Source: Bispira polyomma
Taxonomy: Eukaryota
NCBI GenBank assembly: GCA_965649765.1
Contig: OZ287756.1
Span: 17,856,001-17,920,000, forward strand
Length of the DNA: 64,000 bases
Direction of reading: 5' to 3'
In this document: positions 1 to 64,000 of the stretch, in pieces
Layout of the letters: each line of letters opens with the position of its first letter
Position numbering within the stretch: position 1 is the stretch's first letter
Program-made: the position numbers and the translations under genes
The notes under the pieces: model-generated
Database searches by the model: none
The model's input: the letters and a program-made list of their open reading frames with translations, nothing else
Told to the model about the DNA's origin: nothing

Positions 1-13944: not shown

Positions 13945-14280
13945 GTGGTTCCTGTGACTTAGGGAGTTGGTCTAATGATAAGAAGGTCCCGGGTTGTAAT
14001 CCCTGTATGGGTTTCTAGTTTCATTTGTGGGATAACTTCCTTGGGCAAGAGGTGTACATACGTTTGCCCAGTTGCCCAGATGACAACCTAAACTTGCGGT
14101 CCTCTGTCACTGGGTCCTATCCCCAGTGGTAGGCTAAAGATCCTTGGGGACGTTGATAAAGTCTCTCGCTTTCCAGTGAGGGGAATGGCAGTAACTGATG
14201 CAGTTGACTGTTACAGTCAGGAAAGGGTAAATTAGCGCTTTGAATATAGGTAGATATATGCACTGAGTGGAGATATGAAT
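13945..14280 (+). mobile_element. tRNA-derived SINE (family S1)
   Basis: Degenerate A/B-box head, tccttgggcaaga core and gcagttgactgttacagtcagg..agggt.aattagcgct tail; colinear with 52177-52510. Confidence 0.7.
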
Positions 14281-14631
14281 TTACATACTTATACTACAGT
14301 CTGCTGTTGTTGTTGTTGAAAACCGTTTTACAGAGGAAAACATTTTAAAAAGACAATACGACAATTTTATACCAGGTATTTTATTTGCAATCACTAAAGT
14401 CTACAGCCTCAGTCAGTATGGGTTTATGAAATATATATTGTTAGAAGAACATTGTTTTAAATTTAGAACAACTCTTTATACTACAGCCTGAGTTGTGTTG
14501 TACTCTAACCAATACATTTTACATAGTTTTTTACCCCTAAAATAATAGAACACAAAAACACTGTTATGGTGATGATATACTTTTAATAGTAAGTGGTTAT
14601 ATTTTATAGGTGACATATATTATATAAATTT

Positions 14632-14662
<31 letters not shown>

Positions 14663-14667
14663 AATTT

Positions 14668-14710
<43 letters not shown>

Positions 14711-14930
14711 ACTCATTCTTTGAATGTACATTTATATGTGTCTTAAATACCCATCATCAACAAGATTAAAAAGTACTGATAACCATTTATAGCATCTTAA
14801 ATATTTTTTTGGTGTCTTTCAATGCATATAGTAGATCATCAAAGTAGGCATTCAGTTATCTCCCACTGAAGAGCAGGTAAGTGATTTCAAATTTGATCCA
14901 GGAATCCAGAAGACTGTGAAAAAAAGAGAA

Positions 14931-15041
14931 GATATGGAATTGAAGGCAAGGAAGTGATCAGATGGGGAATTAAAGGTAAGTAAGGGATAAGATATGGAAT
15001 TGAAGTTAAGTAAGGAATAAGATAGGGACTTGAAGGTAAGG
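14931..15041. repeat. 30-bp tandem repeat, about 3.7 copies
   Basis: Unit about gatatggaattgaaggtaagtaagggataa. Confidence 0.75.
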
Positions 15042-15529
15042 ATCCAAACAGGTTTGTAACATCTAATCAAATCTAACTTTTATAGCACTTATCTCTGTGC
15101 TAGCAGATTTTAAGGCGCATGAGACAGAAACTCATTTTGAATATTCCACAAAGCCATTGGACGTATAGGGGTCGTGATCATGGGGATGCCGGTAAAAGGT
15201 AACAAGGCTATGATGGTAACATCCAGTATGGATGTGTTATATGGGACTGCTATGACGGACTGCTATGCGGAAAGCAAATAAAATCTATATATATACTGCC
15301 TATAGCTGTATTTGGTATTCAAATTTGTGCATATAATTGTGGAAACCATGGTCAAAGAAGTATTATAATCGGTACAGAATATAAGAAGGTTACAGCTACA
15401 AAACAAATACTTAATTTCCAAATATCCTGGGAACAAAATTTGGCTTTTGTTCTAAACATTTGTTGTAACATTTCATTTAACAAGCATCTTTTACTAATAT
15501 TAAATTTAAAGACAATTGTACCAAGGATC

Positions 15530-15535
15530 TTTATT
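15530..15535 (-). promoter_or_regulatory. Candidate polyadenylation signal of Link paralogue B
   Basis: AATAAA on the minus strand about 130 nt after the stop codon. Confidence 0.5.
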
Positions 15536-15661
15536 CAAAGTAAAATTTGTACATAAGACAATATCATTGGTAATAAGCTATACCATATTATAATAACAGA
15601 GTGTCATAGTGTAGTAAGTTCCTAGTACAAATTAAAACCATCAACATTCATTAGCTGTACT

Positions 15662-18600
15662 TTAGGCCAATTTATTGGCTATATCTTTGCTGAAGCACCA
15701 AGCATTCCAAGTGCGCTGCCATGTACAGTTGTACCGGATACCTGGTCCAATCTGAAAACATATGGATATATATGAATATACCTGTCATATTAAATATGAA
15801 ACAGCATTTGTTTTGCTCTTTAATCAGGCTGTTTAAATCTAAACTAAGTTTATATTCTTTTATCCACTAAACCCTTTCGATCCCAAGGGGAAACTATCGC
15901 CAGGGACTGAAGGACATTTAGGGGGTAATAGGTTACACATAGCTTGAGTCAGTATAACACACCCCACAGACTACTTCCGGCATTTAAAAACGGCCTTACA
16001 CATATACATATATATACATATATTATCCTATATATATTATCCTATAACGATTCTGCTGTACTGACCAGTTTGTATGCCCAAGAAACTAAAGGAAAATATA
16101 ATAATTATTTTGGGGAGGGTTGTAGACTACTTTCCAACAGACATAAGCTCTGGAAGTAACAATTGCTGTCATCTTGTAATTTGCAGCATATGCGTCGAAA
16201 GAGTTAATAAATTTTAGATTGCTTAATTATTTTGCCAAGCCAATTATATTTTTAGAATATTTATCTAAAAATCAGTTATATGAATAACAATTTTAACAGC
16301 ACTGATGTCTCATCAAATACACGAATATTAAAGGTATTTTTGGCTTTGTTCGTACTTAAAAAATACAGTATAATGTCAAATTAATAATGTGTATGAAAAA
16401 ATATTGTAAGACACCAATAAGATGCTGGTCACTCCCCTTCCCTGGTAGTCAATATCATGCAAGATAGACCACACCATAAGGATGCCCCCAGATAACATCA
16501 CCACACACACACTGAGATGGTACTAGATAGGTCACACCCTAAGGAGGCCCCCAGATAACATCACCATACATACACTGAGATGGTACTAGATAGACCACAC
16601 CCTAAAGAGGCCCCCAGATAACATCACCACATAGACACTGTGATTGTTCTAGATAGACCACAGCCTAAAGAGGCCCTCAGATAACATCACCACACAGACA
16701 CTGAGATGGTAATAGATAAACCACACCCTAAGGAGGCCCCCAGTTAACATCACCAGACAGACACTCAGGTGGTACTAGATAGACGACACCGTAAAGAGGC
16801 CCACAGATAACATCACCAGACACTGAGATGGTACTAGATAGACCACACCCTAAAGAGGCCCACAGATAACATCACCAGACAGGCTCTGAGGTGGTACTAG
16901 ATAGACCATACCCTAAGGAGGCCCCAGATAACATCACCAGACAGACACTGAGAAGGTGCTAGATAAGTCATACCCTAAGATAGCCCACAGATAGCATCAC
17001 CAGACAGACCCTAATATTGTACTTGATAGGTCACAGCCTAAAGAGGCCCCCAGATAATATCACCAGACAGACACTGAGATGGTACTAGATAGACCACACC
17101 CTAAGGAGGCCCCCAGATAACATCACCGAGCAGGTACTGCTATTCTACTAGATAGACCAAACCCTAAGATAGCCCCCAGATAACATCACCACACAGACAG
17201 GCTCTGAGATGGTACTAGATAGGCCACACCCTAAGATAGCCCCCAGATAACATCACCAGACAGATACTGAGATGGTACTAGATACGTCACACCCTACAGA
17301 GGCCCCCAGATAACATTACTACACAGACACTGAGATGGTACTAGATAGGCCACACCCCAAGGAGGCCCCAGATAACATCACAAGACAGGCTCTGAGATGG
17401 TACTAGATAGGCCACACCCTAAGATAGCCCCAGATAACATCACCAGACAGATACTGAGATGGTACTAGATACGTCACACCCTACAGAGGCCCCCAGATAA
17501 CATTACTACACAGATACTGAGATGGTACCAGATAGGCCACACCCCAAGGAGGCCCCAGATAACATCACCAGACAGGCTCTGAGATGGTACTAGATAGGCC
17601 ACACCCTAAGATAGCCCCCAGATTACATCACCACACAGATACTGAGATGGTACTAGATACGTCACGCCCTACAGAGGCCCCCAGATAACATCACTACACA
17701 GACACTGAGATGGTACTAGATAGGTCACACTCTAAAGAGGCCTCCAGATAACATCATCAAAAAGACACTGAGGTGGTACTTGATAGGTCACACCCTAAAG
17801 AGGACCTCAGATAACATCACCACACAGACACTGAGATGGTACTAGATAGGTCACACCCTAAGGGAACCCCCAGATAACATCACCATACAGACACTGAGAT
17901 GGTACTAGATAGACCACAACCTAAAGAGGCCTCCAGATAACATCACCAGACAGGCTCTGAGATGGTACTAGATAGACCACACCCTAAGGATGCCCCCAGA
18001 TAACATCACCACACACACACTGAGATGGTACTAGATAGGTCACACCCTAAGGGGACCCCCAGATAACATCACCATACAGACACTGAGATGGTACTAGATA
18101 GACCACACCCTAAAGAGGCCTCCAGATAACATCACCAGACAGGCTCTGAGATGGTACTAGATAGACTACACCCTAAGGAGGCCTCCAGATAACATCACCG
18201 GACAGGTACTGCTATGGTACTAGATAGGCCATACCCTTAAAGGCCCTCAGATAACATCACCAGACAGACACTGAAATGGAATCTACAATATAAGAGGAAG
18301 ACTGGCAATAACTTACCTTGTTAGTACAGCCATCACGTGCATACCAGATGGGGTAGATAGCATAGCCCTCCTCAATCCACCCACAGGAACACATGTCCAT
18401 ACCTAGAACACAGAAGAGTTTACAAAAGCTACCTGACAAAATTTCATATCATAGGGCAGTTTCAGTGCTGGAGGAAACCAATGTTGTACAGATGTATAAA
18501 GGGACAAAATAAGTAATAAACTTATGATGATAAATCCAAACTACATAAACAAAAGCAAACTTATGACACCTCAAAGTCATACAGTACCTCTTTCCCAGGC

Positions 18601-20806
18601 AGCCAGCATCTGTTCATATGTAGCTAGCTGTGCCCCCTTGTTTTGGCAGGCTTCTCTGGCATCAGACAGGGTGAACTGGTAATGTCCATAGTCAGACGAG
18701 AGTGAGAACACTGGGTAGGCTGTGAAATGATTACAAAATATTTACAGTTTAGGCCACTACAATAGAGTATTTACTGGTGCTGTAATAGGTAAGACCTGCT
18801 AAAAAATAGTTAATGCCCGCCCTGAATATATAATGGTTATAATTTTTCCGAGAAGCATTGAGATTCTAACACGAATGCTGTGGTATTGGCTACAAAATGA
18901 GACATATTGAAAACATATTGAAAAACAATCTTCCAAGACTTATTTCCACCACTTAAACAATGGGTTGACCTTAGCTGATAGTGGGTTTCAACTGTTACAA
19001 CACCAGTAGCAGTAAAAGTATTATGTTTAGTATTTAAGAGGCAAAGTACACTCTCTTTCTCTTCTTGTTTACAGTTTTGTTTAAAGTTTCTATTGGACTA
19101 AGGCTAAATAAGGTGTCATTTATGTTAACTGGGGCCACTACTTTGGTGGAACCAGTTGGATATTGACTAATGTAATACACAATGACATTAGAGAGTATTT
19201 AAGTATATAAGTACATCTATCTTTTAGTTCTGTAAATTGTAACTTATTGTCCATTTGTTAGTATTTGTATGTAATAATAATCAAAAAGAGAAAAATTATG
19301 AGATGTTGTAAGAAACAAGCACAATAAATCATCTTTACACATAAAAAAGAACAAAAAATCTATAAGTGTGTACTTACCTGGCCTGTATTCTATGGGTATG
19401 ACGTCACTTCCTGTTGGCCTACTTATCACGAACTTTGTCATGGCCATTACAGTAGCAGTCTGTGCAGTCAACAGGTCCTTCAGGTTACTGATTTCTTCGA
19501 TTAAATCTTCTGTCTTAACTGCGGCTCCTAGATTTGAAAATTAAAAAAAATGACCTAACTATAATGGACAAAAGATTCATATTGATTTTCGTATTCGAAT
19601 TAATACTCTGGCACTTTGAAAGCAATAATTTTAACTGGAAATGTGCTTATTACCTTGTGTCACTGTAATAAATGAATCTACTGATGAAAAAGCTTATTCT
19701 CTTTTTAGACTAAAAATACTAACATCCCAGTGAAGAAAATCAATACTGTCCCATTCTATTAAACATATAAGGGCGAGGCTTGTCGAGTAGTGAAGAATAA
19801 GGAATAATCATGGAGAATGAGCTACTAACACTAAGACGATATCCTTATTCGCCGTGCATTTACAGCAACAATTCGTGCATTATAACTGTAAAATAACCGG
19901 ATTCTGAAGTGGGTTTGTGAAAAATTCAAGTTCCAGCATAAATAATTCTGTTTTACAAAAATCAGGATACACATCAGCTACACATTTGTTTTCAGTCAAT
20001 GTTAAACAATATAGTAATTATAAACTACCTATTTCCTTAAATTGATCTTGTTCTCAAATCCCTTGACACAGAATATAATTAATGCCAAACCACTTACTAA
20101 TATTATTTATAGAAAAAGAATCATTAAAGGGCAGTCAGTAGAGTACACACCTCCGCCAAGGTAGCACCTTGAAGCAAAATTTAATAGAAGCCTGGATCAG
20201 CCATTCTAGCCGTATTTACCCCGAAATTTAACAGTCTTCCTAAGTCACACAGGCTAATGTCTGACAGTTACTTTTTAATGTTATAATAATTTCATTGAAA
20301 ATGCAAAGGGGATCAGTTGGATAATCAGTTACATTTGATATAATTCCAATTTTTTTGGCCATACATTTTATCACAATTTAAAAACAAAATACATCATAGA
20401 TAAGCCATATTAAAATTGTTTACAATCTATTTTTTATTTGTACCTGTCATTATACTGCAAGCCTATACTTTTTCTTCCAGAAATACTGAGTACTCCATTA
20501 TTAAAATTAGATATTCTCGGTCCTTTAAAGAAATACACACAAAAACACACACAACTTACCATCACAACCCTCCTCTGACTTTCCGCAGAAATTGTTACAG
20601 ATGAAATCCAGTCCGTCTCCAAAGTCGTCCCCCATGTCGGATGGATCCAGATTACTTAAATCCATATTCGCAAAATCCATCCCCTCGAAGAATTGCCTGT
20701 TATTAACTGCTTTATCATCTGGAGACTTACTACTTAGGACCAGTGTGGAGGTTAAACACAGTATTTGTAGAAGCAGCACCAATGGTAATCTGGCTCCCTT
20801 AGACAT
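15662..20806 (-). CDS. Secreted single-Link-module (Xlink) protein, paralogue B, 234 aa; exons 20806-20560, 19527-19378, 18719-18588, 18402-18317, 15751-15662
   Basis: GT-AG introns with the same phases (1,1,1,0) and the same 86-nt exon 4 as paralogue A; the 705-nt join is open. Translation: MSKGARLPLVLLLQILCLTSTLVLS (signal peptide), an acidic segment ending ICNNFCGKSEEGCD, GAAVKTEDLIEEISNLKDLL...PIEYRP, AYPVFSLSSDYGHYQFTLSDAREACQNKGAQLATYEQMLAAWER GMDMCSCGWIEEGYAIYPIWYARDGCTNK IGPGIRYNCTWQRTWNAWCFSKDIANKLA. Confidence 0.92.
16465..18275. repeat. Minisatellite with a 60-64-bp unit, about 28 copies, in intron 4 of paralogue B
   Basis: Unit about cccagataacatcaccacacagacactgagatggtactagatagaccacaccctaaggaggcc. 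Confidence 0.97.
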
Positions 20807-21123
20807 AGTGAGTGGTGAAAGTTTGAACAAAAATCTGACAATCTGAAATGATTGAAACAAGCAGTAGCTTTTTGGCTTTTAACATTGAATGTTGATGGAT
20901 ATAGGAGCCAATTTGATGTATATATATATATACACACCCGTATGTGTATTTGTACTGTACTGTGGGATACTCTATATTATTGTGTGTAGGATGTGCATAT
21001 GTGGTGTGTGCTTTTTGCATCTGAGTCAGATTTGTGCAGTGTTGGTAGGAACTTGTCCAGACTTGTATTTAAACAATAACAGAAACAGGTTGTGTCAGAT
21101 TACTTAGGAAAATTTTAATATTT

Positions 21124-21410
21124 AGATAAACACCAAGTGGCACTACATTATGTAAAGTTAATGGTGTACGAAGATCTTTAGGCCTGAGTACCCATTAAGC
21201 CCACATAATGTAAGTACCACCAGGTGTTTATCTATTATGAAACGCAACTAAAACAACATTTTTGAATGAAAATTAAATTATGAATGCTTCTTTAAATATT
21301 TACTTTATTAAATGGTAGTAAAATGCTACTACTACATTATTTTCTAATGCTACATTATTAGAAAATAATGTTGTGACAATTCAATGGCAATGCATAGCGC
21401 TTGGGTTTTA
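21124..21410. mobile_element. Non-autonomous repeat with an imperfect palindrome of about 108 bp; internally deleted copy at about 12709-12862
   Basis: gataaacaccaagtggcactacattatgt...acataatgtaagtaccaccaggtgtttatc; both copies share the start and the ctacattattt..aatgctacattat...aatggcaatgcata segment. Confidence 0.7.
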
Positions 21411-22157
21411 TATTGTGCCAACTAGCTTGATAGAAACTGCTACTTTTGTTACATGAATAGGGTTTCAAAGGTATTTGCTATTTTACAAAGGAAGAATATG
21501 TGTAACATAAATAACTCTCTCTTCATTTATATATTATGTATCCACACTACTAATTTTATATTATTTGAATGGACCATCATTTTGTGAATAAAATAGCGTT
21601 CATCTATCTCCCTATCTATATAAATATATGTTTTTAGGTGACCTTAACTTAATAATAATAAAGCTAACCACCTCTTAATGTCTGGCCTAATTTAAGATTG
21701 CTTTACCATATTTTATAAATAAGGTGGCCCATTTTCTCTTATAAAATTGTGTAAATAGTTTCACTGGGTTGTTATTCTACTGATACACTCATGCTTAAAA
21801 CTAATACTCTTACTCAAATACAGGGCTATTTGGAAATCCTTATTACATGGAAATAACCTATACTTGTGACCATTCATTTTAAGAGAGCTTTCAAATGCGA
21901 ATTCAATTATGCAGTCAGATTTTTATCTACTTTTACTATATCCAGAGTTATAAGAAAATCCAGAATTGAGTTAAGTATCAGTTTGAGATGAGTGTATGTT
22001 CGAGAATATACGAGTCCTAGTGTGTATATGTTTTTCACATTGTATGTCTGAGTCAGCAATTCATTTGAAGTGTATCTATAATATTATAGATGTGCACTAT
22101 GTGAGGGACCTGGCTGGGGTTATTATTATAAAGGTGGATAAACAAATACTGGTTTTA

Positions 22158-22730
22158 AGCCCTGGTCATACTGAGTATGTTCATGTTTACGTTCGTTTCT
22201 GTTTTTTTTAAAGAAACGCAAGCTGACTAAAATACACGAAGTGAAATTTGGGTAACGTAACAAAAAATCAATGTATGGGCCATTTTGTACAGGTATTGTA
22301 CACACATTCAACCCGTTGTAATATCCGTTTCAATTACGTTTGTACAGTTAGCCATATTTCTAAGCCATATTTCTAAGCCACGTTTCTCAATACATTAGAC
22401 ACGTTTCTAAACATGTTTTAATCTCATTCGTCACCCTAGTTTTAGATAGGTTACATTCGCTGACCCTCATGTTAGATAGGTTGCATTCAGACGTGTCATA
22501 CGTTTCCTGCGAACGCACCAGCCATTTAGTGGAGATTCTAGGATTCCAGGCCCAAACAGACTTACATTTCGTGCAACACGAAACGATGAAATTAAGGGAC
22601 CATATCACATGCATTCGTTTGCATACGCATACTACTTCAACTATGCAAATATTTATGTTTCACCTTACGTTTGCTATTTTTAGCCATTTTGTTAGCGTAA
22701 TCGAAACATAAGCCCAATGTAACCGGGGCT
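22158..22730. mobile_element. PIF/Harbinger-type non-autonomous element
   Basis: TIR AGCCCTGGTCATACTG / CAATGTAACCGGGGCT with a TTA duplication on both sides. Confidence 0.75.
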
Positions 22731-25700
22731 TTAGTCTCTTAGATGGTAATTTTTAGTTATAGAATTTCACTGGGAATTCATCAATAATTACATTTGATGG
22801 GAAGGTTATGTTATTGAATCCATTAGTTTGTTTGTTTGTGACTATTACACAACAATACACCACTGAACTAAATGACACATGGAATTAGGTGGGTTGGGGG
22901 GATGGGGGGGGAGTGGGGGAGGGGGTAGGGCCAAGCAAAAAATCAATTAAACCTTTACCAGATCTGGGTAGAAGAAAGGATGCATTTTTTGCCGTACTTT
23001 GCATTATGGCACCTCGGCGGAGGAATGCACTCCACTTACTGCCCTTCTAGGTTTTCTGATACTTATGGGGTACAAAAAAGATATTTCGAATGTGGTTCTT
23101 AAATTCAAGGATACTTATATTATGAAATAAATATATGGTTTATGACTGTTTTTGGCAACACAAATACACACCAGTTTTAAAGATTACAGACATGATTGTT
23201 CCTATTAAATACTGCACACTGAAGCAGCTAATATAAAGGAAACTGTCATTTTATTGAGAAAACAAAAAGATGTACGAAACGTTTACAGGTGAACTTTTGA
23301 AATAAGATAAATAGACACACACAAAACTACTGTTTACTTTATATTAGTTTCACCAAACTATAAATTCTTGATTTTTGAATTATTTTTTGTTATTCTTACT
23401 GTTAAAATCTACACTCAAAGTTTTTGTTTTGGTTCAAAAACTTATATTATTAACTATGACAAAAACTTGTATACTAACTATGTATCTTGTTATTTTTTTC
23501 ACCAATTTGTGAACACACTTGTTATTTTGAATTCAGGGTTACATTCAGTAGACATTTACAAACAGAAATATATCAGGGCTATCATTATACAATCAGAACT
23601 TATATAATAATTATATGTATTCACTGTAGCATTTTTTTTTTTTTTTTTTTTTTTTGATATTATACTGGTCAGGTGCAATGAGGCATTATAAATATAACAG
23701 CTGATTTATGTCATTATCTACTGATTGCCTCCTCTCCTAACACCAATTCTCCTGCCCTCAGCTGACTTAATATAAACAGGATGTATTTCCAATTGAAAAT
23801 AAATACTGCTGACTGTGCAATAAAAACAAATGTGTCAATTGTGCAGAAAAACTAGAACAAAAACACATACATGATTTTGTTTTACATTTAAAAACCCAAA
23901 CCAAACTGTTAGTTTCTTTTAGCCGTGTTTAAGGCCCACAGAAAAACATATTCACTAAAAAAAGGAAGGGAATCACTTCCAGGGAATTAATGGAATATTA
24001 ATTTTCTCAGCCCATGAATTCAATTGGTATTGGTTGATTTGCTGACAAATATATACCATAATACCAAATATATGCCAAATATATGCCATAAAATCAATTC
24101 TACTAAATACCATAAGTTTAGGTTTTATGATCAGCCTTTGTAACTATATACTTGCGTCTTTGTAGTAATTGCAATTGTGGGTTCAAATCCTAGAAGAAAA
24201 GTAGAGAATTAAATTTGAATTCACTCTATTATAATGAATACGTAATGAACAAGTATAGTTTTTGTCTACAGTGGCTTAGTGGTTCGAGTACTTCGACTTT
24301 GGATCAGAGGGTCTCAGGTCCGATCCTTGCTACAAGCATAAAGATTGTGTCCTTGGACAAGCTACACAAAATCGTCAACTCTTCATCCAGGACTGTAAGT
24401 GACAACAGGGATAAGTATGCTTCTTGATGGAGCTGAGAGTGAACAATTAGTTGACAAATGGAAGAATCAAGACTGGGGGTGTGTAAAATGTAAAGTCTGA
24501 TGAGACCTCACTAGGGGTAATATCAGATTATAAACCTACACACATAATACAAGGACTTGTAAATCATGATTTTAGTCCCTAATTTGCTCTTCAAATAGAG
24601 AGGGTACAGTTAAATGGACATTATTGCTGGGGATATTTTACTCACAGGCAGGTTAAATCCCTATAATAACAAACAAGATTATTCAACACCTAAAGGTGAG
24701 AGAGCCTCGGTGGAGCACATAGCATACATTAGTTTCCTCTAGCACTGAAACTGCTTGTGATATGACACATTAAAACCCAAATCAATTCTAATAAAAAATC
24801 TACACCTCAAGTGTCAATTTTTTGTTATGAATATTTTTTTAATAACCAAGAGCCTTAAGTAAGACTAGGTTTTTAGAGTATCGCCCACGCTGTTCATATT
24901 GCTTCATATCCTTGATAAAAGATACATTTTACAATTAGTAAGGTGATCATCATTTGCCAGTAATATATAATTATGTCCTTTTCCTCAGATCAGTTGCCTG
25001 AAACATGAATATATTATGTGGGGACATCCACATCTAATTTGTGGTTTAAACTTGGTGTTATACACATGTGTTACCTAACTTGTAAAAAAAACCTGATGGT
25101 CCAAAGCCAGTACAAACAGTGAATTAAACTCTACACTGGAACTGCCTCCCCTTGATAATAAGGAATTAAGGTATCTCAATTTATGCCGGTCCCGCTGCCT
25201 GACTGGGGCTTTAGACAAACAGGGTACTGCCAAATAAAGTTAGCCGTCGACTGTTAGTGGACAAGATAAGTCGGGAGGGCTCAAAAGATATGTCTTAACC
25301 TTAAAAGGATAAGTCGTAACCTCTAAACGATAAGTCTTAACCTCATTCAAAAAGTCTCTCCTGCTGCCGTTTAAGGTGACATTTATAATTTTGTCTATTT
25401 TTTCCCCCTGTTCCACTATGCCAATCATTGCTCCTGACAGTTATGATTATGCATTCGGTGCATACTCAGGGACATAATCGGGGAGGGGGAGGGGGGGGGG
25501 GGGTAGTTGCGGTTGTTCAACTTATCTTTGATAATTAGATAATTAGACTCGGAGTCCTTCGGCTAGGTTTTTCACTCTGGGAGTGAGCGATCATTGTCCA
25601 ATAAGTGGTATATTTGAGTTAAAGCATGTGCTTAAGTTTCAGACCCTTGATAAATACAACCCGTGATGTACAACATGGACAATTTGCTGTTTGTAATATG

Positions 25701-25989
25701 AATGTGTGGCAATTGTAATAAGGGCTTTCGTGCCTTTTCATCTTTCCATAGTGAATCGCCACTACTCGTAAAGTAATCATCACACAACATTAAGCATTCT
25801 TTAATATTTTTATTTATTATTAACTATTCTTTGATTTTAGTTTTTTTTAAAAATCCTCCTATCAACTTTGCATGTTACATCACCTTAAGCTACAACCACG
25901 CACACAAATATAGTAACTGCAAATTCCCATAGATTTTTTTAATGTGTGCGTATTCTTGGCTTACTCTTCATGTGACCCGGCCTTTAACA

Positions 25990-27640
25990 AAAATATAAAA
26001 CATTCTAGAAAGATAGGGCCTTAAAACTATAATATAACTATCCAAATTTTAGAACACTTACATTACAGGAAACCAATGCAGTTTTATAAGAGCAGGCGTT
26101 ATTGAGTCACACTTTTTCAGATTCAAAATTATCCTACCTGCTGCATTTTGCACACGTTGCAGTTTTGTAATAAGAAACTCTGGAATGTCAATGTAGAGGG
26201 AGTTACAGTAGTCCAGTTTTGCGGAGATGACTGCATGAACTATTGCTTTAGCTGATCAAACAGTCAGATATGGTCGAATAGTACGAATGTTCCTGAGATA
26301 GCAGTAGCAAGACCTACAAATGTAAGTAATATAATCATTAAATAAAAGATCTTTATCAATGATAGAACCTAGATTTTTAACACAGTGACTGGTTGGTATT
26401 TCAGCCTCAGAAATTCTGAGAGAATTACACACAATCTTGGTGTACAGTCTGGATATTCCGACAACCAAAAACTCCTTATTTCTTCACTTTTTATCCTTGT
26501 TTATTGGGGGGTTGTGTGTAACCAATGCGCCTATTAGAATGACTTGTCTGACGTCCGTCCGTCTGTCTATCTGTCTGTCCGTCTGTCCCTACATCAACAT
26601 TTTGGTTTCCGGACATTTGAAGGAAAAGTATTGCAGCTATCATCACCAAATTGTGGTGTATCATGTCAATAGCTTAGTTAAGATTGTATTTGGGCCCATT
26701 ACAAAAAAAAAAAGATGGCCGCCATGGCCACCATCTTGAAAACTATTTCCGGACATTTAAAGGAATAGTGTTGCAGCTATTATCACCAAATTGGTTGCGA
26801 AAAACAAGAAGGCTGCCACGGCCGCCATCTTGGAAACGGTTTCTGGAGATTTAAAGGAAAAGTATTGCAGCTATCATCACCAAATTTGTTGCTGGACCCT
26901 ATCCCTGATACCAATTGTCCAACCCGCCTTTTTGGGCTTCATAACCCCACTTGTTTTTACTTTGTTCCTGTTCATTGAGCTACTAATCTCTGTTATACAA
27001 TTCAATAGAAGCAGTATCCCAGAAATTTGGTCTTCATGAGTTGGTAATATTCACTTGTACAATTGATAATCATCTGCATACATGTGAAATTGAATAAGGA
27101 AATGCCTGAAAAAAGACACTAATGGTGCTGTATAGTCACAATACAGTTGAGAGCCCAGTACAGAGCCTTGAGGGACACAGCATGTTAAGATTCTCTTCTC
27201 AGACAAAATACTGCTAATCTTGACTGACAGTGTTCTTCAAGACAAATATGACCTAAACCATGAGAGCGCTGCTCCTTTAACTTCAAACATTGATTGCAAT
27301 CTTGACAAAAGCATACTGTGATAAACCGTGTCAATGGCCGCAGACAGGCCAAGAAAAGCCATCAATACCACTATTTTTACTGTCTGTGTCCTGCAATAAG
27401 TCATTTATTATTCTTAATAATGCTGTTTCTGTACTGTGTTTGCTTCTATACACAGACTGAAGGGGGTTATTTAAATTACTGCTGTTGACATGTTGACCAA
27501 GTTGCTGGGAAACCACCTTTTCAATGACCTTAGATAAGAAAGGCAATCCAGATACAGGAAGAAAGTTTTTTTAAGTAGGGTGAACACCTTGTTTTTTCGA
27601 GAGTGGAGTGATTAAAGCATGTTTGATGTCCCTTTTTACA
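25990..27640 (-). mobile_element. Degenerate, 5'-truncated L2-like LINE ORF2 (RT and C-terminal region)
   Basis: PFLSKVIEKVV...QSVYRSKHSTETALLRIINDLL, VPQGSVLG, HMYADD, then KNLGSIIDKDL...LRNIRTIRPYLT...LDYCNSL...LQRVQNAAGR...LHWFPV; contains stops and frameshifts. Confidence 0.9.
26478..26955 (+). mobile_element. Helentron/DINE-1-like non-autonomous element inserted in the L2
   Basis: (GTCY)n microsatellite near the 5' end, tandem core repeats with aagatggccgccatggccaccatcttg palindromes, T-rich flanks; it splits the L2 frame between the RT region and EFLVVG. Confidence 0.7.
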
Positions 27641-29229
27641 AATGTAGTAAGGATGATAAATCAATGACCTACAATGGTTGGTTCTAATAATGTACAAACT
27701 ACATAACCTAATAATATTACAAAATATTACTCAACATAAGCTAAATGTAAATGTGTGTTGGTTTACAGTCTAATATCCCCTGTATTGAGGCTCTATTGGA
27801 CTTCACAGTTTACATTCCCAACCTGAGCTCCTCCACTTGTCAACCAATTGCTCAGTCTCAGCTCCCTCAGGAAGCATACCACCCTTGCTGCCACATACAG
27901 CGCACGAAGACCAATGCCCTACAGCAACCAGAACAATAATTATGTTGATGTTTTTATTTCTACAGTGCCACAATCAATGAATATGCAACCTCCGTGTGTG
28001 CACATCCCAAAGTATAGTCCGATAGGAGAAAAGGTTTGTGATCATAGTTCAGTTGTAACAAGCAGACGAATATTAATGCGTAAAAGCGCTTTGATACAGA
28101 TGTGCTTTAAGGGTTTTCTTGTAAGCCTGTAATATTGTCTCAGTTCGAAGACTGGCAAGGAGACTGTTCCATTTAGCAGGTACTGCAACTAAGAATAGAT
28201 TTTATGCTTTTTAGTATTAATAATATATAGTACAATAATGAAAACCACAACATAAATATGTACACTCTTAGGTAAACTTCTAGAGCTACTGTCTGTATGT
28301 TGTATTGCACATTAGTTTCGTTTCATTGGCGCATATTACAACGTACTTGTATAAGTTTTGAATTGATATCATTGTATGAAATGTACATTCACAGTCCTTG
28401 AATGTCAAGCTATTTGGTTAAACTCGTAATGCACTCATCTAGAGTTTCAAAACCCAGCGTATTATAATGCTCTCATACAAGTTCTGAATTGAGTCCATTT
28501 ATATGAAATGTACATTTGTAGTGCAAAATAATTTATAATTATGTAGATAATCAGTGTTACATTTATAACGTTTGACAAGATTAATGATCTGTTTAGCAGA
28601 ATATATGACAGTATAGTAATTGTATTGAATCTGTCCATATAGATTAGTAGTAATATAAGTATGTAGTACGCAGTTAGAAGCCATGTGTAAAGGAATAAAG
28701 GTCATATGTACACCTGGGATATATTCTTATAGCGGGAGGGAGGGATGCCTGCCTCTGATGAATGTCTCTCAGTTCAACTTAGATCGCTAGAAATACTCTC
28801 TGCAAACCTATCTCTTCAAACTCGTTACTCCCTTATGTGGTGGTTCAACTATCAAGTTCGACCACAACCACCAGGATCGAACGTCTACAAATCAAAGTTG
28901 GAACGGCCATGCCAACGCTATTTGCCCTTATATATACCCCTTTAAAGCCCTAAAACTTAATAATGTATGATTGAGTATAAAATTGAGTACAATGCCAGCA
29001 ATCGACAAAAGAGAATGTATGAGGAGACTAGGTCATTTTCAGTTACAAATATGCTTCCTCATGGTCATACTGAAACAGGAAAGAGACAAGGCTCAGGCTC
29101 GAAGAAGACAACAGTAATTGAACCCAAGACCACCACTTGCCCCTTGCCCGCCCTCACCTTACCTTAGAGAAGGTCCGATCTCGATGAATATCAGACCCCC
29201 CACTGGATCAAGCCCTGGATCGGCAGAAA

Positions 29230-30310
<1,081 letters not shown>

Positions 30311-30929
30311 TGACAGAATACAAAGTTTGACCTAACCACCTGAGCCTGATGAGAAGCCACCCCACGCCTGAGATGTTGCTGTAACCGAAAAAAGGTTTTC
30401 AGACCACCCAAATATTCCAATTGCGTGTCAGAGATCATAGGTTTAAACTCTGTCATTTGTGTGGCCCCTTGTTTGGGAAAAAATGGGTTCAAATCCCGAA
30501 AGTGGTATGACAACTAGTTTTGAAGAGAAACATTTCAGGAAATGATTTTTTAGTCTCTGAGAAACTTTTTGTATTGCACAAATGTCAAAATATGGAAATA
30601 CAGAAAGAGTTTGTCCTTTTTTCTAAATTATTTCTTTTCCCTTAAAATTTATAATTTGCAAAGGAGATAGGGGTTTTTCTTTTAATTTGGGCTTTTGTTA
30701 TTTCGGTTATTGGGAAATTTACTGTAATTTAATTTTGACTTTGGGGTTTGAACTCTGGGCCAATGGTTTTTATAAGTTCAGTGTGTATGTACGAATTGCT
30801 TTTAGTGGGAATAGTATAATCTGTTTGTTTGGGATTTTCAACATGCAAGCTCAAATAATGTTTTTGGTGGCCCTGAAAAGGCCGAAAGTTACGACGTGTG
30901 GCGGTCTGAAAAGACTGCCAGGAGACTGC

Positions 30930-31660
30930 TGACTGGCTACTTCGCTGGTATGGTAATGGATGTGGGAGTGATGTGGGGTTGTTGTGGGCTGCACATTCTG
31001 AGCTGCTGATGCTGATCGCTGACTTTGGATAGGCTACATATTCCAAGCTGTTGCTGATCACTGGTTGGTGTTGTAAGCAGGCCAGGGGTTGGTCTCATGA
31101 TCTGTTTTAAGTCTGGGGTAACTCCTGGTTGTAACGTTTGATGAAACTGGAAATCTATGAAGTGTTGTGAGCTGTATCATCATACGTGGAGACATTCTAC
31201 AGGCTTTTGAAAACTGAAGTTGAGGCACAAAGGTTGAAAGTGCAGGTGGCTTGGACTGTGTGAAACTGAGTGTGGTTCTCACGAAATCACTACGTGGATG
31301 ACTTGCACTATGCTGTATCTTGCGAAGGGTGGCAAATGTCTCGTTCCTGTATGTCTGGAAATCCCCTTCATCCGACTTCTCGGCTTCCACCGCCAGGTTC
31401 TGCAAAAAATTTGCCCTTAGAACTGTGGCTTTTTGGGCTTTTGAGTCTCAACCACAAAGTTGGACATCATGTTTTACATCTGCCCAAGGTGTTTAATCAG
31501 CTGGGTGCTGATGTCAGAGCCTTTCATGGGGTGGAGAAGGTCTGTGACTACCTTTGAGACTGGTCTTTGCGGCGCTGCACCTATGCTCGAACACCTGGAC
31601 AGGTTGTAGATCTCGGTCTGTCTCTGTGGGAAAACTCCCTGTGTTGAGGTGACACTTGAT
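30930..31660 (-). pseudogene. Probable Harbinger accessory (Myb/SANT/MADF-type) gene remnant, C-terminal part
   Basis: Coding-like, S/Q/P-rich fragments convergent on the transposase (NLAVEAEKSDEGDFQTYRNETFATLRKIQ); convergent two-gene layouts occur in Harbingers; the DNA-binding domain itself is not visible. Confidence 0.45.
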
Positions 31661-31667
31661 TTGTGCA

Positions 31668-32133
31668 AGCAAAATTCTGCATCGAACATCCGAGAAAGTT
31701 CTCCCCATAAATCACTTTCTTACATTCTTAGCGAATAAATTTGTGACAATTACATACAATGTATTATTTCTGTCCTCTAACCCCAGGGTATAAGTTTTCT
31801 AATCTGTTCCATTTCTGCATATTTTCCGAGCAAGATGTTCTAAAACTCATGAAATCCTTTCCTATTAAATATTGTAAACTAGATCCTATCCCAGTGGTTT
31901 TGCTAAATCACTGCCTCGACATTCTACTCACACCCATAACTAATATATTAAATTTTTCTCATCGGGTTGGTATTTTTCGCACCTGTTTCAAGACTGCGAA
32001 TGTAAAAAACCAGGGCTTGATAAGAACCAGCTCAAAAACTACAGACCAGTGTCAAACTTGAGCTTTGTCTCTAAAGTTATCGAGAAAGTTGTAGCGCAAC
32101 ACATTTCTGACAACTTCAACAGACACATTTCCT
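31668..32133 (+). mobile_element. L2-like LINE ORF2 fragment (pre-RT region)
   Basis: KILHRTSEKVLP...KYCKLDPIPVVLLNHCLDILLTPITNILNFS...FKTANV, frameshift, then KPGLDKNQLKNYRPVSNLSFVSKVIEKVVAQ. Confidence 0.88.
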
Positions 32134-32860
32134 CGGTAACAGGCCAAGCGGTCAGAGGTCAAGAAGACAAGGTAAATATACGACAGAATGCTGTAAAACA
32201 TTTATTTATTAAAACTAAGTGTTAGACTACTACTACTATGTACAAAGTGACTTAAGGTCACTGTAATTAAGTTAAGTTACCAAATGATAGGTGACTTAAA
32301 GGCAGGTGATAAATGTTTTATTTAGCATTAAACATAAATTTTGGTAAGGTCACCTTAGAACAAGTATTTAAAGTCCAGGTTATAAAATTTACTCAGCCCT
32401 TGGCAGTTGCATGAGCAAAGGTGACCTTAAATCAAAAGTTTAATATAGTTAAATTTACTTTGAAGTTGTTACTGTACTGTAACATTTAATCTAGTTAAAT
32501 TTACTTTGAAGTTGTTACTGTACTGTAACGTTTAATAGTATATTACTGACTAATTACAGTAAACACAGTAAACTATAGTTAAGTTTACTTTCCAGTCGTT
32601 ACTGTACTGTAACGTCTAAAGCACATTACTAACTAGTTACAGTATAAGAAACACAGTTTATCACAAGTTAAAGTAATTACAGTATAGCAATTAAAAGTAA
32701 AAGCATAAGTTGCTAATTTGAATTAAGAAGTTGTTATGGAAACGTCACACTACTATTACTTACAGGTACTATTATGTAACTGTCTGACAGAATAACTGAA
32801 AAGAGATGTAGTAAAGCTAGTAATTGACTAGAATCAGCCAAACCCCAAAATAAGTAGGAG

Positions 32861-33851
32861 TTAGGAAATGACAGAGGCAGATAGATGACGCCTAAAGGAA
32901 TCAGCCACTTGGTGGCCAGCATCAACAGTATCTGTGACATACCTCCACACGGAATCCGAAGTCCCGATACCATGATTTTGTATGTTTTGTATGCTAACGT
33001 TATGATTAAAAGCAAAAGTGGCACCTGAACGACGGAAAGCATGGAAGGTAAGCCCAGAGTTTTCCAACTTTAGTCTAAGTAACACGGTTTTTAGGTGGCG
33101 ACACACTCTGGTGTCAGTTAGAGGCACCCATTTGTGATTGACTTTAATTTGAAACAATGGTGAGTTAGGTCCCGATGGAGTGAGGGCCAGAATGGCCTCC
33201 AGTGACCCAACTGGGCGTAATAGTGAGCCCGGTAACCGAGGAATGGTCAACAGTTTGATCTGCTTGTTGTTTTGCATTGTTTTGGACCACTTAATCAACA
33301 GAACGGCTTTATCCGGGTGGGTCATGACATCTGCCCTAGCTAAATGCTTTAGCGCAGAGAATTGAGCAGTTGAATGTGGTACAAGATTGGATAGCCTGAG
33401 AAATGAAAAATAGCTGAGCAGATAAACTGCTTTAAAAACAAGCCCCATGTAAGTTGTATTCGAAACTTTCACAATGCTTTGCAGAGTGGGGATATCTATT
33501 ACCTTTTTTAGTTTAACATTGAGGGGGGCAGCCATTTGCACAGCCTTTTGGTAATAGGCAACGCGAGGGTCACTGAAAGCCTGTATCTGAACATTATGCA
33601 CAATGATTCGGCTCTGATGGCCGACAAATAGTTAGCCATGTGTGCTGGTTTGACAGGGTTAAATTGTAAAACTTCCAAAAAACATAGAAGATCAGGCACA
33701 GTCACCTGATTTAAAGGCCGATCCATGAAAGCAGCATAAGCCAGATACACCCTGTACATAGCTCTGTAAGATCTAGCAGTGGACCTACAGAAGGCTAAGT
33801 GCAGTTTCCTCACAGCATTGTCATACAACAGTTTTTGAAGTGGATTTTTGT
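32861..33851 (-). pseudogene. Tyrosine recombinase (YR), one frameshift near 33605
   Basis: FLRLSNL (catalytic R), KWSKT, HAFRRSGAT (HxxR), NHG, VWRY (catalytic Y); N-terminal helical domain in 33508-33828. Confidence 0.9.
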
Positions 33852-33891
33852 CTGAAACACAATAAAAACTACAAGGAAGACAGTGACAATT

Positions 33892-36373
33892 TTATATGTC
33901 TTCATTGAGTAGCAAGTGATGTTCAGTAACAGGACACCACTGAACTGGTCCTACAAGAGAATGCAAACGGACATGGTTAGCAGTGGACTCCTTCCAGCGC
34001 GAGAGCAGGTCAGCAGTTGTATTGTGGTCACCTAATATATGAATAACTTTTAGTTCTACATCAAAATGGCTAGCTAACATAAATATGTTACATGAATACA
34101 GGGCAAGGATACTATCCCTTGTCCTGCCATTAGTAAGGACACTGACCACAGCTTGATTGTCACATTTTATGAGGACCTTCTGACCCTGCCACTGGTTACC
34201 CCATAATTTCATTGCCACAAAAATGTTTAACATCTCCAAAGAAGCAATATTTTGATGCTGTAATCGAGCAAGTATAGGCAACGTGTACACCTTTTGTCCA
34301 TAGACCCCTCCCATACCTGTCAGACAAGCGTCCAGTTCTATGAGGGCAGTTATGGGGTTATGGTGGAAAAAAGAGTCACCATTGAATTGTTTCAAAAAAG
34401 TTCTGAACCAGGTCAAATCTTTATGGAAATCCGGAGTAACTTTGAAATGTTTGCTCTTATGATTACTTCTGAGGAGGTGAAGCATTCTATTCAAGAAAAA
34501 TCTTGAGTACTTGACACATTTAGATACATAAAGGAGTGAACCCAGTAAACACTGGAGTTCCCTTTTTGTGCAGTATTTTTTACCTGCCCAACTGTCGCAC
34601 ATGGCATGGATATTTTGTAATTTTTCATCTGGGATGGAGGTGGTTAAATTGACCGTGTCTATGTCGATACCAAGACAAGTTACCCGGGTCGCCGGAGGGA
34701 CCTATTTTTTGTCACTCAAGGTCAAACCTAGTTCAGCCAATAAGGCTTGAAGCCGGTGATAGGTATGGTATATTTTTGACGGAATCGAGCAACAAAGGAG
34801 GTCGTCTATATAATTCGTAATATGGTAGCCTTCCTTGTGCATTATATATCTGATACCATCCGATAACCTCTGGAAAATGGCCGAGCCATGCTTGTACCCG
34901 AAGGGCAACGAACTGTCCACATAGTAACCATCCCAATACAACCCCAACAAGTTTAGTTCTTTTGGATCCATAGGCACATGCCTAAAAGCGCGACTGATGT
35001 CAGCTTTAAAAATCTGAACTTTTGCCCATTTTGATAACTTGTGAGGTTATAGTGTCTATTGACGGATAAGTTAGCATAAATTCTTTGTTCAGATAAGAAG
35101 TGGGACACACAGCTGCATTAACTGAATGGCCTTGAGGCCAGCTGAGATCAATGATCACTCGACGGTTAACTGAGCTTGATTTTTCCCTGGTCATGAAGGG
35201 GGAGGTATGCAATTTTAAAATTGGTGGCACCTCAAAGGGCCCGTACGTGGCACCCAACTGACATTCTCCTTCTAAATAGTGTTTCACGTGAGTCGGATAC
35301 TGAATAGCTGAGGTGTGATTGTTAAGTTCTGACTTAAACTCGTGATCATTCTCACAGTCTAATGGAAACCCATATTTTACAAGCAGGGGGAGTTCCCAGT
35401 CCCAGTAGCCCCTCAAATACTCAGCCCACACGGAGGCATTAAGTTGAGAAGCCACAGGGACCTGGAGTCCCCTATAATTAGGGCGCCCATCCAGTTTAAG
35501 ATGCTTGGGAAGTGTAAACACATCCATTGCCAATAGGTTATTTGATTTGTCTGTAATGGGTTTTCCCCAAGACTCGAGGGGGATAAAGCCAAACTTCCCA
35601 CTGTTTTGTATATCCCACAATTTAAAAGGTGTCGCATTGGTTGGCATCCTTAAGACGTCGTCTTTTATCAGAAGATCTTTGAACTGCCTATGCATACTTG
35701 TCATCAGAATTATTCAACTCTGTTTGTTCAGGTGTTTTTGTACAAGTCTTTACACGTGGGGAAGCCCTCACACAATAGCCCATGTCAGCAACACTCACCC
35801 CCTTTTCGTCGGGTGTTTCTAACACAGCATATCTATTGTGCAGGGGTAATTGGGAAACCTGACACCCACTGCCATTGTTTTCACTTGAGGCAATAAACCC
35901 CTTGCAGGGGGACAATGAAGTACCCACACCAAGAGGTTTCTCTACACGCATTGATTTATTTTTGACACCCCAGGGACAATCAATACTACTTCTTTTGTTC
36001 CGGTGGGTTTTTTGCTTGCTGACGGACTGTCTGGGCGAGTGGACAGTTTTGTTTACATGCTTGTTGTTATACCCCTTGCCAAATGTAACGTCCCTCACTT
36101 TAGTGCAGATTCTTTTTGTGTTTGTGACCAAACAATTTTTTTCTACACTGTTCCCCCCAATTTCGCCCACCACTGAGGCTTTCTCGAGACTAGTGGGAAT
36201 ACACGGTTTCCCTTTCACAACCACGTCTTTATAAGACCTTTTCACATTTCTGTTAAAACATAAAAACTGTTTAAAATACATTTTATCACATAAATTAAAA
36301 TCTTTGAACTCTGAGTTATATACAGTCCTTGAAAACACTTGCTTATCCACTGCATTACTGCAGTGGCTCCCTA
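33892..36373 (-). pseudogene. pol (N-terminal linker, reverse transcriptase, RNase H), disrupted
   Basis: SPFMTREK...RRVIIDLSWP, ADISRAFRH, LPFG, NYIDD, CLGIDID; RNase H motifs LDAC, SLEMLN, CDNQAVV, ADLLSR; stops at about 35688 and 34702, frameshifts near 35625 and 35010. Confidence 0.9.
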
Positions 36374-36380
36374 GTTTTTT
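36347..36380 (-). other. Candidate programmed -1 ribosomal frameshift signal (gag to pol)
   Basis: A_AAA_AAC in the gag frame immediately before TAG, a 7-nt spacer, then the hairpin CCACTGCA-GTAA-TGCAGTGG; the -1 frame is the long downstream ORF. Confidence 0.8.
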
Positions 36381-37383
36381 GCTATCCCCTTTTTTGTACA
36401 CAACTTAGTCTGGTAAGGACCCTCACATGTTTCACAGCAGTGCTTAAACCACTGCCCTGAGGTTCGGTGGCTAGCATTGAACTTACAGTTACCCTCCTGA
36501 AAGAACCAACAGTTTACCCCTGGGGTTTTTGTTTGTGATTTAATTTTGCTACCAGAACTGGCCTTGGAAGCACTGGCTCCATTTGAACTATGAGAAACAT
36601 GGCGTTGGGCATGAGCCCGGCGTATACGGTCAACCTTGTCCGTGTCAGTCCATTTAAGGCGGTCTAGTTCCATATTTGTTAGCAGGATGGCATGAGATGC
36701 CTTAGCTGCATCCCACGAGAAATCGTGTGCGTCATCCATTAAATTTGCCAAATATTCTAACATGGCTTCCCTAACCTCGGGAACCTTTTGCTCTTGTACA
36801 CACCTTATAAACCCAGAAGTAAACTGCACTAGAGACAGGTCGTCATATGTAGGACGTACCTTCTTAGCCCCTGATAATACAAAATTTTGTGGCCAGTCCA
36901 CACTTCTTTTAATAGGGGCCTCAGTACCACCTCTTTGAGATTTGAGTTTACCTCCAGTGAGCTCGTTAAGCTGCTGTAACTGCAGCAGTCGTTGGTCGAC
37001 TTGGGACTGTAAACTTTCATTTGATCGTAGGAAATCTAAGGAAGGTACTACCGCCTCTACTGAACTGACTACATTACTGGCAACACTGTGGCTAACATTA
37101 GTATTAACATTAGAAGTACTACATGCCTTATGGGCGCTGGGTGAGCACAGCGCCGCCTCTGTCACCTGTACACGTTGGTCCATACTTTCGATTTTCTTGT
37201 TGAGTGACCGTAATTGCTGTAGGATTTGTTCAGAGACGGAGTCAGTAATTACCTCAGAAGCAGGGCCAACGGTGGGCACATCATCGTCGACGCTGGCATC
37301 CAGATTAAATCGATATCTCTTCCCTACGGGTCGTTCATGTTTTCCTAAGCAACTACTACACTGAAACTCCTTTTAGAAGGCAT
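36371..37383 (-). CDS. Gag-like ORF1 of the YR retrotransposon, with a 1-nt frameshift 7 codons after the ATG
   Basis: ATG at 37383 (MPSKRSF) is one base out of frame with CSSCLGKHERPVGK, which is open through a coiled-coil region (EQILQQLRSLNKKIESMDQRV), GKLKSQRGG and a Cys/His-rich end (CWFFQEGNC...HCCETC...C) to AKN*. Confidence 0.75.
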
Positions 37384-37509
37384 TATCACACATAAACAAA
37401 TTAAAAGAGGTATAAAAACATAAAATAGGGTAGTAAAGCCCCAATTGTTAAACACTCTTATTGTATGAATTCTTAAAATATAATGATGGCGCTGGTTGGG
37501 CGCCAAAGC

Positions 37510-37549
37510 CTTTTATACTTGTCCCCATGACCCCAGGTGGCCTAATTGG
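37510..37549 (-). promoter_or_regulatory. Putative Pol II promoter of the YR retrotransposon
   Basis: TATAAAAG at 37517-37510, about 130 nt upstream of the gag ATG, and CCAAT at 37549-37545 in a GC-rich patch. Confidence 0.55.
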
Positions 37550-37759
37550 CCCCCGATAGCCTGGTACCAGAACGCCTCGGCGTCAGCCCACCATAACATC
37601 GCTCTCCAGGCCTGTCCTTTCACTGGCCCGTTCGATTCTACTTGGATTTTCCCTCTTTTGGGTAGGACAGAATGGGCCAGTAGTAGGCTCGAACTTATTG
37701 ATATCCCAAATCAATGAACTAATCATGTATCCTCCCTTATGGCCTTGGTCGTCATCAAT

Positions 37760-37925
37760 ATGGCAATGATGTGTTCACATCTTGTCCAAGGATATTATCC
37801 CACCAATGAACCAAGCGGCAACAGCAGGAGTCGAACCGGGAAAGTTCCGATAACCAAACCACAGGGAGTTGACCCAGGGACCTTCTGATCACCAGGCCAC
37901 CTCCCTCACCACTAGACCACGGAAA
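37760..37925 (-). mobile_element. tRNA-derived SINE head with a doubled B-box segment
   Basis: Reverse complement has TGGTCTAGTGG (A box), GGGTCAACTCC then GGTTCGACTCC (B boxes), then tccttggacaagatg; similar heads at about 40310-40500 (-), 42675-42840 (+) and 54780-54932 (-). Confidence 0.7.
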
Positions 37926-38090
37926 ATCATAACAAATGTTATGATTAATAATCAACCTGCTTCCTCTGGACACGTTATATCATATCTATGTATCACAAGA
38001 GTGTAAAAGTTTTATATATATATTTTTTTTGTATATAGTTTCACATAAAATAGATTATAATACAGTGATCAATGATTTTATCCCAAGCTG

Positions 38091-38333
38091 CAGGGGGTGT
38101 ATTCACAGAAGGACTTAATCCTAACTTAGTCTTAAGCCTAATTTTAATGGCTAAACTATTTGAACTGCATACCCCGAATCATAGTGTTAAGTGCAAAGTT
38201 AACACTACGCAAAGGTCTTTTCTCATTGTCACTGGGACTAGGATTAAATTCTTAACACAAAAACAAAAAACCACAATCTTAAATTTAAGATTAAGGTAAG
38301 ACTAAACTAAAGCCTGTAGTGAGTATGGCCCTG
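38091..38333. mobile_element. MITE with CAGGG..TATTCAC termini and ttaag/cttag-rich subterminal repeats; truncated relative at about 4315-4466
   Basis: cagggggtgtattcac ... gtgagtatggccctg; shares cttagtcttaag...tagtgttaag...tgtcactggga with 4330-4466. Confidence 0.6.
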
Positions 38334-41300
38334 GTTTTAGACCTTCAGGGTTTTGGAGTCTTTTCTAAGCCAAACTTATGACAACTTAAACTCACTTGTT
38401 AACTAAGTGAAAATAAAAAAAAGGTAACAATATCTTTAAAAAACGACTGAATTTTTTTTACAATGACATAATATTTTTTATTTCAAAATTGAAGGTTGTT
38501 GAAGGACAAATTCTGAATGTCAGCCAAATTATATTTGAAAAACAATCTTTTTGTTTAAATTGGAGGTAATTGAATGAAAAAAAAAAGAATATCCTAGATA
38601 ACGGATATTGAAGTATTATTCACTTATGTGGGCCTTCGGTTTAATTAAGAAGGCTTTAGTTTTTTATACAACAAATGGATGTGACAAATGTGTATGTTGC
38701 TAATTATCTTTATTAGTTATTTCTTCCTTATTGTTTGCTAAGTCATTAATTGGAAGTACAATTTTAAAAACTGACCTCTCTGTCTTAGTCTCCATATGAC
38801 ATATGGGTACCAGCTGAATATGACAACACTCTACATGTATGATTAATTAAATTAATTAACTTTCTCAGTTATTTTCTCTTCCTTATTGCCTGATACTTGG
38901 AAGGCACTTCTCTTGCAACACTGTGTAAGGTCACCAAACTTGACATTAATAAACTCATCCTAAAAGTAAAAGATACATACAAGAAACTGGTATGGAATTT
39001 ATATTAACGTTTATTAGAGGTGTCACACATGCACCCAATACTTCTGCCTGTGAATGGTTTTCACTTGTTTTTTTTTAAATTATAAACAAGACATTTTAAA
39101 AAGCTTTAGTGTAAAAAACTAACAATGCATTAATACTTAACTGTATTGTAGATAATACATTGCTGTATATGTGAAGGACATATATATATATATCATATCA
39201 TAAATTATAGACATGTGATCGTTCATGAACACCAATTAATTAACCTTTATATTGCTGATGTAAGGTAAACCAATTTAGATAAGATGGCCTTTTTAAGCAA
39301 CAGTAGTTTCACTTTGTTCGCAAGTATATTTCTGTATGTCTTTTACCATTCTACCTGGTTTATTTATTTTAATATATTGAAGAATATAAGCGAGGTTGTG
39401 ATAACAATCAGGCAGAACTTCCACATCCATTTTATCAGGCACAGTCTGATGTTGATTTCATTCCGAAAAGGGCGCGGCCATGTTGGAAATATGTAACGCC
39501 TTCATGGATTGGTTGATAGCAATCTAACTGGCGAAACTGAGGGGTGTCAGATTCATATTATCGGGTGATTATCAGACCCAGCCACGATGTTGGAAATATT
39601 ATGTAAGGCCTTCATGGGATTGGTAAGAATTAATCGACGAGGCCAAACTGAGGGGTGTCAATCACACTGTGTGCTGATGTATTTTTCAAAAGACAATTCT
39701 TGTTTTCTGTTCATTCTTTATCAAAAGTCATTTATGTAGGCTGGGATCCATATTAGTGTTCACTCTTTGTTGGTTCTAATATTCTGTTGGCCATATTTTA
39801 ATTCTCTACCATGTTACAAACAATATCTAAATAAATCATTGATCGCCTGTCAATTACCATATGCACACTGTATTTTAGACATCAACTATTTATAGGTATA
39901 TTCATGTTCCTTTCAAACCAAACTGCATATTACAGAACACAACATGGAAAAACTTAATGGTGTGAGAACACAGTGCAGGATAGAGGGTCAAGGTATTCCT
40001 GCGCTGCAAAACCACCGACATCTAACCAAGTCTTGTGGTAATTTCCCCAGGTGCTTGCCAGGGGGAATAGATCAAACACTCATTGGAGAGGTGGGAACCA
40101 AGAGTGTTACTACTTCACCACCAAGGCGCTACTATTGATTTGTAAATTCCCTCATGTTGGTATGACAAATGGTTCTTGTATTGTAATGTATTAATGTAAA
40201 TTTGTCTTTTTAACAGGCTTTGTTAATGCCAGGCATTGTATAAAGCATAAAAAGCGTAAAAATCGACCAAACATAGCTTGGATCGTTATCAGTAGACAAT
40301 GGCATGTTTACTGCTTGACCAAGTATGTTATGCCACCAATGAACCTAGCAGCATTAGCATGAGTCAAACCGGGATCTTTTGATCATCAGATCAACTTTAC
40401 CCAACTCCACACACTGGTAGTTGAACAGGGAACCGGGAACCTTCTGATTACCAGACCAACTCCAGACCAACTCCCTAACTGTAAGGCTACGGGAGACCAC
40501 CTTGCAATTTTATGTTTACAATCAACGCTTTTTCCCCAACTCAGTCCTAAAACGTATAATCAGTTCCCTTATGTCTTTATGCTCAGCTAAACAGTGTCCT
40601 ATTTTATAATAAGTTAGATAAATGTTTTGTTTCAGACTTTTTACATTACATTGCCAACTCCCTTATAACAGGGGGACTAGATATAAATGTATTAATCAAC
40701 CCAATAAGCTGTAAAAAAAGGCGGGTTATTGCATATTTAGTAGGTTCTATCGAAGCGTATATAAAGAAAATGACATTAGATTCTGTTGATGACTGATTTT
40801 CAAGTAAATGCTTCTCAACCTACAATGTGCATTCTTGTCTGATGGTCTTGTCTGAGGTATGATAACAATATTAATTGGCCATGTCATGTTCAAGTACCAG
40901 ACTAAAGTGATCAGGGTATTATTGTCCTTGGTTGGAGGGTCAAATGGGTCACTTTTAACAAATTTTGACTTGATTACAAAAAATGGGTGTCACAGGAAGT
41001 TTTCCGTTGTACAATTATTAGTTAGGTGCCGTAGATATGTCATGATCACGTCACGATTTGACCATTCACCTATTCGTTTTTTTACCTTGATGCAGTATGT
41101 CTCATCACTTGTGTTTATCACAGAATATTAAAATTAGGCATGGGTCGGTACTACCGGTATCTCAGTATCAAGACATAAATACTTGCCGACTAAAAGTAAA
41201 TATTGCTCCCTGTGTTTTGAAACAATGTACATAAAATGGCAGGAAAACCTCAAATTATATAAACAGATACCATATATTGAGAAAATATAACCTGTCATGC

Positions 41301-42324
41301 ACAATTTTTCAGTTTTTTTACTTTTATTTGCTATTTTATTGAGTGAAAACATGTTTGTTTTGTTTGGCGGAACTCCACTTCCTGTAACAGGCTACATTCG
41401 TTTGGGGAGATACTAGAAACAATTCATTTTCAGTATTTTGGAATCGGAACAGTTTTGCATCAACAGAATACCGACATACAAAACTGGTGCTGTCCAACCC
41501 CTAATTTAATTGGCTACATATATTAATTGTCATATATCAATATGCTGGCACACTGACCTCATTTCAACCTTTGACCTGAGATCAATGACCTTGCGGTTGA
41601 AACAAATGGATGTACCATACATGAAGAAGTACTCTTTAAATGAAGTTCAAATTTGTCGTGGCTATTCCTTTTGAATTCTAATGTTCTTCAAGGTTTAATG
41701 TTTTATTTTCATTTAAGAATTACTAAATTTTTCCTTCAGAAAATTGTCTTTTTATAAATGCTATTTAGAACTTTCCTACTTCCCACATGGAGCCAGTTTA
41801 TTGTATGACCTTGTGTCACTAGTTTCCCTAACTTAAGTTACTTCCCTGCAGTATTATTATTGTAAAAAAAAAACATTAAGCACTTATTTTTGATTATGTC
41901 AAATTCTAATCAGTATCCAAAAATCACAATTAATGAAACAGAAAGTAGTAAACAACAAAAGAATAACTGATAACCTGGAGACAGCCGTGGGGGGGCATGC
42001 ATTAGTAAACAAAGATGTTCTTAACTTGCAATGGAAGGAGTATAAGGTAGGAAACTGTCCTGATGTATTGAGGTAAACTATTCCACAGGGTAGTAGGACC
42101 TTCACATACAAAACTGTTATCAAAATCAACCTCTGACCTGTGTTTTTCTGGATTTTTGAATAGAGCACTCTAAGGAACTCAGTTTCTCACTTTTATTGTA
42201 GGGGATAGTAATGTGCCAGGAGTATTGACTGAAAAACAAGTCAAATGTGTTACACGCTGAGTACTGGATATTAGATTTCACGGCCAAAACTTGAAACCCC
42301 CACATTATAATCAAGTTTCTAGAG

Positions 42325-43103
42325 GCCATGGTGGCCTTGTTGTTAGAAGCATCTGCTTTATATTCACTGGACTCTTACAAATGTGCGTAAGGTACTTGCC
42401 GTAGGTCGATGGTTTACGTGGTTTCTTGACACAAGTCCATTAGATGTGGTTTCTTCCACCATAGAATTGGACCATCGCAATAGAACCTAACCTCTTGAAA
42501 GTGACATAAAAACGCAACTAATTTCAAATATTATCAATTTTCCGACCCACTTCAGTATTTTATTCAGGACAGATGTACTATGCATAACTAATCCAGTGAG
42601 ATAAAGTAAGATAAAATGCCTGCTAAATTAAGTAACACCGTAATAATACTGTGTATATACACGTCCATATAACCAGTGACCCAATGGTTAAGGAGTTGAT
42701 CTCGTGATCAGAAAGTACCTGGTTCAAGTCCAGCTTAGAAGGAGTGGGTGTGGTGATTGGAAGGTCCCCAGTTCAACTCCCGCTTATGCCGGTAGGTTTA
42801 CTGGTGGTGTGACATCCTTGGGAAAGATGTGAGCACACCATTAACAAACTCCAGACTGGGTATCGAACCCAGGTCCTGGAGTGCACTAGGCCATATTAGT
42901 GGATAAATGTCACAATGGTCAATCGTTTAAAAAAAAACACTGCAAACTTAATATAAGAATTTGCTGATGTTTAACTCTTTAGTTGCTGAACAATAGGTCG
43001 CCTTTACACATTTATTGCTGTATCATTGTTTTTGGCATTATTGGCCTTCTATCTGTTTATGTCACAAGGATAAGGTGAGAGGATTTGTCAAATGAAGTGT
43101 TAT

Positions 43104-43149
<46 letters not shown>

Positions 43150-44405
43150 CGAGAGACATATATATACATATTGGTAAACAGTTTTTTGTGTAAGAAATTA
43201 TATGATATGTTTGTGTTCATGAAAAATCTCCTTAAAGATAAATCTAAGCGCTGTTGTTTTTAATCTCACTTTTTCAAACAGATAAACATTGTTTTTAGTA
43301 TGTTTATATAGGTAATTGCTGTAGTCAGCTCAAAGAAAATTTCACTAATTTTACAAGTTAGGAGAAATTAAATTACCTGTGAACAAGTACTGACCAGTAG
43401 TTAACAACCACTATGACCTTGTGGGTAATCCACTTGCTAAGGAAAACAAGTGTACCAAAGTTTCACAAGGTGAAAGCAGATAAATAGTGGCTTGTATGAC
43501 TACTAACAATTGTGGTACTCTGCCATTGGCGTCTCTTTCCAGTGACAGACTAAAGAACCTTGAGTTGGGGTGGTGGCCTAGTGCTTGACTTCACAATCAC
43601 TGGCCCTACACCAATGTGAGTTCGAATCTAATTCGTTCCTTTTATTGGGGAAATTTTTGCGGGTACTAGCCATAGGCTGGTAGTTTGCAGTGCTCCATTA
43701 AAGTTGGCTGTCATCATATCACCTAAGCTTTTGAAAGCAACTTAAAACCCAACTAAATCCTAAGTCACTGTTGTTGGTTGGTTCTATATATGAGCAGGTG
43801 CTTTGAATACTAGATAAAGGTATCAATTTGAATACAAATATGAAGATGTCTACTGTCAAGTTTTACATATATGTGAGTGGCCACGGTAACCTTAGTGGTT
43901 CAAAGTACCTGCTTTATAATCACATGGTCTCTTACCAATGTGGGTTAGCATCCTGTTTATTCCTTCATTTGGGAAAGTTTACAGTAGATACATAGTCTGG
44001 GCTTCCTTTCAGCAGTCACCGACGTCGGCCAATTTATCAAAATCCGAGCCGAGCCAACATCAGCCGATGTAGGGCTTCCTTTTATTTGATATTTACTATG
44101 AGTATTTTTTTTTTTTTTTTAATAAAAAATTGGACAGACATCCCGATTTTTTCCCTCTCTGATGGATAAATTATGATAGGGCAACAGACGTCGACTGATG
44201 TCTGATGGCACTTCCTAATATTAAATAATGACTGATAAAATCAGCTGACTTTGGGGCAGATGTCGGCCAAGAAAAATATGCTGAAAGGAAGCCTAGGCTT
44301 ACTGTATGGCTATGGTTTACAGTGCTTCAGCACTGGCTTCTTCTACCATTGAATCTGATATGACCTGAGCTGTTGACACCGACATCAAACCCAACTAAAT
44401 TGAAA
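42325..44405 (+). mobile_element. Cluster of tRNA-derived SINEs of a second family (about 42325-42530, 43570-43765, 43880-44405); further copies at about 4836-4975, 13515-13710 and 59560-60010 (-)
   Basis: Shared heads gtggcctagtggtt...caatcactgg..ct.accaatgtg.gttcga.tc and tails ggtttacagtg...ttccacca...gctgttgaaag...aaaacccaactaaat. Confidence 0.65.
43993..44301. mobile_element. MITE family 1, inserted in a SINE
   Basis: Termini tagtctgggcttcctttcagca ... tgctgaaaggaagcctaggctta; the SINE head lies before it (43880) and the SINE body resumes after 44301. Confidence 0.8.
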
Positions 44406-45615
44406 TTCCCATATATGTCACTGGGGGAAGATCCCTAGCTGTCACTGCAAGTTAAGAGTGTTGACATCTCTGAATCATCGAGATCACCCCCTCTCCCACC
44501 CATCCCAGAAGAAGCTGGTAAATCAGCTCCAGACTGAACAAATCTTTTTATCCATGAGTGTACCTCTTATCAACTATACTTCTCAACCTCTGAATGGAGA
44601 TTGTTATCCAATAAGATGCTGTCCACTGTAAGGAGTCCTTTAATAAACAATGTGTGCCATTTAGCAGATACTGCACAAATATTTTTGCGAGAATATTAGA
44701 ATAGCTCATTTGACACGTATCTGTGGCCATTCATTTGATAAGAAGAAAATAATATTGAAAATAACAGTGTGTTTTGAATAACAAATTTATAATAACTTTG
44801 ATGTTTGTGCAATAAAAAAAATAATTAATTAAGCGGAGTCCCGAGATCAATGATTTTTTTTAATTTTAAAAAGGTAATATTACAATTACAGTTGGTATAT
44901 TTGGATCTGTTTTAACTATACAGCAATGAAGCATATCATCAGATATTGCTACCTTAACCAACGAGGTTATGTTTTTTCTAATGGTTGTTTTGTTCCTTTG
45001 TTTGCCACTGTGATTAAACAAGATTAATGTAAATGAATTTTGGTTCAGGGATGGGAAATTGATCAATAAATAAAGGTGTATGGTAAAAAAATGAGTCAGG
45101 GATGTTTTTTTTAATTTGTGGCTCCGTGGTACAGGTATGCATTCTATTGAGTGCCCTTCTAGTTTTTGGCATCTTCAATGTATACTAGGATATTATTAAT
45201 ATCATCCAAGTAAAACTATACTTGATTAATCAAATTCAAGTTAAGTCTGTATATAGAGGTTAACTATTTTTTAAATATTAGTCTTTGGTTAATGGAGGTG
45301 TTGTCTTTATATAGGGGGGAGACTGTAGGTTTTAACTAGAAATCAGCAAAGTCAAATGCTTTGTGGAAGTCCCTAAACTCTAAATTATACCGCCACTCTT
45401 CATCATTCATTTTAACAGAAGATTGTAGAGCAGATTTATGTTGTTAACAATAGATTTACATTTAATGTTTGTGTCCTAAATATGGCAACATTATTATTTG
45501 TTGTAAAAAAGAAAACAATTTCAATTAATGCTGAGCCATCATTTTGAAGTGGCAAATAAATACCAGTAAACTAATTTACATCAACAGTCTAACATATATA
45601 ACAGTAATTAACTAT

Positions 45616-45660
<45 letters not shown>

Positions 45661-45719
45661 ACATACCAACTTTATCAAGCTCCCCATCAGTGCATAGAAT
45701 CTTGTACATAGAAGCTTGG

Positions 45720-45980
45720 GTATATATGTTAGATCCCAATTTCCAATTTCGCCAATCTTAATATGGGATATAGCCAAACTATGTTTGGTAGCTTATCTTA
45801 AGATGGATTAGTCCATCTTAAAAATGAGCTAGATTGACCAAGAAAACTAGCCAAACTTGAGATTGGATTAAAATTGGCTGACCCATCTTAAGATAGGCTG
45901 CCAAACTTAGAGATACTATGTTGGGCTATAGTCCATATGAAGATTGGCCAAATCAGAAGTTGGGCTCCAACATATACATA
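45720..45980. mobile_element. Foldback element or MITE, almost entirely palindromic
   Basis: tatatgttagatcccaatttcc..gccaatcttaatatgggatatagcc..gtttggtagcttatcttaagatgg mirrored by ccatcttaagataggctgccaaac..ggctatagtccatatgaagattggc..gaagttgggctccaacatata. Confidence 0.75.
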
Positions 45981-48108
45981 TGTATCTTGCTGTAATGACA
46001 ATCCACTGCTGATTGCATCACTTGTACATTGTCCACTGGGTAAGATTATCATTCTCAAAGATTGTTTACTGTTACATATATTACACTATGATACATATAA
46101 AAGGAAGGTTAGTTTACACCTAGCAACTACTGTGTCATATCTGCCGGTGATAGAGGGGAAGGGTATATGTACTGGTAAATTACAGACAGAACAGCTAACA
46201 GGAAGGAGTTCTGGATTTTAGAGTTGTGTGTGTTTTCAAAGCTGTTGCTGTGCTGTAAAACAACCACACTTGTCTGTGAGACGTCGTTTCTCTGCAGTAT
46301 ACCATCCCATAGGTGGAGAACTTGGTTAGGTAATATTTTCAAATATAAAGGCAGAAGTATATTTATATATATATGACCTTTTGTAACTTATAACTACTAT
46401 TTGTGGCAGGTTTGTTTTGTATATGGCTATCAAACAAAAATTGGGGCTAGTTTAATATTAATTGATTTTTGAATAACACTTTTTCTTTATCAGAAAAAGG
46501 TTGCAATAAAAGTGAGAAATGGAACACTCTAATAGTTTATGAAAAAAATTTTTAAGGCTAATTTGTTTTAAAATTTAAACAGTGAATATTGAAATTTGAA
46601 TATACTTGGAGTTTTTACAAATACCAAATTATTTAAATGCTCTAAAAAAATTATCGGATATTTAGATTGATCAAATGTAACAGAAAGAACTATACAAATA
46701 GTTTTCGTACACATTCTAGGGATTTCTATTTAACTGTAATATAATAATTATATATTATATAAAACAACTGTAATGTACATTTAATATGTAAAGTTTTTAA
46801 CTGTCTGGTTTACTTTGCAGTTTTGTGTTTTGTGGTTGTTTTCATGTGCATGAAATATAAGTCACATATACACTAACACCATATATTACAAACAAACGAG
46901 AACAATCACAAAACACTCATCTCAATGCTACAACAGGAGTACATTAAAAAAAATTTCCTAAACACATTAGTATAAAGCTTTTGGAAATTAGTGTATCTTA
47001 CAAATTATATTTTGGGATGGCACGACAAGTAATAGAAAAATATATGTTATGGTTTAAACGTCAAACACTTGTGTCCAAGTTGATTTTGTTTAGTATATTA
47101 AAAAATTGTCTTTGCTAATTATTATTATTATTATTATCATTATGAATTTTTAACACGCTTTATTAATGTTAGGCATCTTCTAAAGCGCAACAGCAGAATC
47201 ATTGATTATCATTGATAATCCCCTCAACTGCATTGTAATAAAGATATTTATAAACTTTGCAGCCTTGAGATCAATGTATGTTTTAGCTGGTGAGTATTGA
47301 AATGCCACTTTCATTTCACTCTAGAGAAACCTCAAATATTGCAGTAATCAACGCCAATATATAATGGCCCTTAATATTATGAAACTTGGTAAAAATTTTA
47401 CTACCCGGCATCTCCAGCATGTTTTATCCGCACCAGGGATTAGAGGTGTAACCCGGTAGAAACAGATGTTAAAGGCATAAATATTAAGTCCAATATACAG
47501 CTCTATGCTGTAATTCCTTAATATACAAGAAGTTCCAAGGACAAGCTGTGAGTAGGAAGTTAAATTAACACAGAATTCCCTCCTGTCCCCGAGTTCCACT
47601 TAAATTTATGATTTTGCTTCCGTCCCAAACCTAAACCAAAATATGGAGTGACTTTCAGAAGCTCTGTGTCCCTGAAATTACGTGGAACACCCTTTCACTT
47701 ATAGGGTGCCTCTTGGTCCAATTAAAACTGAAGACAGAATTGTGTAGGGCTGGTCTCTACCTAATGATTGACAGCCAAAACTCTGCTGCATTGTAGATTA
47801 TTGTTTTAATGCAGCCCAAGTTGTTTTTGTATAAGCAGGATATGATATAATTCTATCACAATTGCTAGTGAATTGATTATGTGCATCATACCATGATTTA
47901 AAGGACCTGGACGAAACAATAGGGGACTGCACCATTTAAGTGGTCATCCAAGCCAATATGTATTTGCCTGAACCCGGCCACACAAGTATGACTATTTGAG
48001 CAAATCTTTATTATTTTCAGGAAATCGAAATTGTCTGAACCTGGTTGCACAAGTATGATAATTTGTGCCAATATTTATTATTTTCAGGAAATCGAAACGA
48101 CAATCAAA

Positions 48109-51100
48109 ATGGCGTCTGAAACAGAGCTACGAAAACGCTCCTCCATTGTGAGCGATAATGCTAGTTTTAAAAGCAACCAATCAGATGATGGCTCAGAAGT
48201 CGGTATGAAGAGAACGGTCGGATTAATGGGTGGAATCTCTCTGATTGTGGGAGTTATGATAGGTATGTGGAATTCTTTCCATAATATTTGCCAGATAGAT
48301 TTACTTACAAAACAATTTACAAAAATATTTATTTTATGGTTATAATTTCAAAAAGTTTATTGTAAATGCTAATATTTTCTGATTTGCAGCAAAAAAATGT
48401 GTTTTTAAATATGCTATTATAGGCCATTATTGAAATTATAATTGTAGATAAAATAAATTTAATGCAATTGATATTGAAATAAAGGTAGGAAACGACTGTG
48501 TTCATATGCACTTTAAGCAAACAAAGGTTTGGAATTACATACACAGGGTAAGGAAATATGGTTCGCTACATAAACCATAGAGTGAATTTCACATGAAATG
48601 GCCTCATTTTAAGAAAATTGAAAGGATTCAGCAATAATAAACAACAAACTATTAATATCAAACTAATTTGTGTTTATATAGTTTTATATACACAACTAAA
48701 CACAAAACAGGACCAATAAACCATTTTCATAAAGATATTTATCCATATAACACCTATGTGGACGGCATGTTTAATGAAACCACAACAAAGATGTCAAACT
48801 CTATTTTGAGCATTCAGAATATAATGTTATTATATCAAAATTTGTACTAATTTCTGTTTAATACTTAAAATCTTCTATGTTTTTTTTTTATTTCAAAGAG
48901 GGTTTTTTAATTCATGGTCCATAAGAATGACAGAAACTTTTTGTAAATCAACCCAATTTGTGTCACTTCTGGAAAGAGCTAAAAATCAAATATATACTGG
49001 TCTGTAACTAAATATTTATTTGGCATATTTTTTTCAGTTTTGGTATGACATGTTGTACTTATACCAGACTTCTTTCCATAAGCTTCATTAAAATTACAGA
49101 AACATTTTCTGTGGCTACAAAATATTGACAACCAACTATTAAAATTGACCCGCATTGCATCATCACGTCTACTCTCACATTGTTAAAAAGTGCATCAAGC
49201 ATAAGTTTAAGAATCCTATTTTTTGTTAAAGCTCGCTCGTATAAATTAGTATAATCTTAAAATATAAGTGAAATAAAGGAAACGAATACATTTTGCTGAA
49301 CTGGTTAAAGTTATATACAATACAACAGAATAAAGTAGTCAGGGTGCCAGCATTTATCTTTAAAAAACCTTCATTGACACCACCATAGATATTAACATTA
49401 GGCCTTAGTATCATTTAGCAATACATCTTGACTGTAGTTGAAGTGTTTATCCAAAGCATCTGTAGGTTTCCTGGCCTCAACATTGTGGCATAAAGTTGGG
49501 ACACACTCAACCTAAACAAAATTTGTATTTTTAAACGTTAATGTAAGTTTGATAAAACAAGATTTGTGTCTCCCCCCCCCCCCCCCCCAAAAAAAAAAAT
49601 AAAATAAATAAAAACAAATATGTGGGCGGAGCTTATCCTGTTTGAAACAGTTGTTGTGACTTGCACTGTCTGCACTTGTATGTAGAAATAGGGCAAGTTC
49701 TTTTTTAAAGCTTCAATATTTTAGTACATAAACAGCAGACACATGCCATAAACTTTACTGCAATACTAGGTACCACAACCATTTTGGTAGTTATATATTA
49801 AATGTTAGTGGTTTTGTTGCATTCGGAAACCTTACATACGCACCCAAAACTATCATATATATATATATAACATACACCAAAACGTGAATGTAATCAGTCT
49901 AAATATGCAGCATTATATATTTATAATAGGCATTATAGAAAAACAAACATCTGATGTCATAGTTGTACTAGATATGTCTACAAGTTTTTATATACATATA
50001 AAAACAGTTGTTATCTTTTCTTTTGCATGACACTTTAATCTCATACAGATTGATGGTTTTTAACAATGAGATGTAACTATGAGCAGAAGATGACAGTCAA
50101 TGGTGACATGTCAAGTGCCAATACTGTAGCTAAGGGACAATGTTTACACATGAATATGTTTCAGTATGTGCAAGCCAGGGTTAACTTAATCTATGGCACT
50201 AAAACGTATGTGGAACAACTGGAATCTGCAGCCATGTAGTTGGGAAAAAAACACCTAATAAGGATGTATTTATTTTTTAAATATATTCGGTCCTATTGCC
50301 ATATTATATGTATATTAAACAGTGGTTTACCATATAATTAAATATGTTAAAACAATGGACACTGTCATTTTAAAACTTAAAAATGGACTGTAAATTTTCA
50401 CTGTAGCAAATATCAAATGTGGGATAAAAAAAAAGCCATTCGTTGCAGTAAAAAGAGAATCATTTATATTTTCTGATTTTAACCTAGAATCCTTATTTAG
50501 TTTATCAGTCATTGCACATATGATCAGAACCAAATGTCATTATCATAAGTTGTCATAATTATGTGATCAGCAAAGTACAGACATGTCTTGAGATAGTTAT
50601 AATGCACCTTTTCTGTATATTTACAAATACTCTTTACTAAAAGGAGGCTCAATAGAATACATACCCTCGCTAAGGCGCCACATTGGCAAAAAAAGTGAAA
50701 TGCATCCACCCTTCTTTCTGGATCCACTCCCAGATTTAATGAATTTCCCTGCGGTATTTGTTATATATTCTACATATACTCCAAATTTTGGTAGTTTTTT
50801 AGTGTATAATCCTGGTGACAAACAAACATATCAATAAATAAACAAATTGTCATGGATGGAAACAGCCAAGGAATTTAACGGTAAAAGAAATAAATACTGA
50901 TGCAATGTAAACCACCAACCTACAGGATCAACTTTTTGAAGGAATGACCTGGTTTAACCTGACTATTAATAAAGGATTGTTTAATTATTATTTAAAAAGA
51001 CGAGCAAAATTATAAATCAATATAAATGTTGGCTCAACTGTTCATCATAAAGAAGTTGTAAATTATGTAACAGCAAATATGTGCCAAACTATTTATCAAG

Positions 51101-52979
51101 AAGCTCGTACTGAATCTCGATAAAACTAAATTCATATTGCTGAAGTATCAACTTGTGTTTTAGTAAATATTCTTGGAATACTGATACCCCCAATGACAAA
51201 GCAAGGAACTTAGGAGTTTTGTTTGATAGTGATTTCTCTTTCCCTAATCATATCAAATCAGTATGCAAGTCTTGCATCATGGGTCTTAGGGACCTTAGCA
51301 GAATTAGGAGGTACCGACCACAATCGATTAAATAACTGTAACAAATGCTCTGGTAAGCAGCTGACTGGATTACTGCATTTCACTGTTTTGCAGTTTGACT
51401 GAAAATGACCTAATTAGATGCTGTGGATCGAGAATTTATTAACATGTCTTATTAGTTGTTCTGCTTCAGCTTTCACATGCTTCTCCCATTTCTAAAGTCA
51501 CCCTATTGCTATCTGCTCAATTGTCCTATTGCCTTGTCACATAATCATTTCTACTACACATTAATATGTTTTGTACAACTTCCATGTTATATTATTATTA
51601 TAGATTTTTAACTCGCTTTATTGATGCTAGGCATCTTCTAAAGCGCAACAGCAGAATCATTAGTCCAATCATTAAGTCCATGGAAATTGCAGATATTTAC
51701 TATTTTTACTTTTTGTTTAGGATCTGGAATCTTTGTTTCACCCAAAGGTGTGCTGGAAGGAGGAGGTTCTGTGGGCTTGAGTTTGTTTATATGGCTGATT
51801 GGTGGCATTCTCTCTATGTTTGGTAAGAGTTACACCTCTGTTATATATAGCTGCATGCTGTTTTTGTTGAATAATGAAGCTCTCATATAAGTTTTGTTAT
51901 TATTTGATACAAAAAACTAGAAAAATTATAATCTAATGTATAATTTTTTTAAATACTAGACTGTGTAAAATGTGGACTTTTTGTAGAAAGTTTATCTTAA
52001 AATATAGACCATTAATTACTATTATGATGCACTAATATTATAAATACGCAAGTGTGTTGAAGGAGTTGCAGGCATCGTACAGTACTATTTAGAGTATTGG
52101 TGAAAAGCTTCTAGAGTTCACTGGTCAGGGGAGGGGCAGCCATATGGATTTGGGTGTATGATACATAACACTATACCGTGGTCCCAAGGCCCAGTGGTTA
52201 GGGAGTTGGCCTGATGATCAGTAGGTCCTGGGTTCTATTCCTGGTACCCAACGCTAGTTTCATTTGTAGGATAACATCCTTGGGCAAGATGTGTACAGAC
52301 GTTTGTCTAGTGGCTCGAATCACCACTTAAAATGGCGCTCCTGTATCACTGGGTCTTATTTTTGGGGACGTCGATAAATGGTCATCCTTAAGCCTCTCTC
52401 TTCAGTTAGGGGAATGAGAGTAACTGAGGCAGTTGACTGTTGCAATCAGGGAAGGGTTAATTAGTGCTCTGAATAGCAGATAAAGGTAGATATATGTGCT
52501 GAGTATAAATCTGATTGCAATTACAATAAAATAAGAATAACACTTAACCCCAATGCTGTGATAGTAGGTAGAACTACTTTTACTATGGCTGTGCCCCATC
52601 CAGTGAAACTTAAGAATTTACCGTATTTATTAAGTTAAACTTCATATTTACAAATATAAGCACTTTCTTCGAGAGACATCTATATCCTTTGACTTCTGAT
52701 ACATCACTACTACTAACGTCATCATTTTGGTATTCATCACAGTCATCATCATTTAACTATTTAGGAACCCTTACACCACCACCACCACCCTCCTAAAGAT
52801 TTACCGGTAGCACTGGTAACTACTAGTAACTACTACTGGTTTTTATTAGGCTCAGCTTCATGTTGTTTTTATTCTTAAAAGGGTGTCGCCATCTTAGAAT
52901 AAATATCTAAGGCCTTCCTGGATTGGTTGGAAGCAATAGACCCATCCAAACTGTCTTATTGTTATCAAGACTCTTATTA

Positions 52980-53045
<66 letters not shown>

Positions 53046-56000
53046 TTATTATTATGTAATAGTTATTCAACACTATTATGTCTTGTTGCAAGAGCTTTAT
53101 GATCTTGTAGTGCAATATGATCTTTATTATTTCTTTAGGCGAAAATTAAAATAAATAAGTATAACTTTATTTTGTTACCAACCAATTTCCAGGAGCTCTG
53201 TCTTATGCTGAGCTGGGTACAATGATCCCTAAATCTGGAGGAGAATACATCTACCTTCTGGACTCCATCCACCCCGTGTTTGCTTTCCTGTTTGCCTTTG
53301 TTTCCACGGTGATGCTGAAGCCCTCCACGGCAGCCATTATCTGTCTGACCTGTGCTGAGTACATACTGGTGCCTTTGTTTAACGATGGTTGTGGTTCCCC
53401 ACCTAGGACTCAAGTCATGTTACTGGCAATGGTAGTACTAGGTAAGTATAATACAACTCTTGTAAATCAAGCAATTATGTTACCTCTTTGGACCCTAATG
53501 TTGTCGAGTAGCAGTCGACAGCATTGAATTATTACTACTAATATCTATGTCTTTCGACGAGCAGTCGACACCCAAAAATTCTATAATATCCACAGTAAAA
53601 TCTCAATTATCCACCTGGCCAGAGTGAATTTTGATAAATAGACAATAAATGGTTCTTAAAATAGAACAGGCATTTTAACCATAAGACATTAGTAAAAAAG
53701 TTTATAAAATTGAAAAGTTTAATTTTAAAAAGTTTTTCAAATCGGAACTAGAGTATCGAGTTAGTACTGGAGCACTAAGTTGTATACTGTACAGTTTATT
53801 TTGTTTATTTTTGTTCTATTCCATATATTCCACAGTAATACTGACTGCCATCAACTGTCTGAGTGTGAGTCTAGCCAACAAAATACAGATCTTCTTCACC
53901 ATAGCCAAACTCATAGCCCTAGCTATTATTATTATAGGGGGCTTTGTTAGGCTAGGACAAGGTAATAACATAAACTCATAGACCTGGCTATTATCATTTT
54001 AGGGGGCTTTGTTAGACTAGGACAAGGTAATATAACACAAACTAATAGGCCCAGCTATTATCATTATAGGGAGCTTTGTTAGGCTAGGACCAGGTAATAA
54101 CATAAACTCATAGCCTTGACTATTATCATTATAGGGGACTTTGTTTGGCTAGAATAAGGTAATAACACAAACTCATAGGCCTGGCTATTATCATTATAGG
54201 GGGCTTTGTTAGGCTAGGAAAAGGTAATAACAGAAACTCATAGCCCTAGCTATTATCATTATAAGGGCTTTGTTAGGCCAGGATAAGGTAATATAACAGA
54301 AACTCATAGCCCTAGCTATTATCATTATAGGGGGCTTTGTTGGACCAGGACAAAGTAATAACAGAAACTTATAGCCCTGGCTATTATCATTATATGGGGC
54401 TTTGTTAGGCTAAGATAAAGTAATAACACAAACTCATAGCCCTGGCTATTATCAAGTGATCAAGTGTTTTTAGTGTTTGACTATTTGGCCTTGTAATCAT
54501 GCCAAATATTTTCAACTGTGTGTGTTGGTTTGTTGCTAGTTTTAATTCTCTGTTTATTTCTATATTCGTGCAGGTTACACAGAGCACCTTCAGGACGGTT
54601 TTGAAGGTACCAATTCTAACGTTGGTGAGATAGCAATTGGCTTCTACAGCAGTATGTGGGCATATGATGGGTGGTAAGTACTCCTACATTTTTTGGTATT
54701 ATTTACTGAAACATTTATATAGCACCCTATTAATATATCATCCTCCAAGGTCTTGATCATCATCAGTGGGGGCAATGACATGTACACATCTTGCTCAAGG
54801 ATGCTATCAGACCACTAATACTAGCAGCATTAGAAGGATTCGAACCAGGTACCTCCCTATTACCAATAAAACTTTCCCTAGCTGAGAGTTGATCAAGCAA
54901 CCTTCTGATTTCAAGACCAATTCCCTAACCACTTATATAAAATCAGTGTCAGTCTTAAATCTTTTAGTGATCTTAATATGGCTATATCTATATTTTATGC
55001 TTTACATCCATCACCTTTGTCAGATTTTCATCTTAAATTAAAATGCGTCTGGGGAAAATGCAATATTTGTTTATAAACGTTCTATTTTGTCCAGGCAAAT
55101 TATTCATCAACAATTTGTTCTCTACCATGTTCTAAATACACTTACATAAACATATGAATTTGAAGTTAGTTGGCTTGTACTTTCAACAGCATAGGTCATT
55201 TGAGTCGGCCACATTCAATGGTGACAGAAACCCATATTGGTGAGAGGCTAGTGATTGTAAGTCAGGCACTTGTAATATGTACAGTACATATTTAAAAGAA
55301 TTTAAATTCTCAATAGAAATATCGATGCTTATATTGCACTAATTAACCCATTGCTTATTGCATCCACTACATCAAACAGGAACAACCTGAACTTAGTGAC
55401 AGAAGAACTAAAGAACCCTTACAGGGATTTACCCCGAGCCATCCTGATAGGCATCCCTCTGGTGACTGTGGTGTACATCCTCACTAACATCTCCTACTTT
55501 ACAGCCATGTCACCCGAGGAACTACTTAATTCCCCAGCAGTGGCCGTGGTAAGTGCTCCAACCACCGCATTTATCAGATTGACATTGATGTTAAGTTTAA
55601 CATAGCTTTCTAGTGCTGCATATTACATTACACTGGGAAATTTATATGAGAAGGAAAGCGGAATTTAATCAAATCTAATCAAACTTTTATAGTGCTTTAT
55701 CTCAATTAAGGTGTATTCTAAAGTGCAAATTACATGTTCATATTCATATCTCATAAAGTCCTTTCTAGAAGGTGGTCGTATCCTATGAGACGTTTGAATG
55801 AATATGTAACTAGGGGGAAAGATGGGCTGAAATATCTTGAAATAGGGCAGTTGGTCAAGATTTTTTAAGTGGAAACCACCAGTCTAGAGCAACTTTCCAA
55901 CATTGGAATGTTGGTCAAACTAACAATTTAAGAGGTGGAGACAAGAGTGTTACATTGAGCAGGTCAATGTGTCATCCAGTGGGTAAGCCGGGGGATCAAA

Positions 56001-59000
56001 GGGTCCCAGGTTCAATTCCCTGTGATGTCACAGGTGTAACTGTGGGTATCATTTGTGGGTGAGAGGTGAAAACAGAATTGCCAGCCCTATTGAGAGGATC
56101 AATGTGATGTTGTAGGACTGTTCTTTACAGACAAGTGCCTCAAACTTAAAGCATGCATTGTCATCAATTTGGCGATATATATAGGGTCTTTAAACTACAT
56201 TCTTTAAACATGTGCTTGAAATCTTGGGCTTGGAATTAAATAGTATTATTTCTACACTACATAAGCCTTATTCCATTGTATATCAAAACATTCCAGTCAT
56301 AGTTTTGTCTATGCTTGTGTAACAGTTATAATAGCCATAATCATCGCCTAAATTATATACATCTTAGAATCTGTTTATTTTCGGAGATTAAGCACTATAA
56401 AAGTGTGATAACGATCTGGGTTACAATTTAAGATAATTTTAGAATACCTTAAAATTGAGTTATAGTCTAATAAAATTCTACTTGTTATTAATCCTATTGT
56501 CAGCCCCACCCTACTGTGTAAATGAATATGTAGAAACTATGGATCCTGTATTGGCATGGTAAGAAGTATGCCCAAGTTACTGTTAAAAATCATATGCAGT
56601 AGCCGTTACTTTGTAAGTAAATTCAAACATGGCTTATTTGAAAACTTGCATAATCTGGCGCTGGACAGATATAAAATTCATTTACTTTACAGGTTTATAA
56701 ATGTTGCCATATCTCCCTTCCAAAGTTTTATCAAATCAATGTCATTTTGTGGTCTACTACATTAACATTTCAGGTACTAAGCCACACAAAAACACCTGAT
56801 TTGAAGGTACCAATTTGATCTAAATATGTGACATACATAACTGTTTTTCAGACTTGGGCAGAAACAGTGATACCTGATTTTGCCTTCATCATCCCTATAT
56901 TTGTTGCCATGTCAACCTTTGGCTCAGCCAATGGGAGTATGTTCTCTACCGGAAGGTAAGTTTAGGGGGCACCTGTTGTCATCCTCATATTAGCATCACA
57001 TATACCGTTTGGAACTGTGGGGGAAAAACAATATATTTCCAATATGTAGACACAGTGGATGAAACTAGAGATACTTTGCTGTTTACTACTAATGGCCTGG
57101 TCACACCTACACAGGCTAACGTCCCACAATGTAGCAAAGCAACATCAACTGAAAACATAGCAGTTTTGTGTCAAAGTAACATTATTTTTATAAAGGTGGA
57201 GTCGATTGTGACATTTCGTGACAATGTTGGTACTTTTACACACGGAGCAGGGGCAAAAATCGAACACTTTACTGGTAGGATATCACTACTTACTATAATG
57301 TAGACCTACTGTACTGCTACTTATTGCTGCATTCTGCTGCGTTATGCCACTTAGTAAATACAGACAAGTGGAGACAATATCACTACTTACTGCTACTTTA
57401 TGTTACGTTATGCTACCTATTCAGACGAGTGGAGATGAATGGACATGTCCTCGAGAAACAGAGAGCTCTGCCACGTTTATTTCAAACATTTTGAAGTAAT
57501 CTTGGTAGCAGACTAAATGGAGACATTTCCGAAATTATAATAATCATCTGTTAAGCAAGGAAGAAACAAAGCAGGCATCCTCACTTTTGCATTACCTTCC
57601 ACTACGTTTATACTAGGTTTTAAAAACGTTCAAAACGTCACACACATGTGGGTCCAGCACATGTAGTTGGGACCAGGCTTTAATGTCCTGGTCACACCTA
57701 CCGTTCAAGGGCTACGTTTGTGTCATGTTCTGATAAGTTTTAAAAGCTAGTATAAACGTTGTAGAAGGTAATGGCAAAGTGAGTATCCCTGGTGCGTGCG
57801 TTCTGGAACGTTACTGCACTGAAAATATTATTCCGAAAACGCCTCCGTTTGGTATGTTGCCACGATTGTTTCAAACTGTTTGAAACAATCATGATAAAGC
57901 TTCCGTTTCTCCACGTTTCTCTGTTCGTCCTTGAACGTTTTGAAAGTAGCATAGACGTATCATTAAATAGCTCTATGTAGTAGTAGGTAGCGAGAAAGTC
58001 CCAGTAAGTAGGCAACCACTCCCAGTAAGTAGTGGTTGTACTTGTTGTATTCGTGAAATATTTCACTAATGTCCTGGTCACACCTACACATTTTAGAGCT
58101 ACGTTTGTGTCACGTTGTGTTAATTGTGTTAACGTTTTGAAACATAGTAGGAAGTAGGGATGGCTTCTGTGATAGTCTCGTTACCTTGTGCGACGGATGA
58201 TATCGTTCTGGAATTGTCTCTGTCTCTTTGAAACAGTACAGTCACAGTACAGTCACAGCTCCCATTTCCCTGAACGTTTCCGAAAGTAGCATAGACGTAT
58301 CAGTAAGTAGCTCTACGTAGTAGGAGGTAGGGAAGAAGTCCCAGTAAGTAGTGATATTGTCTCCACTCATTGTATTTATTTTACTTGGTAGCAGTTCGAA
58401 AAAGAACGCACCAGCAAGTAGCAGTACAGTAGCTCCACGTAGTAGTAGTAATATCCTACCAGTAAAGGTCCGTGGTTTGCCCCTTCTCCGTGTGTATAAG
58501 TGCCAACATCATCACGAAACGTCATGAAACGTCACAAAAACGTCACAATTGACTACCCCTTTATGGAAATGACATCACTTTGACACAAAACTACAACGTT
58601 TTCGGTTTATTGCTTTGCTACGTTGGGGGGCGTTAACACATGTAGGTGTGACCAGGTCATAAGCATCATAATACAGATAATCATAATGCAGAATGCAGCC
58701 GTAAGTAGCAGTATAGTAGATCTACATAGTAGTAGGTAGTGATATCCTACCATTAAAGTGTATAAGTACCAACATCGTCACGAAACGTCACAAAACGTCA
58801 CAATCAACTACCCCTTTACGGAAATGACGTGACTTTGACATGAAACGACCACGTGTTCAGTTTATATTGCCAGGACCAGGTCATAAAGCATATGTGTGTA
58901 AGAATACCATGTTCTGCTGCAAACATTAGTTAATATTCTTCAAGAACAAGTTTTAACTAAAATGCAGGACAAGTTTCCATACTAATACATGGACTTAAAT

Positions 59001-62000
59001 TGTTATTGCAACTTGCTTGTTTTCCTATTTTATAAGCCTGTATGTAATCAATCATATCCTCCATTTAGGAGTTTATCTTTATTGCCTGTGTCCGTTAGTT
59101 TGTTTGACGGTAAGAGTACACAAAAACAGTGTCGTTATAGGTTTGCAAGAAGTAACCGTCTTTGCTAATGATAACAAATGAATGTGACCATAAAATAATC
59201 TGGGTAAAAAATATTTTACAATGACCTCCTCAAGGGCTTAAGAGCAATTTATTGTTTTATTTAGATATTTCTTTACTTTATTGTTTACACCTACCTTTTA
59301 TTGTTTGTTTAAATGTTTATTTAATTAGTTTGTGTTTACATTGTCTTTATTTACATTTGGATATTATTTATTGTTCACACTATTTCATATTTATTGTTTA
59401 TAAGTATCTTTATATGTTGTTTACTGTGTTTGTTTATTGTCTAGACTTGTCTATGTGGCAGCCAGGGAGAAGCACATGTTGAAGTCTCTCTCAACTGTAC
59501 ACGTGAACAGATACACACCAGTCTGTGCACTCATACTCAATGTAAGCAATTTGAATTTTTAGTTGGGGTTTCATGTTGCTTGAAAACAGCTTAGATCATA
59601 TCACGATGGCCAGCTTTATTGGTGGAAGAAACCAGTGTAAACCAACGACCTACGGCAATTACCTGACAAACCTTTCCTCGTTAAGGAATTGGAACCCACA
59701 CTAGTGAGTTTTGAACTGGGATATTTAACGTCCACTCTAGTACCTGTTTAGGTTATATTGGGACGTGTAGTTGGAAACGCTGGAGGAAACACTGCATACA
59801 GTTGATCAAGGTTATGCACTGAAACCAGCGGTTCACAGTAAGGAACTACCACCTTTCCCACATAGGCATCGATGGGATTCAAACTCACGCCGCCCAGAGG
59901 TGAGAGATCAGTGATTGTGAAGCGCAATGCTTGTTAACCACTAGGCCACCAAGGCCCCCCCCCACTGGTGAGAGACCAGTGGTTATTGCAAGCGCCTTTA
60001 ACCACTAGACCATTGCAGTATATCTTTAATAACCACATTAATTTTCATATTCAAATATTTGCCTTTATCTTGTATTGAAAACACGTTGATACTTTCTTGA
60101 CTGCACAAGTATTGACAATCAGCAGTAATGACTGTCATTTCCCCCAATGAAGGAATGAGGATGGCCATTTATCAACTTCCCCATTTTAAGTGGTTACTTA
60201 TCATACTGTACATGGTCACCCAGGTTGAGACCGATCCCAGGTCTCTGTGTTTCTGAGGGAGTGTATTACCCAGTTGGCCACATTGGCAGATTCTGTCTCT
60301 GTCATGGGGACGTTGTTTAACTGTTATTCAATATTTTTATACATGTGTTCTGTTGAAGTTTGTCCGACAGTTTTAATTGATTTACAAAAAAAATCATATA
60401 CACATATTCTATGTGATCTCCGGTGTGTATGTCTTATCTCCCTTGACCAAGTGGTTGGTCTAACGTGTGATCACATATGATTGCAGGCTCACTGGTTCTC
60501 TCTACCTTGCTTCAGTAGTTTTTTGTTTTTTTTTTGTTGGCAAAAACCTGCTCTTAAACAAGCAAAGCAATGGACACAAATAAAAAGAGAACCTGGTGGG
60601 GCGGAGCTAATAACATAATTATAACTGTCACTTTTTTGTGAAGTGAAAACCCTGCATTTAGTGTGAGTAGTTAGATTTTACACACTTTATGTATTTTTTT
60701 CAGGGTTTCATTGGCTTCCTCATGGTGATCCCCTCCAACATTGGTAGTTTAATTGATTTCTTCAGTTTTGCTGCCTGGATGTTTTATGCCCTGGTTTTTG
60801 CTGTGTTGGTCTACCTCAGATTCAAGAGACCGGATGTACCAAGACCATATAAGGTAAAAAAATGTATTAGTTTTTAAATACTTTTATATAATGTTACCTT
60901 TCTTGCTCTTACTAAGCAAACATGATAAAATTTGATAATTCAATTAAATTTTCTTCGTTTAGTTTCTGACCTCAGTAGCATTTCAGTAATATACGAACTA
61001 ATATTAAAACAGTCTATATATTATTGAAAAAGTATAGTAGTTTTTGTATAAGAAAATTATATTTGCCAAGTGCACTTCAGGGTGTTGGTATATATTAAAG
61101 TGTCTTACAGTTGATGAATCTTGTCATAGTAGCCTGGATACTTCACTATTAAATCAATAGAACTCTTATTTACTGAATATATTGTGAACATCAGTGTTAA
61201 CATTTGGTTGTGTTAGCCGCAAAAAAACAAAGATGGTACTCACCCCATGTAACATATAGCTATGGAAATTCATATATACTGGTATAACTACTTATTGTTG
61301 TATTTGTTTTACTTCCAGTGTCCAGTCGTCTTCCTTATAATTGCTTTGTTTATTGCTCTATTACTGTTTTTGGCTCCAATCATACACACAAAACATACAG
61401 CTAAAATATTACATAGACTGTCATAACTACTTATTTGTGTATTTGTTCTACTTTCAGTGTCCAGTCGTCTTCCCCATCATTGCTTTCTTTATCGCTCTCT
61501 TCCTGGTTTTGGCTCCGATCATTCAGGCCCCACAGATAGAGTTTCTCTACGCCTTCCTTTTTATTGTAGGAGGTCTGATCTTCTACTTCCCATTTGTCTT
61601 CTTTAAAAAGGAAATCCCAGGCATGGGTGAGTATTTGCATTCCAGAATACCAATGGTAGATGTGGGATAGTAGTGTATTTTCTGCATAATAGATGCCTCA
61701 GAAAATAGAGACCACCAGTATTAGGCAATAGGAGAATGAAAATTTGGAAGAAAGTTAGTTTATGGTCAGAAAATAGGCAGGAACATAGATGTCATAGTGT
61801 ATTAAAATATTACAAGTTCGAATCAGTCTTGATTTCTCTTCACTTTACGAGTTATTTTACGAACTTAACTATTTCACAATAAATAAGTATCATTTGCTAA
61901 TCTTAGTAATGGTAACATTATTCTTTTTGTTTAGCCTTCCAGTTAAAAGTTTATTAATTTTTTAATTAAATAATAAAACTTTAACCTGCTATCCTATGCT

Positions 62001-62302
62001 TTAATAACTCAAGTATTGCTTCTAAGCTAAATGGGAGATAATAATTACCATGTGCTTCCACGTACGGTTTGCTCACCTGTTCAGTTCGTTTTTCTTGTTT
62101 GCTTTCTATCCTTATAGCAAAAATAAATGCTTTTATTGAGATGTACCTCCAAGTGCTCCCTCCAAATCCACAGTACATCGAAGAATTATTGGAACAGTCC
62201 AAACCACAGCAGGAGGAGGGCAGTAGGCCTCAGACTGCAGCTTCTGGGAAAGTCCATCCTCAAATGATAGCAGAAGACGACAATAGTGAAATCAGATTAT
62301 AA
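48109..62302 (+). CDS. SLC7A9: b(0,+)-type amino-acid transporter light chain (SLC7A9-like, LAT family), 534 aa; exons 48109-48262, 51721-51822, 53193-53441, 53836-53961, 54574-54673, 55380-55548, 56852-56955, 59445-59541, 60704-60853, 61458-61626, 62118-62302
   Basis: Ten GT-AG introns with compatible phases and a 1605-nt open join; motifs [37 protein letters not shown], the GCGSPP Cys that links to the SLC3 heavy chain, [38 protein letters not shown]. The subfamily call rests on recalled similarity, not phylogeny. Confidence 0.93.
51105..51500 (+). mobile_element. L2-like LINE C-terminal fragment in intron 1 of the transporter
   Basis: [10 protein letters not shown]...[35 protein letters not shown]...NALVS..LDYC.SL. 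Confidence 0.8.
52177..52510 (+). mobile_element. tRNA-derived SINE (family S1), near full length
   Basis: ggcccagtggttagg A box, gggttctattcc B box, tccttgggcaagatg core; colinear with 13945-14280. Confidence 0.72.
52974..53054. repeat. (TAT)n microsatellite; other simple repeats are (TA)n at 4113-4138, 14635-14708, 43106-43145 and 45618-45657, and (ATT)n at 6857-6894
   Basis: Direct inspection. Confidence 0.95.
53907..54453 (+). repeat. Tandem repeat with a unit of about 65 bp, about 8.4 copies, made of the 3' end of transporter exon 4 plus its splice donor
   Basis: Unit aaactcatagccctagctattatcattatagggggctttgttaggctaggacaag|gtaataacat; the first copy is the coding exon end ([18 protein letters not shown]). 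Confidence 0.95.
57093..58883. mobile_element. Three PIF/Harbinger-type MITEs of one family: 57093-57680, 57684-58883 (opposite orientation), and 58070-58659 nested inside the second
   Basis: TIR TG(G/T/A)CCTGGTCACACCTAC; TAA at 57090, 57681, 58067, 58660 and 58884. Confidence 0.85.
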
Positions 62303-62402
62303 ACCGCCAGACTTCTCCCCATACAACTGTAGTTATAAATTATTGCATTAATATGTTTTACTCTACTGCTCAATACATGCAATAACCTACATTTTTTGTG
62401 TA

Positions 62403-62408
62403 AATAAA
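62403..62408 (+). promoter_or_regulatory. Candidate polyadenylation signal of the transporter (others at 62478 and 62519)
   Basis: AATAAA hexamers 100-220 nt after the stop codon. Confidence 0.45.
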
Positions 62409-62739
62409 AGTTCTTGGGAACCCTAATATTTTTCAAGATGGGCGACATTTTACAGTTACATGTAATATAAAACTATAAATAAACCTATATATCATTGTAC
62501 CTTAATTTCTGTAAATCAAATAAAAACCACTTGGAAGGGTTTTATTTGTATTGTTAAAGAGTTAGTGTTTATTGATTTGGTATTTAAGTAAACTTATTTA
62601 AAGGACATTCACTATAAATACACATTAACAGTCAAGTTAAAAATGCAGGACTAATACAAATTGTTGATTCTTAAAATAGTATTATTGATCACGACTTTAG
62701 CAAAAGGCTTTGATACTATAGATTCAAAATAATTCTTGT

Positions 62740-63620
62740 GAAAATCAAATACAATTTAGAAGTGCAAGTGACGAGTCGGCATTATCACGTATTACGACAG
62801 GCAGAAAATAACACTGTGTTTCAGAAATGGAATCAGCAAAGTTCTTTCAAGTTTTGGTTCATTCCACTTCGCGATTTACAAATGAGAAATGGTAACTGGA
62901 ATTTCTTATTACAAATACAAGTAGAGCTCTAGTTCAAACCAGATTTAGTGGATTACTGGGATGCCCAATTACCATTTCTTATCAGATATGGTTTCCCACT
63001 AGATTTTAATGGGCAAAATATATTATTCCACTAGGAACAAAAACACAAATCTAAATTTATGTTTACTGATGATGTTTAAGCCTATCTTAAAGAGTAAGTG
63101 GAATTGGTTGTAATATTAGACCATTTTAATGTCATTCCATTCCAGAATACTGATATTTCACCGTTTATGACTAGGGACAAACCTGGAGCACCTTATAGAA
63201 GACTTAATATAGTCTTTACTTCAATGCAATTTCGTGAATTTAGCCATCAGTATGGACATTTATCCCATTACTCCCTTTATCCTTAAACTTATAACTATAG
63301 ATTCAAATACTGATAAAATCAGACAGTTAGGCAAGGGGTCCTTCCCATATGAAACCTTTTCAATCCCACTTTTAGGCATATTGAGTTAGATCCCAAAGAT
63401 TATGATCTTTTTGGCTTAAAGTTGGATAAATATTTTAAAGACATGTGTCTAACGTTCGGATTTCAGAATGGCAGGGTCATCTTTCAACACATAAGTGATG
63501 TGGTGCATTACGCCATACATCAATGTCACCATGACGTCATCGTCATGATGACGTAATTGGTTTTGGTACTACCACAACTGCAAGAAATTCATATGGAGAG
63601 TTGCATTACAATGGTTCAAT
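62740..63620 (+). mobile_element. Heavily decayed RT relic of a related YR retrotransposon
   Basis: KYNLEVQ...FQKWNQQSSFKFWFIPL, DYWDAQLPFLIRYGFPLDF, ISPFMTRDKPGAPYRR, FRHIELDPKDYDLFGL...LTFGFQNGRVIFQHISD, all colinear with 34800-35700. Confidence 0.85.
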
Positions 63621-64000
63621 GAAGTTACATTCTAGTGCACAACAGTTCTGTTTCACTTAAAAACTGAAATGTTGCATAGTTAAGAGCTAAAAGGTGCGTG
63701 GACATACTACTAAAGCCTTGTTTTTATATCAAACATATACATATGCAAACAAAATTCATAAACTGTTTGAAGTGTAAATATTATTTTACACAATTCCTAT
63801 TAAGGCAGGTATTTTACAGGGTTCATTCAATTGACTTGTCAACAAGTGTTCATGTAGCTCAAATTATTTGGGTAGGAGTTGCTAAGACCTAGCCGTCTTG
63901 ACAGTCAGATGGTACTACTGTAAAAAGTCACTTATCTCTCCTCAAATTTGGAGTCTACCAGTGAAAATGTTTGGCTATGACCATTTGAGAAACCTAGGCC

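Follow-up and report, generated by a model that had tools for sequence, protein, structure and literature searches.

A Ngaro-like element in the analysed window

The window analysed here is a 64,000-nucleotide stretch of the Bispira polyomma genome (contig OZ287756.1, positions 17,856,001 to 17,920,000), taken from a host assembly of 1.04 Gb in 75 contigs. Its minus strand carries a tyrosine-recombinase retrotransposon (Table 1) that is 96% identical to another copy, L061, across 37593-32126. Genes for gag, RT/RNase H (RT/RH) and a tyrosine recombinase (YR) follow one another on one strand, the order found in Ngaro-like elements. Pfam searches of the window element returned matches to RT and RNase H, together with integrase-family matches that were weak or below cut-off. 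The PF00589 match to the recombinase exon was below cut-off, and the H-x-x-R and Tyr motifs are visible in the L064 protein. For the gag-like ORF, which has an N-terminal Cys/His motif and two C-terminal Cys/His boxes, the Pfam search gave zero families above cut-off.

Table 1 Features of the element in the window (numbering from the first base of the window)
Feature	Position	Strand	Remarks
Ngaro-like tyrosine-recombinase retrotransposon	32126..37593	-	A1-gag-RT/RH-YR-B; 5,468 bp
A1 terminal repeat	37445..37593	-	from sequence and homology to L064 A repeats; inner end approximate
TATA box inside A1	37517-37511	-	from sequence
gag-like ORF	36371..37383	-	ATG at 37383; ends ...A-K-N-stop; called gag by synteny
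Predicted phase-1 splice donor, mid-gag	36945..36955	-	exon ends 36952, intron GT begins 36951
Slippery heptamer A_AAA_AAC	36374..36380	-	in gag register
7-nt spacer	36367..36373	-	starts with gag stop TAG (36373-36371)
Hairpin, predicted frameshift stimulator	36347..36366	-	8-bp stem and 4-nt loop
R-x-V-Y-N-S motif	36312..36329	-	-1 frame, upstream of first in-frame AUG
pol (variable linker, RT, RNase H)	33892..36374	-	-1 frame
Predicted 3' splice site	33852..33891	-	pyrimidine-rich tract with CAG; last intron base 33852; phase 1 relative to YR
Tyrosine recombinase exon	32861..33851	-	frame break near 33560 in window copy
B terminal repeat, AT-rich	32126..32840	-	its end homologous to both L064 B repeats; inner end approximate

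Complete relatives (L063, L064, L066, L156, L159, L164 and L175) possess split direct repeats in the arrangement A1-ORFs-B1-A2-B2, as do copies of a sister clade described below (e.g. L222, L224 and L225). The window copy has kept A1 and one B and lacks the A2-B2 tail. Intact pol stops ~35 residues past RNase H, no SGNH-hydrolase ORF was seen in these elements and there were zero Pfam matches to a methyltransferase in L064, L156 and L225. A DIRS1-like identity was ruled out, as the repeats are direct rather than inverted and a methyltransferase is absent. The combination of gene order (gag, RT/RH, YR), A1-ORFs-B1-A2-B2 repeats, tyrosine recombinase and absent methyltransferase matches Ngaro-like retrotransposons as characterised in the available portions of PMC8547959, PMC9210276 and PMC13465315. 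The element is assigned to this group specifically, on the basis of such published feature descriptions and with a tree that covers only the copies of this genome. A preliminary description of the locus had recognised a DIRS-order element; its tyrosine-recombinase type stands and is now narrowed to Ngaro-like. The copy in the window is itself a dead remnant. All three of its genes are broken: the gag frame is disrupted within the first few codons, pol is interrupted by two stops (35690-35688 and 34704-34702) and loses its frame near 35014, and YR is also interrupted (Table 1).

In this relic, GCA AAA AAC TAG closes a 333-codon open frame. The heptamer, its register, the 7-nt spacer and the perfect 8-bp stem were all as previously described, base for base. 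Folded alone, the window hairpin reached -12.9 kcal/mol, and a fold of its 106-nt context was not unusual against shuffles (z = -0.84). This single site taken alone proves little; it is conservation that argues against chance.

Related copies form two clades

Related copies were gathered by one DNA search and six gag-protein searches, plus chosen 10-kb stretches. These searches scored the best 100-150 candidates only, so the sample is weighted towards intact copies. Removal of duplicates and of hits without the C-terminal part of gag left 155 distinct copies in 46 clusters (<85% nucleotide identity). The window's clade, hereafter the frameshift clade, comprised 36 clusters (120 copies) in lineages A, B, C, D and F. 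Sister clade E comprised ten clusters (35 copies), whose gag is ~27% identical to that of the window. An RT tree separated the two clades with support of 100/100; it held 42 of the 46 rows, four short ones having been dropped, and its root was set by midpoint only, from which the direction of change is not inferable. The DNA-level evidence throughout comes from one genome, and a metagenome scan with the gag alignment yielded one weak, unrelated-looking locus only.

The recombinase is likely expressed from a spliced RNA

The predicted splice sites delimit an intron of 36951-33852 in the window. The donor is a glycine codon, GGT, with A directly after it and nearly always A before it, and sits just upstream of a K-S-x-R-G motif. 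This pattern was found in 33 of the 36 frameshift-clade subfamilies, against a background of 163/1,370 windows; within the interval tested, lineage D had it in one of four. In the sister clade, AAG|GTAA occupied one aligned column in 11/11 gags, after exclusion of three long loci from the alignment (one near-duplicate and two with a broken gag). At the other end, just ahead of where conserved YR sequence begins, a phase-1 CAG or TAG occupied a lineage-fixed site in 54 of the 56 copies with this region; four further copies lacked it. The acceptor background was 265/5,040 same-phase positions, with offsets set per lineage after seeing the data. Donor and acceptor phases matched in both clades.

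Frameshifting has been proposed for this gene: PMC13003380, in the excerpt available, quotes Poulter and Butler 2015, according to whom the YR ORF of Ngaro lies in the -1 frame, overlaps RT/RH and is probably reached by programmed frameshifts, whereas YR of the present elements looks spliced. Several copies (L161, L169 and L224) do have YR in the -1 frame relative to RNase H, overlapping its end, as would be needed if YR were reached from RT/RNase H by another -1 frameshift. Intact copies, however, differed in the frame of YR with respect to RNase H (0, +1 or -1), and several copies had stops past the RNase H stop, ahead of the acceptor, that closed the YR frame. This variable frame and the closing stops exclude a single common frameshift to YR. 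Variation of this kind fits the fungal Ngaro elements of PMC3783388, in which, by the text available, YR may be either in frame or frameshifted. Initiation at an AUG of its own would also have to contend with a first AUG that lies, depending on lineage, 5-92 codons past the acceptor and mostly inside conserved sequence. Neither a second frameshift nor an own AUG accounts for the phase-matched donor and acceptor of both clades, and we regard this pair of alternatives as unlikely.

We consider it likely, with some confidence, that the recombinase is made from a spliced RNA, in which ~140 residues of Gag would be fused to YR. Among the 120 matches listed when annotated proteins were searched for a GagN-YR fusion, only single-ORF calls were present (up to 344 aa). 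Three sequencing runs of unknown kind were also compared with an intact relative. They provided contigs only, and none of the 15 of 21 joints that were listed ran from gag to YR, which is uninformative either way.

Pol occupies the -1 frame with respect to gag

Past the heptamer, the median open length across 112 copies, most of them decayed, was 175 codons in the -1 frame; frame 0, counted from the gag stop onwards, stayed open for 21 codons and the +1 frame for 10. In the intact copies L062, L064, L065, L073 and L156, the -1 frame continues for 844-861 codons through RT/RNase H. The ~230 open codons leading towards RT that were first reported for the window are 228, but the stop at 35690-35688 precedes RT.

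Alternatively, Pol might be made apart from Gag, through internal initiation or re-initiation at a later AUG or from a spliced RNA of its own. An AUG occurs 10-110 codons along the -1 frame of most copies, and the linker is poorly conserved in sequence (25-48% between lineage-A subfamilies), both of which would suit such a route. The positions of the first -1-frame AUG are nevertheless scattered, with none before codon 300-330 in L162 and L164 (codon 330 in the latter). Upstream of it the -1 frame is already open and carries a conserved motif. This R-x-V-Y-N-S-like motif, which was defined after the sequences were seen, fell in the -1 frame in 22/35 subfamilies (0 frame, 3; +1 frame, 4) and preceded any AUG in 13. 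A positional test detected no lineage-fixed phase-1 splice acceptor near the start of the Pol domain (best 6/20, 3/12, 3/10 and 3/7). Separate production of Pol, which would also leave the codon fixation reported below unexplained, is thus very improbable. Programmed -1 frameshifting to a Gag-Pol product appears very likely.

In a few copies (L066, L067/L074, L251 and L252), a change in the length of the A run has put gag and pol into one frame; their siblings keep the -1 layout. A constitutively fused gag-pol lineage was considered and rejected, these in-frame copies being sporadic.

The sister clade has an in-frame UAG between gag and pol

AAAAAAC was found in 0/35 sister-clade copies. Instead, gag ended with TAG-G in 30/35 copies, with pol continuing in the frame of gag. 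In that frame pol runs for 915 codons in L222 and 1,015 in L224/L225, copies whose repeats are intact. After the TAG, frame 0 was open for at least 100 codons in 22/30 copies and the other frames in 0/30. No consensus fold was found over the 70 nt following the UAG (13 sequences); a C-A-rich motif is repeatedly found 9-12 nt past it. The simplest reading of this arrangement is that the UAG is probably read through, in which case the sister clade would have an in-frame, readthrough UAG in place of the frameshift. The -1 position of pol that the preliminary description anticipated in intact relatives was therefore found in the window's clade, but the sister clade has gag and pol in a shared frame around the UAG. 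Because of this in-frame gag-UAG-pol arrangement, the frameshift signal is not universal in the group.

Selection on the heptamer and its downstream hairpin

An exact pattern of heptamer, stop, four bases and 8-bp stem had 445 matches in the genome, and the reversed control had 0. AAAAAAC was present at the end of gag in 112/120 frameshift-clade copies (35/36 subfamilies) and missing from the remaining eight. In some of the lineages C, D and F, the gag stop had shifted 6-7 codons downstream, with heptamer and stem retained. This conservation spans gag proteins that are 34-87% identical among cluster representatives (median 44%), and synonymous sites in gag are otherwise saturated across the 36 subfamilies. 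For a codon test, one representative per cluster was picked blind to the heptamer. The lysine codon of the heptamer was AAA in 33/33 representatives (background, 69%) and the asparagine codon was AAC in 31/32 (background, 42% of Asn codons). At 27 other conserved two-fold-degenerate columns, the commonest codon reached only 50-86% of rows. This fixation of AAA and AAC, set against the variability of the other two-fold columns, indicates selection on the nucleotides rather than on the K-N dipeptide. At the protein level only, 63 gag homologues of other assemblies (ENA) had a complete last Cys/His box, and 57 of these had K-N following the final Cys, counted within 22 residues of that box; in 55 of the 57, K-N lay at, or one residue from, the C-terminal end.

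Minimum-energy folds placed the start of a hairpin 4-9 nt past the heptamer in 34/35 subfamilies. Median hairpin energy across 45 nt was -16.4 kcal/mol, with a median z of -3.2 (35 subfamilies). Twenty-five of the 35 subfamilies had a z below -2, and 29 ranked among the top 5% when compared with windows up to 600 nt away. Six stems lay outside the top 5%, and subfamily L147 had the heptamer without a stem. In lineages A and B together (21 rows), 97% of stem cells paired, compared with 13-54% in slid controls. Their outer pair was C-G in 13 rows and G-C in seven, and an inner pair swapped between U-A and C-G, with two changes. Stem covariation, one of the checks proposed earlier, was observed: two pairs had double-sided changes and four of the eight were invariant, but the number of pairs with such changes did not exceed that in shuffles (130 of 500). 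The covariation represents few independent events, chiefly the difference between lineages A and B in the outer pair. Stems of unlike sequence, several with G-U pairs, stand at an equal spacing from the heptamer in lineages C, D and F, and these unrelated stems, together with the shifted gag stops noted above, are stronger evidence than the A and B covariation. By eye, the lineage D structure may be a pseudoknot. The other conservation checks proposed at the outset were also supportive: heptamer, register, spacer and stem were all kept across the divergent gag lineages.

A GNRA loop had been noted in the hairpin. It is present in the window, but we rejected it as a component of the signal since the loop is not conserved in relatives; by eye, GNRA occurred in only seven of the 21 subfamily representatives of lineages A and B. 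Separately, the window and the distant copy L064 ceased to be similar in nucleotide sequence precisely at 36347, the final stem base.

Taken together, these sequence patterns place the cassette under strong selection. That selection could act on something other than translation, if the stem were a DNA dyad (a site for the recombinase or another protein) or a packaging or dimerisation hairpin, and K-N a protein constraint. The invariant inverted-repeat core in lineages A and B, with its freely varying 4-nt centre, and the K-N ending of gag homologues agree with this. A protein constraint would, however, permit AAG and AAT, both excluded here, and a dyad or packaging site is difficult to reconcile with stems of unrelated sequence, containing G-U pairs, at one distance from the heptamer in other lineages. 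The in-frame sister clade, moreover, lacks both the heptamer and a consensus stem. We judge this alternative highly improbable. Transcriptional slippage, which would change the frame by adding one A to the RNA, is barely credible: the A run of 6-8 bases and the genomic copies with altered A-run length would suit it, but polymerase slippage usually requires longer runs, and here the run is usually six A's, always ending in C in the tandem-slip register, with a conserved hairpin at ribosome spacing.

The comparative tests favour the interpretation first offered for this site, a predicted Gag-Pol fusion made by -1 frameshifting. In the proposed mechanism, ribosomes decoding A_AAA_AAC would stall at the hairpin, two tRNAs would slip back by one base and the adjacent gag stop would be bypassed. 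Shifted ribosomes would then read ~850 codons of pol to give a Gag-Pol (RT/RNase H) fusion, and most ribosomes would terminate at the gag stop, setting the ratio of Gag to Gag-Pol. The modest 8-9-bp hairpin suggests that frameshift efficiency may be low. Our overall reading, to which we give a probability of roughly 0.88, is that the cassette acts as a -1 frameshift signal for a minor Gag-Pol product, while the recombinase comes from a spliced gag-YR RNA.

Comparison with known systems

Frameshifting is a known mechanism that had been guessed for Ngaro before. The preliminary description had named no demonstration of it for this group and asked for a literature check. The signal is indeed undefined in the literature searched, but programmed frameshifts in Ngaro were already proposed, for the YR ORF. 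Poulter and Butler in 2015 and Goodwin and Poulter in 2004 may also have proposed a frameshift for the gag/pol junction. With the 2015 proposal and this possibility in mind, we count frameshifting in Ngaro as an idea that others have put forward and that is still unproven. Less expected were the sister clade with its probable readthrough and the prediction of a spliced Gag-recombinase fusion. A keyword search of the literature found neither recoding signals (slippery site, stimulator or readthrough) nor splicing described for DIRS-order elements, and the available portions of PMC3783388, PMC6681497, PMC3266345, PMC7192593 and PMC9341512 give no mechanism for DIRS or Ngaro expression. PMC5009743 ranks A_AAA_AAC among the shiftiest heptamers and, in the portion covered, does not mention DIRS or Ngaro.

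Translation of the second and third genes of tyrosine-recombinase retrotransposons has so far been guessed from frame overlaps. The present analysis offers exact signals: a 34-nt frameshift cassette, a readthrough junction and a donor-acceptor pair. If correct, these would extend gag-pol recoding to a retroelement order without a protease or DDE integrase, correct the guess of a frameshift-made recombinase, at least for these clades, and tell annotators the real protein products. In a GagN-recombinase fusion, the Gag half would serve to deliver the recombinase, either into the particle or to its target. Such a fusion could explain the control of target choice by ORF1 in the Ngaro elements of Cafeteria, as reported in the accessible part of PMC8547959. 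More broadly, and with only modest confidence, we favour the view that Ngaro elements follow a retrovirus-style programme from one promoter, which would yield Gag, a recoded Gag-Pol (by frameshift or readthrough, with a switch between clades) and a spliced GagN-recombinase.

Retroviral env and foamy-virus pol are expressed from singly spliced subgenomic RNA. The predicted expression of the recombinase is similar, in that a 3' gene would be translated from a singly spliced RNA from which pol has been removed; it differs in having its donor in mid-gag, giving a predicted GagN-recombinase fusion.

The frameshift cassette itself resembles the signals of MMTV gag-pro, HTLV/BLV and astroviruses in heptamer, spacing and 3' RNA structure (predicted here). 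In the text available of PMC3835772, A_AAA_AAC occurs with a 6-9-nt spacer in MMTV, HTLV, BLV and astroviruses, the MMTV spacer being 7 nt, in agreement with the earlier identification of the heptamer as the MMTV site. Where MMTV has a pseudoknot, lineages A, B and F are predicted to form a simple, short hairpin, and unlike in these viral signals the gag stop of the window's clade directly follows the heptamer. The Ngaro-like elements here also encode no protease or DDE integrase, unlike MMTV-type systems. Clade E is closer to the gag-UAG-pol of MuLV, as outlined in the portions consulted of PMC5009743 and PMC3835772, in its single UAG followed by G and its in-frame gag and pol; it departs from MuLV in that no consensus 3' structure was found and in its C-A-rich motif beyond the UAG. 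The predicted switch between frameshift and readthrough in sister clades of one element group thus resembles the difference between MMTV-type and MuLV-type retroviruses.

Gag/pol junctions and predicted splice sites

In clade E, the sister Ngaro-like clade that lacks the heptamer, gag and pol share a single frame in the arrangement gag-TAG-pol (loci L222, L224, L225 and others), which, judged from sequence, is probably decoded by stop-codon readthrough. Within the frameshift clade, the lineage D copies L163 and L175 carry two interleaved complementary segments 8-60 nt 3' of the heptamer; these could fold as a pseudoknot or alternative hairpins in place of the simple stem. The predicted splice donor in gag and predicted acceptor upstream of the recombinase were phase-matched, and their conservation spanned both clades.

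Genomic setting and copy arrangement

Fragments resembling LINE-type reverse transcriptase, identified by reading the translation by eye, adjoin the 3' end of the Ngaro-like element, which may have inserted into such sequence. The window also contains a second, distant pol-like stretch and, from a related element, a recombinase fragment (table below). Elsewhere in the genome, one clade E subfamily comprised numerous young, near-identical copies, and four clade E gag matches were arranged in tandem at a spacing of 5,583 bp on one contig. The 3' end of copy L240 bore an additional B-A terminal repeat unit. At L062, L229, L230 and L231, elements of this group adjoined or were nested in each other (≤10 kb), a clustering possibly caused by elements targeting one another's repeats or flanks.

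Coordinates of features in the window and at clade E loci
Feature	Position	Strand	Remark
Predicted splice donor in gag	window 36952/36951	minus	conserved in both clades
Predicted splice acceptor upstream of recombinase	window 33852/33851	minus	conserved in both clades
LINE-type reverse transcriptase-like fragments	window 31747-32225	+	
Second, distant pol-like stretch	window 62747-63538	+	28% to L064 pol
Recombinase fragment, related element	window 10547-10935	-	
Clade E example locus	G000:C10:42592080-42602079		gag stop at 1996
Clade E tandem	G000:C8:46521238-46538439
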